From positions 1 through 21,658 of IMG/VR virus record IMGVR_UViG_3300045988_119128: a stretch of DNA of 21,658 nt; one strand, written 5' to 3'. The translations under genes were made by a program, and so were the position numbers. Below are positions 1 through 21,658 of the stretch, piece after piece (positions within the stretch are counted from its first letter, which is position 1; every line of letters begins with the position of its first letter). Origin of the DNA: a virus. Lineage: Duplodnaviria > Heunggongvirae > Uroviricota > Caudoviricetes. The notes beneath the pieces were generated by a model that was not told the origin of the DNA, did not search any database, and worked only from the letters and a program-made list of their open reading frames with translations.

Positions 1-717
1 AACGGGAGAAAACGAAATGACCGTCGGGTTTTCGTTTTCTCCGTCAGGGTTAAATGTCGTTTCAACAATCCTTACGCCACCCGATACAGGCTGATGCAGA
101 AACATTCTGGTTCCCTGCGGCGTATCACAGATACAGAACCCCTGACTCATATTATCCGCACCGTCAAAAATCCCGGCGTAGTCAATATCGTGGACAACTT
201 TATGCTGAAGAACCACATCATCAATGACAGTACGATGAAAACTGGATATGGCTTTATCGACGTAATCCTGCGTCGCCATCACCGTGCTGGCATCAATACT
301 CAGCTCAACAGACGCCACGTTACTGACAATAATAACCATGCGGCAGGTCTGCGCACGCCCGGAGCCTTCAGCCAGTTCAGGCTTATAGCTTTCTGCCATG
401 TTAGCGACCGCAATCAGTGTTCCGGCATCGTCATACAGACCAAGTTCACGCATCCAGAAGCCGCCCACTTCTGGCGGTACAACCAGTTCAGCCACGATAT
501 AGTTTTTATTCTTGTTATCCACGCTGACTTTATTCAGGGCGTGACGCCAGACCTCATGCACCAGTTTCGTCTGACCAGCATCCGGCACCGGCAATTTGCC
601 ATTACCGTCACCCACGGCCATTGCAGACAGGGTTACTTTTTTCCCGCCGGGGACAGTGGCGGCTGCCAGCTTTGCGGCTCCGGCAGTAGTGATAACGGTT
701 TTAAATTTCGTGCTCAT
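1..717 (-). CDS. H: Tail fibre protein gpH, N-terminal part (gene continues beyond window start)
   Basis: Reverse-strand frame opens with ATG at 717-715 and has no stop before position 1, so it is absent from the ORF track. Hand translation gives MSTKFKTVITTAGAAKLAAATVPGGKKV...HEVWRHALNKV...GGFWMRELGLYDDAGTLIAVANMAESYKP, the conserved N-terminal domain of P2 gpH. Sits 10 nt downstream of gpI, as in P2. Confidence 0.85.
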   Translation of the reverse strand, partial: MSTKFKTVITTAGAAKLAAATVPGGKKVTLSAMAVGDGNGKLPVPDAGQTKLVHEVWRHALNKVSVDNKNKNYIVAELVVPPEVGGFWMRELGLYDDAGTLIAVANMAESYKPELAEGSGRAQTCRMVIIVSNVASVELSIDASTVMATQDYVDKAISSFHRTVIDDVVLQHKVVHDIDYAGIFDGADNMSQGFCICDTPQGTRMFLHQPVSGGVRIVETTFNPDGENENPTVISFSPV

Positions 718-727
718 TGTTTCTCAC

Positions 728-1258
728 TTATCCGGGATAAACAGTAATAACATCACCATCACAGACCACACCGCCTGTATACAGATAGCCGGGAATGTCC
801 TGGATAATGTTCAGACCGATAAGGTGGCGACTTGCGGGTTTGGCATCGGCAATCAGCCGTTCCATTTCCAGATACATCTCCTCCGTGATGCCGCTTTCCA
901 GTACGCCGATATCAAGGCGGAAGGTTCCGGGCGGGTCGTTTGTCTCCCACCATTCCTTTACGTTAATTAGATAGCCTAGCGGCTCCACCACACGCCGGAT
1001 TGCACCTATAGTGCCTTTATGACAGTGGATGAAATACGCATCGCGGATAACGGCGCGTTTTGTCGCTTCCGGCCACTTTTCATCCCATCTGTCGACCGAA
1101 AACGCCCACGCCAGCCACGGCAGCAGATTTGCCGGGCAGGTGTCCGGGTTCCACAGCTCACGAATACTGACCGGTGTTTTTTCAATTTCCGCACAGGCTT
1201 TTGCGGCGGCGACCTCAAGCGGTGATGAGCCGGTCGGCAGCAGTCGCGAATCACTCAT
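728..1258 (-). CDS. I: Baseplate/tail fibre assembly protein gpI
   Basis: 176 aa ORF, same length as P2 gpI, starting MSDSRLLPTGSSPLEVAAAKA; synteny J-I-H. Confidence 0.9.
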   Translation of the reverse strand: MSDSRLLPTGSSPLEVAAAKACAEIEKTPVSIRELWNPDTCPANLLPWLAWAFSVDRWDEKWPEATKRAVIRDAYFIHCHKGTIGAIRRVVEPLGYLINVKEWWETNDPPGTFRLDIGVLESGITEEMYLEMERLIADAKPASRHLIGLNIIQDIPGYLYTGGVVCDGDVITVYPG

Positions 1259-2159
1259 CCGAGCCTCCGGTCACGACGCGGTATTCAGTACAGAAAGACG
1301 CCTGCGTGCTGTTAAGCACGATATCGGCCAGCGGTGCAGCCAGTTCGACACGCTGCACGCCTTCCACATGCAAAGCGGCATAAATGGCAGACAGACGGAT
1401 GTCGCGCCCCAGCCGGTGCTGTGCCGTGATGTACGCTTCCAGTTTTTTCACGGCAGCAGCGCGGATGGGTTCGCTTTCGGGACCAGGGTAAAGGTAAAGC
1501 GTGGCGTTTATCTGGTATTCAACAATGGCGGCAGACTGCACGGTCACGCGGTCGGCCACCGGTCTGACGTCCTCGCCATTCAGGGCGTTACGCACCACCG
1601 CCAGCAGGTCTTCGGATGCGACACCGTTATTCTCACGTGACAGCACAGAGATGGTGACGCAGGCCGGAGACGGACTGGTGACAGAGATATCCGCGACACG
1701 CCCGTCAGCACTGCGACCATGATACTGATAGGCACCCACCGACCCGGCGACGCTTAAACCTTCAAACGCCTGCTGAATACGCAGACGATAATCGGTATCA
1801 GATTCCATCACTGCCGGTGTCGGCGGGATAGTCGAATCATCTGCCGGGGTGATAGTCAGACGCGTGGTGTTGTAATTGGCACCAATCACATCAAGGTCAT
1901 TACCCGCGGCACAGGCCAGCATCACCGCCCGTGCGGCCTCATTCACACGCTGACGCCAGATAAGCTCACGATAAGCATTTTCCTCCAGCAATTTGACGAG
2001 AGGCTCGGATTCCAGCGTCAGGGTACGGGCGACCGCCTCCTGCTGGGCTTCCGGGTAAAGGGAAATCAGTGTCGCCTTGCGTTCGGCGAGAATGGTTTCA
2101 AAGTCCAACTCCTCGACCACATCCGGTGCGGGTAGCTGGTTCAGGTCGATAATCGGCAT
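1251..2159 (-). CDS. J: Baseplate assembly protein gpJ
   Basis: 302 aa ORF, same length as P2 gpJ; overlaps I start by 8 nt; synteny W-J-I. Confidence 0.9.
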   Translation of the reverse strand: MPIIDLNQLPAPDVVEELDFETILAERKATLISLYPEAQQEAVARTLTLESEPLVKLLEENAYRELIWRQRVNEAARAVMLACAAGNDLDVIGANYNTTRLTITPADDSTIPPTPAVMESDTDYRLRIQQAFEGLSVAGSVGAYQYHGRSADGRVADISVTSPSPACVTISVLSRENNGVASEDLLAVVRNALNGEDVRPVADRVTVQSAAIVEYQINATLYLYPGPESEPIRAAAVKKLEAYITAQHRLGRDIRLSAIYAALHVEGVQRVELAAPLADIVLNSTQASFCTEYRVVTGGSDE

Positions 2160-2163
2160 GGTT

Positions 2164-2511
2164 TCAACTCACAGGGATGGTTAACGAAAGTGGCTGGCCG
2201 GTGTCGTTGTGCTGGCCGGTTAAGGTGACCGTCATTCGCCCGTCAAAACTGCGCTCAGTGGTGACGGATGACAGGGTGACGCGGGGTTCCCATTTCAGCA
2301 CCGCCATGTAACAGGCGACCTTAATCTGCAACTCAAGCGCCGGGGTCTGCGGCTGGTCAATCATTGACGCCAGCAACGAGCCGTAATCACGACGCATCAC
2401 CCGCGAGCCGACCGGTGTGCGCAGGATATCGCCGATACTCTGGCTGATATGCTCAAGGTCAGTGACAGTCAGGCCATCACTGCAATTCATTCCGAGATAA
2501 CGCGCTGTCAT
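2164..2511 (-). CDS. W: Baseplate protein gpW
   Basis: 115 aa ORF, same length as P2 gpW; 4-nt overlap with the V stop. Confidence 0.9.
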   Translation of the reverse strand: MTARYLGMNCSDGLTVTDLEHISQSIGDILRTPVGSRVMRRDYGSLLASMIDQPQTPALELQIKVACYMAVLKWEPRVTLSSVTTERSFDGRMTVTLTGQHNDTGQPLSLTIPVS

Positions 2512-3143
2512 AGAGGGCTCCCGGTTGTGCCGCCGCTGTCGCCGGGGTGTTTATGGGTATGCAGTACCTTACCGTTTGATGAGAGTTCACCGCCGGTGTG
2601 TTCAATGTTGCCGCGCATCGTCCCGCCCTTCTGCACTTCCAGCGTGCCGGTAATCAGCCTGTTGGTGCAAACCACCTCCGGTGTGTCCAGGGTGACGCGG
2701 GTTGATGCTTTCACCATGACCACCGGCACCGTGGCAGTAACAGAATCAGAAGCCGTCACGCTGGCCGTTTTAATTCCGCTTACCGTGAGTGCACTGGTTT
2801 CGGGTTCATACTCAATCACCGCCCCGTCAGGGAAACGGATATGCAGGGCATCCGCCGACGCAGACGGCGCGGGGTTATCGCCGGAATAAATCCCCGGCAG
2901 AACGAACGCCGTGTCGAGTTCACCGCCCACAGCCAGAATCAGCACCTGTTCCCCCACGGAAGGTGCCCACCATGTGCGCGAACGTCCGGCACGATGGGTC
3001 AGCCACTGAAGCCAGTCAGTGCACATGCCACCGGTCTGCACACGGCAGCGACCGGCTTTAAGGTTGGTTTCGACGACAAGGCCGGTACGAATCATGTTGC
3101 GCAGTGCGCGCGCGAGTTCCTGAATATTTGCGAGAGTGTTCAT
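2508..3143 (-). CDS. V: Baseplate spike/assembly protein gpV
   Basis: ORF-track frame 2508..3161 begins at a non-ATG codon. The first ATG (3143-3141) gives 211 aa starting MNTLANIQELARALRNMIRTG, matching the P2 gpV N-terminus and length. Confidence 0.88.
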   Translation of the reverse strand: MNTLANIQELARALRNMIRTGLVVETNLKAGRCRVQTGGMCTDWLQWLTHRAGRSRTWWAPSVGEQVLILAVGGELDTAFVLPGIYSGDNPAPSASADALHIRFPDGAVIEYEPETSALTVSGIKTASVTASDSVTATVPVVMVKASTRVTLDTPEVVCTNRLITGTLEVQKGGTMRGNIEHTGGELSSNGKVLHTHKHPGDSGGTTGSPL

Positions 3144-3226
3144 GCGTGTGAGATTGCACAATATATAAAAGTTATGCTATCTGGATTCATTTGTAGAACG
3201 ACCATACAACATTCGAGGAGAGCGTA

Positions 3227-4012
3227 ATGTTCAGTGATAATGTGACTAATGCGTGGTGGTTTATCTCTTTGTATCTATTTTTATTAATAGCATTAACATT
3301 TATTACCTTTGGTAAAAGTAATCTTATGAGGTTTATTGCACATCATTTCAATTTTGAGTATTCAGACAGAAAGTTAAAAATGCTCGACAAAAAATGGCGC
3401 GACATTCAACTATTTAAAATAATTAACGGAATCAATGTATCAGGCATCGAAGATGTGAGAATGATACAGCAGGGGCTGATTGATGGAAAACTAAAAACAT
3501 CGTATTTTTTTCTTACTCGCTTCTGGGGTGACATAACAAAACCACCACACATAATTAAAACAATAATTGTAATTCTGTCCAGCATTATTTATATTCTCTT
3601 CGCATGTTATATACACAACAAACAATCCGCTATAGTAAGAGATGCCATAGGCATACCATATAAAAATATGATGTACTATGTTTATAGTGACAAAGTTCTT
3701 TTATCCTTCAACAATAAAACAGTTGAATTCAATAAAACTTATAGCCTTGCCGATTGCAAGAGGCTACGAAACATATTTATAAAAGACACACTTCCTGAGA
3801 TCGCCTGCAATAAGCTCTTACGGCTAAACGAGGAGGACTCGGAATGGTTAAGTCAGGAAATTAAAGATAATAACAGCCAAAAAAAAGCATTATTAATAAT
3901 ATCCCTCATCTATTTCATTTCAGGCCTGGTTATATTTCTGTCATATACAAAATTCCTTTACGCCAATAAGAAGGTTGTAGAATACAAAGCATCAAATAAA
4001 AATCACTCATAA
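3227..4012 (+). CDS. Hypothetical membrane protein, AT-rich moron at the P2 orf30 position
   Basis: 261 aa ORF on the opposite strand to the flanking late genes, visibly AT-rich. Strong SD GAGGAG at 3215-3220, six nt before the ATG. Three hydrophobic segments (about residues 9-28, 107-127, 222-243). Lies between S and V, where P2 carries accessory orf30. Confidence 0.7.
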   Translation: MFSDNVTNAWWFISLYLFLLIALTFITFGKSNLMRFIAHHFNFEYSDRKLKMLDKKWRDIQLFKIINGINVSGIEDVRMIQQGLIDGKLKTSYFFLTRFWGDITKPPHIIKTIIVILSSIIYILFACYIHNKQSAIVRDAIGIPYKNMMYYVYSDKVLLSFNNKTVEFNKTYSLADCKRLRNIFIKDTLPEIACNKLLRLNEEDSEWLSQEIKDNNSQKKALLIISLIYFISGLVIFLSYTKFLYANKKVVEYKASNKNHS

Positions 4013-4017
4013 GCCTC

Positions 4018-4054
4018 TAAACATTGAGCGACCAGCATGGCCGCTCAATGTTTA
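4018..4054. terminator. Perfect 13-bp inverted repeat hairpin between convergent genes (orf30-like and S)
   Basis: TAAACATTGAGCG (4018-4030), 11-nt loop, CGCTCAATGTTTA (4042-4054). Starts 6 nt after the moron stop; a T-rich tract partly overlaps the 3' arm on the + strand. Confidence 0.5.
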
Positions 4055-4083
4055 ATTGCGCATCAGCCTCTGCCTGGATAAAA

Positions 4084-4536
4084 CTAACGCTCAAGGTGAG
4101 CCAGGATAATCTCTTCAATCATCTGCACATCCTCACCGGTAAAGCCGAGCAGAGGACGCGCCGGATAATCAATTTTCTTACCGTCTTTCCGGGTTTCTTC
4201 CGACAGACCGAACTGATGCACACTGGCGATTTTCGGCGACTTCCCGCCGTAAAATTCCATTGATGCCTGTTCCGGGCTGGCGCGGATATGCAAAAAACGA
4301 CTGGTAATAAGTTTCGCAAACATTTTTCGCTTAACGCGACCGGTCTTTTTTCTGGCGCTCTGCTGCTGACGTGGCGCGTAGGGGGTGCCGTCCGGGGCTT
4401 TCTGTGCCATCACCCGACGCTGCTGACTCTGACGCAGACGTTTCGCCAGTTCGGCGCTCAGTCGCCGACGCCCTGACGGTGACAGCGATTCAATCAGCCC
4501 GGTCAGCCGGTCTTCAAAACGCTTAAACTCATTCAT
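4084..4536 (-). CDS. S: Tail completion protein gpS
   Basis: 150 aa ORF starting MNEFKRFEDRLTGLIESL, same length as P2 gpS; synteny R-S. Confidence 0.9.
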   Translation of the reverse strand: MNEFKRFEDRLTGLIESLSPSGRRRLSAELAKRLRQSQQRRVMAQKAPDGTPYAPRQQQSARKKTGRVKRKMFAKLITSRFLHIRASPEQASMEFYGGKSPKIASVHQFGLSEETRKDGKKIDYPARPLLGFTGEDVQMIEEIILAHLER

Positions 4537-4996
4537 CCCACTTACTCACCAGTTCGCCATTGATATAAAGCTCCATCGGGCGGGTGACCGGCTCCGGCGG
4601 CGGGGGTTCCGGGATATTCTTCACATGCAGCGCGCCGCCCACCTCACTGACCAGCGTGCGCTCGGTCAGCATCAGGCTGATGCTGATATCAAAGCTGCTG
4701 TCATTGTTGATGTCCGCATAAAACGTGAAGCCCTTTTTCTGGCCTTCGTCGGTGGTCATGATGTCGGGCTGATTTTCCCGCAGCCACGCCAGCACCGGCA
4801 CGATGAGCAGGTCAAAATCACCGGTAAAGTCGGTCACAATGACATTGAGCGTGTAACGCTTTTCAAATGACAGCGACGTCGCCAGTGTGGAGGCAATACT
4901 TCCGTTATCCACGAATATCCGCAACATCTCGGGACTGGTTTTCAGCACCGTGACGGCATCAGTCAGCGCCCTGCGCAGGCTGTCGGGTTTGAGCAT
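4529..4996 (-). CDS. R: Tail completion protein gpR
   Basis: 155 aa ORF, same length as P2 gpR; overlaps S start. Confidence 0.9.
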   Translation of the reverse strand: MLKPDSLRRALTDAVTVLKTSPEMLRIFVDNGSIASTLATSLSFEKRYTLNVIVTDFTGDFDLLIVPVLAWLRENQPDIMTTDEGQKKGFTFYADINNDSSFDISISLMLTERTLVSEVGGALHVKNIPEPPPPEPVTRPMELYINGELVSKWDE

Positions 4997-5249
4997 CGTT
5001 TTCGTCCTGACAGTGTTTAATCATTTTTATCTGGCTGGCACAGTGTGCCAGCGCGTTCTCAAGCTGCCGGATATCGGCACTTAAATCGCCGTTCGTCTGC
5101 GGGTCACTGCCCGGCATCGGGCAAAGGCTCACTTTCGGGCAGGCGTTGGCGACAATCACTGGCGTCAGTGCAGGCGGGGCGCTGGTGCAACCGGCGCACA
5201 GCATCAGGCAGGCCAGCGCCGTACCAGCGGCGAAAATCTTCGTTTTCAT
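4959..5249 (-). CDS. lysC: Outer-membrane lipoprotein spanin (o-spanin) LysC, nested in lysB in another frame
   Basis: Within ORF-track frame 4959..5459, the internal ATG at 5249-5247 gives 96 aa starting MKTKIFAAGTALACLMLCAGC, a signal peptide with lipobox cysteine. Embedded in the 3' half of lysB as in P2. Confidence 0.75.
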   Translation of the reverse strand: MKTKIFAAGTALACLMLCAGCTSAPPALTPVIVANACPKVSLCPMPGSDPQTNGDLSADIRQLENALAHCASQIKMIKHCQDENDAQTRQPAQGAD

Positions 5250-5529
5250 TAAGTAACCTCGTGATGGTTTTCTCGCGCTGTGCTTCACGCTTCGCGGCGT
5301 TCTCCAGTTCCTGACGCAGTGCCACCTGCGCCAGCTCGTTTTTGTCTGCCCTGGTGATGGCAACATGAAGCTGATTTTGCAGCATGGTGATGGTCGTCTG
5401 CTGCCCGCTGGCGACGTTGTTCGCCCTGTCCAGCGAGGCGCGCAGGCTGGCGTTTTCATGCTTCACCAGAAACAGCCCCGCCACCGTCAGCGATAACAGC
5501 ACAACCATCACAATCATCAGCTTTGACAT
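5104..5529 (-). CDS. lysB: Inner-membrane spanin (i-spanin) LysB
   Basis: 141 aa ORF with N-terminal TM segment (MSKLMIVMVVLLSLTVAGLF) and a charged coiled-coil-like remainder; same length as P2 LysB. Confidence 0.85.
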   Translation of the reverse strand: MSKLMIVMVVLLSLTVAGLFLVKHENASLRASLDRANNVASGQQTTITMLQNQLHVAITRADKNELAQVALRQELENAAKREAQREKTITRLLNENEDFRRWYGAGLPDAVRRLHQRPACTDASDCRQRLPESEPLPDAGQ

Positions 5530-5942
5530 GGTTCCCGCCCCTCAAAACGCTGACGGCAGGCCGTACGTATCAGCCGGAAGAACACCGACGCCACGAGATA
5601 AATCAGCGCGGTAAAAATCCACCCGGCAGCGACCAGCGAGATAAACGTCGCCACCATCACCACCAGAGCCACCGCCCGTCTGCGCCACGGCACCGGCTGC
5701 AAAAACAGCGACGTGACAATCTTCACGGCCAGCGATTCCGGCGGAAGCTCCCGCCCGTAGCGTTCCAGCACATACTCAGTGGCATACACGCCGACACCAC
5801 CGGCAACCACACAGATAACCGTCGCCAGAATCGCCCAGGCGGCGACAAAATTGACGGCCACGCTCTGCGGGTAAATCAGGGACAGTGCCAGCATCAGCGC
5901 CAGCGACACGTTCAGCATCAGTGAAAGGGATAATTTCTTCAT
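5517..5942 (-). CDS. lysA: Lysis timing membrane protein LysA
   Basis: 141 aa multi-TM ORF between endolysin K and lysB; same length and position as P2 LysA. Confidence 0.85.
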   Translation of the reverse strand: MKKLSLSLMLNVSLALMLALSLIYPQSVAVNFVAAWAILATVICVVAGGVGVYATEYVLERYGRELPPESLAVKIVTSLFLQPVPWRRRAVALVVMVATFISLVAAGWIFTALIYLVASVFFRLIRTACRQRFEGREPCQS

Positions 5943-5956
5943 GGTGTTTACTCCGT

Positions 5957-6454
5957 TTAAGCCGGTACACCGCCGGCGGTACGCCAGACGGTGACCAGTT
6001 TTTCCAGTGAATGCTCACGCTGACCGTAACCGGCACCCGGCAGGGACGCCCAGATATTGCGACAGCGTGAAATGGCTCGCTCAATGCGTCCCGCCCGGAT
6101 GTCATCCAGTGCACCGCGTTCGCGGATCAACTGAATGGCAAGTCTGTCCTGTGACAACGGACTGAAATCCGGCAGGGCAAGCTGTTTGCGGTAATGCGGC
6201 CAGAACAGGTAAAGCTGCTGATAGCGACCGGAGGCCGTGGATTTTTCACCGCGACGGTTAAACACCTTCGCCGGTCGGCCATGTGCGAACGGGTGGTCAC
6301 TGTAGTCGGTGAAAATTTCCGGCTTCCCGTCCAGTCCGGTGACTATCACGTCATAGCCCCGGTTTTTCGTCAGCGGATGGTTTGCCGTCCCTTCGGACAC
6401 GGCCAGCATGTCGAGAAAGGCGGCGATATTCTGATGCGTGTTAATAACCGGCAT
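5957..6454 (-). CDS. K: Endolysin gpK (lysozyme-like)
   Basis: 165 aa ORF starting MPVINTHQNIAAFLDMLAVSEGT, same length as P2 gpK; directly downstream of the holin. Confidence 0.9.
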   Translation of the reverse strand: MPVINTHQNIAAFLDMLAVSEGTANHPLTKNRGYDVIVTGLDGKPEIFTDYSDHPFAHGRPAKVFNRRGEKSTASGRYQQLYLFWPHYRKQLALPDFSPLSQDRLAIQLIRERGALDDIRAGRIERAISRCRNIWASLPGAGYGQREHSLEKLVTVWRTAGGVPA

Positions 6455-6735
6455 TACGGTTTCCCCCTGCCCTTAAAGCGGCGCTGGATGGCAATCTCAA
6501 TCACCTGATAACCGGCGATACCCAGCATGGAGCCGATACCGCACACCGCAGGCAGTGACAGGTCAGGAAACTGCACCAGAACAACACCGGCAACCATCGA
6601 GACAAAACCACCAAGCAACATGCGCCCGATAAACAGACGCGGGGTGATGGGTTCACCACCGGCAAGCACCTTGCCGACAACAATCAGCACCCCAATCATG
6701 AAAAGCGACAGGACGCTTTTTTCTTCTGCTGTCAT
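6454..6735 (-). CDS. Y: Holin gpY
   Basis: 93 aa ORF with hydrophobic TM segments; same length and position as P2 gpY. Confidence 0.85.
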   Translation of the reverse strand: MTAEEKSVLSLFMIGVLIVVGKVLAGGEPITPRLFIGRMLLGGFVSMVAGVVLVQFPDLSLPAVCGIGSMLGIAGYQVIEIAIQRRFKGRGKP

Positions 6736-6738
6736 GCG

Positions 6739-6942
6739 TTACTCCCACAGATTGACAGTTTCAGCCACGGGCGCGGTCTGAACGTCGGGCAGTTCGACGG
6801 CGGTGCCGTGTGGCAGCACCGCGCCCAGTTCAGCCAGTCCCGGATTTGCGGCGAGCACGGCCTCGACCACGCCCTCAGTGCGCCCGTAATACCGGACACA
6901 AATGGCGTCGAGCGTGTCGCCCTGTAGCGCAAAGGTCTTCAT
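6739..6942 (-). CDS. X: Tail protein gpX
   Basis: Internal ATG at 6942-6940 gives 67 aa starting MKTFALQGDTLDAICVRYYGR, matching P2 gpX length and N-terminus. Its start overlaps the L stop. Confidence 0.85.
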   Translation of the reverse strand: MKTFALQGDTLDAICVRYYGRTEGVVEAVLAANPGLAELGAVLPHGTAVELPDVQTAPVAETVNLWE

Positions 6943-7451
6943 CAGATTTGACTCACGATGCAGCGCGGCTTGTCCTGGATGCGCGCCACTGCCCAGCGCA
7001 TATCCCGCCACAGCTCATCAATGGTGCTGTCAATGCTGTCGGCCTTCTTGTCGCCTTTCGCACTGGCATCCACGCCGCGATAACGCTCATAAAGCGACGC
7101 GGTCGCCATCGCACACACGGCGCGCTCGTAGTAAAAAACTTTGATACTTTCACCGTCGATGTCGTCCGCCGGAACGTCCGCCAGACGCGTAAAACCGGCG
7201 GCAATTTTCTGTTCGCGGTACTCGTACAGCTCCGCATTTGTTTCCGCCATGCCTGACTTGATGGCCTCACGCAGACGGGCGGGGGCGACGGTCTGCTCAA
7301 GGCGCATACGTTCCCGGACGCGCTTCGGGTCGATATCTGGAAAAAAGAACGTGTTTTTAATCACCGGCTCGTCGCCTGCCGGTTGCGGGATGACCACCGT
7401 ACCCTCACCGGACACGGGAGCCTCCTTTCGCGGAATAATCAGCGTCATCAT
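6942..7451 (-). CDS. L: Head completion/stabilisation protein gpL
   Basis: Tandem ATG ATG at 7451-7446 gives 169 aa starting MMTLIIPRKEAPVSGEG, matching P2 gpL. The ORF-track frame is extended upstream of this start. Confidence 0.88.
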   Translation of the reverse strand: MMTLIIPRKEAPVSGEGTVVIPQPAGDEPVIKNTFFFPDIDPKRVRERMRLEQTVAPARLREAIKSGMAETNAELYEYREQKIAAGFTRLADVPADDIDGESIKVFYYERAVCAMATASLYERYRGVDASAKGDKKADSIDSTIDELWRDMRWAVARIQDKPRCIVSQI

Positions 7452-7550
7452 GACTACCTCTGAAAAGTCGGGCGGTGGACGCCGGTGCAGTGTCAGGTGA
7501 TTCACCCTCACTGACCGGCGTGCCGCCCTGGCGCGGGGCGCATTCGGTTG

Positions 7551-8294
7551 TTAACTGGCTTTCTTTTTCGGGCGTCCACGTTTTGCCGGTGTCACGCTCC
7601 GGGTCTTACGCGGGGTACGGGTGGCCGCTTTTGGCTGCGGCTCCGGCTTCGGTTTCAGCTCCCGCTCCAGTCGTTCAATCTCTTTTTTGACGCCTGCCTG
7701 ACAGTCGAGCTGTGTCGCACGTTGCAGATGCGCCAGCGCCCCTGCGGCATCACCAGCGTCACGCAGAAACAGACCGGTGATTTTGTGCAGCTTTGCGCGC
7801 ACTTCATCAGGCATGTCAGCCGTGGCGGTCAGTTCAAGGGTCTCCGTCAGCAGGCGGGTATCCACAGACTCACCGGCAGCGTGAGCGCGCATGGCCGCAA
7901 GCGCGACCTCCTCGGTGAACATGTACGGCGGGGTACGGCGGTGTTTACCCGGCATGGTCAGACCGTACTTCAGGGCATAACGGGCAATCTCCAGCGCACC
8001 GGCAATATCGCCGGTATCCAGACGCCACAGCATGACCGTCATCAGAATGTCATCCTGTGCACCTTTGCCCTGCTCCAGCACGCCGTTCACCCACGGCAAC
8101 CAGAACGGCAGCAGTTCGCGTTTTTTCGCGGCCTTCAGCTCTTTTGAATAAATCGCTTTCAGTGTGCGCTGGTCTGCGGCGAGCTTAACCAGCATCTGCT
8201 CATAGACAGTTGCATGTCGCAGCGGGGCGGCGTCCCGCTGCGCGGTCATCGCTGCCGAGACCCGCATCATGTGGCGCTGTGCGGGACTCGTCAT
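7551..8294 (-). CDS. M: Terminase small (endonuclease) subunit gpM
   Basis: 247 aa ORF, same length as P2 gpM, with a basic lysine/arginine-rich C-terminus; synteny N-M-L. Confidence 0.9.
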   Translation of the reverse strand: MTSPAQRHMMRVSAAMTAQRDAAPLRHATVYEQMLVKLAADQRTLKAIYSKELKAAKKRELLPFWLPWVNGVLEQGKGAQDDILMTVMLWRLDTGDIAGALEIARYALKYGLTMPGKHRRTPPYMFTEEVALAAMRAHAAGESVDTRLLTETLELTATADMPDEVRAKLHKITGLFLRDAGDAAGALAHLQRATQLDCQAGVKKEIERLERELKPKPEPQPKAATRTPRKTRSVTPAKRGRPKKKAS

Positions 8295-8297
8295 CGG

Positions 8298-9371
8298 TTA
8301 CGCTCCCGGCTCTGCGGTCACTTTAGTCGGTGTGGAGAAGTCACCGACCTTAATTTTTTCCACCAGACAACCGGCGGCGTAGTCTTCCACCACGTAATCA
8401 ATGTTCATTGACTCGTAGTTCTCCACGCGGTCGAGTTTCGGGTTTTCCACAATCACGCGGCGATGGCTGTCATCCATGTAGTAGATGGACAGGTTTTCCA
8501 GCTTCGTGATGAGCATCGCATCCGCCGGGAAGTACGGGACGCGTACCGCCGGCAGGTTACCGATGCGTTTCTGGCTGATGATGACGTCAGCGGCCAGCAT
8601 TTCGCTGTTGTCCTGCTCCTTGTTAACGATGGGGAAATACTTGTCCGCCAGTAGCTGACGCCCCACAATCACCACAAGGTCAGGGTCTTCCTGATACCAC
8701 GGTTCAATCAGGTTGTTGGTCGCATCCATCACCAGTGCGTCGAGGCTTACATAATCACCGCCCTTACCCACGCGGATAACCTCAGAGGTGGTGTGCCCTT
8801 CCTCGTCAGTGACCTTGCTCATCACGCGCGCCGGGGCTTCATTGCGGTATTTCTGCAGCCAGCCGACCGCCACATCCTGCAGCATCGGATTGCTGCTGCG
8901 GTCAGAGGTTTCGGCACGCCTCACGCCGTTAAAACCGGCCATGATTAAATCAAGGGACTGGCGTTTGATAATGGCGTTACGGACACGGAGCTGGAAATCC
9001 TGATAACGCGCCCACAGGTCCAGCGTTTTGTAGCGGATATAAAAATCGAAGTTAATCTGGTCGCATTCGTACTTGTTTGACGCCAGCTTCGAGAAGTCCT
9101 TCGGCTGACGCTCGGTGCCACCGGCGGTGTCTGTGGTGCTGGCGATGGAGCCGGTGACACCAATACCAATTTTTTCCCCTTTCATTTCGCTGACCGGCAC
9201 AATGTTGATGCGGGTCAGAAAGTCAGAGGACTCCTGCATGGTGTTCATCAGGGTCTGGGTGACCGACGGTTCAACGGTGAATTTTTTCGACACATCACCG
9301 GCGTCGATGCCGTTCAGTTCGGCAACACGGGACAGGTAGGCATTAAATTTAAAGCGGGTTTCCTGGCGCAT
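8298..9371 (-). CDS. N: Major capsid protein gpN
   Basis: 357 aa ORF, same length as P2 gpN; follows scaffold O. Confidence 0.93.
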   Translation of the reverse strand: MRQETRFKFNAYLSRVAELNGIDAGDVSKKFTVEPSVTQTLMNTMQESSDFLTRINIVPVSEMKGEKIGIGVTGSIASTTDTAGGTERQPKDFSKLASNKYECDQINFDFYIRYKTLDLWARYQDFQLRVRNAIIKRQSLDLIMAGFNGVRRAETSDRSSNPMLQDVAVGWLQKYRNEAPARVMSKVTDEEGHTTSEVIRVGKGGDYVSLDALVMDATNNLIEPWYQEDPDLVVIVGRQLLADKYFPIVNKEQDNSEMLAADVIISQKRIGNLPAVRVPYFPADAMLITKLENLSIYYMDDSHRRVIVENPKLDRVENYESMNIDYVVEDYAAGCLVEKIKVGDFSTPTKVTAEPGA

Positions 9372-9429
9372 AGTTTTTCCTGAAATTAAGGGTTAATCGT
9401 GAAGGTTTTCCCGGACTGACTGACGCCGG

Positions 9430-10284
9430 TCAGCAGTTCGTCATCAGGGCGTCACCGCCACCACCGGTGGCCTTGCTGCGGCGCTGCTGGGTCAGACTTT
9501 CGGTGTGGTCGAGACTGTTTTTCAGGCGGGTGAATGCCTGGCTGGTTTCATCCGCCCTGTCAGTCACATCCTGCTTAAGTGCGGAAAAAGCGGTTTCCAT
9601 CTCAGCGAGGCGCTGCTCAGTGGCGCTCAGTTTTTCCTGCACATGTTCAGCAACAGCGGTCACCGCTTCATGCACGTCATTCAGACGGGCGTCATCGCTG
9701 GCCTGTTTGCGGCCAAAAATGGACTTCACCTTTTCGGTCAGGGCGGTGAACACGGTTTCAGGCAGGTCTTCAAATTCCAGCTCAACGGGCGTTGCCACTG
9801 AAATCAGGTTTTCAGGGCTTAATTTGAAGCGGTTCAGGGGGTTGTGTTTTGCCGTGCGGCAGAATTCCAGGTATTCCGTGCCGAGGCTTGCCGGGTCATC
9901 GGTGACGGCCAGACCCACCAGATAACATTTGCCTGTATTGGCAAAGTTCGGCTGAATTTCCATTGAGGTATAGACCTTCTGCGCGGCCTTGTTCATCGCG
10001 ATAAGGTCATCGGTCGGGGTGATTTTCGCAAACAGCGCCCATTTGCCTTTCAGCGCCGAATCATCGTCAATCTTTTCGGCCTTCAGTTCGACCACATCGC
10101 CATAACGCTTAAAAATACCGTCAGGCAGGACGCCGCGCAGATGTTCCAGGTTAATGCGGCAACCATAGACTCGCGGGTCAAAGGTTTCGGCCATTTCCTG
10201 AATATCCTGCGCACTGATGACACGCCCGTCACAGGTGTCACCCTCAACGCCGATACGAAAGAATTTTGAGACTTTTTTTGCCAT
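9430..10284 (-). CDS. O: Capsid scaffolding protein gpO
   Basis: ATG at 10284-10282 gives 284 aa starting MAKKVSKFFRIGVEGDTCDGRV, matching P2 gpO; AGGA Shine-Dalgarno upstream. ORF-track frame is extended upstream. Confidence 0.88.
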   Translation of the reverse strand: MAKKVSKFFRIGVEGDTCDGRVISAQDIQEMAETFDPRVYGCRINLEHLRGVLPDGIFKRYGDVVELKAEKIDDDSALKGKWALFAKITPTDDLIAMNKAAQKVYTSMEIQPNFANTGKCYLVGLAVTDDPASLGTEYLEFCRTAKHNPLNRFKLSPENLISVATPVELEFEDLPETVFTALTEKVKSIFGRKQASDDARLNDVHEAVTAVAEHVQEKLSATEQRLAEMETAFSALKQDVTDRADETSQAFTRLKNSLDHTESLTQQRRSKATGGGGDALMTNC

Positions 10285-10457
10285 TGTCAGGAGTCCTGAA
10301 TAGTGATTAGAGGAGTCACATGTCGGCATCAGTTTCCCGACGATGCGCATCCTCCGCCATCAGTCCCGGATGGCTTATCACTGACACAACAGCACCTTAG
10401 CGAATCGCGGGGCGCGACTCAGTAGCCTTGCCGTGTATTCATCACGGCGAGGTATTC
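10285..10457. promoter_or_regulatory. Divergent late-promoter region between O (leftward) and P (rightward)
   Basis: 173-bp gap between divergently transcribed O and P, the position of the PO and PP late promoters in P2. Contains dyads (GTCGG-N10-CCGAC near 10322-10341; CCGTG-N7-CACGG near 10430-10446). An exact TGT-N12-ACA activator motif was not found. Confidence 0.4.
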
Positions 10458-12230
10458 ATGACCATCACCACAGACACCACTCTTTTACACGACCCGCGTC
10501 GTCAGGCGGCGCTGCTGTACTGGCAGGGGTTTTCCGTGCCGCAGATTGCCGCCATGTTGCAGATGAAACGCCCGACGGTGCAGAGCTGGAAACAGCGCGA
10601 CGGCTGGGACAGCGTTGCCCCCATCAGCCGTGTCGAAATGAGTCTGGAAGCGCGGCTGACCCAGCTCATCATCAAACCGCAGAAAACCGGCGGTGACTTC
10701 AAGGAAATTGACCTGCTGGGACGCCAGATTGAACGGCTGGCGCGGGTCAACCGCTACAGTCAGACCGGCAACGAGGCAGACCTTAATCCGAACGTCGCTA
10801 ACCGCAACAAAGGCGGGCGTCGCAAACCGAAAAAGAATTTTTTCAGTGACGAGGCCATCGAAAAGCTGGAGCAGATTTTCTTTGAGCAGTCTTTCGACTA
10901 TCAGTTGCACTGGTATCGCGCCGGGCTTGAGCACCGCATCCGCGATATCCTGAAATCCCGCCAGATTGGCGCGACGTTTTATTTTTCCCGCGAGGCGCTG
11001 CTGCGCGCCCTGAAAACCGGTCATAACCAGATTTTTCTGTCGGCCAGTAAAACGCAGGCGTATGTGTTCCGCGAATACATCATCGCCTTTGCCCGGCTGG
11101 TTGACGTTGACCTGACCGGTGACCCGATTGTCCTGGGCAATAACGGCGCAAAACTGATTTTTCTCGGCACCAACTCCAACACCGCGCAGAGCCATAACGG
11201 CGACCTGTACGTCGATGAGATTTTCTGGATCCCGAATTTTCAGGTACTGCGTAAGGTGGCATCAGGTATGGCCTCACAGAGTCACCTGCGCTCGACCTAT
11301 TTCTCCACCCCGTCCACGCTGGCGCACGACGCCTATCCGTTCTGGTCGGGTGAACTGTTCAACCGGGGACGCGCCAGCGCCGCCGAACGCGTGGAAATCG
11401 ACGTCAGTCATAACGCCCTTGCCGGTGGGCTTCTCTGTGCGGACGGCCAGTGGCGGCAGATTGTCACCATTGAGGACGCCCTGAAAGGTGGCTGCACGCT
11501 GTTCGACATTGAGCAGCTTAAACGCGAAAACAGCGCCGACGATTTTAAAAACCTGTTCATGTGTGAATTTGTTGACGACAAGGCGTCGGTATTCCCGTTC
11601 GAGGAGCTGCAACGCTGCATGGTCGACACGCTGGAAGAATGGGAAGACTATGCGCCGTTTGCCGCGAATCCGTTCGGCTCCCGCCCGGTCTGGATTGGTT
11701 ACGACCCGTCACACCGTGGCGACAGTGCCGGATGCGTGGTGCTGGCACCGCCGGTGGTGGCCGGTGGCAAATTCAGAATACTTGAGCGTCACCAGTGGAA
11801 AGGCATGGACTTTGCCACCCAGGCTGAATCCATCCGCAAACTCACCGAAAAATACAACGTCGAATACATCGGTATTGATGCCACCGGCCTCGGTGTCGGC
11901 GTGTTCCAGCTCGTGCGCTCGTTCTATCCCGCCGCGCGCGACATCCGCTACACGCCGGAAATGAAAACCGCAATGGTGCTCAAGGCAAAAGACGTCATCC
12001 GCCGTGGCTGTCTGGAATACGACGTCAGCGCCACCGACATCACCAGCTCGTTTATGGCTATCCGCAAGACCATGACCAGCAGCGGACGCAGTGCCACCTA
12101 TGAAGCTAGCCGCAGCGAGGAAGCCAGCCACGCCGACCTCGCCTGGGCGACCATGCACGCCCTGTTAAATGAGCCACTCACCGCCGGTATCAGCACCCCG
12201 CTGACATCCACCATTCTGGAGTTTTACTGA
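10458..12230 (+). CDS. P: Terminase large (ATPase) subunit gpP
   Basis: ATG at 10458 with GAGG Shine-Dalgarno gives 590 aa starting MTITTDTTLLHDPRRQAALLYWQG, matching P2 gpP length and N-terminus. Confidence 0.93.
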   Translation: MTITTDTTLLHDPRRQAALLYWQGFSVPQIAAMLQMKRPTVQSWKQRDGWDSVAPISRVEMSLEARLTQLIIKPQKTGGDFKEIDLLGRQIERLARVNRYSQTGNEADLNPNVANRNKGGRRKPKKNFFSDEAIEKLEQIFFEQSFDYQLHWYRAGLEHRIRDILKSRQIGATFYFSREALLRALKTGHNQIFLSASKTQAYVFREYIIAFARLVDVDLTGDPIVLGNNGAKLIFLGTNSNTAQSHNGDLYVDEIFWIPNFQVLRKVASGMASQSHLRSTYFSTPSTLAHDAYPFWSGELFNRGRASAAERVEIDVSHNALAGGLLCADGQWRQIVTIEDALKGGCTLFDIEQLKRENSADDFKNLFMCEFVDDKASVFPFEELQRCMVDTLEEWEDYAPFAANPFGSRPVWIGYDPSHRGDSAGCVVLAPPVVAGGKFRILERHQWKGMDFATQAESIRKLTEKYNVEYIGIDATGLGVGVFQLVRSFYPAARDIRYTPEMKTAMVLKAKDVIRRGCLEYDVSATDITSSFMAIRKTMTSSGRSATYEASRSEEASHADLAWATMHALLNEPLTAGISTPLTSTILEFY

Positions 12231-13264
12231 TGAGCAAGAAAAAAGGGAAAACACCGCAACCTGCGGCAAAAAAAATGACCGCCAGCGCCCCGAAAATGGC
12301 GGCATTCACCTTTGGTGAGCCGGTGCCGGTACTCGACCGCCGTGATATTCTGGATTACGTCGAGTGCATCAGTAACGGCAGATGGTATGAGCCACCGGTC
12401 AGCTTTACCGGTCTGGCAAAAAGCCTGCGTGCTGCCGTGCATCACAGCTCACCGATTTACGTCAAACGTAATATTCTGGCCTCAACGTTTATCCCGCACC
12501 CGTGGCTTTCCCAGCAGGATTTCAGCCGCTTTGTGCTGGATTTTCTGGTGTTCGGTAATGCGTTTCTGGAAAAGCGTTACAGCACTACCGGTAAGGTCAT
12601 CAGACTGGAAACCTCACCGGCAAAATATACCCGCCGTGGGGTGGAGGAGGATGTTTACTGGTGGGTGCCGTCCTTCAACGAGCCGACACCTTTCACGCCC
12701 GGCTCCGTGTTTCACCTGCTGGAGCCGGATATTAATCAGGAGCTGTACGGCCTGCCGGAATATCTCAGCGCCCTTAACTCTGCCTGGCTGAATGAGTCGG
12801 CCACGCTGTTCCGCCGCAAGTATTACGAAAACGGCGCACATGCCGGATACATCATGTACGTCACTGATGCCGTGCAGGATCGCAACGATATCGAAATGCT
12901 TCGCGAAAACATGGTGAAGTCGAAAGGCCGCAACAACTTTAAAAACCTGTTTCTCTATGCCCCACAGGGAAAAGCCGACGGCATTAAAATTATCCCGCTC
13001 AGTGAAGTGGCGACGAAGGACGATTTTTTTAATATCAAAAAAGCCAGTGCCGCAGACCTGCTGGACGCGCACCGCATCCCCTTTCAGTTGATGGGCGGCA
13101 AGCCGGAGAACGTCGGGTCGCTGGGTGATATTGAGAAAGTGGCAAAGGTCTTTGTCCGCAATGAGCTTATCCCGTTACAGGACAGGATCCGTGAGATAAA
13201 CGGCTGGCTCGGTCAGGAGGTCATCCGCTTTAAAAACTACTCACTGGACACTGACAACGGCTGA
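12230..13264 (+). CDS. Q: Portal protein gpQ
   Basis: 344 aa ORF, same length as P2 gpQ; start overlaps the P stop; followed by terminator and cos. Confidence 0.93.
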   Translation: MSKKKGKTPQPAAKKMTASAPKMAAFTFGEPVPVLDRRDILDYVECISNGRWYEPPVSFTGLAKSLRAAVHHSSPIYVKRNILASTFIPHPWLSQQDFSRFVLDFLVFGNAFLEKRYSTTGKVIRLETSPAKYTRRGVEEDVYWWVPSFNEPTPFTPGSVFHLLEPDINQELYGLPEYLSALNSAWLNESATLFRRKYYENGAHAGYIMYVTDAVQDRNDIEMLRENMVKSKGRNNFKNLFLYAPQGKADGIKIIPLSEVATKDDFFNIKKASAADLLDAHRIPFQLMGGKPENVGSLGDIEKVAKVFVRNELIPLQDRIREINGWLGQEVIRFKNYSLDTDNG

Positions 13265-13269
13265 ACATC

Positions 13270-13291
13270 GCCGCCTGCGGGCGGCTTTTTT
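13270..13291 (+). terminator. Rho-independent terminator of the P-Q operon
   Basis: GCCGCC (13270-13275), loop TGCG, GGCGGC (13280-13285), then TTTTTT (13286-13291), 5 nt after the Q stop. Confidence 0.65.
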
Positions 13292-13432
13292 ACACCCCGT
13301 CATCACGCCCTCACACGCTCACCACCGCACAAAACACCCCGCAGACACACCAACGCCCCGGCGCACAATCTAAACGCCATCACGACGCGCTGAGACGCTA
13401 AAAAATAAAATCAGCACCACCGCCAGCGCGCA

Positions 13433-13451
13433 GTGCTTTCCCCGCCTCGCC
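13433..13451. other. cos cohesive-end site (packaging/termination site)
   Basis: GTGCTTTCCCCGCCTCGCC is the reverse complement of the 19-nt P2 cohesive end GGCGAGGCGGGGAAAGCAC as I recall it; the adjacent bases also resemble the start of the P2 genome. Lies about 170 bp beyond the portal gene, as in P2. Confidence 0.75.
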
Positions 13452-13667
13452 CGCCCGCTTCGTGGGGCGATTTTAATGCGGTTGCATGACAAATAGAAAT
13501 GCATGCTAGCCTTTACATAAGGACTACTTAGCAACACTTATATCCTCATGCAAATTCATGCAGGTTCTACATGTAATACTTTGTCTAGACAATATAAAAC
13601 TTGCACATGTTACAAAAGAAGCCTCTAAAAAAAGCAATGAGGATTCAGCCTATCAAATAACAAAATA

Positions 13668-14699
13668 TCACAAGAACTCAATTACAAATTCATTCTCTTG
13701 ATACTTACGTCCTAACATAACTTCATGTGCCGTTTCATAATTTGGCTTAACTTTTAAAGATGCATTATTATGTTTCAACAAAGTTTTAGCCCTGTACATT
13801 CCTATTCCGCTTCCCGCACGATTACTCTTTTTAGCCATAACACCAGAGTACCCCTCAATAAAGATCTTATCGATCTCATCAGGATTAATTACAAGGCTAA
13901 CCATCTTAAATGAAATAGATAATTTTTTTGTCTCTGTGTTTTTATCGAAACAAATCACCAACCTCGAATCAGGCTTAATATATTTAACAGAGTTTTCAAT
14001 TAAATGATACACAGCAACCTGAAAAGTCTCATAATCAATATATACCGTATCATTAGATTCAGCCACTTCAACACGAATTCCCTTATCCGTAAACTCAGGG
14101 AAAAAGACATACACTATATTCATTAAAACTCGATGAATACTATGATTTCTCAATGCTATTTTTGGATGCTCACTCAATAAAGCATTATAAACATCTATCT
14201 CAGCCTTCATCTTGAGTGTATTTTTTGCAATATTAACTAATGACAATCCTGCATCATATGGGTCTTCAGCCACCTGTTCTTTTATTCTATTTTTCCAACC
14301 CGCTCGCTTATCCTGCATAACTTCTTGAGGGATAATAGAGTAAACCTCTTGGATAATATGACCATTGAGAGTAACCAAGTTATGAATCAATCGATTAACA
14401 TGTTGCTTTGCCTCTTCCTTAGCCTTACGGTGAGCTTCTTGCACGGAAGGAATACCGTCAAGCAACATCTCAGCTTTAGCTCGTGCAACTTTCGAACTCT
14501 TAAGCATTGCATCATTTGCTGATATTAATGTTACAACTCCAAATTGATTGGATACTCTTACAGCTCTATAGGCAACTTTATTATATGAGAACTTAACTGA
14601 CTCTGCCTTCAGAGAGTTGAAGTGCTCTAAAAGCTCCCTCTCAATATTATTGACTAACAAACAACCATCTGTCGTTTCCAACTTATAATAAAAAGACAT
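13668..14699 (-). CDS. Histidine-kinase-like ATPase (GHKL family), soluble; cargo gene 2 of island
   Basis: 343 aa AT-rich ORF with ATG at 14699-14697, 12 nt after the upstream gene stop. Motifs by eye: candidate H-box LIHNLVTLNGH, N-box-like VYHLIENSVKY, G2-like GSGIGMY; no clean DxGxG G1 box. No TM segment. Confidence 0.65.
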   Translation of the reverse strand: MSFYYKLETTDGCLLVNNIERELLEHFNSLKAESVKFSYNKVAYRAVRVSNQFGVVTLISANDAMLKSSKVARAKAEMLLDGIPSVQEAHRKAKEEAKQHVNRLIHNLVTLNGHIIQEVYSIIPQEVMQDKRAGWKNRIKEQVAEDPYDAGLSLVNIAKNTLKMKAEIDVYNALLSEHPKIALRNHSIHRVLMNIVYVFFPEFTDKGIRVEVAESNDTVYIDYETFQVAVYHLIENSVKYIKPDSRLVICFDKNTETKKLSISFKMVSLVINPDEIDKIFIEGYSGVMAKKSNRAGSGIGMYRAKTLLKHNNASLKVKPNYETAHEVMLGRKYQENEFVIEFL

Positions 14700-14711
14700 T
14701 TTAAAGCACCA

Positions 14712-15329
14712 TCAAGCAAAACTTTCTACAATTGTCTGGAACTGATAAGGATCTGCATCCTTTGGTAAAAAATCGTCTACCTCTCGAAGAGCTTTATGGA
14801 ATCTATCACCTGTTTGCTCTGCGGAGTAGATAATGATTTTCTTTTCTGGATATTTTGTTTTCAAAGCGAGAGCCAAGCCCAACCCTTCTTCGTTAGGTGT
14901 AATTTCAAGCCCAACCCCTTGTATATCAACAAAGATTATCTTAGCTTCCCTTATTTCGACTTGATCAATACTATCTGCATCCTTAATTAGCTTCGTATGC
15001 ACCCAACCGGCCTTTTGTAAAATCTTAACTACTTTAAATCTCACTTCATCATCAATAAAAAGTATTTTTGTAGTGTTTTTTTTATAATCCAGATCTTTTT
15101 TATCATCCACCATGGCATCATCCTTCTTAGAAGAGTCTAAGTTACCATTATAGATGTTCAAATTGACATTTTGTTCATTTGTAATCGGTTTGGAGTCCTG
15201 AACAACAGCCTGTGTTTGGCCTGAAAAGAACTTTTTCCACACGACACTCCCAAGCCACCCAACAATAGTTACACCAACACCACCAAAAGCCCAGTTGATT
15301 AAAGGATGAGAAGACGGGTCGAAATCCAT
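14712..15329 (-). CDS. Membrane-anchored receiver-domain (REC) protein without DNA-binding output; cargo gene 1 of island
   Basis: ATG at 15329-15327 with GAGG Shine-Dalgarno 6 nt upstream gives 205 aa (MDFDPSS...); the ORF-track start at 15386 is a TTG. One N-terminal TM helix (INWAFGGVGVTIVGWLGSVVW), a charged linker, then a CheY-like receiver: KILFIDDE, IIFVDIQG (candidate phosphoacceptor Asp), IIIYSA, LPKD. Confidence 0.7.
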   Translation of the reverse strand: MDFDPSSHPLINWAFGGVGVTIVGWLGSVVWKKFFSGQTQAVVQDSKPITNEQNVNLNIYNGNLDSSKKDDAMVDDKKDLDYKKNTTKILFIDDEVRFKVVKILQKAGWVHTKLIKDADSIDQVEIREAKIIFVDIQGVGLEITPNEEGLGLALALKTKYPEKKIIIYSAEQTGDRFHKALREVDDFLPKDADPYQFQTIVESFA

Positions 15330-15357
15330 GATAACCTCAATAAAATAAGAAAATTCT

Positions 15358-15386
15358 ACTATAAACAAAATTCTTAATTCGATCAA
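15358..15386 (-). promoter_or_regulatory. Candidate sigma70 promoter for the island operon
   Basis: On the minus strand: -35 TTGATC (15386-15381), 17-bp spacer, -10 TATAGT (15363-15358), about 30 nt upstream of the REC-gene ATG, in the AT-rich gap after the A stop. Confidence 0.35.
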
Positions 15387-15496
15387 TAGCTTAAAAAATC
15401 GACACCCGATGTGGTTGGTAGGCTATATGCTGTAGAAGTAGACAATTTCGTTCATCAGTTACTAAAAAACCTCAAACGATAGTAGTTAAGCCCCAA

Positions 15497-17773
15497 TTAA
15501 TAAAATGTAGTGAATCCACGAAACTCATTTTCAGATGAGTACACAGCTTTATAATTACCATATGAAATCGTGGCCCCGCGCGCCAGCGCCTCAAGCTCCC
15601 ATCGCTGCGGCCTGATACCGTTCTGAGCAAGGTCAACGCGGATACGAGTAATTTGCAATCGTTCCGACCGGGTCAGTCTGGCCGACGGTGCTATTTCATG
15701 TGGTTTTAACGGGCTTCCGTTTCTTTGCTGACGACTTGGCGTTCTCAGCCCGTGTTTTAATGCGCCCCTGAGCGTCCTCACGACCTCCGGGTCATTCCAT
15801 TCGATAACACCGTCATCAACCAGATTTAGCACTGCTGCGGCGTGCTCAGAAGGTGTGGGAGCCAGTAACGAAGGATCACCACCGGTGAGCTTTCCACAGT
15901 TATTGACAGGACTCCGAGGCGCGGCGATGCCGCTTTTTAAAGTCAAAGGCTCCACGACCGGAACTTTCGGCACAATGCGCCAGTCCGTCGTTCTGGTGAT
16001 ATGAATATGACGCGCGCCGAGATGCGGCGCGTAAATGCCGACCACTCTCTCGACTTCTTCCTCGTACTCGTTAACTTCATCCGACGGGCTACGGGCGACT
16101 CTGACAGTCTGGCAATCGCGCGGAACATTTGCCCCACCCTGCGCACTGATATACAACGCAAAATCGCCACTGTCTGCGGCAGCGCGTGCAGCCTCGACGC
16201 GTTCGTCAAACTCATCAGCAATGCTGACGCCGCGAGGCAATTTGCGTAGTTCACGGTAAGCCCCCATTGTCGGCAGACCAACCGTTTTAAATTGCGGGAT
16301 GCGCCACGTTGACGCCCATGCAGTAACAGCCGCGGCAGTATCTTTCAGCGGTCTGCCGGTATCGTTATCGAGCTGCCCATCCAGTGCATAGCCGTCGATA
16401 TTTTTTGAGATGTATTTCGCGATATACCCCGCAGCACCGCCCCGGTTAAGATGTTTTGCCTGAAAACGGTTTCGCGCGGCTCCTCTTTCGTCGCCATCCT
16501 CTTTGAGCGCATAGCGACGCATGATTTCGATAATCTGGTTACGCTGGCGTGGATTACAAAAAAGCATCATATGCCAGTGCGGCGTTCCGTCGTGGTGTGG
16601 CTCGACGACACGCAAACCGTAGGCCTGTAAATCATTATCCTTGAATGCCGTGCGCATCAGGCTCCAGATACGGCAGAGATAACGCTGCGCATCCTTTGGA
16701 TTAAATGCCTTATCGTTCCAGCCGTGATTAAGCTGAACGGTTTTACTTTCGCCTTTTCCGACCTGACGTGTCGGGTGATACTTTGACGGTGCGGTCAGCG
16801 TGATAAACATCCCCACATCACCCTCTGCAGCGGCGTAACGCTCAATACCGGCAATGGTGTTCATCAGCTCCATCCGGCGAATTTCAGGATTAGAAATACT
16901 GCCCATCACCTTACTGATAAGGTCGATGCGCTCGCCGGTTTCCTTATTTTCAAGGTCACACGATTTAAGAAATTCCAGATTTGCCTGGCGGCGTGCACGC
17001 ACATCACGAATGGCATGTTTACTGGCATAAGGAGAACGGTCTTTATTGACCTCCCCGACAGCAATCAGTAACGCCTCATGCCAGCGCATACGCTGGCCTT
17101 TAAGCTGATGAGTCCACCACTCATCGTTAAACAGACGGGCAATGGCAGAATATGCCTGCCTCGTGGTCATCTGCCCTTTACGGTATTTTTTCCAGTAGAG
17201 AGGGGAAATATTGAAAGCTCGTGCAGCGCCAGCAACATGACCATACAGGTGAGCCTGCGCCTCATCCGTAAACAGCGATTCTTTCTCGCCATGCGCATCC
17301 ACCCAGGCATCGCAGAGTTCCTCATACATCATGAAAAGCTGTGATGAGATACGGGCGGCAAACTTTTTCAGCTCCTTGTCATTCATTCCAGGCAAACGCG
17401 CATAATGGTCACGCTCTGCCAGAAACAGCAACGACGCGTCGGTGTTCATTTCATGGCGCTGATTCACACGCTCAATGCGCGGCCATAAACGACGCTGAAA
17501 AGTGGATGTGAGGAAATAAAACCCGTGCACCGGGCTTTTATTGCGCCGGATGTAGTCATAGCGTGAAGTAAACAGCGAGCGCAAAAAATAAGGCAGGCGG
17601 TTAATCGTGGATAAAACACCTTGCACCTGACGCATCTCGTCACGTGTAAGAGGTCTTTCGCGCCCGACAGCCTCGCGTGGCGCGTTCCATGCATAAGCAC
17701 CGGTAAACGTCTTACCGGTGCCTGCGGCAAATGCTGACGGAGGGACAAAACGCCCGGAGGCTTTAACGGCCAT
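15497..17773 (-). CDS. A: Replication initiation endonuclease gpA (rolling-circle Rep)
   Basis: ATG at 17773-17771 gives a protein starting MAVKASGRFVPPSAFAAGTG, the P2 gpA N-terminus; the ORF-track start at 17815 is a TTG. Contains HWH (PHWHMMLF) and tyrosine (AGYIAKYISK) motifs typical of rolling-circle initiators. The last ~23 codons are AT-rich and appear to differ from P2. Confidence 0.9.
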   Translation of the reverse strand: MAVKASGRFVPPSAFAAGTGKTFTGAYAWNAPREAVGRERPLTRDEMRQVQGVLSTINRLPYFLRSLFTSRYDYIRRNKSPVHGFYFLTSTFQRRLWPRIERVNQRHEMNTDASLLFLAERDHYARLPGMNDKELKKFAARISSQLFMMYEELCDAWVDAHGEKESLFTDEAQAHLYGHVAGAARAFNISPLYWKKYRKGQMTTRQAYSAIARLFNDEWWTHQLKGQRMRWHEALLIAVGEVNKDRSPYASKHAIRDVRARRQANLEFLKSCDLENKETGERIDLISKVMGSISNPEIRRMELMNTIAGIERYAAAEGDVGMFITLTAPSKYHPTRQVGKGESKTVQLNHGWNDKAFNPKDAQRYLCRIWSLMRTAFKDNDLQAYGLRVVEPHHDGTPHWHMMLFCNPRQRNQIIEIMRRYALKEDGDERGAARNRFQAKHLNRGGAAGYIAKYISKNIDGYALDGQLDNDTGRPLKDTAAAVTAWASTWRIPQFKTVGLPTMGAYRELRKLPRGVSIADEFDERVEAARAAADSGDFALYISAQGGANVPRDCQTVRVARSPSDEVNEYEEEVERVVGIYAPHLGARHIHITRTTDWRIVPKVPVVEPLTLKSGIAAPRSPVNNCGKLTGGDPSLLAPTPSEHAAAVLNLVDDGVIEWNDPEVVRTLRGALKHGLRTPSRQQRNGSPLKPHEIAPSARLTRSERLQITRIRVDLAQNGIRPQRWELEALARGATISYGNYKAVYSSENEFRGFTTFY

Positions 17774-18038
17774 ATGAGCCAAAAGCCTCTGAACAACGCC
17801 TGCTGAGTTGCTCAACCTGCACGTTTAAATCGGCAAAAGATTTTGCGCTTCCGGTCAGAATATCGTGATGCATCAGGCCGGAAACGAGCTGGCTTAATTT
17901 CGGGTAATAACCAACCACCGCCAGCCATTCCTGACCGGCGTTTTTACCGCTTTCCGCTCTCTTTTTCTCGTGGAGAATAAACTGAAAGCTGTCACTGGTA
18001 ACGACATAACGTTCGCCAATTTCAATACGAATACTCAT
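17763..18038 (-). CDS. Small early-operon protein (P2 orf83 position)
   Basis: 91 aa ORF directly upstream of A, overlapping its start; position matches P2 orf83. Confidence 0.7.
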   Translation of the reverse strand: MSIRIEIGERYVVTSDSFQFILHEKKRAESGKNAGQEWLAVVGYYPKLSQLVSGLMHHDILTGSAKSFADLNVQVEQLSRRCSEAFGSYGR

Positions 18039-18259
18039 GCCGTTCTCCGGTAATGTTTGTTTTTTGCTTCAAAGACTGACTGACAGGAAACACAACGCGT
18101 GGCTGACGGATAAGCCGCACGACGGGCAGCAGGTATTGGCGCATCACACTCTTCGCAAACCAGCGCAGAAGCACCACAATGTTTTACCCTTGCTGCGTTA
18201 ATCTGGCGCTCCAGTAATTCAGCCTGTTGTTCCTGAATAAAATCCACATTGTCCGGCAT
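18035..18259 (-). CDS. DksA/TraR-type C4 zinc-finger protein (P2 orf82 position)
   Basis: 74 aa ORF with CxxC...CxxC (CEECDAPIP...CVSC); overlaps neighbours by 1-4 nt. Confidence 0.75.
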   Translation of the reverse strand: MPDNVDFIQEQQAELLERQINAARVKHCGASALVCEECDAPIPAARRAAYPSATRCVSCQSVFEAKNKHYRRTA

Positions 18260-18564
18260 TACCAGCTCCTTTTGTCGTTCAGTTTCTTAAATTCATCAGC
18301 GCAATAGCTGGCGATTTCTGTCGTTAATTTTGTCAGTTCATCCACGGAGGAAATTTGCTTGTGAAATACAGCGCGTTTAACAAGTAAATTGACCACATCA
18401 GACAGGAGGTTTAATTCACTCTGATAAATCGCGATAACAGATTCAGTTATTTCGCGTTTTTCTTTATCAAGACCAAGTTGAATAAGAGACAAATCGCCAT
18501 TTTTCATAACGACGATTTTTAAGGCATTGTTCAGTAAAACAACTGAACGAGAACAGGACATCAA
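18259..18564 (-). CDS. Small early-operon protein (P2 orf81 position)
   Basis: 101 aa ORF translationally coupled to flanking genes. Confidence 0.7.
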
Positions 18565-18785
18565 AGCACCTCCCCGCGAGACAATCCGATGTTGTGAAAT
18601 TTTTCCGACTCCTGACTGAGCAGCTCGACTATCTCCACGCGGGATAACTCCGCCTTTGTGATGTGGCGAATCATGGCGTCAAGATGAGAAGAAAAGCGCG
18701 TCGCAGCGTCGGCCTGTGCTTCGGTTCTGGCCTGTTGCAGCAGTAATGCGTATTTACCGCACTGATTTTCAGAAACTGTATGCAT
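18561..18785 (-). CDS. Small early-operon protein (P2 orf80 position)
   Basis: 74 aa ORF downstream of B in the early operon. Confidence 0.7.
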
Positions 18786-18848
18786 GACTTTCTCCAGGCA
18801 AAAAGAAGCCCCGCACGATTAAGTGCGTTAAAAACTCTGGTTAATTAC

Positions 18849-19349
18849 TTAATGCAGATATTGCTCTGGTTTTACCGACGTCAGAATTGTCGGTGCATAC
18901 TCAAACAGACTGAATAATTCACGTAATGCACGGAATAAAGCATCACGCCAGTAACATGATTCTTCATTAATTCGCCAGTATGGCTGGTTAAATTCTTTTT
19001 CTGTCAGTCGTGCGTGCATAAATAAAGTGCGACGCTGACTGACTGTTAAAAAACTAATATATGCATACTCACTTGCGCCAACCTGACGGCGTTTTGAGAA
19101 TGCCCCACGCAATTCATCAATTGCACATACCAGTCGTTCACGTTCGACGTCGTTCATTTCTTCAAAACGCATCGTTGCGTGACGCTGTTTTAACTGAGCA
19201 TGGAAGCAAACCGTTAACCGTTCGCGCTCCATCATCTGATTATAATAATCACATGTATCCTGCCAGCGAGGAACGGCAAGATGCTTACCAATTATCCGGC
19301 GCATAGCTGCTGGCTGTTTTTCAACGAGATTGAGCGTCATCACTGTCAT
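18849..19349 (-). CDS. B: Replication protein gpB (helicase loader-like)
   Basis: 166 aa ORF, same length as P2 gpB; synteny cox-orf78-B. Confidence 0.85.
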   Translation of the reverse strand: MTVMTLNLVEKQPAAMRRIIGKHLAVPRWQDTCDYYNQMMERERLTVCFHAQLKQRHATMRFEEMNDVERERLVCAIDELRGAFSKRRQVGASEYAYISFLTVSQRRTLFMHARLTEKEFNQPYWRINEESCYWRDALFRALRELFSLFEYAPTILTSVKPEQYLH

Positions 19350-19540
19350 TTCCAGACCCTCCGGCTTTTCAGAAAGGTCAGAGCCTTTTTTACCGGACTC
19401 TGTTTTTTGGTGCGGATAATGATTCCCTTACGCCCCTTACCGTGGGTGATGGTGAAGTCAATCGCCCTGGGGCTTTCGTTACGCAATAACTGAGCAATAC
19501 AACGAGGCTCATTCATACGGTTCTCCTTAACGTGGTTCAC
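19346..19540 (-). CDS. Small early protein (P2 orf78 position)
   Basis: 64 aa basic ORF between cox and B; start overlaps the cox stop region. Confidence 0.6.
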   Translation of the reverse strand: MNHVKENRMNEPRCIAQLLRNESPRAIDFTITHGKGRKGIIIRTKKQSPVKKALTFLKSRRVWK

Positions 19541-19802
19541 CGAGACCTAACCACATCAACCAGCCGTCACGAATCTCTTTAGGACGGCTTTCATAAGCCA
19601 GTTTTAGTCCGTTATTCCATGCCGGAAGGTATACCCAATATTCACCAGCACGCCCCGATACTGACTGAGGGTCAGTAATCTCAATAACTGGTAATTTCCC
19701 TTTCTCAATCATGCCCCTTACAGCTCTTGGAGTTTTACCAATGAGTTTTGCAAACTCCTGATAAGGCACGGCATCAGTCACGCTTACAAGCTGTCTATTC
19801 AT
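19527..19802 (-). CDS. cox: Cox excisionase / lytic-switch repressor
   Basis: 91 aa ORF containing DAVPYQEFAKLIGK...GKLPVIEITDP...GRAGEYWVYLPAWNNGLKLAYESRPKEIRDGWLMWLGLGEPR, matching P2 Cox in length and sequence; divergent from C. Confidence 0.9.
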   Translation of the reverse strand: MNRQLVSVTDAVPYQEFAKLIGKTPRAVRGMIEKGKLPVIEITDPQSVSGRAGEYWVYLPAWNNGLKLAYESRPKEIRDGWLMWLGLGEPR

Positions 19803-19923
19803 CTGCTACGATTCTCCCTTAGTGCTTCTAATGGCTCCTAATGGCTAATTATTGCCTAAAAGGATAACTCCAGAAGCACAACATTTCACACTATCAGCAA
19901 GAAATTACGCAATCGGAGTAATT
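19803..19923. promoter_or_regulatory. Lysis-lysogeny switch region (divergent Pe/Pc promoters and C operators)
   Basis: 121-bp gap between divergent cox and C. Two direct repeats CTAATGGCT at 19828-19836 and 19838-19846, one helical turn apart, resembling the direct-repeat operator arrangement bound by P2 C. Confidence 0.5.
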
Positions 19924-20223
19924 ATGTCAATAGACGTTTCGGAGAAGTTGAAGCTAATCCGTGAATCTGAAAGGTTAAACCGTAAAGAATTCAGTGAATT
20001 AACTGGTGTAGCCTACAGCTCACTTTCGAGCTATGAGAGCCGGTCAAAAAACGCTGGAGTTGAAGCCATAATGAAGGTCTTACAACATCCTAGATTTACT
20101 AAATATACTTTGTGGTTCATGACTGATCAGGTAGCTCCAGAAGCCGGGCAAATTGCGCCCGCTCTCGCACACTTTGGGCAAAACGAAACAACGTCGCCCC
20201 ACTCCGGTCAAAAGACTGGTTAA
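19924..20223 (+). CDS. C: Immunity repressor C
   Basis: ATG at 19924 with GGAG Shine-Dalgarno gives 99 aa starting MSIDVSEKLKLIRESERL and ending QIAPALAHFGQNETTSPHSGQKTG, matching P2 C. The ORF-track frame begins earlier at a TTG. Confidence 0.9.
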   Translation: MSIDVSEKLKLIRESERLNRKEFSELTGVAYSSLSSYESRSKNAGVEAIMKVLQHPRFTKYTLWFMTDQVAPEAGQIAPALAHFGQNETTSPHSGQKTG

Positions 20224-20338
20224 CAATTTATCGTGAATATATTCATCACAAGTGCCTACTATTGGTGGCTAAATTTCAGCCACCACGAAAAAAGCGATTA
20301 GTAGTAGCAAAAAAAAGTACCACTCGGAGGGTTTTCTG

Positions 20339-21352
20339 ATGGCAATCAAAAAACTCGATGATGGTCGATATGAAGTGGACATCCGCCCTACTGGACGTAA
20401 TGGAAAACGCATCCGTAGGAAGTTTGATAAGAAAAGCGAAGCTGTCGCTTTCGAAAAATACACGTTGTACAACCACCACAATAAAGAATGGCTATCAAAA
20501 CCAACAGACAAACGACGTCTGTCGGAACTGACACAGATCTGGTGGGATTTAAAGGGTAAACACGAAGAGCATGGGAAATCTAATCTTGGAAAAATTGAAA
20601 TCTTCACAAAAATAACGAATGACCCATGCGCATTTCAAATCACGAAATCCCTTATCAGCCAGTACTGCGCCACCCGAAGAAGTCAGGGTATTAAACCTTC
20701 GAGTATCAATCGTGATTTAACATGTATTAGCGGCATGTTTACAGCCCTGATTGAAGCGGAGTTATTCTTTGGTGAGCACCCTATCAGAGGGACAAAGAGG
20801 CTTAAGGAGGAAAAACCAGAAACAGGCTATCTCACACAGGAAGAAATTGCCTTACTGCTTGCAGCACTTGACGGCGACAATAAAAAGATTGCGATTCTTT
20901 GCCTGAGTACAGGAGCACGTTGGGGAGAAGCAGCTCGTTTGAAAGCAGAAAATATCATCCATAACCGCGTCACGTTTGTTAAAACGAAAACAAACAAACC
21001 ACGCACCGTCCCGATCTCAGAGGCTGTTGCCAAAATGATCGCGGATAACAAACGAGGTTTTTTATTCCCTGATGCTGATTACCCTCGCTTCAGACGAACA
21101 ATGAAAGCAATAAAACCGGATTTGCCAACGGGGCAAGCCACACATGCACTAAGGCACAGCTTTGCCACTCATTTCATGATTAATGGAGGAAGTATTATCA
21201 CGCTACAACGGATACTAGGTCACACGCGGATTGAGCAAACTATGGTTTACGCTCATTTTGCGCCAGAGTACCTTCAGGACGCCATTTCTCTTAATCCGCT
21301 AAGAGGTGGTACTGAGGCCGAGAGTGTCCACACAGTGTCCACAGTAGAGTAA
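20339..21352 (+). CDS. int: Tyrosine integrase (P2 Int family)
   Basis: 337 aa ORF, same length as P2 Int; GGAGG Shine-Dalgarno 8 nt upstream; C-terminal catalytic region with R...HxxR...Y-type motifs (ALRHSFATHF...MVYAHF). Confidence 0.92.
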   Translation: MAIKKLDDGRYEVDIRPTGRNGKRIRRKFDKKSEAVAFEKYTLYNHHNKEWLSKPTDKRRLSELTQIWWDLKGKHEEHGKSNLGKIEIFTKITNDPCAFQITKSLISQYCATRRSQGIKPSSINRDLTCISGMFTALIEAELFFGEHPIRGTKRLKEEKPETGYLTQEEIALLLAALDGDNKKIAILCLSTGARWGEAARLKAENIIHNRVTFVKTKTNKPRTVPISEAVAKMIADNKRGFLFPDADYPRFRRTMKAIKPDLPTGQATHALRHSFATHFMINGGSIITLQRILGHTRIEQTMVYAHFAPEYLQDAISLNPLRGGTEAESVHTVSTVE

Positions 21353-21431
21353 CGTTTAAGGGCTTTCAGTGGTAATTTATGCCGCTCAAACCCGCATTGT
21401 ACCGTTGAAAGCCCCTACTGGTGACACCCTA

Positions 21432-21458
21432 AATATCCCTTACACGGGCTTATTTTTT
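21432..21458. other. att core-like sequence (prophage-host junction)
   Basis: AATATCCCTTACACGGGCTTATTTTTT is, by my recollection, the reverse complement of the 27-bp P2 attP core with one mismatch. It lies about 80 bp beyond the int stop, and sequence to its right has no phage gene. Confidence 0.55.
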
Positions 21459-21658
21459 ATGTATAAGCCGTATCCTGGTAACCGTCTTCCATTGACCACA
21501 TCGAAAGAATCTCCCTTCATAGCACGATGCCTTTCACTTATTGGCATCGTGCTCGCACAGGTTCCGGTTACGCACAGCCAGAACGCGCATGTTTGATGCT
21601 TACTAAAAAATATTCTCACTCTCCACATTTGAATGTCAGACGAGCGACGCCATGTAAT

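Follow-up and report, generated by a model that had tools for sequence, protein, structure and literature searches.

An orthologue of bacteriophage P2 orf30 in the S-V intergenic region of a Peduovirus-type prophage: a predicted three-pass inner-membrane protein and candidate phage-exclusion moron

Introduction

HK97 gp15, P22 SieA and T4 Imm are small inner-membrane superinfection-exclusion proteins which are dispensable for the phage and act without a partner gene. The gp15 moron of HK97 is embedded among tail genes. In bacteriophage P2, the genes old, tin and fun are AT-rich and are expressed from the prophage. P2 is a textbook phage, and these three accessory genes for lysogenic conversion have been proven to be anti-phage (PMC9122126, PMC9519451). 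The slot between the tail completion gene S and the spike gene V is not named as a defence hotspot in the P2 hotspot studies consulted. These studies do not mention orf30, the gene situated in this slot in P2, and a literature search which included them returned no function or phenotype for it. A search with the protein accession of the E. coli B copy also found nothing.

The gene itself is already known from the annotation of the P2 genome in record AF063097, and finding it in another P2-like prophage is therefore expected. Its product in P2 (AAD03281.1) is named 'Uncharacterized 30.4 kDa protein in S-V intergenic region' in UniProt, and the gene is labelled 'nonessential' in GenBank. Assigning a function to orf30 would fill a gap in the map of P2. 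Here the orf30 locus of a 21,658-nucleotide stretch of viral DNA, called the window, was analysed. The frequency of the gene in E. coli, the purifying selection acting on it, its survival in decayed prophages, its distant relatives and the predicted topology of its product are new.

Results and Discussion

Identity of the gene between S and V

A sequence-only reading of the window had described an ORF of 261 aa with a strong Shine-Dalgarno sequence, inserted between S and V and transcribed against the late genes. All of this was found again (Table 1). The gene starts with ATG, ends with TAA and is the sole long ORF within the segment, and its Shine-Dalgarno sequence is retained as AAGGAG or GAGGAG in 7/7 alleles. 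The probability of 261 stop-free codons arising from base composition in DNA of 34% GC is about 2e-9. The longest stop-free run has 271 codons, whereas those of 2000 shuffled sequences averaged 70 codons and did not exceed 152.

Table 1. Features of the V-S region in positions of the window
Feature	Position	Strand	Evidence
Gene V, baseplate spike, left flank	2508..3143	-	PHROG baseplate assembly/spike families; P2 annotation (636-nt V gene)
Swapped AT-rich cassette, entire V-S intergenic segment	3144..4075	.	GC and alignment to empty-slot prophages
Late promoter pV activator-binding site	3185..3212	-	Homology to AF063097 features 10239-10266
Shine-Dalgarno GAGGAG	3215..3220	+	Read from sequence; 6 nt before ATG
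orf30 CDS, 261 aa and stop	3227..4012	+	ORF list; P2 Orf30 orthology; phrog_2407
TM1, aa 10-28	3254..3310	+	Hydropathy; helix in both AlphaFold2 models
Loop 1, aa 29-107, predicted cytoplasmic helical domain	3311..3547	+	Charge, family conservation
TM2, aa 108-131	3548..3619	+	Hydropathy; helix 109-134 in models
Loop 2, aa 132-219, predicted periplasmic domain	3620..3883	+	Models, family charge, cysteines
TM3, aa 220-241	3884..3949	+	Hydropathy scan
Hairpin between convergent orf30 and S, candidate bidirectional terminator	4018..4054	.	Arms 4018-4034 and 4038-4054
Gene S, tail completion, right flank	4084..4536	-	phrog_26, E = 6e-58; P2 annotation

The product was aligned with P2 Orf30 by BLASTP over 261/261 aa without gaps, at 84% amino acid identity (E = 7e-167). 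The S-orf30-V synteny, the opposite-strand orientation and the downstream hairpin are the same as in P2, and the upstream region with its pV activator site is near-identical. The sequence-only reading had proposed a match to the P2 orf30 slot, and this level of identity together with the same synteny allows a stronger statement, namely that the gene is almost certainly an orthologue of P2 orf30. Compared with the P2 gene it is an allelic variant in which the N-terminus and TM1 have strongly diverged. The protein is 100% identical to the alleles of Peduovirus P24A7b and E. coli DETEC-P881. At the nucleotide level, positions 2400-4700 of the window are 99.6% identical to Peduovirus P24A7b and 94.7% identical to P2 DNA. 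The TTG start at 3161 which the ORF lister gave for V is probably too long.

Family links

The sole PHROGs match of the protein is the unannotated family phrog_2407, which covers positions 1-261 of 261 (E = 6e-143). Searches against Pfam and NCBIfam gave nothing significant, no family among the PADLOC-DB v2 defence HMMs matched the protein, and a profile search over PDB sequences gave no match. Foldseek against BFVD returned nothing below E = 0.045. Foldseek against PDB listed claudin/TARP-like folds, which were rejected as meaningless (best E 0.07, TM-scores 0.15-0.2). When 25 relatives were scanned with PADLOC, only isolated weak matches of single members were seen, at chance level (E 0.007-0.02). 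The earlier description of the slot contents as generally uncharacterised agrees with these results, and none of the Pfam, NCBIfam, PADLOC, PDB and BFVD searches related the product to a protein essential for the virion or its assembly.

Profile comparisons link the Orf30 family remotely to Pfam DUF6216 (PF19723). The window protein itself did not match PF19723 even at E <= 1, and the gathering threshold was not reached. PF19723 was matched directly by 5/25 family members (best E = 9e-7). The alignment by hhalign of a profile of close Orf30 relatives with an NCBI-annotated DUF6216 protein had a probability of 93.5% (E = 2e-7) and covered TM1 and loop 1 (residues 14-103). Two relatives, P0055 and P0038, carry PF19723 and also match the family profile, and P0038 was found with a profile built from Orf30 only at E = 3e-12. 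DUF6216 proteins resemble Orf30 in length (about 250-265 aa) and in the layout of three transmembrane segments. As DUF6216 has no known function, the link brings no mechanism, and the sole paper which mentions DUF6216 is unrelated.

Boundaries and composition of the cassette

The segment given in Table 1 is what differs between P2-like phages with orf30 and those with an empty slot. On the left, the alignment to empty-slot prophages ends at the start codon of V, and on the right the similarity returns about 8 nt past the stop codon of S. Direct or inverted repeats were not found at the cassette boundaries, and no Rfam families or tRNAs were found in the window. The GC content of the segment is 34.1%, compared with 59.4% in V and 54.5% in S. 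That of orf30 alone is 32.2%, in line with the sharp AT-richness noted earlier. Presence or absence between conserved genes and a deviant GC content (32% vs 55-59%) are traits of a Hendrix-type moron. The best explanation of the feature is a horizontally acquired, AT-rich, single-gene moron cassette which has taken the place of the short sequence between S and V in a Peduovirus-type prophage.

Occupancy of the S-V slot

Among 5426 complete E. coli genomes, orf30 was detected in 464 (about 8.5%, or one in 12), including the laboratory B lineage, and the match covered at least 80% of the gene in 461 of them. A P2-type V-S region was present in 1589 E. coli genomes and carried orf30 in about 458 (about 29%). 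The other V-S regions that were sampled mostly have the empty slot, a V-S gap of 66 nt, and a few contain other ORFs. Among P2-like phage records, 20/92 carry orf30 within a full V-S region, and the partial matches listed have the 66-nt gap in place of orf30. Phage isolates, pro483 and HQ103 among them, also lack the gene, and so do about 70% of the P2-like prophages that are closely related and otherwise about 97% identical in the flanks. The accessory character suggested by the sequence-only reading is thus borne out by the many P2-like prophages with an empty 66-nt gap.

The alternative S-V cargo examined comprised a 357-aa ORF (TB354), a 246-aa R18C-type ORF (ECE313) and a 273-aa ORF of an Enterobacter prophage. 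These ORFs matched no PADLOC family and gave one chance-level Pfam match (HNH_5, E = 0.009). No plasmid copies of orf30 were found. In a rough comparison, second P2-like prophages were not rarer in orf30 carriers (2/18) than in the others (4/34), but the sampled rows are far too few to count.

Selection, retention and distant relatives

The dN/dS of orf30 is 0.45 over 7 alleles, each exactly 786 nt long. The two loops are more constrained, with 0.34 in loop 1 and 0.28 in loop 2, while values around 1 were obtained in TM1 and TM3; TM1, with about 1.2, is the most variable part among the alleles. In the neighbouring virion genes dN/dS is 0.07-0.14, so orf30 is under purifying selection which is much weaker than that on its neighbours. 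In the E. coli survey, 29/30 sampled matches were exactly 786 nt and aligned without gaps down to 86.5% nucleotide identity.

The gene was also found outside complete prophages. In E. coli B, orf30, which is locus PCK11_RS10415 with the product WP_000490543.1, is intact inside a deleted P2 remnant. In Pantoea ARC270 a relative adjoins an integrase stump, in a decayed Erwinia prophage a relative lies close to a putAbiC gene, and in Enterobacter a relative forms a solitary islet amid housekeeping genes with no phage nearby. It is strongly supported that the gene stays intact under purifying selection, decayed prophages included.

The relatives are only 17-39% identical to Orf30 and share the same layout of three transmembrane segments, the motifs and the cysteine pair. 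They are always single genes, and their GC content is 32-35% in every case, regardless of the GC content of the host. No cognate toxin or partner gene was seen beside them in the contexts examined. In a Pantoea P2/186-type prophage, the CI repressor, a yebY-like gene, the integrase and the homologue follow one another closely on one strand, and the homologue, at the end of this string, shares 8 nt with the end of the integrase gene, including its stop. A profile search of genome contigs with a narrower alignment gave only 3 loci, and the distant Pantoea-type homologue P0050 was not found in the collection of sequenced phages.

Upstream region and downstream hairpin

The late promoter pV, together with the site for its activator, takes up most of the 83 nt upstream of orf30. 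By homology to P2 the activator site is placed 14 nt upstream of the orf30 ATG, and the transcription start of the V operon (AF063097 feature 10308) maps to position 3143. This intergenic region is 98% identical among the 7 alleles, whose coding sequences have diverged. A promoter scan of the plus strand of these 83 nt (3144-3226) found no consensus sigma-70 promoter; visual inspection suggests a weak TTGCAC-N18-TATCTG. Given the GC content of 32%, silencing of orf30 by H-NS is possible.

The hairpin downstream begins 6 nt past the stop codon and has arms of 17 nt each which are 94% complementary. The folding energy is -23.3 kcal/mol (z = -5.5) on the plus strand and -33.9 kcal/mol (z = -6.2) on the minus strand. 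As the hairpin is not followed by a T-run, a simple terminator scan called it on neither strand. In P2, the homologous positions 9397-9433 carry the annotation 'putative rho-independent terminator for O operon'. This annotation concerns the opposite strand, and therefore the hairpin is not exclusive to orf30; it is probably shared by both convergent units, terminating both orf30 and the late O operon. The sequence-only reading was right about a perfect 13-bp hairpin, formed by the outer part of the arms, after the stop codon, with the correction that this hairpin is probably shared with the late O operon.

Predicted topology and structure

Three hydrophobic segments were proposed earlier, and a Kyte-Doolittle scan with 19 residues gave three, at aa ~10-28, 108-131 and 220-241, with means of 2.1-2.6. 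Together with a positive-inside bias, in which K/R near the ends of the transmembrane segments favour the loop 1 side as cytoplasmic in 23/25 members, these helices predict localisation in the inner membrane. The protein is accordingly predicted to be a three-pass inner-membrane protein with N-out/C-in topology.

Loop 1 is the best-conserved part of the family and contains the conserved motif FDxQLFRxxxGINVxxxxDA...G. It has a net charge of +6 (family average +5) and is predicted to fold into a helical domain, conserved and about 80 aa in size, on the cytoplasmic side. Loop 2 has a family mean net charge of about 0 and is predicted to form a beta-sheet domain of about 85 aa facing the periplasm. 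It was modelled as a four-stranded beta-sheet with helices (strands 141-173, helices 174-198) in two AlphaFold2 models with pLDDT of 74.6 and 79.8, the latter with a pTM of 0.63. It contains 2 cysteines on average, C194 being present in 25/25 members and C177 in 22/25, and this conserved pair probably forms a disulfide. The C-terminal tail, aa 242-261 (to position 4009), is basic with a charge of +4, and in the models a single long helix (202-260) spans TM3 and the tail.

Possible function of Orf30

The gene is probably not needed by the phage, as indicated indirectly by viable relatives which lack orf30 and by its 'nonessential' label in P2. It probably serves the lysogenic host. Its expression from the prophage is suggested indirectly by the Pantoea string of CI repressor and integrase and by the anti-phage lysogenic-conversion genes old, tin and fun of P2. 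Superinfection exclusion and lysogenic conversion, the two candidates of the sequence-only reading, are both plausible, and phage exclusion specifically is possible with some doubt. As a whole, the locus is best explained, tentatively, as an AT-rich, acquired, single-gene orf30 moron which is expressed in the lysogen and acts in phage exclusion. In its most speculative step this explanation would make Orf30 a self-contained phage-exclusion factor at the inner membrane. The periplasmic domain might interfere with genome entry of a superinfecting phage, or the periplasmic domain and the cytoplasmic one might pass an infection signal between them, with abortion of the infection as the result.

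The same evidence can be read in other ways. The retention of an optional but constrained cargo gene after prophage decay, and its presence as a solitary chromosomal islet, would also be expected if Orf30 altered the envelope physiology of the lysogen in a manner unrelated to phages. It could, for example, give immunity to a pore-forming colicin or to a contact-dependent or T6SS membrane toxin, confer stress or serum tolerance, or modulate a host membrane complex. Three passes through the inner membrane and a disulfide domain in the periplasm would fit a protein of the immunity type, and P2 hotspots also hold non-defence cargo such as cytolethal distending toxin (PMC9122126). Such a conversion is unlikely, considering that no cognate toxin or partner gene adjoins orf30 in the contexts examined, that no similarity to known immunity families was seen, and that old, tin and fun, the accessory genes of P2 which have been characterised, all act against phages. 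Another possibility is that orf30 is an accessory of the phage cycle which is dispensable in the laboratory and tunes lysis timing, membrane events or tail and baseplate assembly during lytic growth or establishment. The gene is located in the late region beside the lysis cassette and tail genes, and the strong conservation of the upstream 83 nt includes the late activator site. The N-out/C-in topology of its product, with three transmembrane segments and a C-terminal tail that is basic, is reminiscent of class I holins. These holins have three transmembrane segments in N-out/C-in orientation, about 70-110 aa and short loops, and are encoded in the late-strand lysis cassette. Identity as a class I holin was ruled out by the 261 aa of Orf30, its loops of about 80 aa, the opposite strand and the location outside Y-K-lysABC. 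A role in the phage cycle more generally is quite improbable, as orf30 runs against both late operons, has a strong hairpin between itself and the O operon, is lacking from most closely related P2-like prophages despite their near-identical flanks, and has relatives outside any phage and in a repressor-integrase string. Moreover, holins have far shorter loops than Orf30, which matched no family of holins or antiholins.

The lack of a detected promoter, the constraint which is relaxed relative to the neighbours (above all in TM1 and TM3), the failure to find known domains and the 'nonessential' label of P2 would fit a functionless passenger, a silent and slowly decaying AT-rich remnant in a tolerated site. 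A passenger is very improbable in view of the long open frame in DNA of such low GC content, the ungapped 786-nt matches in nearly all sampled genomes and their almost complete coverage of the gene. Purifying selection on the loops, and the architecture, motifs and cysteine pair kept among distant relatives, also argue against it.

The explanation by phage exclusion can be extended to the relatives. It is rather doubtful that Orf30 and its DUF6216-related relatives constitute a new family of single-gene inner-membrane anti-phage proteins acting in superinfection exclusion or abortive infection, with the S-V gap as a third, overlooked defence slot of P2-like phages. In such proteins, a disulfide-bonded domain in the periplasm, acting as sensor or blocker, would be joined to the conserved cytoplasmic domain. 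If Orf30 does act by exclusion, a compact family of membrane-based defence proteins would be gained, along with one more cargo slot to mine.

Comparison with known systems

The P2 genes old, tin and fun(Z) resemble orf30 as optional cargo in fixed P2 slots, and fun(Z), like orf30, is situated within the tail gene cluster. They differ from it in that their anti-phage phenotypes have been shown and their products are soluble, while Orf30 is a predicted integral membrane protein, and they have no sequence similarity to orf30. HK97 gp15, P22 SieA and T4 Imm differ from Orf30 in that no sequence or fold similarity was detected. To our knowledge, the known superinfection-exclusion proteins are mostly smaller than Orf30 and have no conserved cytoplasmic domain. 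By analogy, Orf30 may nevertheless be likened to these membrane superinfection-exclusion morons.

Identity and organization of the orf30 locus

The window contains a portion of a P2-like (Peduovirus) prophage whose late genes lie on the minus strand. The segment between the late tail genes V and S is 932 bp long and has a GC content of 34%; the values for V and S are 59% and 55%. At this composition an open frame of 261 codons would arise by chance with a probability of about 2e-9; the observed stop-free run was 271 codons, and all of 2000 shuffles gave runs of 152 codons or fewer. The sequence-only reading had described here an ORF of 261 aa between S and V on the opposite strand, more AT-rich than its flanks, with its own Shine-Dalgarno sequence and a perfect 13-bp hairpin past the stop codon. 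All these features were borne out, and hydropathy analysis placed its three hydrophobic segments, predicted to be transmembrane (TM), at residues ~10-28, 108-131 and 220-241. On either strand the hairpin folds far more stably than shuffled sequences do (z = -5.5 on the plus strand and -6.2 on the minus strand).

DNA identity over window positions 2400-4700 is 94.7% to bacteriophage P2 and 99.6% to Peduovirus P24A7b. The encoded protein shares 84% identity with P2 Orf30 in an ungapped alignment, and the PHROG family phrog_2407 matches it end to end. The P2 GenBank record AF063097 has the same layout, with orf30 labelled 'nonessential' and read in the direction opposite to S and V. The match to the P2 orf30 slot claimed earlier was thus exceeded, and the gene is almost certainly P2 orf30 itself and not only another occupant of the same slot. 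The claim that the content of this slot is uncharacterised also holds, the protein being labelled uncharacterised or hypothetical in UniProt and NCBI. Orf30 opposes the late operons and is probably insulated from them by the hairpin, which is best read as a terminator common to two convergent transcription units.

Coordinates of orf30, its surroundings and the compared loci
Sequence	Feature	Position	Strand	Remark
Window	Gene V (baseplate spike)	2508-3143	-	left flank of orf30 segment
Window	V-S segment	3144-4075		
Window	pV activator-binding site	3185-3212		14 nt upstream of orf30 ATG; AF063097 annotation
Window	Shine-Dalgarno GAGGAG		+	6 nt 5' of orf30 ATG
Window	orf30	3227-4012	+	261 aa, sole long ORF of the V-S segment
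Window	Hairpin	arms 4018-4034 and 4038-4054		begins 6 nt 3' of orf30 stop; outer 13 bp perfect
Window	'putative rho-independent terminator for O operon'	4018-4054		AF063097 label of the hairpin; refers to the convergent late transcript whose last gene is S
Window	Gene S (tail completion)	4084-4536	-	right flank of orf30 segment
Window	Second AT-rich island	13500-15500		
Window	ORFs of second island	13668-14699 and 14712-15386	both -	PADLOC matches
L003, strain TB354	357-aa ORF	1025-2098	opposite to late genes	S-V slot cargo
L004, ECE313	246-aa R18C-type ORF	1022-1762	late strand	S-V slot cargo (PMC6823313)
L005, empty-slot relative	Empty V-S slot	945-1010		66 nt
L006, Pantoea sp. S-LA4	P2/186-type prophage string	5759-8777	same strand	
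L015, Enterobacter prophage	273-aa ORF	7945-8766		N-terminal hydrophobic segments; adjoins orf30 homologue
L018, E. coli B-LamR (NZ_CP115179)	Defective P2 remnant	6001-7772		orf30 intact

Prevalence of orf30 and exchange of the V-S intergenic region

Among 5426 complete E. coli genomes, a P2-type V-S region was found in 1589 and orf30 in 464 (8.5%). All copies were chromosomal and no plasmid copies were found. In 461 of the 464 genomes the match covered at least 80% of the gene, with nucleotide identity of 86-100%. Sampled E. coli V-S regions without orf30 mostly had an empty gap, and a few carried unrelated ORFs. Comparison of the slot with related prophages, as had been proposed, thus recovered empty, orf30-filled and other-cargo versions, and orf30 is strongly supported as an optional foreign cargo. 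The alternative cargo ORFs of TB354, ECE313 and the Enterobacter prophage matched no PADLOC family, and their single Pfam match, to HNH_5, was at chance level (E = 0.009).

In alignment with empty-slot relatives, similarity stops on the left exactly at the V start codon and picks up on the right about 8 nt past the S stop, so that the whole stretch between V and S has been exchanged, together with the DNA serving pV, the late promoter of V. No terminal repeats were found at the cassette boundaries. The empty slot is unrelated in sequence to window 3144-3226 and has a different, GC-rich hairpin (GCCGCCGG-N6-CCGGCGGC) just 12 nt upstream of the V ATG. In the window, a mechanical ORF call places the V start at TTG 3161, and the P2 annotation places it at ATG 3143. 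This ATG has no Shine-Dalgarno sequence and in AF063097 transcription from pV is annotated to begin with the first base of V, suggesting a leaderless or near-leaderless V mRNA.

A second AT-rich island of the window (33-37% GC) occupies the classical old/tin hotspot of P2, flanked by the portal gene Q and the replication gene A. Its two ORFs match components B (E = 1e-172) and A (E = 1e-81) of the PADLOC candidate defence system PDC-M43.

Selection and predicted protein architecture

Selection was analyzed in seven orf30 alleles, from the window, P2 and five further phages, all seven of which are 786 nt long. The dN/dS of the whole gene was 0.45 (mean dN 0.074, dS 0.164), and the neighbouring genes W, V, S and R gave 0.07-0.14. 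Loop 1 (0.34), loop 2 (0.28) and the C-terminal tail (0.20) are under evident constraint; TM1 (about 1.2) and TM3 (about 1.05) are not. A real, constrained and self-contained membrane-protein gene is strongly supported. The 83 nt preceding orf30 (window 3144-3226) are 98% identical across the alleles, which fits constraint from the late promoter. Coding divergence sets in directly past the ATG (dS 0.16), and the N-terminus with TM1 is the most variable part, which could reflect relaxed constraint, diversifying selection or recombination between allele types.

An N-out/C-in topology is predicted from the charge distribution: in 23 of 25 family members, lysine and arginine residues close to the ends of the TM segments are biased towards the side of loop 1 and the C-tail. 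Mean net charge in the family is -1.6 at the N-terminus, where these residues are essentially absent, +5 in loop 1, about 0 in loop 2 and +2 in the C-terminal tail. Loop 1 (residues 29-107) is the best-conserved part, possesses the motif FDxQLFRxxxGINVxxxxDA...G and is predicted to form a small helical domain. For loop 2 (residues 132-219) the prediction is a beta-sheet of four strands with helices after it. This loop has two cysteines on average, C194 being present in all 25 members and C177 in 22; the conservation of this pair and its restriction to the predicted periplasmic loop suggest a C177-C194 disulfide. The better of two AlphaFold2 models reached a pLDDT of 79.8 and a pTM of 0.63. The proposed structure search with the Orf30 model against BFVD and PDB returned generic helical or weak claudin-like matches only, with no informative fold relative.

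The wider Orf30 family and its persistence

A word-based search for Orf30 relatives gave five clusters only. The HMMER profile search gave 44 representatives. Some 25 of these are full-length proteins of 250-270 aa, which share 17-39% identity with the window protein and keep its three-TM layout. All 25 full-length relatives matched phrog_2407 and five matched Pfam DUF6216. A profile of close relatives aligned with an annotated DUF6216 protein over TM1 and loop 1 (hhalign probability 93.5%). The window protein itself did not reach PF19723 in the Pfam search and is therefore a remote relative of DUF6216, not a member. Homology search thus gave a full-length phrog_2407 match and a remote link to a family which is itself uncharacterised.

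Every relative examined has a GC content of 32-35%, independent of host composition, and all but one are single genes. The exception, in an Enterobacter P2-like prophage, likewise lies between V and S and shares that slot with an additional membrane ORF of 273 aa. In the P2/186-type prophage of Pantoea sp. S-LA4, a 23%-identical relative ends a tight string of CI repressor, yebY-like gene and integrase, overlapping the integrase stop by 8 nt. This string lies at the integrase end of the prophage and corresponds to the lysogenic operon of 186-type phages, which is the best indirect support for expression of the Orf30 family in lysogens. In Pantoea sp. ARC270, what remains at the same chromosomal site is an integrase stump and the intact relative.

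Three family members have outlived their prophages and a fourth is a stand-alone islet; that orf30 outlasts prophage decay is strongly supported. In E. coli B, orf30 is intact (99.6% nucleotide identity to the window) in a defective P2 remnant with a truncated S fused to or abutting a portal fragment. The ARC270 homologue is intact beside a 79-aa integrase stump, the prophage being otherwise gone, and the Erwinia homologue lies inside a decayed P2-like prophage close to a putAbiC gene. The Enterobacter sp. ECC-219 homologue forms a solitary 36% GC islet amid housekeeping genes, with DsbD-like, ECF sigma factor, MCP and LacI-type regulator neighbours. In the E. coli B remnant, the old/tin slot is occupied by an ABC-three-component system.

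Possible function of Orf30 and comparison with known P2 genes

The role of orf30 probably benefits the lysogen host. Analogy with the P2 accessory genes old, tin and fun, the Pantoea repressor-integrase context and retention of the gene suggest that it would be transcribed from the prophage in the lysogen, to the advantage of the host. Speculatively, and with somewhat less than an even chance, Orf30 may be a factor that excludes phages at the level of the membrane. Its predicted anatomy is compatible with two variants: at the inner membrane, the periplasmic domain might hinder an incoming phage from delivering its genome, or the periplasmic and cytoplasmic domains might relay an infection signal from one to the other and so abort the infection. 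Orf30 had no match in the defence database, which counts against both host benefit and exclusion. Proposals on function are further weakened by the lack of a recognisable promoter in the 83-nt stretch that precedes orf30, by an AT-richness which would invite H-NS silencing and by a constraint weaker than that on virion genes. Lysogenic conversion of a non-phage kind, for example toxin immunity or envelope physiology, is an unlikely source of the benefit; a dispensable role in the phage cycle is more doubtful still, and it is highly improbable that orf30 is a functionless passenger.

The orf30 gene is an already known entity whose annotation dates back to the P2 genome record, and its occurrence in another P2-like prophage is expected. 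As early as 2010, the S-V slot was counted among three P2 regions accepting horizontally acquired genes (PMC3091744), and reviews of P2-like genomes note orf30 as an acquired ORF of unknown function. The recent P2 hotspot studies consulted deal with the old/tin and Z/fun loci and a number of other sites, with no mention of orf30. To this known gene the present analysis adds a description of its prevalence and pattern of selection, a model of topology and domains that includes a conserved periplasmic cysteine pair, the remote DUF6216 link and mobility, the family being a mobile single AT-rich gene distributed among several prophage slots and non-phage islets.

Follow-up and report, generated by a model that had tools for sequence, protein, structure and literature searches.

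A receiver and sensor-kinase gene pair in the gpA-gpQ slot of a P2-like prophage: a candidate anti-phage phosphorelay with a predicted membrane output

The window (the whole 21,658-nt stretch of viral DNA that was analysed) carries a low-GC island between the P2-type genes gpQ and gpA, and the island contains two adjacent genes encoding a receiver protein and a histidine kinase (Table 1). Homology of the flanking DNA to 2153 E. coli genomes breaks off at approximately bp 13495, and the island was found in one of 5426 E. coli genomes. In other prophages with identical flanks the cassette is replaced by a DUF7380 gene, while three P2-like contigs of IMG/VR also place the pair beside gpA, in or at the gpA-gpQ slot. 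In P2 itself the slot is occupied by old and tin, and it has been described as a defence hotspot (Rousset et al. 2022, PMC9122126). The pair is cargo of this known hotspot, a location that was missed in the initial annotation. The candidate operon promoter was found by a consensus scan (9/12 match), in which the number of sites was not above that in shuffled sequences, and no RNA element of the island matched Rfam at E-values up to 0.1.

Table 1. Features of the cargo island and its flanks (positions are those of the window)
Feature	Position	Strand	Details
P2-type portal gene gpQ (left flank)	12230..13264	+	followed by hairpin and cos-region sequence
Terminator-like hairpin	13270-13285		after gpQ
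Low-GC cargo island	13496..15496		2 kb; GC 0.355 vs 0.528 in rest of window; cos-proximal gpQ-gpA slot of P2-like prophage
Kinase gene, PDC-M43B	13668..14699	-	343 aa, ATG start; RefSeq WP_113415494
Catalytic CA domain, Bergerat-fold	13671..14174	-	residues 176-343; Pfam HATPase_c at 223-319
S268 codon, G1 position	13896-13898	-	CA domain; codon checked
M266 codon, G1 position	13902-13904	-	CA domain; codon checked
Linker helix and DHp helical hairpin (dimerisation/histidine-phosphotransfer)	14175..14513	-	residues 63-175
His106 codon	14382-14384	-	within DHp; codon checked
N-terminal input domain	14514..14699	-	residues 1-62; five strands and one helix
Intergenic spacer	14700..14711	-	12 nt; receiver stop 14712-14714, kinase ATG 14697-14699
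Receiver protein, PDC-M43A	14712..15329	-	205 aa from ATG 15329 (PGAP start); RefSeq WP_176600426
REC domain	14715..15071	-	residues 87-205; separated by linker from transmembrane helix
Phospho-acceptor Asp135 codon	14925-14927	-	codon checked
Predicted single transmembrane helix of receiver protein	15237..15299	-	residues ~11-31; W13-x-F-x-G17-x-G19 motif
Candidate operon promoter, sigma-70-like	15358..15386	-	TTGATC, 17 nt spacer, TATAGT; 29 nt upstream of receiver ATG
P2-type replication endonuclease gene gpA (right flank)	15497..17773	-	Pfam Phage_GPA E 1.5e-123; PGAP annotation

The kinase is soluble and is a sensor histidine kinase of the dimer type; its three parts are a small input domain that varies, a DHp hairpin carrying an invariant histidine (His106) and a Bergerat-fold CA domain. 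In its AlphaFold2 model (mean pLDDT 91), the helices of the DHp region span residues 63-81, 83-120 and 147-175, and the polypeptide ends at the CA domain, without a transducer domain. The highest 19-residue hydropathy window is 0.83 and the protein is therefore taken to have no membrane segment, which bears out the solubility proposed when the locus was first read. The RefSeq product name is "HAMP domain-containing histidine kinase", but a HAMP domain has no support from Pfam.

The assignment to the sensor kinases, also proposed at first reading, is upheld by sequence matches, fold matches and the invariance of His106. All significant sequence matches in the PDB (E-values: 4.6e-6 to 0.017) are to the catalytic domains of sensor kinases or bacteriophytochromes, the remainder being two marginal matches of PslE (E-values: 0.24-0.25) to kinase residues 4-71. 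The best 50 PDB fold matches listed for the model are all to sensor kinases (E-values: 2e-14 to 3e-10), as are the NCBIfam matches, which cover residues ~180-322. Pfam HATPase_c scores 25.9 bits against a curated cut-off of 26.4 (E-value: 1.4e-5), a cut-off that is passed by relatives such as P0024 (36.7 bits) and P0050 (34.6 bits). None of the DHp families HisKA, HisKA_2, HisKA_3, His_kinase and HWE_HK was matched in Pfam at E-values up to 10, whether with the whole kinase or with residues 68-182. Best matches to MORC, Hsp90 or gyrase and the lack of a conserved histidine had been named beforehand as the outcome that would speak against a kinase; the significant matches are to sensor kinases throughout, and the histidine is conserved. 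The alternative of a non-kinase GHKL ATPase (MORC, Hsp90, MutL or GyrB type), working as an ATP-hydrolysing clamp as in paraMORC or GHKL-Shedu defence proteins, could be hinted at only by the absent G1 Asp described below and the sub-threshold HATPase_c score, and it was dropped, being refuted for practical purposes, since the significant sequence matches and the best 50 listed fold matches are DHp-plus-CA sensor kinases, the chain stops with the CA domain and lacks a transducer domain, and an invariant His in a helical hairpin is accompanied by an obligate receiver partner.

The H-box (LIHNLVTLNGH), N-box and G2-like motifs noticed in the sequence at the outset were all located in the kinase. 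The H-box reads R103-L-I-H106-N107-L-V-T-L-N112-G-H114 (family form R103-L-x-H106-N107-L-x-[ST]-x-N112), the N box E235-N236-x-x-K239-Y240 and the G2 box G296-S-G298-I-G300. Invariance was assessed in 86 locus-derived homologues and in 141 further cluster representatives. His106, which sits in helix 83-120, is invariant in both sets (86/86 and 141/141), as are N236, Y240, G296 and G298, while K239 and G300 are present in 86/86 of the locus-derived homologues and in 140/141 of the cluster representatives. N107, the residue following the histidine (His+1), is invariant or nearly so across the family, and N336 of the CA domain is invariant.

The G1 box had been called degenerate from the sequence. 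In ungapped alignments, K265-M266-V267-S268-L269-V270-I271 faces the K-D-x-G-x-G-I of SrrB (6paj) and YycG (3sl2), and Asp-x-Gly is replaced by Met266-x-Ser268, with both the Asp and the first Gly substituted. The box is non-canonical to that extent, but "degenerate" is misleading if it is taken to mean decay: Met is found at position 266 in 86/86 homologues and 140/141 representatives, Ser at position 268 in 86/86 and 141/141, and Asp in no member. Because Met-x-Ser is kept family-wide as a signature, the change in G1 is not one of decay, and a decayed gene, or a pseudokinase arisen by drift, is excluded by the invariance or near-invariance of M266, S268, N107 and N336 across phyla.

In GHKL proteins in general, the Asp of the G1 box contacts the N6 of adenine, and HisKA-type kinases need an acidic residue at His+1 for autokinase activity. 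The kinase has Asn107 in place of this acidic residue, and with the G1 Asp also absent, autophosphorylation from ATP is not assured. The use of ATP may be altered, may be of low affinity or may depend on a different invariant residue, for instance Asn336. This residue may be a stand-in for the G1 Asp, a candidacy that comes from its motif position only, as alignments to solved kinases stop at approximately residue 322.

The first ~80 residues had been described as matching nothing recognised, and this held in Pfam, where residues 1-82 match no family (best E-value: 0.096). The N-terminal ~62 residues are the fastest-evolving stretch of the kinase and are predicted by the model to form a small sandwich similar to Roadblock, longin or PAS/GAF domains. 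No significant structural relatives of this domain were found among the viral proteins of BFVD (best E-value: 0.02).

The partner of the kinase is a single-pass membrane protein; its one globular part is a receiver domain, in which the phospho-acceptor site (Asp135) is complete. Neither the membrane anchor nor the lack of an additional output domain had been recorded in the initial annotation. Hydropathy reaches 1.46 over residues 13-31, with an acidic N-tail before the predicted helix and K32-K33 after it; W13, G17 and G19 are conserved, and at least 71 of the 83 receiver homologues, in several sequence types, have a hydrophobic N-terminal segment. The REC domain has a mean pairwise identity of 71%. 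Its D93, D94 and D135 are present in all 83 homologues and S169 and K190 in 82 of the 83, and the spacing of D94, D135, S169 and K190 (41, 34 and 21 residues) is canonical. In an hhalign comparison with a single CheY sequence (E-value: 0.057), D93/D94, D135 and S169 align to CheY D12/D13, D57 and T87. Pfam Response_reg scores 23.3 bits against a cut-off of 30.2 (E-value: 7.3e-5, model positions 1-110 of 111), and no relatives were found in the PDB by sequence, a profile search included; the receiver assignment is thus a prediction from sub-threshold profile matches and the residue pattern. No output domain other than REC was detected with Pfam or NCBIfam. The mechanically called receiver ORF runs on to a TTG at bp 15386.

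Twelve nucleotides separate the receiver stop codon from the kinase start codon, exactly as first reported, and this spacer holds a GGTG 8 nt upstream of the kinase ATG. Over 82 loci the junction is mostly -4, -1 or -8 nt and nearly always lies within -35 to +14 nt, and these short overlaps and gaps support, as translational linkage, the coupled expression that had been proposed. Of 85 loci, 82 have the receiver gene immediately before the kinase gene in the same orientation and three are cut by the end of a contig, so that the pairing holds in 82/82 testable cases. The loci span many phyla with a patchy spread. An all-against-all comparison of 430 neighbouring proteins revealed no conserved third gene: no cluster exceeded three members, and the clusters found were gpA, HsdR, a YhcG-type nuclease and one of no assigned identity.

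In PADLOC, the kinase matches PDC-M43B (PDLC04650; E-value: 1.1e-172) over residues 1-342 (model positions 1-343 of 344), and the receiver protein matches PDC-M43A (PDLC04646; E-value: 1.1e-81) end to end. By these profile matches, the pair is assigned to the already catalogued candidate PDC-M43, a listing that had been overlooked. What defined PDC-M43 as a candidate was its embedding in loci for BREX, DISARM or type I restriction-modification (R-M) (Payne, Hughes, Fineran, Jackson 2024, bioRxiv 10.1101/2024.01.29.577857), where it is cassette CAS_00151 (FAM_00604>>FAM_02649, count 72, "Assign as candidate"). The candidate was derived computationally; its two genes stand in the order seen at the present locus, and there is no structural difference between the two. 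In the searchable literature we found no published experiments, activity data, domain dissection or mechanism for PDC-M43, and the search for validation returned only the candidate listing and unrelated systems; anti-phage activity is therefore inferred from context only. The unrelated systems were Ambrosia, a predicted purine-phosphorylase/TPR/HATPase/REC system and Schlafen-minimal kinase fusions.

The reading that we prefer, with about an even chance of being correct, is that the cassette, carried as cargo of a prophage hotspot, is a self-contained two-gene His-Asp phosphorelay with an output in the membrane and probably an anti-phage function. The variable N-terminal domain of the kinase, with its predicted fold of sensory type and its position at the input, would sense a cue of phage infection, and this input would set the balance between kinase and phosphatase activity of the transmitter. 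Phosphoryl transfer would proceed from His106 of the kinase to Asp135 of the receiver, and phosphorylation would alter the self-association of the receiver, a change that would pass through the linker to the transmembrane helix. The output would be exerted in the inner membrane, either as a permeabilisation or depolarisation that aborts the infection or as a disturbance of some step in the phage cycle that takes place at the membrane. A membrane-damaging output is a conjecture, drawn from the absence of other domains in the receiver protein. A bolder form of this proposal is possible, with the balance of probability against it: that His-Asp phosphotransfer is itself the immune signal, by which a soluble kinase with a rapidly diversifying input, having detected infection, phosphorylates a membrane-anchored receiver, the effector that attacks the membrane or a phage-cycle step at the membrane, and that Met-x-Ser marks a new nucleotide-binding mode, possibly one that reads the nucleotide pool of the infected cell.

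Two other readings were weighed against this phosphorelay. According to the first, which we consider unlikely, the pair is a guard system resembling a toxin-antitoxin module: the kinase-like protein would be mainly the phosphatase or holder of the receiver, which would be phosphorylated by acetyl phosphate or by cross-talk, and infection would inactivate or titrate the guard through its N-terminal domain, so that phosphorylated receiver builds up and the membrane effector fires. The family-wide substitution of two residues linked to autokinase activity (G1 Asp by Met266, acidic His+1 by Asn107) is in keeping with such a role, and gene order and overlap resemble those of two-gene toxin-antitoxin-like modules. 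The retained N and G2 boxes would fit the binding of a nucleotide as cofactor. Furthermore, His+4 remains Ser/Thr, which Willett and Kirby are said to have described in 2012 as the phosphatase position in HisKA kinases. However, His106 is 100% invariant, beyond the usual need of a phosphatase-only role, and kinases of the HWE/HisKA_2 and LytS types are active although their His+1 is not acidic. This reading assumes, moreover, that the receiver is toxic.

According to the second reading, which likewise appears doubtful, the pair is an ordinary accessory signalling system with no role in defence, for example a moron that tunes a membrane function of the host and is carried along in variable parts of mobile elements. 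Housekeeping neighbours (such as glycine cleavage, Met-tRNA synthetase, PEP carboxylase and Mur ligase genes) are found at many of the 85 loci, so the association with defence islands is not strong. This reading also gains from the literature search, which yielded no experimental evidence of defence, and from the record of P2 hotspot cargo, which is not always defensive: among the systems that Rousset et al. 2022 (PMC9122126) cloned, only about one in three showed activity on the panel used. Against it, the pair recurs at sites that select for defence. It occurs in the gpA-gpQ hotspot of four P2-like elements and, in agreement with the homologous pairs in other defence islands that had been suggested as a check, within type I R-M operons at no fewer than two loci (L041 and L059, of distant phyla) and adjoining HsdR at a third (L009), and a sister pair lies in the P4 hotspot. 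Conjugative plasmids carry the pair as well, flanked by transposases or next to HigBA. The patchy distribution over many phyla, the low GC content of the island and its rarity in E. coli also speak against this reading, and ordinary regulation would lack a route, as the receiver carries neither a DNA-binding nor an enzymatic output.

The best sequence and fold matches of the preferred phosphorelay are to classical two-component systems (HK853-RR468, WalK/YycG, SrrB and CusS), with which it has in common the DHp histidine, a CA domain with N and G2 boxes, and a cognate receiver with an Asp-Asp/Asp/Ser-Thr/Lys site encoded next door. It differs from them in the following respects. First, the topology is inverted, with a soluble kinase and a membrane-bound receiver. 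Second, the output of the receiver is neither DNA-binding nor enzymatic. Third, unlike classical class I transmitters, the kinase has an invariant Met-x-Ser at G1 and Asn at His+1 and matches no HisKA-type family in Pfam. Fourth, the cassette is mobile cargo rather than a core regulator.

A closer counterpart is found among the P4-satellite hotspot systems, where system no. 66 ("Response_reg | HATPase_c", 12 occurrences) appears in a supplementary table (Rousset et al. 2022, PMC9122126); no mention of it was found in the main text of that paper. It is likewise a receiver-then-kinase pair in the cos-proximal P2/P4 hotspot, and its proteins match PDC-M43A (E-value: 5e-15) and PDC-M43B (E-value: 1e-12). 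Identity is 29% for the receiver, which has motifs of the family, and 27% for the CA domain, in which the G1 Asp is likewise absent. In contrast to the cassette, in which a helix is N-terminal, the receiver domain of system no. 66 comes first and is followed by a helical extension and a hydrophobic tail, and the N-terminal region of its kinase (~130 residues, Cys-containing) is unrelated to the input domain described here. Going by these similarities, system no. 66 is identified as a distant sister pair of the cassette. P2 old and tin occupy the same slot between gpA and cos/gpQ and share the expected role in exclusion, but the proteins are unrelated, with no sequence or domain similarity.

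Two-component phosphorelays are the main signalling device of bacteria; in phage defence, to our knowledge, the only role proposed for them so far has been that of regulators, Ambrosia being an example. This system consists of five genes, encoding a methylase, an HNH nuclease, a sensor kinase/HATPase, a REC-wHTH regulator and an XRE regulator, and is an experimentally supported defence that needs both a histidine kinase-like and a receiver protein (bioRxiv 10.1101/2025.09.30.679545). Its two-component module is proposed to control R-M-like effectors transcriptionally through a DNA-binding regulator, whereas the cassette has neither further genes nor a DNA-binding domain.

Transmembrane effectors of the CBASS Cap15 type and of Pycsar combine a signal-binding domain with transmembrane helices and are switched by cyclic nucleotides. 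The logic proposed for the cassette, a cytoplasmic switch acting via membrane helices, would be analogous, but there is no homology, and the switch in the receiver would be Asp phosphorylation. If the bolder form of the proposal is true, the cassette would be the first two-component system to make up an entire anti-phage system, as opposed to regulating one. Should it defend, Asp phosphorylation would join the second signals of immunity, a receiver domain would directly drive a membrane effector, and there would be a natural kinase family in which the universal adenine-binding Asp of GHKL proteins is replaced; should it not, the candidate, which many genome surveys now count through PADLOC, ought to be removed. 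The cassette is small (1.65 kb) and occurs in many phyla, and its place in an E. coli prophage hotspot puts it within reach of routine cloning and phage assays.

The window belongs to a P2-like prophage; the annotated genes around the pair encode terminase, portal, capsid and baseplate proteins and a replication endonuclease. A 2.3-kb query covering positions 13300-15600 has 100% identity to E. coli DETEC-P881 (NZ_CP116100.1). Between the gpQ/cos region and gpA lies a 2-kb stretch with a GC content of 35.5%, versus 52.8% in the rest of the window, and it contains two minus-strand genes, those of the receiver and the kinase-like protein. Of 5426 complete E. coli genomes, only one has this island; the cos-region flank is common to 2153. 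A second low-GC cargo gene (bp 3227-4012, plus strand, GC 0.33-0.40) is located between the baseplate V gene and a virion-morphogenesis gene. Its 261 aa product is a full-length match to phrog_2407 ("unknown function", E-value: 6e-143), with no PADLOC match and no Pfam match above cut-off, and this locus may represent a further slot for variable cargo in the same prophage.

Genes of the low-GC island and its borders, and domains of the kinase-like protein
Feature	Position	Strand	Length or source
gpQ portal gene, with cos-region sequence next to it	12230-13264	+	
Kinase-like gene, downstream gene of the pair	13668-14699	-	343 aa
Receiver gene, upstream gene of the pair	14712-15329	-	205 aa from the RefSeq ATG
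gpA replication gene	15497-17773	-	
Kinase-like protein, small alpha/beta domain	residues 1-60		AlphaFold2 model
Kinase-like protein, linker helix after the small alpha/beta domain			AlphaFold2 model
Kinase-like protein, helical hairpin	residues 83-120 and 147-175		AlphaFold2 model
Kinase-like protein, alpha/beta catalytic domain	residues 183-342		AlphaFold2 model

The initial annotation described the downstream gene product as a histidine-kinase-like ATPase. Pfam HATPase_c matches residues 223-319 with 25.9 bits, slightly under the curated cut-off of 26.4, and the NCBIfam matches (residues ~180-322) are exclusively to sensor histidine kinases. When the PDB was searched with both the single protein and a 77-sequence profile, all sequence matches at E ≤0.017 were to sensor-kinase or bacteriophytochrome catalytic domains, including those of SrrB, YycG/WalK, VanS, CusS, HK853, PhoR, CpxA and BceS. 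An AlphaFold2 model was built from the 77-homologue alignment (mean pLDDT 91), and the best 50 Foldseek matches listed for it in the PDB comprised only sensor and phytochrome kinases and the kinase-like DivL (E-values: 2e-14 to 3e-10). The best matches are thus sensor kinases and not MORC, Hsp90 or gyrase proteins without a conserved His, the outcome specified beforehand as counting against the assignment, and the histidine-kinase type stands. The protein lacks two features of canonical class I kinases, a standard G1 box and a match to a Pfam HisKA-type model on the helical hairpin. No hydrophobic segment was found in a hydropathy scan. The RefSeq name for WP_113415494, "HAMP domain-containing histidine kinase", is not borne out, as there is neither a HAMP match nor a membrane segment.

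Motif conservation was assessed in three homologue sets: 77 proteins from a search of 5.8 billion, 86 translations of genomic and viral loci and an additional 141 cluster representatives (50% identity). Invariant or almost invariant across all three are His106 and Asn107 (within R-L-x-H-N-L-x-[ST]-x-N), Asp222, the N box residues Asn236, Lys239 and Tyr240 and the G2 box residues Gly296, Gly298 and Gly300. In ungapped alignments to SrrB and YycG, the G1 Asp position is occupied by Met266 (86/86 locus-derived members and 140/141 cluster representatives) and the first G1 Gly position by Ser268 (86/86 and 141/141), and Asp is absent from the G1 position in every member of these two sets. The G1 box had been called degenerate: the substitution is real but, because Met266 and Ser268 are invariant, it is a family signature and not decay. 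The G1 Asp is the adenine-binding residue. Judging from motif position alone, the nearly invariant Asn336 of the last strand might stand in for it in base recognition; sequence alignments to solved kinases reach only to approximately residue 322, short of Asn336. In one sub-clade of the family (such as homologues P0058-P0070; columns ~22-70 of the kinase alignment), the N-terminal domain is rich in Cys (E-C-x2-C-x3-C ... C-P-K-Y-G ... F-L-C-C), which suggests that this input domain contains a metal or redox site. This pattern is absent from the window's protein.

The receiver protein matches PADLOC PDC-M43A (E-value: 1e-81), and Pfam Response_reg spans the whole model with a score under the cut-off. 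Its active site is complete and invariant (Asp93, Asp94, Asp135, Ser169 and Lys190). A hydrophobic helix at residues ~11-31 bears a conserved W-x-F-x-G-x-G motif, and this segment is retained in at least 71 of 83 receiver homologues despite differing sequence types. With an acidic tail before the helix and Lys-Lys after it, the positive-inside rule predicts a cytoplasmic receiver domain. The ~50-residue linker after the helix is weakly conserved (22% identity); mean pairwise identity among homologues is 71% for the receiver domain (bp 14715-15071, minus strand). No DNA-binding or enzymatic output domain was detected in this protein. Receiver-domain conservation is high for a mobile gene, and long invariant runs (E-G-L-G-L-A and Y-S-A-E-x-x-G-D-R-F-H) are a hint that several of its interaction surfaces are under constraint.

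Of 85 related loci, 82 have the receiver gene immediately upstream of the kinase gene on the same strand, and the other three are interrupted by a contig end. The 12-nt spacer noted earlier between the receiver stop and the kinase start is exact, and the coupled expression read from it is a family trait, since the commonest junctions are overlaps of 4, 1 or 8 nt. No recurrent third gene was identified among 430 neighbouring ORFs. The soluble sensor-kinase-type transmitter and the membrane-anchored, catalytically complete receiver are thus obligate partners, linked in translation, and make up the whole of the unit. The kinase forms a compact family: a search of 1.84 billion representatives gives 470 clusters at E ≤1e-30, each ~340-350 aa in length. 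Its distribution is patchy and takes in Gamma- and Betaproteobacteria, many Bacteroidota, Verrucomicrobiota, Planctomycetota, Patescibacteria, Bdellovibrio, Fibrobacterota and Endomicrobium. The pair is also carried by conjugative plasmids, flanked by IS3 and Tn3 transposases or adjoining HigBA. In the E. coli IncF plasmid pZ1322MEC0001-2 (L087, bp 1-3189), which has the transposase-flanked arrangement, genes for a NACHT-domain protein and a DUF3800 protein are found a few kb from the pair.

Both proteins belong to the PADLOC candidate PDC-M43, an already catalogued family. The definition of PDC-M43 came from "guilt by embedding", the surrounding loci being of the BREX, DISARM or type I R-M kind, with the status "Assign as candidate" and a cassette-table count of 72 (Payne et al. 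2024). We observed such embedding independently: locus L041 has HsdM, receiver, kinase and HsdS in this order, with HsdR downstream and all five on the same strand, L059 has HsdS, receiver, kinase, a YhcG-type nuclease and HsdR, and in L009 the pair comes after HsdR. In the window, the pair occupies the cos-proximal gpA-gpQ slot, which contains old and tin in P2 and is a hotspot of defence genes, in 1,650 arrangements (Rousset et al. 2022). In three P2-like contigs from IMG/VR, gpA is followed immediately downstream by homologues with 78-80% and 60% identity. Identically flanked prophages have a DUF7380 gene as slot cargo instead of the pair; in two P2-like E. coli prophages that share the portal and gpA flanks (L089 and L090, NZ_CP098197.1 and NZ_CP070157.1, bp 6304-8136 in each), the slot is filled by a single 610-aa DUF7380 protein. 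Together with the P4-satellite sister cassette described below, this genomic context suggests that the pair is a defence cassette; at many of its loci, its neighbours are housekeeping genes. No published experimental test of PDC-M43 was found in the searchable literature.

With moderate confidence, we favour a defensive phosphorelay with a membrane output. The variable N-domain of the kinase would read an infection cue, and the transmitter would alter the phosphorylation state of Asp135 via His106. Output would be exerted at the membrane, because the receiver's only other part is its transmembrane helix; it could permeabilise the membrane in an abortive infection or interfere with a step of infection that takes place there. 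In HisKA kinases, the acidic residue beside the His is needed for autophosphorylation, and Ser/Thr at His+4 is the phosphatase position. Met at the G1 Asp position, Asn in place of this acidic residue and the retained His+4 Ser/Thr together make plausible a phosphatase-guard variant in which acetyl phosphate phosphorylates the receiver and the kinase-like protein holds it off until infection; however, the absolute invariance of His106 and the N and G2 boxes suggests real phosphoryl chemistry with nucleotide, and we consider this variant improbable. A non-defensive accessory signalling pair seems equally unlikely to us.

By sequence, then, the locus is a member of PDC-M43, and the cassette would work like a two-component system. 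The cassette has several unusual features. In contrast to the textbook arrangement, its topology is inverted, with a soluble kinase and a membrane-anchored receiver. It differs from GHKL-nuclease defence proteins and from Ambrosia, whose kinase is proposed to act with a DNA-binding regulator in controlling R-M-like genes. A related cassette is system 66 of the P4-satellite hotspot, "Response_reg | HATPase_c", with 12 occurrences (Rousset et al. 2022, supplementary file 2; PMC9122126). This is a distant sister of PDC-M43 (PDC-M43A E-value: 5e-15; PDC-M43B E-value: 1e-12). Its receiver is 29% identical to that of the window, with the receiver domain N-terminal and a hydrophobic tail C-terminal, and its catalytic domain likewise lacks the G1 Asp, having V-I-S-T-G-P at the G1 position.

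Follow-up and report, generated by a model that had tools for sequence, protein, structure and literature searches.

His-Asp signalling is known to drive abortive infection in the Detocs system (DtcA/DtcB/DtcC; Rousset et al. 2023, 10.1101/2023.01.24.525353), whose usual effector is a PNP ATP nucleosidase; in the minority of Detocs operons, a TM-spanning domain takes this role. TM effectors are thus already on record for defensive two-component systems, of which the gene pair analysed here is a candidate variant. It resides in a P2-like prophage of E. coli, represented by a stretch of 21,658 nucleotides (IMG/VR record IMGVR_UViG_3300045988_119128, hereafter the window), and encodes a receiver protein with a hydrophobic N-terminal helix and a soluble histidine kinase.

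The pair shares with Detocs a His-Asp two-component architecture with a conserved phospho-His (here H106) and a conserved phospho-Asp (here D135), a likeness at the sequence level only, as well as a cytoplasmic sensor kinase, which in Detocs signals within a system whose receiver is fused to a cell-killing module. However, Detocs comprises three genes, one of which encodes a stand-alone receiver that serves as ‘buffer’ (DtcB), as compared to two genes here. In DtcC the receiver is N-terminal and the effector C-terminal, whereas here the helix comes first and the receiver last with nothing after it, and an enzymatic effector is missing from the pair. DtcA is a large protein whose sensor is an N-terminal TPR region and whose phospho-His is residue 645, whereas the present kinase has 343 residues and a small alpha/beta N-terminal domain; searches against Pfam returned no TPR match in it. 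Likewise, a PADLOC scan (E <= 1) returned no match labelled Detocs, the presence of Detocs models in that release being unconfirmed. Detocs is the closest validated system, but its defining features are absent from the pair when the architecture is compared with the published description.

Canonical two-component systems such as EnvZ/OmpR and HK853/RR468 resemble the pair in the acidic pocket, Ser and Lys of the receiver and in the DHp-CA arrangement, His, N-box and G2 box of the kinase. They differ in that the receiver studied here is membrane-tethered, as predicted, and carries no DNA-binding or other output domain, while in the kinase the Asp of the G1 box is replaced by Met and a HisKA signature is lacking; moreover, both proteins score below the gathering thresholds of Pfam. 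A further parallel is provided by Cam1 of type III CRISPR and the TM effectors of CBASS and Pycsar, in which one or several TM helices are combined with a cytosolic sensor and activation-driven oligomerisation damages the membrane. This likeness concerns the logic of a small protein made of TM helix and cytosolic domain. Cam1 and the CBASS and Pycsar effectors respond to cyclic nucleotides via CARF, SAVED or cNMP-binding domains, whereas phosphorylation of a putative receiver Asp would take this place here.

The kinase/receiver pair sits between gpA and gpQ, adjoining cos, that is in the old/tin hotspot of P2. The locus is composed as follows:

12230..13264, plus strand: portal protein gpQ, flanking the hotspot on one side (ORF, RefSeq)
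13300..13495, no strand assigned: cos-proximal segment, conserved boundary of the variable locus (common to P2-like prophages in 2153 of 5426 E. coli genomes)
13668..14699, minus strand: gene of the soluble histidine kinase, 343 aa (PDC-M43B, RefSeq WP_113415494.1)
14712..15329, minus strand: gene of the receiver protein, 205 aa (PDC-M43A, RefSeq WP_176600426.1)
15358..15386, minus strand: match to a sigma-70-like promoter (TTGATC, 17 nt, TATAGT), ~30 nt upstream of the receiver gene
15497..17773, minus strand: replication endonuclease gpA, flanking the hotspot on the other side (ORF, RefSeq)

The cos-proximal segment was matched at query positions 1-196 with 94-96% identity, and its assignment to cos follows PMC9122126. 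In contrast to this flank, the full cassette is present in only one of the 5426 complete E. coli genomes. The cassette has a GC content of 37.5%, as compared to 55% for phage genes towards the portal and 48% for those towards gpA. The gpA-gpQ hotspot is where P2 carries old and tin. In E. coli it is filled by 1,650 gene arrangements, and for several of these a defensive function has been validated; cargo consisting of a histidine kinase or response regulator is not mentioned in that study (Rousset et al. 2022, PMC9122126). The pair has the insertion site and the low-GC character in common with old/tin and other gpA-gpQ cargo, but the proteins are unrelated. The promoter is a consensus match only, with 10 sigma-70-like sites found in the region versus 7.3 expected.

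The locus is a member of the candidate system PDC-M43 and is therefore already catalogued. The receiver protein matches PADLOC profile PDC-M43A (PDLC04646) with E = 8.4e-82 (residues 10-205 on profile positions 7-198 of 203) and the kinase matches PDC-M43B (PDLC04650) with E = 1.1e-172 (residues 1-342 on positions 1-343 of 344); apart from one weak match to PDC-M03A, the PADLOC scan (E <= 1) returned nothing else. Both proteins are full-length matches, the two genes come in the same order with no further component, and there is no difference in kind from the catalogue entry. PDC-M43 is one of the 145 PDC candidates that were drawn from genes lying inside BREX, DISARM or type I RM systems, and is a candidate by its authors' own description (Payne et al., ‘guilt-by-embedding’, 10.1101/2024.01.29.577857). 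Our literature search found no validation, phenotype, mechanism or domain description for PDC-M43, and no validation in the literature on kinases of the P2 hotspot and on TM-receiver defence systems. A figure legend in the DefensePredictor study (PMC13092281) lists a HATPase plus REC system as an unvalidated prediction, which could not be assigned to the PDC-M43 family.

We found 463 homologues of the receiver protein. The receiver gene precedes the kinase gene in every locus inspected, including L002-L012, with 0-22 nt between them where both genes could be read (12 nt in the window, both on the minus strand), and this two-gene order is kept from Gammaproteobacteria to Bacteroidota. The homologues reside in prophages, ICEs, plasmids and islands of TA, TIR or RM genes. 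In Kosakonia, the pair occupies the same gpA-gpQ hotspot of a P2-like prophage; in Pseudomonas, it lies on an ICE and adjoins an SNF2 helicase and a mad2-like methyltransferase; in Rheinheimera, it is part of a TA island, with PDC-M05 and a FokI-like enzyme as neighbours. The Morganella homologue is carried by a conjugative plasmid and adjoins ThsB-like TIR genes, the Pectobacterium homologue is placed among CcdAB and TacAT loci, and the Vreelandella homologue is surrounded by housekeeping genes, none of its neighbours being obviously defensive. Genes of 174 and 175 codons downstream of the kinase in two loci (L003, L004) were considered as a conserved third component, such as a Detocs-like buffer or effector, and proved unrelated to each other. 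With differing neighbours or none at the other loci and no candidate in the window, no third conserved gene was found.

The receiver gene is identical to the one annotated in RefSeq as ‘hypothetical protein’ (WP_176600426.1). It starts with the ATG at 15329, five nt downstream of a GAGG motif, and its product consists of an acidic N-terminal tail, a Gly-rich hydrophobic helix, a linker and a divergent but complete receiver domain:

15237..15302, minus strand: Gly-rich hydrophobic helix, residues 10-31, predicted N-out/C-in membrane anchor (hydropathy, charges, AF2, conservation)
15075..15230, minus strand: linker, residues 34-85, low-complexity, disordered and poorly conserved (AF2 pLDDT, alignment)
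14715..15074, minus strand: receiver (REC) domain, residues 86-205 (Pfam, AF2, Foldseek, NtrX alignment, invariant residues)
14925-14927, minus strand: codon of D135, putative phospho-acceptor (conservation and NtrX alignment)

Pfam Response_reg (PF00072) matches residues 89-201 with 23.7 bits, under the gathering score of 30.2. A profile of the receiver family likewise gave weak matches to PDB sequences, the best being NtrX at E = 0.03, and the fold assignment therefore rests on AF2 and Foldseek. In the AF2 model, a (beta-alpha)5 domain spans residues 89-204, and the best 50 listed Foldseek matches in the PDB are receiver domains throughout, with target-normalised TM-scores of up to ~0.76; at the level of the model, the receiver fold is confirmed despite the sub-threshold Pfam score. 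Alignment of 32 homologues shows that D93, D94, D135, S169 and K190 are invariant. D135 (‘IIFVDIQ’) is opposite the Asp of the NtrX receiver (‘FLDI’) at the end of strand beta3, i.e. at the position of the phospho-acceptor, and is followed by an unusual four-residue insertion with an invariant QGVG. All surfaces of the receiver are conserved, including alpha1, alpha3, alpha4 and alpha5.

For residues 10-31, which read LINWAFGGVGVTIVGWLGSVVW, the Kyte-Doolittle mean over a 19-mer (KD19) is 1.46 and the Wimley-White octanol scale sums to -5.7 kcal/mol; AF2 places a helix at residues 9-35. The segment is preceded by an acidic tail devoid of basic residues and followed by KK, Lys and Arg occurring only C-terminal of the hydrophobic stretch. 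This distribution excludes a signal peptide, which was considered for the N-terminus, and by the positive-inside rule it places the receiver in the cytoplasm. An N-terminal hydrophobic segment is kept in 113 of 115 full-length homologues, those from Bacteroidota included, and W13, G17 and G19 are invariant among the 32 aligned homologues. We are fairly confident in the prediction that the helix is inserted in the membrane, although an approximate Hessa-type sum of ~+3 kcal/mol makes it only marginally hydrophobic, and as a single helix of this kind it is a weak candidate for a pore. The linker of ~50 residues varies in length among the homologues and has pLDDT values <50 at residues 37-75. Since it is both disordered and unconserved, direct conformational or allosteric coupling between receiver and helix can be ruled out, which leaves clustering or proximity.

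The kinase bears the RefSeq product name ‘HAMP domain-containing histidine kinase’ (WP_113415494.1), but a HAMP domain is neither matched in Pfam nor seen in the AF2 model. The following elements can be delimited:

14514..14699, minus strand: N-terminal domain, residues 1-62, small, alpha/beta, PAS-like (AF2, beta-beta-alpha-beta-beta-beta)
14175..14495, minus strand: DHp helical hairpin, residues 69-175 (alignment, AF2)
14382-14384, minus strand: codon of H106, putative phospho-His; H106-N107 invariant (kinase alignment)
13671..14153, minus strand: catalytic ATP-binding (CA) domain, residues 183-343 (kinase alignment)
13902-13904, minus strand: codon of M266, in place of the G1-box Asp (kinase alignment)

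AF2, Foldseek and the alignment agree in a helical DHp hairpin that bears the conserved His and precedes a CA domain of the Bergerat fold. Foldseek matches include HK853, CusS, WalK (E ~1e-12) and LOV-HK, and Pfam HATPase_c is hit with 25.9 bits, under its gathering threshold of 26.4. A TM segment was not found in the kinase, for which the maximum KD19 is 0.83 and the AF2 model is fully globular (pLDDT 88). The N-terminal domain, presumably the sensor, is the least conserved part of the kinase alignment; a phmmer search with residues 1-96 against 1.8 billion representatives retrieved only one family member and three repetitive proteins, in which a 30-residue stretch was matched many times. Comparison of the DHp sequence with solved structures gave no meaningful match (best E ~1, ribosomal protein S17), and neither Pfam nor the solved HisKA domains revealed a HisKA signature in it. 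In the CA domain, the N-box (N236, K239, Y240) and the G2 box (G296, G298, G300) are invariant. The G1 box (DxGxG) is incomplete: when profile-aligned to SrrB (‘KDTGTGI’) and YycG (‘KDEGIGI’), Asp is replaced by the invariant M266 and a Gly by S268. In GHKL ATPases, the Asp of this box contacts adenine, and the kinase may possess a non-canonical nucleotide pocket. The residue following H106 is an invariant Asn rather than Asp or Glu, with Thr110 at H+4, and as an acidic residue is missing after the His, ATP-dependent autophosphorylation is not assured. The residues of the presumed relay are invariant in both proteins, and a transfer between His106 of the kinase and Asp135 of the receiver protein is likely; the signal may run in a kinase-on or a phosphatase-off manner.

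The first-pass annotation had described a receiver protein with a single N-terminal TM helix and nothing else, partnered by a kinase without TM segment. These structural points stand: hydropathy, flanking charges, the AF2 helix and the homologues agree on the predicted helix, the receiver fold comes with its invariant residues, only the low-complexity linker lies between the two, and the kinase is soluble. Its term ‘inverted topology’ makes too much of the arrangement: soluble histidine kinases are widespread, and just the output-less receiver with its membrane tether is out of the ordinary.

Given the conserved architecture, the location in a defence hotspot and the absence of any other conserved gene, a membrane effector controlled by phosphorylation is the most economical reading. 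That is, the soluble kinase would detect an infection cue via its small, fast-evolving N-terminal domain and alter the phosphorylation state of Asp135 by His106-to-Asp135 transfer, while the receiver protein would be held at the inner membrane by the N-out/C-in Gly-rich helix and a flexible tether of ~50 residues. Phosphorylated receiver domains could then self-associate via the highly conserved alpha4-beta5-alpha5 face, and the clustering of the helices would disturb or depolarise the membrane, bringing phage production to a halt by abortive infection. We assign a probability of about 0.4 to the pair being a horizontally acquired two-gene anti-phage module that is carried as hotspot cargo and acts in this way. 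Its parts differ in strength. A role in defence or against mobile genetic elements is suggested with good confidence, and it is plausible that the pair acts by way of the membrane to kill or arrest the infected cell. The phosphorylation-gated abortive-infection effector of the first-pass annotation is in keeping with architecture, hotspot and two-gene composition, but the marginal helix, the linker and the Met in the G1 box tell against it. Whether the helix itself kills is a more tentative matter, somewhat short of even odds: apart from REC it is the only conserved element of the receiver protein, but the W/G motif is absent from the members in Bacteroidota and Pectobacterium. In its strictest form, a minimal immune switch in which Asp phosphorylation clusters the tethered receiver and the marginal Gly-rich helix depolarises the membrane, the proposal is rather unlikely.

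Membrane association or oligomerisation had also been put forward as the only possible effector, which is too strong. The majority-residue fraction is 0.76 in the receiver versus 0.49 in the helix and 0.35 in the linker, and because the receiver is the better conserved part, a target-binding receiver fits at least as well as a helix effector. In this case, the helix would just place the receiver at the inner membrane, where the phosphorylated domain would bind a membrane-located host or phage target, e.g. a holin, the machinery of DNA entry, or a complex of cell division or respiration, resulting in protection without a lesion and possibly without cell death. Single-domain receivers such as CheY act through binding of targets, and the conservation of all receiver surfaces, the invariant QGVG after D135, a tether long and flexible enough to suit the search for a partner, and the loss of the helix motif in distant members agree with this precedent. 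However, a conserved neighbouring gene encoding the target is absent, any target in the host would need to be shared by Enterobacteria through to Bacteroidota, and the invariance of W13, G17 and G19 within Gammaproteobacteria exceeds the needs of an anchor. Target binding is a rather unlikely alternative to membrane perturbation. The unusual kinase residues permit yet another arrangement, resembling a toxin-antitoxin pair. Here, the kinase would mainly be a phosphatase that keeps the receiver dephosphorylated and harmless; once infection inactivates or depletes the kinase, acetyl phosphate or another donor would phosphorylate the receiver and render it toxic at the membrane. Willett and Kirby are said to have shown in 2012 that in HisKA kinases an acidic H+1 residue serves kinase activity and Thr or Asn at H+4 phosphatase activity, and the Asn after H106, Thr110 at H+4 and the invariant Met266 in place of the G1 Asp would fit a phosphatase. 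Two natural variants (L011 and L012), in which a stop codon precedes a remnant of the helix, are likewise as expected if the helix-bearing form is costly. Yet the invariant N-box Asn, Lys-Tyr and G2 glycines imply that the nucleotide site is under selection, the receiver gene precedes the kinase gene so that the putative toxin would be made first, and since the DHp domain has no sequence match to solved HisKA domains, the H+1/H+4 rule is not safely applicable. We regard a phosphatase-guarded toxin as decidedly improbable.

A role outside defence is less probable still. The pair could be a regulatory accessory of prophages and other mobile elements that, for instance, responds to the physiology of the host and adjusts lysogeny or an envelope process. 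This would suit the Vreelandella homologue with its housekeeping neighbours, and only about a third of the hotspot systems cloned in PMC9122126 were active against that study's panel. However, the pair recurs on unrelated mobile elements beside TIR, TA, RM and SNF2 genes, the family was originally recognised inside BREX, DISARM or RM systems, and a receiver without DNA-binding or enzymatic output has little with which to regulate. Should the pair nonetheless be non-defensive, one entry would be pruned from the list of candidate systems.

If the module does defend, immunity would have co-opted His-Asp signalling on more than one occasion, and a bare receiver on a membrane tether would be a complete effector, widening the outputs of response regulators. 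Under the minimal-switch reading, it would be smaller than any other known phospho-gated membrane effector and would add to Detocs another defensive two-component family, with no detected sequence relationship between the two. The system is small, with two genes and 548 residues in total, it is located in an E. coli prophage hotspot with well-established assays, and its phosphorylation sites are obvious mutational handles. How far the ATP site of a histidine kinase can diverge is a separate question raised by the Met in place of the adenine-contacting Asp.

Finally, the linker contains the sole internal ATG of the receiver gene:

15111..15113, minus strand: Met73, preceded by AAGGA and a 7-nt spacer

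Judging from this context, Met73 may be an internal start for a soluble receiver-only isoform, which could possibly act as a built-in phosphate buffer or antagonist, i.e. stand in for DtcB while being encoded by the receiver gene itself. Met73 is kept in 13 of 13 members of the enterobacterial/pseudomonad clade, SD-like motifs occur in loci L002, L004 and L010 as well, and in both natural variants with a helix remnant the gene is called from the Met73 equivalent.

The receiver–kinase pair is flanked by the replication gene gpA and the portal gene gpQ, and the rest of the window comprises the tail, lysis, capsid, terminase, cox, repressor and integrase genes of a P2-like prophage. The cassette has a GC content of 37.5%, lower than that of the phage genes to either side (55% towards the portal gene, 48% towards gpA). 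Among 5426 complete E. coli genomes, only one carries the full cassette; the adjacent 196 bp are present in 2153. This cos-proximal locus is a hotspot and the site of old and tin in P2, for which Rousset et al. described 1,650 gene arrangements with validated defences among them (PMC9122126). Kinase or receiver cargo is not mentioned in that hotspot paper. The features of the locus are:

12230–13264, + strand: portal gene gpQ
13668–14699, − strand: kinase gene (343-aa product, WP_113415494.1), 12 nt downstream of the receiver gene
13902–13904, − strand: codon of kinase M266
14379–14384, − strand: codons of kinase H106-N107
14712–15329, − strand: receiver gene, an ORF with ATG start and GAGG upstream of it
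14883–14924, − strand: β3-α3 loop following receiver D135 (residues 136–149), with a 4-residue insertion relative to NtrX
15111–15113, − strand: Met73, the only internal Met of the receiver gene
15497–17773, − strand: replication gene gpA

The receiver gene corresponds to RefSeq WP_176600426.1 of E. coli DETEC-P881 (NZ_CP116100.1), a 'hypothetical protein'. Its 205-aa product consists of an acidic N-terminal tail (MDFDPSSHP), a Gly-rich hydrophobic segment (residues 10–31, LINWAFGGVGVTIVGWLGSVVW) followed by KK, an Asn/Ser/Lys/Asp-rich linker (residues 34–85) and a C-terminal domain matching Pfam Response_reg with 23.7 bits, which is below the gathering score of 30.2. In the AlphaFold2 model, computed from an alignment of 32 homologues, residues 9–35 are helical, residues 37–75 lack structure and residues 89–204 form a (βα)5 domain (pLDDT 76–89). 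All 50 matches listed by Foldseek for the PDB are receiver domains (NtrX, DrrB, PorX, GacS-D1, CheY and others), with target-normalised TM-scores of up to ~0.76 among them. Residues D93, D94, D135, S169 and K190 are invariant in the family alignment, and D135 of 'IIFVDIQ' aligns in a profile alignment with the Asp of 'FLDI' at the end of strand β3 of the NtrX receiver, i.e. the phospho-acceptor position. Thus, both the receiver fold and the aspartate singled out by the first-pass annotation are upheld. Judged from model and sequence, the receiver domain is genuine despite its sub-threshold Pfam score. It is highly divergent, as reflected by a best E-value of 0.03 in a profile search against PDB sequences, which accounts for the 'hypothetical' label. 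The 4-residue insertion in the β3-α3 loop includes the invariant residues Q137-G138-V139-G140 (QGVG), which are followed by E148-G149-L150-G151, and model confidence is low over residues 140–146. The α4-β5-α5 region is strongly conserved (majority fraction 0.77–0.84).

The N-terminal helix is probably a membrane anchor, as predicted from hydropathy (Kyte-Doolittle 19-mer mean 1.46; Wimley-White octanol sum −5.7 kcal/mol) and from the presence of a hydrophobic segment in 113 of 115 full-length homologues. Such a segment is also present in the proteins paired with distant kinase homologues from Pectobacterium and from the Bacteroidota Arcicella and Robertkochia. Residues W13, G17 and G19 are fully conserved in 32 sequences from Gammaproteobacteria but not in the most distant members. 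The uncharged run has a median length of only 16 residues in full-length homologues, and the position-independent sum on the Hessa scale comes to ~+3 kcal/mol both here and as the family median, which makes the helix a marginal one. Throughout the family, basic residues are absent ahead of the helix, and two to five are present after it. This pattern excludes a Sec signal peptide and, by the positive-inside rule, predicts an external N-tail and a cytoplasmic receiver, on the same side as the kinase.

Met73 is preceded by AAGAAGGAtgatgccATG (15114–15128), which provides an SD-like AAGGA with a 7-nt spacer. In a linker that otherwise shows no conservation, all 13 sequences of the enterobacterial/pseudomonad clade have a Met within ~3 residues of this position, and SD-like motifs also occur in Kosakonia, P. 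cichorii and Pectobacterium. Met73 may be an internal start yielding a soluble receiver-only isoform that acts as buffer or antagonist. Two metagenome contigs from independent samples (L011, 1273–2061; L012, 1695–2093) carry the same naturally occurring variant of this gene, in which a stop codon directly precedes a recognisable helix remnant, LGIWGGAGLTFFGWLIKKFF. As a consequence, gene callers place the start of the receiver at the internal Met and predict a receiver-only product of 132 aa; the downstream kinase gene is intact.

The AlphaFold2 model of the kinase (pLDDT 88) comprises a small β-β-α-β-β-β N-domain (residues 1–60), a long helical hairpin (69–175) and a Bergerat-fold domain (183–342). 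Foldseek retrieved HK853, CusS, HprS, WalK and LOV-kinase chimeras (E ~1e-15 to 1e-10), and the Pfam HATPase_c match, with 25.9 bits, falls short of its gathering score of 26.4. In RefSeq the product is named 'HAMP domain-containing histidine kinase'; this looks like an over-annotation, since a HAMP domain is neither matched in Pfam nor visible in the model. A scan of the kinase revealed no hydrophobic segment (maximum KD19 0.83). Sequence and models confirm the first-pass description of a receiver protein with an N-terminal helix, probably in the membrane, and nothing else, and of a kinase lacking a TM segment. H106-N107, the N-box (N236/K239/Y240) and the G2 box (G296/G298/G300) are invariant in 28 kinase homologues. 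In contrast, the G1-box 'DxGxG' is replaced by an invariant M266-x-S268 (Met for Asp, Ser for Gly), which aligns with 'KDTGTGI' of SrrB and 'KDEGIGI' of YycG in a profile alignment. In GHKL ATPases this Asp makes contact with adenine, so that Met at its position would render the nucleotide pocket non-canonical. The residue following phospho-His106 is an invariant Asn instead of Asp or Glu, the meaning of which is uncertain because no sequence similarity was found between the DHp region and solved HisKA domains. With N-box and G2 box intact, the departures at both sites imply a non-canonical pocket or a phosphatase-biased enzyme. Searching with the N-domain also returned three long proteins (P0204, 1386 aa; P0205; P0206), in which 5 to 17 repeated stretches match a ~30-residue part (residues 44–75); these are probably repeat or compositional artefacts.

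Both proteins match PADLOC profiles end to end (receiver to PDC-M43A, 8.4e-82; kinase to PDC-M43B, 1.1e-172), and by sequence the locus is a member of PDC-M43. The 145 PDC systems are candidates identified from genes that lie within BREX, DISARM or type I RM loci, and their own authors describe them as untested (10.1101/2024.01.29.577857). As PDC-M43 is already catalogued, the locus is not new as an entry; a literature search found no description of its architecture or mechanism. Detectable homologues number 463 for the receiver and ~80 for the kinase. The order receiver–kinase holds at every locus whose DNA was read, and no third conserved gene was found in these loci. Homologues reside in the same gpA–gpQ hotspot of a Kosakonia P2-like prophage, in a Pseudomonas cichorii ICE near a SNF2/ZorD-like helicase and a mad2-like methyltransferase, in a Rheinheimera island with PIN, YoeB and HigB toxins, PDC-M05 and a FokI-like enzyme, on a Morganella conjugative plasmid adjoining ThsB-like TIR genes, in Pectobacterium amid CcdAB and TacAT loci with an integrase nearby, in Robertkochia near an integrase and a UvrD helicase, and in Vreelandella at one plainly chromosomal site.

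The system most similar in its working is Detocs, a two-component system with validated defence activity in which a minority of operons encode TM effectors (10.1101/2023.01.24.525353). Membership in Detocs was rejected: the locus has two genes rather than three and lacks DtcB, its receiver is C-terminal rather than N-terminal, and its kinase is small and devoid of TPRs. Cam1-type effectors, which combine one TM helix with a cytosolic sensor domain, follow a similar logic, the proposed input here being phosphorylation.

Taken together, receiver and kinase constitute a two-gene unit under joint selection, with a complete phospho-acceptor pocket on one protein and a conserved His on a kinase fold in the other. 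The hydrophobic helix is the only conserved element besides the receiver domain, which is devoid of DNA-binding or enzymatic output. We propose that the kinase would sense infection through its variable N-domain and transfer phosphate from His106 to Asp135, altering the state of the receiver. Receivers might then self-associate via the α4-β5-α5 region, and the clustered helices would damage the membrane. Since the linker of ~50 residues is disordered and unconserved, coupling between receiver and helix would rely on proximity only, not on allostery. To this full chain we assign a probability of roughly 0.4; the phosphorylation-gated membrane effector for abortive infection suggested by the first-pass annotation is plausible and partly supported.

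The helix could instead serve solely as an anchor, the phosphorylated receiver binding a membrane-located target, which we consider possible but rather unlikely. The atypical kinase residues suggest a phosphatase or toxin–antitoxin-like polarity, an unlikely reading in our estimation. That the pair is a non-defence accessory gene set seems quite improbable; the neighbourhoods are of defence type.

The prophage carries a second low-GC insert (32% versus ~56% in its flanks), encoded opposite to the surrounding tail/baseplate genes:

3227–4012, + strand: gene for a 261-aa protein (RefSeq hypothetical protein WP_075591738.1)

On the P2 map, orf30 occupies this position. The protein has no PADLOC match and its only Pfam match is a sub-threshold DUF6535; hydrophobic segments are located near residues 10–28, 109–127 and 221–239.

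Follow-up and report, generated by a model that had tools for sequence, protein, structure and literature searches.

A conserved promoter-like site heads a PDC-M43 receiver/kinase cassette in the defence hotspot of a P2-like prophage

Temperate phages carry autonomous accessory modules known as morons, a concept of Juhala and Hendrix (as cited in PMC7067206), and phage accessory loci are typically transcribed during lysogeny (PMC7067206). In P2-like phages, the interval from gpA to cos and portal gene Q (gpA-portal) is a known defence hotspot (PMC9122126; PMC13586616). Its residents include old and tin/orf91 of P2. Systems from this hotspot protect against phages when driven by their native promoters, and also in lysogens (PMC9122126), and old has been shown to work from its native promoter (bioRxiv 10.64898/2026.07.10.737580). 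Among systems that combine a histidine kinase with a receiver protein, Detocs replaces the DNA-binding output with a presumed killing module; it consists of three genes (dtcA, kinase; dtcB, stand-alone receiver; dtcC, receiver-effector), and variants with transmembrane effectors exist (bioRxiv 10.1101/2023.01.24.525353). A further family, PDC-M43, is a computational candidate. It is not mentioned in any paper of the literature that we searched, nor is its promoter described there.

The cassette described here lies in the window (the whole 21,658-nt stretch of DNA that was analysed) and consists of a receiver gene followed by a histidine-kinase-like gene. It resembles a moron in sitting between backbone genes that, in relatives, are direct neighbours or enclose other cargo, in having a base composition unlike that of the backbone (32–40% versus 50–58% G+C), and in carrying its own predicted promoter, which would permit expression from a repressed prophage. 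It differs from a moron in that it has two genes in an operon instead of a single gene, and in that no terminator was found within it, the nearest one downstream being located in the backbone beyond cos. Judged by these predicted features, its layout is that of a classic phage moron, or of the P2 old/tin type of hotspot cargo. It shares with old and tin/orf91 the slot downstream of gene A (PMC9122126; PMC13586616), but carries a receiver and kinase pair, for which a role in phage resistance is a candidate function, and no sequence similarity was found between the cassette and old, tin or orf91.

As for PDC-M43, both proteins match the A and B models of the family and their genes are adjacent in the A-then-B order. 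We found no difference from the family, of which the locus is a member, the family itself being a computational candidate. The likeness to Detocs lies in the combination of a histidine kinase with a receiver protein in which a presumed killing module takes the place of the DNA-binding output. In contrast to the three genes of Detocs, the cassette has two: no stand-alone receiver of the DtcB type is present, and the two genes alone are conserved together across all loci. Furthermore, the transmembrane segment of the cassette is N-terminal to the receiver, whereas the effector of DtcC is C-terminal, and the cassette kinase is short (343 aa) with no TPR sensor domain identified by Pfam. By analogy of architecture, the cargo may be a minimal relative of Detocs in which the kinase would signal to a membrane-fused receiver, but it falls outside the three-gene definition of that system.

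The P2-like hotspot and its cargo

The window is a P2-like prophage in which gpA, the cos site, the portal gene and the terminase gene are all present, and the chromosome of E. coli DETEC-P881 matches it at 100% identity. The main features around the hotspot are listed below.

15497..17815, minus strand: replication gene A (gpA); Pfam Phage_GPA, 1.5e-123; replication endonuclease in RefSeq
15387..15496, minus strand: AT-rich unique filler of 110 nt, outside the conserved cassette and without an intrinsic terminator
14712..15329, minus strand: receiver gene, PDC-M43A, 205 aa; PADLOC PDC-M43A, 8.5e-82
13668..14699, minus strand: histidine-kinase-like gene, PDC-M43B, 343 aa; PADLOC PDC-M43B, 1.1e-172
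13433..13451, minus strand: cos cohesive-end sequence GGCGAGGCGGGGAAAGCAC, right boundary of the hotspot; exact match
13414..13429, minus strand: first terminator-like hairpin and T-run downstream of the operon, found by scan, in backbone DNA beyond cos
12230-13264, plus strand: portal gene Q; the terminase gene is also on the plus strand

Gene A closes the P2-type early operon. Its annotated start falls inside the open reading frame at 15497..17815 and its stop codon is at 15499-15497 on the minus strand. The 19-mer GGCGAGGCGGGGAAAGCAC at cos also closes the linear genome record of phage L-413C. Between the gene A stop and cos, the island spans ~2 kb, downstream of the early operon and in the same direction, and its cassette occupies the slot between gpA and cos/portal gene Q. 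The flanks alone were matched in 2,158 E. coli genomes, where the slot is filled with other cargo (Panacea/DUF2975, HEPN and hypothetical proteins). The DNA search recovered the island itself from only one of 5,426 complete E. coli genomes, that of the source strain. It was absent from the phage records searched, and a plasmid search returned one marginal match and no plasmid carrier.

DNA homology to other E. coli P2-like prophages ends near 15565, about 22 codons before the gene A stop (15497-15570, minus strand). The C-terminal tail of gpA has diverged in sequence and still shows a similar pattern (…Y.G.K..Y….E..GF). As this break lies within gene A, the variable region of the hotspot starts inside the gene. 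On the plus strand, opposite the 3′-terminal part of gene A, positions 15528-15555 read TTTTCA-16-TATAAT, a 10/12 promoter-like sequence that exceeds the intergenic site discussed below in its match to the consensus; this segment belongs to the unique diverged tail.

In the receiver protein, a single transmembrane helix near the N terminus (residues 13-31) is predicted to precede a CheY-like receiver domain. Its match to Pfam Response_reg (5.9e-5) is under the curated cut-off; the canonical receiver residues D93, D94, D135, S169 and K190 are invariant in 29/29 homologues. The kinase-like gene begins 12 nt past the receiver stop codon. Its product matches HATPase_c at 1.4e-5, with 25.9 bits just under the cut-off of 26.4, and the top hits in PDB and NCBIfam are catalytic domains of histidine kinases. 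All 32 sequences compared share His106 of the H-box, Asn236 of the N-box and three glycines of the G-box (G296, G298 and G300). The PADLOC matches of both proteins span the full-length models, and beyond PDC-M43 only a marginal match to PDC-M03A was obtained. A defence role of this receiver/kinase cargo is at present a candidate annotation by PADLOC.

The two genes are adjacent in the receiver-then-kinase order in 31/31 related loci of many phyla. The same adjacent pair in loci L006-L032 comes from Gammaproteobacteria, Bacteroidota, Verrucomicrobiota, Bdellovibrio, Patescibacteria and others, with the receiver protein 36–60% identical across them. The pair is a widespread two-gene module without a published function.

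The intergenic site and its conservation among related loci

The gap between the gpA stop and the base before the receiver ATG (15330..15496) is exactly 167 nt long and contains 32% G+C. The first-pass annotation had placed in this AT-rich gap a near-consensus sigma-70 promoter, TTGATC and TATAGT separated by 17 nt. The motif is present as described, on the minus strand and with correct coordinates. Together with the leader, its parts are as follows.

15381..15386, minus strand: -35 hexamer TTGATC; contains a GATC Dam site and forms the left edge of cassette homology
15364..15380, minus strand: spacer of 17 nt; the first 12 positions vary and the last 5 (TTGTT) are conserved
15358..15363, minus strand: -10 hexamer TATAGT, from the promoter scan; 5/6 positions invariant, TATATT in the other close loci
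15349..15357, minus strand: discriminator and predicted transcription start zone, from the column table of the alignment
15330..15348, minus strand: conserved short 5′ leader with a Shine-Dalgarno sequence, GAGG at 15338-15335

The -10 hexamer ends 28 nt ahead of the receiver ATG (15329-15327), and GAGG is located 5 nt ahead of this ATG. Sigma-70 transcripts usually start 6–8 nt downstream of the -10 hexamer, and from this distance the transcription start is expected at ~15352-15349.

The sigma-70 consensus hexamers are TTGACA and TATAAT, with a spacer of 16–18 nt and an optimum of 17 nt. TTGATC agrees with the consensus at 4/6 positions and TATAGT at 5/6, giving 9/12, so that the description as promoter-like holds and "near-consensus" was generous. 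The promoter scan found 15 such 9/12 sites in 13000-21658, compared to 13.6 expected from shuffles, and at least one 9/12 site occurs in 1348 of 5000 (27%) dinucleotide-preserving shuffles of the 167-nt gap. The weight-matrix score of the site was reached in 204/5000 gap shuffles (4%); the matrix frequencies behind these shuffle scores, and behind the scans of 250-nt upstream regions described below, are approximate values. With this approximate matrix, the site is one of three with at least 12.5 bits on both strands of the whole window. The motif alone is barely above chance and is not significant in AT-rich DNA. We regard it as a probable promoter because it is conserved in related loci, and not because of the motif itself.

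The second site of at least 12.5 bits, TTGACA-17-TAATTT at 19930-19902 on the minus strand, lies upstream of a cox-like open reading frame and is presumably the early promoter Pe. The third, TTGTAA-17-TATATT, is at 3567 on the plus strand. A competing -10 hexamer in the gap, TAGAAT (15360-15355) paired with TCGAAT (8.9 bits), was rejected, as it is not conserved in other loci. By inspection, no extended -10 element was found, the conserved TG being one base too far upstream, and a T/A-rich, UP-like stretch is particular to the window, with no conservation elsewhere. Inspection also revealed neither a second half-site of the FNR/CRP type around the promoter nor a TGT-N12-ACA element of the type found in P2 late promoters.

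Since the DNA searches gave no second island, related loci were gathered through the kinase protein. Seven close loci, from E. coli, Klebsiella pneumoniae, K. aerogenes, Kosakonia, Serratia and two metagenomic contigs, have genes with 70–83% DNA identity and were used for the footprint. A scan of one genome per species gave relatives of at most 41% identity from other phyla, which were used for gene order and not for the footprint, and a scan of viral contigs added two loci (L054 and L055). The 12 distinct cassette loci compared include P2-like prophages from five genera as well as one lambdoid prophage and one chromosomal remnant.

Conservation around the site is selective. TTGATC is invariant in 7/7 aligned loci, and 11 of the 12 hexamer positions are invariant among the seven close loci, the window having TATAGT at -10 where the others have TATATT. 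Within the spacer, 0/12 positions are invariant from 15380 to 15369, followed by four invariant positions (15368-15365), and the block TTGT-TATA-T is invariant save two positions. The G two bases past the -10 hexamer (15356) is also invariant among the seven, and from the -35 hexamer to the ATG, 32/57 positions are unchanged. As a neutral yardstick, the same seven sequences all agree at 71 of 550 third codon positions (12.9%). The absence of invariant positions in the first 12 nt of the spacer is what this neutral rate predicts, whereas the binomial probability of at least 11 invariant hexamer positions out of 12 at this rate is 1.8e-9. Mean pairwise identity is 29%, or random level, over the 40 nt upstream of the -35 hexamer and 40% over the first 10 spacer positions, compared to 91% over the proximal spacer and the -10 hexamer. 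The invariance of the G at 15356 would fit a favourable contact between sigma region 1.2 and the discriminator. Part of the conservation at -10 could reflect another constraint, given that conservation extends over the entire leader, from -20 to the ATG.

The left edge of shared sequence falls at the -35 hexamer. In 4/6 pairwise comparisons, blastn homology extends from 15387-15392 to 13667-13675, that is, from the -35 hexamer to the kinase stop; in the remaining two (L043 and L046) it starts inside the spacer, at 15368-15369. The regions upstream of TTGATC do not align among the seven close loci. In the window, the filler at 15387..15496 does not align with other PDC-M43 loci and has no match in other genomes among the 5,426 from E. 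coli or in the phage records.

The geometry is fixed across the wider set, where 12/12 distinct loci have TTGAyy, exactly 17 nt and TAnAkT, with the -35 hexamer reading TTGATC, TTGAAC or TTGATT and the -10 hexamer ending 28–39 nt from the ATG. The distant loci retain this promoter architecture though their leaders have diverged; those of Brenneria, Pantoea and Erwinia and the two viral contigs read as follows.

L047, Brenneria: TTGAAC-17-TATATT
L048, Pantoea: TTGATT-17-TAAATT
L050, Erwinia: TTGATT-17-TATATT
L054, viral contig: TTGATC-17-TATATT
L055, viral contig: TTGATC-17-TACATT

In an unbiased matrix scan, the orthologous site ranks top within 250 nt upstream of the receiver gene in 10/10 enterobacterial loci. 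For the locus from Pseudomonas (L052), no clear orthologous site emerged from the scan.

The site is transferred together with the cassette into different surroundings. Gene A immediately precedes the cassette in the window and in three further loci (L039, L040 and L046), dinI precedes it in L038, and hicAB, a strong terminator and a small open reading frame precede it in Brenneria L047. In the Serratia prophage (L043), a cos-like sequence (3039-3109) lies upstream, so that the cassette is on the same side of cos as the portal gene. In the lambdoid prophage of Pantoea dispersa (L048), the cassette begins 780 nt downstream of an ASCH gene; its presence there indicates that the module passes between phage backbones that are unrelated. 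The gene upstream is divergently oriented both in Erwinia (L050), one of the 12 loci, and in Pseudomonas (L052), which is additional to them. This orientation excludes read-through, and the operon thus needs its own promoter in these loci; in L050, the orthologous site is the best promoter candidate.

Some details of these loci may be recorded here. In L043, a DUF8093 gene accompanies the cassette in the space from cos to the portal gene. The genes of the L048 prophage include Cro, a lambda-P-like gene and ASCH, and further on the antiterminator Q, with an nSTAND1/AAA ATPase gene nearby. In the Erwinia chromosome, a degenerate cos-like remnant, GGAGTGGCGGGGAAAGCA, precedes the cassette at ~3250-3290 of L050, and this locus, next to a SLFN/AlbA_2 gene, looks like a decayed P2-like prophage.

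As the hexamers and the 17-nt spacing are kept while the spacer and flanks vary, the site has the marks of a promoter under selection that is passed on with the cassette. Based on these sequence comparisons, we consider it probable, at roughly three chances in four (0.77), that 15386-15358 forms a working sigma-70 promoter belonging to the cargo cassette and not to the phage backbone. The earlier proposal of a promoter independent of the repressed early genes is thus supported by the conservation of the hexamers, by the fixed 17-nt spacing and by the loci with divergent neighbours.

Predicted expression and alternative readings

RNA polymerase holoenzyme would bind TTGATC-17 nt-TATAGT and start transcription at ~15352-15349. 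The product would be a bicistronic mRNA with a leader of ~20 nt and the GAGG ribosome-binding site, encoding the membrane-anchored receiver and then the kinase-like protein. The C repressor of P2 acts only at Pe/Pc, which would lie ~4.4 kb upstream of the cassette. With repression limited to Pe/Pc, transcription of the cassette could proceed in the lysogen, as for old, tin and other hotspot cargo, and expression there is what we infer from this arrangement.

Transcription from the early operon would probably contribute as well. No terminator was found by scan between the gene A stop and the promoter; the predicted RNA fold across the gap (15520-15330) does not exceed shuffles in stability, and by inspection the two T-runs in the gap are preceded by stems of merely 3–5 weak pairs. 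As nothing separates gene A from the cassette in this respect, early-operon transcripts probably also run into the cassette during lytic growth. Such read-through from the early promoter is likely to act in addition to the cassette promoter and not to replace it.

The alternative that best withstands the evidence, and which we still consider unlikely, is a promoter that is real and nevertheless silent or conditional in the lysogen, through H-NS acting on the island with its 32–38% G+C or through methylation of the GATC by Dam. Lysogen expression would then be slight, and the functional side of the earlier proposal would not hold in practice. In E. coli, H-NS often silences acquired DNA that is rich in A and T, so that even a genuine promoter there may be inactive in the lysogen; the AT content of the island is far above that of the backbone, and the GATC is kept within the -35 hexamer of all nine close loci. 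Against silencing, a defence module must pre-exist the arrival of a phage. Experience with cloned hotspot systems bears on both sides, as Rousset et al. reported one system that was inactive natively and needed an inducible promoter, while most native-promoter clones were active (PMC9122126). The methylation variant may also be taken in a stronger form, in which the GATC at -35 (within TTGATCAA) would tie expression of the module to replication of the prophage or host. If so, initiation would sense the passage of a replication fork through hemimethylated or unmethylated DNA. We regard this version as distinctly doubtful. The GATC is not retained in the more distant loci, being lost in Brenneria, Pantoea and Erwinia (TTGAAC or TTGATT).

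It is also very improbable that the conserved block, while functional, is not a promoter or not solely one. TTGATC(AA) would then be a palindrome for a regulator or a preferred recombination joint, and the segment from -20 to the ATG a translational or RNA element. The sequence TTGATCAA is indeed a perfect palindrome in most close loci and sits exactly where cassette homology begins, and the leader is conserved (32/57) well past the needs of a -10 hexamer. However, the distant TTGAAC and TTGATT sites retain the TTGA of the -35 hexamer while losing both the palindrome and the GATC, and the 17-nt distance to a -10-like hexamer persists in them. A recombination joint would find no support in flanking direct or inverted repeats of the transposon or integron type, none of which were found bounding the cassette. 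As for an RNA element, there was no credible match to Rfam-type known RNA families in 13200-15700, and the predicted fold of 15520-15330 is not more stable than those of shuffled sequences (z = +1.38). The receiver protein also has no DNA-binding domain through which it might regulate its own operon.

The weakest alternative, a chance match in AT-rich DNA with the island transcribed only by read-through from Pe after derepression, has in its favour that 27% of gap shuffles hold a 9/12 site, that the number of sites equals the shuffle expectation, that about eight other 9/12 sites occur in the AT-rich island and that the missing terminator between gene A and the island makes read-through physically possible, but we consider it the least probable of all, as 11/12 invariant positions at a fixed 17 nt are unexpected where the spacer and upstream flank change freely, as the cassette is also found behind a divergent gene, behind a terminator and in a lambdoid prophage, and as P2 Pe cannot feed it in the non-P2 loci L048, L050 and L052.

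Read as a promoter that belongs to the cassette, the site would complete a minimal self-contained PDC-M43 unit from ~15400 to 13600, comprising the promoter, the leader and the two genes. The fact that the shared sequence starts, on its left, at the -35 hexamer would explain how the module can work in P2-like, lambdoid and chromosomal settings. Such a unit is predicted to be expressed, with no added promoter, in lysogens and in heterologous enterobacterial hosts, and it would be a clean example of defence-hotspot cargo that moves as promoter-first cassettes. It leaves the current understanding of accessory-gene expression in prophages unchanged, as the design is an ordinary one for accessory genes of temperate phages.

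At its other end, the cassette provides no terminator: homology among the loci ends at the kinase stop, and the next terminator-like site is in the backbone. The DNA between the kinase stop and the point where the backbone resumes before cos (13490-13667, ~178 nt) is AT-rich and common only to L045, and it contains a 20-nt imperfect palindrome at 13570-13603.

Follow-up and report, generated by a model that had tools for sequence, protein, structure and literature searches.

[quoted passage not shown] 2022, PMC9122126; NAR 2026, PMC13586616). Term searches of these papers found no mention of a variable module that enters the coding sequence of A, and an older description of such a module (Odegrip 2006, Nilsson 2004) is possible. 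At the same position, phage P2 carries orf91-tin-old. The A-Q locus of P2 (old/tin, 'TO') is reportedly variable (Odegrip 2006). The hotspot has been widely mined for anti-phage systems, and its limits are usually set where the annotated gpA and gpQ end.

Temperate phages carry mosaic joints inside genes, as in modular exchange of the lambdoid type, and long-lived polymorphic loci, such as the hsd region of E. coli, have raised diversity in their flanks. Exchange by site-specific recombination has been proposed for another variable locus of P2, fun(Z), around which inverted repeats are reported (Nilsson 2004, as given in PMC8987985). An A-side recombination site of the A-Q locus had also been attributed to Nilsson 2004, and this attribution was found to be unsupported; PMC8987985 ties site-specific recombination to fun(Z).

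In this study, an A-Q island was analyzed in a stretch of 21,658 nucleotides (the window; IMG/VR record IMGVR_UViG_3300045988_119128) from a P2-like E. coli prophage. The island is a member of the known A-Q hotspot, and the detail added here is that the edge of the hotspot lies inside A.

Results

Gene A and its C-terminal tail

Gene A occupies positions 15497-17773 on the minus strand and encodes 758 aa; an identical 758-aa 'replication endonuclease' is annotated by RefSeq in E. coli DETEC-P881, whose sequence matches the window at 100% identity in this region. The conserved body of the gene (15572..17773, minus strand) encodes a rolling-circle replication initiator (Phage_GPA), with a PF05840 match over residues 133-462 of the protein (E=1.5e-123), and the paired-tyrosine sequence ...GAAGYIAKYISKNIDGY... 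is present. In P2 A, the paired tyrosines are the active site. The ori nick sequence GCGCCTCG/GAGTCCTGTCAA (the slash marks the nick) lies inside the gene at approximately 15903-15922 on the minus strand, as located from the nick-site annotation of P2 and its match in the window, where the P2 sequence flanking the nick annotated at 29892 was found at A nt 1845-1869. This sequence was 100% conserved, even against locus L015. The mean third-position diversity of the A body was 0.071 over 56 unique A bodies, and no relatives of gpA were found in the PDB by sequence.

The last 24 sense codons of A (15500..15571, minus strand), which encode TISYGNYKAVYSSENEFRGFTTFY, have a GC of 0.30 and a GC3 of 0.21, compared with a GC3 of 0.54 in the A body. 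The preliminary description of this DNA had regarded the last ~23 codons as AT-rich and island-like and the rest of the gene as GC-rich, and the measurements bear this out, as GC was 29.7% at 15497-15570 and 53.7% in the remainder of A. Furthermore, GC was 57.3% in the 300 nt preceding the tail and 35.4% in the island (13491-15496). The lowest GC of any 24-codon window in the A body was 41.7%, which places the tail outside the gene's own range. The stop codon of A, TAA (15497..15499, minus strand, read from the reverse complement and in the RefSeq annotation), lies within island-type sequence, and the compositional shift precedes it; the pattern is thus not that of a tail conserved with P2 and a shift that starts only past the stop codon. 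The translation of A ends with ...ALARGATISYGNYKAVYSSENEFRGFTTFY (the tail sequence is also given as ISYGNYKAVYSSENEFRGFTTFY, and the tail DNA comprises 73 nt), and that of P2 A ends with ...ATVNYDGKKFTYPVADEWPGFSTVMEWT, so that the encoded tail is indeed unlike the P2 C-terminus, as had been supposed. DNA identity to the P2 tail was 0.48 for the window and 0.50 for locus L096, and these are the two most diverged tail alleles seen.

Homology ended at the same place. In megablast, 86 records of P2-like phages were matched, and every match ended at window positions 15558-15579. In a codon-anchored comparison with 91 other P2-like loci, the median DNA identity fell from 95% in the 60 nt that precede the tail to 47% over the first 60 tail nt, with a third-position identity of 35% in the tail. 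Moreover, third-position diversity climbed from <0.1 to 0.5-0.7 from G733 onward. The alignments therefore place the homology breakpoint where the island boundary had been proposed, within the 3' end of A.

Homology of the tail

Judged by residue conservation, the window tail is a strongly diverged allele of the normal A tail and not unrelated sequence. Its first 20 residues align without gaps to other A tails, with an anchored identity of up to 9/20, and none of 20,000 composition-preserving shuffles attained the observed maximum or mean anchored identity. The pattern Y..K...Y....[EW/EF].GF is kept in the window tail, which retains Y738, K, Y745, E and G-F and has an aromatic residue at 751, and the tail motif is also found in A proteins that are only ~40% identical (P0084, P0087, P0088 and P0093). 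When the C-terminal motif is written as GA-x-[VI]-x-[YF]...[FM]-x-[YF]....[DE]-W-x-x-F, the window reads GATISYGNYKAVYSSENEFRGF, with Y, Y and G-F kept, A in place of F743 and F in place of W751. F743 and W751 are conserved in 47/48 and 46/48, respectively, and because two almost invariant residues are changed, the window tail could be partly degenerate instead of conserved. An HMM of the other tails scored the window tail modestly (3.9 bits, z ~1.9 versus shuffles), and owing to this weak score the position-anchored identity test was relied upon. In an AF2 model of low-to-moderate confidence (mean pLDDT 59), the tail is predicted to form three beta strands (TISY, YKAVY and EFRGFT; local pLDDT ~65-80), and the conserved tail residues seem to form a small beta element at the C-terminus. 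When the PDB was searched with this model in Foldseek, nothing scored below E=1.

Linkage of tail and cassette

The comparison set comprised 92 loci in 30 cassette-proximal classes, and the compared loci were chosen at an identity of at least 95% over the preceding 147 aa of A. Tail type and cassette class corresponded almost one to one, with nearly every class having its own tail. Among the 79 IMG/VR loci having the anchor, 42 distinct C-terminal sequences were counted (from I711, 2 incomplete), and the number of distinct tails rose to 46 after the window, P2 and 12 E. coli loci were added. In most A-Q cassette classes, the tails depart from the P2 type at points across codons 730-758; the breakpoint codon lies at or before 737 in 6 of the 30 classes, at 738-750 in 7 and at 751-755 in 9, and it is later or none in 8. 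In cassette cluster 1, mosaic tails were found inside a single class. As far as these compared loci indicate, divergence of the A tail with the cassette is not peculiar to the window island and holds in some form for most hotspot island types.

The tail and the stop codon belong to one inherited unit with the cassette. Locus L112 carries this tail and cassette, with a difference of 0.33%, on an A/early-gene region that differs by 2.4%. The exact A protein was recorded on ~150 contigs and the kinase-like protein on ~200 or more, all of them from E. coli and with one constant arrangement. In IMG/VR, the three PDC-M43 loci that are more distant occupy the same position with other A tails, so that co-descent of tail and cassette is untraceable beyond this E. 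coli lineage. In addition, tail GC was lower with greater divergence from the P2 tail (rho 0.79, P=2e-7), and no correlation was found between tail GC and cassette GC (rho 0.23, P=0.21). Searches for a donor found none: a degenerate DNA pattern for the exact tail, YGNYKAVYSSENEFRGF, had 0 matches in IMG/VR and a pattern for ISYGNYKAVY had 0 matches in JGI metagenome contigs, the fragments retrieved with the tail in protein word-index searches all bore other tails, and the kinase-like protein and a 4-sequence profile of it matched nothing in 185,579 species-representative genomes.

The cassette and its position

An AT-rich spacer (15330..15496, GC 0.32) separates the A stop codon from the first cassette gene, and a promoter scan found a sigma-70-like site in it at 15386-15358 on the minus strand (9/12, a consensus match only). 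Cassette gene 1 (14712..15329, minus strand) encodes 205 aa with a predicted receiver-like domain (PDC-M43A; PDLC04646, E=8.4e-82) and, as read from the sequence alone, a hydrophobic N-terminal stretch; its score against Response_reg was 23.7 bits, which is under the Pfam cut-off of 30.2. Cassette gene 2 (13668..14699, minus strand) encodes a putative 343-aa histidine-kinase-like ATPase (PDC-M43B; PDLC04650, E=1.1e-172), which scored 25.9 bits against HATPase_c, slightly under the cut-off of 26.4. A Pfam profile search detected no HisKA domain in the cassette, which consequently does not show the HisKA and HATPase_c domains and the receiver above curated thresholds of a classical two-component system. 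The two adjacent genes both match the PADLOC PDC-M43 profiles over their full length, and they fit the A (receiver-like) and B (kinase-like ATPase) models end to end; related copies are found in the same A-to-cos slot of three IMG/VR P2-like contigs. PDC-M43 is itself a predicted candidate system, and the Pfam domains of the window cassette fall below gathering scores. On these profile matches, the cargo is a candidate anti-phage system, PDC-M43.

The cos-side edge of the island lies at 13491..13667, and homology to other P2-like phages resumes at ~13490, some 38 nt away from the cos sequence (13434-13452). When 13400-15570 was used as the query, P2-like matches covered query 1-90. The portal gene Q (12230..13264, plus strand) is the conserved flank beyond the hotspot, and the 2-kb island of variable cargo (13491-15496) is situated between A and Q, adjoining cos. 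The flanks were matched by 2,194 of 5,426 E. coli genomes and the cargo by only 1. Twelve relatives with other cargo were retrieved, in which the flanks were conserved and the cargo consisted of unrelated genes, and in the same slot other E. coli genomes carried Fic, retron RT, HEPN, Panacea, GNAT and EEP cassettes.

The block beside the breakpoint

The last conserved block of A, IRVDLAQNGIRPQRWELEALARGA (15572..15643, minus strand), was delimited by per-codon diversity and lies directly before the breakpoint. Its RWELEALARGA part forms a local peak of DNA identity in comparisons with A genes that are more distant, at 0.80-0.83 against L015 with flanks of 0.57-0.67 and weakly against L016, which suggests a crossover zone. 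A specially conserved recombination block in the 66 nt before the tail (IRVDL...ALAR) was considered and discarded, as its third-position diversity of 0.071 equals the gene mean (rank 417 of 714 windows).

The upstream edge of the last conserved block is also a recurrent deletion endpoint in defective prophages, located at A codon 711, 72 nt upstream of the tail, and it is conceivable, though very unlikely, that this endpoint marks a second DNA site for the A nuclease. The sequences at the endpoint (slash) were ...ACCCGT/ATCCGCGTTGACC... and ...GACCTTG/CTCAGAAC.... A hairpin at the junction was rejected, with DNA folding z-scores of -0.02 to -1.05 and a stem that P2 does not conserve. In complete E. 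coli genomes, the best match to A was full-length in 1,401 of 1,402 matching records, which means that truncated A remnants are rare there.

Discussion

The segment 13491-15571 is an A-Q hotspot allele with the candidate system PDC-M43, and its edge lies ~24 codons into A; most likely, the cassette was swapped by homologous recombination and the tail hitchhiked from a long-separate AT-rich lineage. Cassettes would be swapped among P2-like genomes through two crossovers, of which one would fall in the conserved 3' part of A and the other near cos/Q. Because the last 5-25 codons of A adjoin the cassette and would almost always be co-inherited with it, each cassette lineage would bear its own, independently diverging A tail. 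The tail and cassette of the window would have come from a lineage that has long been apart from the E. coli P2 backbone and is richer in AT, which would explain the saturated synonymous sites and the low GC3, and purifying selection would have kept Y, K, Y, E, the aromatic residue and G-F.

The preliminary description had further held that the cassette recombined within the end of A and supplied a new tail and stop codon. The tail and stop do travel with the cassette; the newness of the tail did not hold up, since it is a diverged A homologue, and the recombination proposed there is better understood as an event in which the 3' end of the gene was replaced homologously than as an illegitimate fusion. 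Such a fusion, in which a cassette inserted non-homologously into the end of A and unrelated DNA came to encode the 23-residue tail and stop, is clear for the extreme C-terminal residues in several classes, which are unrelated past ...DEW or ...PGF (RWYIVDGRR, LEDITDIKWI, WHQFE, LLPI and SIKQ). The final four residues of the window, TTFY, likewise have no counterpart, and third-position identity in the tail is near random. For the tail as a whole, however, a fusion is unlikely, given the ungapped fit of the first 20 residues to the family motif, which no shuffle equaled, the retention of Y738, Y745 and G-F with W751 changed to F, and the ancient nature of a motif shared by such distant A proteins. 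It is decidedly unlikely that the tail diverged in place, without import from another phage, while selection was relaxed or diversifying (as in an arms race on the C-terminus of A). In favor of this are the many distinct tails on nearly identical A bodies, and also the conserved scaffold with variable positions between, which a surface under diversifying selection would be expected to show, but identity steps down within a few nt while the backbone elsewhere is 95-100% identical, synonymous sites are saturated with a GC3 like that of the adjacent island, tails are linked to cassette classes, and in L112 the same tail and cassette sit on a different backbone. Point mutation in place cannot yield this pattern on this time scale.

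Exchange by a recombinase that recognizes one particular site within the 3' end of A, either integron-like or through inverted repeats as at fun(Z), has the precedent proposed for that locus (Nilsson 2004, via PMC8987985) and the strikingly recurrent deletion endpoint upstream of the tail in its favor. It is nevertheless highly improbable. The breakpoints are graded over ~30 codons, and neither direct nor inverted repeats link one edge of the island to the other (~13490 with ~15570), which together argue against a site-specific mechanism. Furthermore, the block beside the breakpoint is conserved no more than the remaining A, the cassette has no recombinase gene, and neither the edge repeats or core site nor the fixed junction of integron-like or fun(Z)-like loci was found at the island. 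The chance that a chimeric assembly or a mis-called stop produced the AT-rich tail is negligible, as the complete genome NZ_CP116100 is identical (100% over 2,901 nt), the region is 100% identical in the independent assemblies L110, L111 and L114, and the exact 758-aa protein recurs on many contigs. Homologous replacement with a hitchhiking tail is thus the preferred reading. A functional extension of it, in which the A tail would determine specificity and for that reason vary together with the defence cassette, as a 'self-tolerated' tail in kin discrimination among P2-like phages, is very unlikely; if it were true, the resident cassette, competing P2-like phages or satellites might recognize the C-terminal beta element of the initiator.

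With respect to work on the hotspot, cassette swaps also exchange the C-terminus of the initiator. Since the exchanged unit extends 5-25 codons into A, cassette boundaries for cloning and for evolutionary inference belong inside A. The A tail may serve as a cheap marker of cassette lineage and in mapping recombination breakpoints, and Y..K.F.Y....EW.GF is a candidate functional element of gpA that currently has no annotation. The finding refines the picture of the hotspot and leaves its working unchanged.

The island resembles the P2 A-Q hotspot in its position relative to A, Q and cos, its AT-rich cargo, a backbone that is mostly 90-99% identical and a candidate anti-phage cargo, and hundreds of alternative cassettes fill the same slot; it differs from the hotspot as delimited in PMC9122126 and PMC13586616 in that the module extends into the A coding sequence. 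Like fun(Z), it is a lysogenic-conversion locus that is rich in AT and holds alternative cargo in P2-like phages, but fun(Z) is reportedly flanked by inverted repeats, whereas the window island has no repeats and its breakpoints are not fixed. The likeness to the mosaic joints of lambdoid phages and the flanks of hsd lies in a sharp passage from near-identity to saturated divergence in coding sequence beside a multi-allele locus, and the breakpoints here are graded, as recombination and linkage predict. The window locus differs from both in that the gene affected is an essential rolling-circle initiator and the diverged segment is still a recognizable and apparently constrained homologue.

Results

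The replication gene A of the window (15497-17773, minus strand) encodes a protein of 758 aa, with the start chosen to agree with P2 and RefSeq (the longest ORF at the locus is 15497-17815, minus strand), and a Phage_GPA domain was found in this protein (Pfam, E=1.5e-123). The AT-rich shift that a preliminary description had placed inside the 3' end of A was confirmed by composition and by alignment. The GC content was 29.7% at 15497-15570, 53.7% in the rest of A, 57.3% in the preceding 300 nt and 35.4% in the island of variable genes beyond A, and the GC3 was 0.21 in the tail (the last 24 codons of A) versus 0.54 in the A body. Because the minimum GC of any 24-codon window in the A body was 41.7%, the tail lies beyond the gene's own range, and its low GC cannot be put down to chance. 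For the 86 P2-like phage records matched by Megablast, every alignment ended at 15558-15579, and the pairwise alignment with P2 was nearly identical up to ...GGCGCGYGG.GC.AC, with little past that point. The match to phage 11W, which reached 15558, was rejected as a true extension, being a chance CATATGG inside a different tail. Against 91 other loci, median DNA identity was 95% across the 60 nt leading up to the tail and fell to 47% over the tail's first 60 nt, where third-position identity was 35%. Abruptly falling identity, saturation at synonymous sites and an island-like third-position composition show that the history of the tail differs from that of the A body. The A protein ends in ...ALARGATISYGNYKAVYSSENEFRGFTTFY, in agreement with the C-terminus originally read, and the P2 protein ends in ...ALARGATVNYDGKKFTYPVADEWPGFSTVMEWT. 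A strong sigma-70-like match (TTTTCA-16-TATAAT, 10/12) was also observed inside the tail at 15528-15555 on the + strand, antisense to A, and AT-richness alone may account for it.

A is separated from the portal gene Q (12230-13264, + strand) by two cassette genes sharing one direction, and both gave end-to-end PADLOC matches to the candidate defence system PDC-M43: the receiver-like PDC-M43A (14712-15329, minus strand) and the kinase-like ATPase PDC-M43B (13668-14699, minus strand). The receiver and HATPase_c matches were just under the curated Pfam thresholds for classical two-component domains, no HisKA domain was detectable in the kinase-like ATPase, and a hydrophobic stretch was visible by eye at the N-terminus of the receiver-like protein. 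The E. coli DETEC-P881 chromosome matched the window, a P2-like prophage, at 100% identity over the 2.9 kb tested, and in that chromosome RefSeq labels a portal, a terminase, a 'HAMP domain-containing histidine kinase', a hypothetical protein and a 'replication endonuclease'. Three P2-like contigs in IMG/VR (L015-L017) hold relatives with 60-80% identity at this position between A and cos. The A tails of these three more distant PDC-M43 loci differ from that of the window.

The variability of the tail was analyzed in 92 loci, comprising the window, P2, 12 E. coli genomes and 78 IMG/VR contigs. The IMG/VR contigs were selected by at least 95% amino-acid identity across the 147 residues preceding the tail; 80 loci were fetched, the anchor was present in 79, and one ended before the stop. 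The 79 anchored loci held 42 distinct C-terminal sequences from I711 (two incomplete), and 46 distinct tails were obtained once the window, P2 and E. coli loci were included. Clustering of the first 800 nt past the A stop gave 30 cassette-proximal classes, nearly each with its own tail and with only point variants as within-class differences. Per-codon diversity was low until ...ALAR, climbed at G733 (third-position 0.68) and was above 0.5 per site at the final residues; over the whole A body, third-position diversity averaged only 0.071. Within codons 730-758, divergence from the P2-type sequence began at or before codon 737 in 6 classes, at 738-750 in 7, at 751-755 in 9, and later or not at all in 8. 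The window tail belongs to the deepest of these groups and is among the two most diverged (DNA identity to the P2 tail 0.48; the other, L096, 0.50). Mosaic tails were found within one cassette class, cluster 1 (L040 and others), which contained three internal tail sequences (DGKPFTYQVADDWPGF, YGKSFNYQVADEWPGF and DGKKFTYPVADEWPGFS) whose extreme ends are identical or nearly so (two end in LLPI and one in SLPI). Such varied internal sequences with a shared end indicate that recombination breakpoints also fall inside the tail itself.

Despite the divergence of its DNA, the window tail, on the protein sequences compared here, is homologous to the ordinary A tail. Among 48 representatives, Y738 was present in 48, F743 in 47, Y745 in 47, W751 in 46 and F754 in 41, the window exceptions being A at F743 and F at W751. 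In ungapped comparison with the other tails, identity reached 9/20 with a mean of 6.3, and none of 20,000 composition-preserving shuffles matched the observed maximum or mean. Since the window tail scored only modestly (z ~1.9) against a profile HMM made from the other tails, the homology argument rests on the anchored identity test. Moreover, the motif GA-x-[VI]-x-[YF]-...-[FM]-x-[YF]-....-[DE]-W-x-x-F occurs near the C-terminus of A proteins that are merely ~40% identical (P0088, which ends in ...RGAEISFGNLVMSFEPMPDWAEFE, P0084, P0087 and P0093). Past the G-F residues, the different tails bear no relation to one another, demonstrating that illegitimate joining does take place right at the end. 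AlphaFold2 modelling of the last 112 residues gave the helices SERLQITRIRVDLAQN and RWELEALA followed by the strands TISY, YKAVY and EFRGFT, with a local pLDDT of ~65-80. As the mean pLDDT was only 59 and no relative was found by PDB sequence search or by fold search, a structural role for the tail is what we infer from the model.

During the collection of tails, short proteins were met in which unrelated N-termini were fused to the A C-terminus at one common residue. This endpoint (...T|ATCCGCGTTGACCTTGCTCAGAACGG, A codon 711, window ~15643/15644, minus strand) formed the exact junction for at least six left partners, namely the flank on the att side (L018), a cox-like gene at codon 3 (L019), cox at codon 33 (L104, with the A junction 6 nt further upstream for the same partner in L102), A at codons 23 (L106) and 42 (L117), and orf81 at codon 3 (L108). 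These defective P2-like prophage remnants all retain the last 48 A codons and the hotspot cassette, and such remnants are rare among complete genomes. The endpoint showed no shared microhomology, no significant hairpin and no repeat. Separately, locus L112 carries a 282-nt deletion in A (L112:3060-3080) that joins window-equivalent ~15915 to ~15627. Its left end is the annotated ori nick, GCGCCTCG|GAGTCC, and its right end, GACCTTG|CTCAGAAC, lies 16 nt downstream of the codon-711 endpoint, where CCTTG|CTCAG is similar to the ori CCTCG|GAGTC. The ori nick region (15903-15922) is by far the best-conserved stretch of the 3' third of A, with 97-100% DNA identity to the L015 and L016 A genes, even though these genes show only 69-74% identity across the final 700 nt. 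The L112 deletion could have arisen if the A nuclease cleaved and joined DNA aberrantly, and aberrant joining by this nuclease is one possibility for the codon-711 endpoint.

Discussion

In the preliminary description, the cassette was proposed to have recombined within the end of A and to have supplied a new C-terminal tail. The location of the boundary and the movement of the tail with the cassette were upheld by the identity step, by the tails that track nearly all of 30 cassette classes and by L112, in which the tail and cassette differ from the window at 7 positions in ~2.1 kb and the A/early-gene region at 65 in 2.76 kb. It follows from this mosaic that the tail-cassette module has come to sit on two or more backbones, through a crossover within the 3' portion of A. 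The novelty of the tail did not survive the shuffle test and the motif in distant A proteins, and a boundary peculiar to this island was contradicted by the variability of the tail throughout the family.

In PMC8987985, site-specific recombination in P2-like phages is reported for the fun(Z) locus. In the present study, repeats pairing both island edges were looked for and none were found, and the conservation of the 66 nt preceding the tail was not above that of the rest of A. Cassette exchange most likely proceeds through homologous recombination. The codons of RWELEALARGA form a local peak of DNA identity in distant A genes (0.80-0.83 in L015, with flanks of 0.57-0.67, and weaker in L016), which would favour crossovers immediately upstream of the tail. 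The last codons of A would hitchhike on long-lived, AT-rich cassette lineages, with the tail scaffold presumably preserved by purifying selection. The AT-richness of tails rises with divergence from the P2 type (rho 0.79, P=2e-7). In the search for a tail donor, the window tail was found neither in IMG/VR nor in JGI metagenome contigs, and the window cassette was not among species-representative genomes. The exact window A protein is carried by ~150 contigs, and several copies with 100% DNA identity are consistent with clonal spread. Decay was observed in some relatives: A carries the deletion in L112, and among copies of the window prophage in other assemblies, the terminase gene of L111 is interrupted by an IS21-family element and the receiver-like gene of L113 is split. 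The window prophage lineage may be spreading clonally and not as an active phage.

The window locus is the A-Q region adjoining cos, which is already known to vary among P2-like phages, and homology on the cos side restarts at ~13490, ~38 nt from the cos sequence. The flanks were present in 2,194 of 5,426 complete E. coli genomes, and the window cargo in 1. The slot holds orf91, tin and old in P2, and Fic, retron-type RT, HEPN, Panacea+DUF2975, GNAT, EEP-nuclease or DUF3850 cassettes in relatives. PMC9122126 (citing Odegrip 2006) and PMC13586616 describe the A-Q locus as highly variable and as a hotspot of anti-phage systems. The window is a new allele of this known hotspot, in which a PDC-M43 cassette is combined with a very diverged A tail, and a general detail of use is that the A-side edge of the hotspot falls inside the replication gene.
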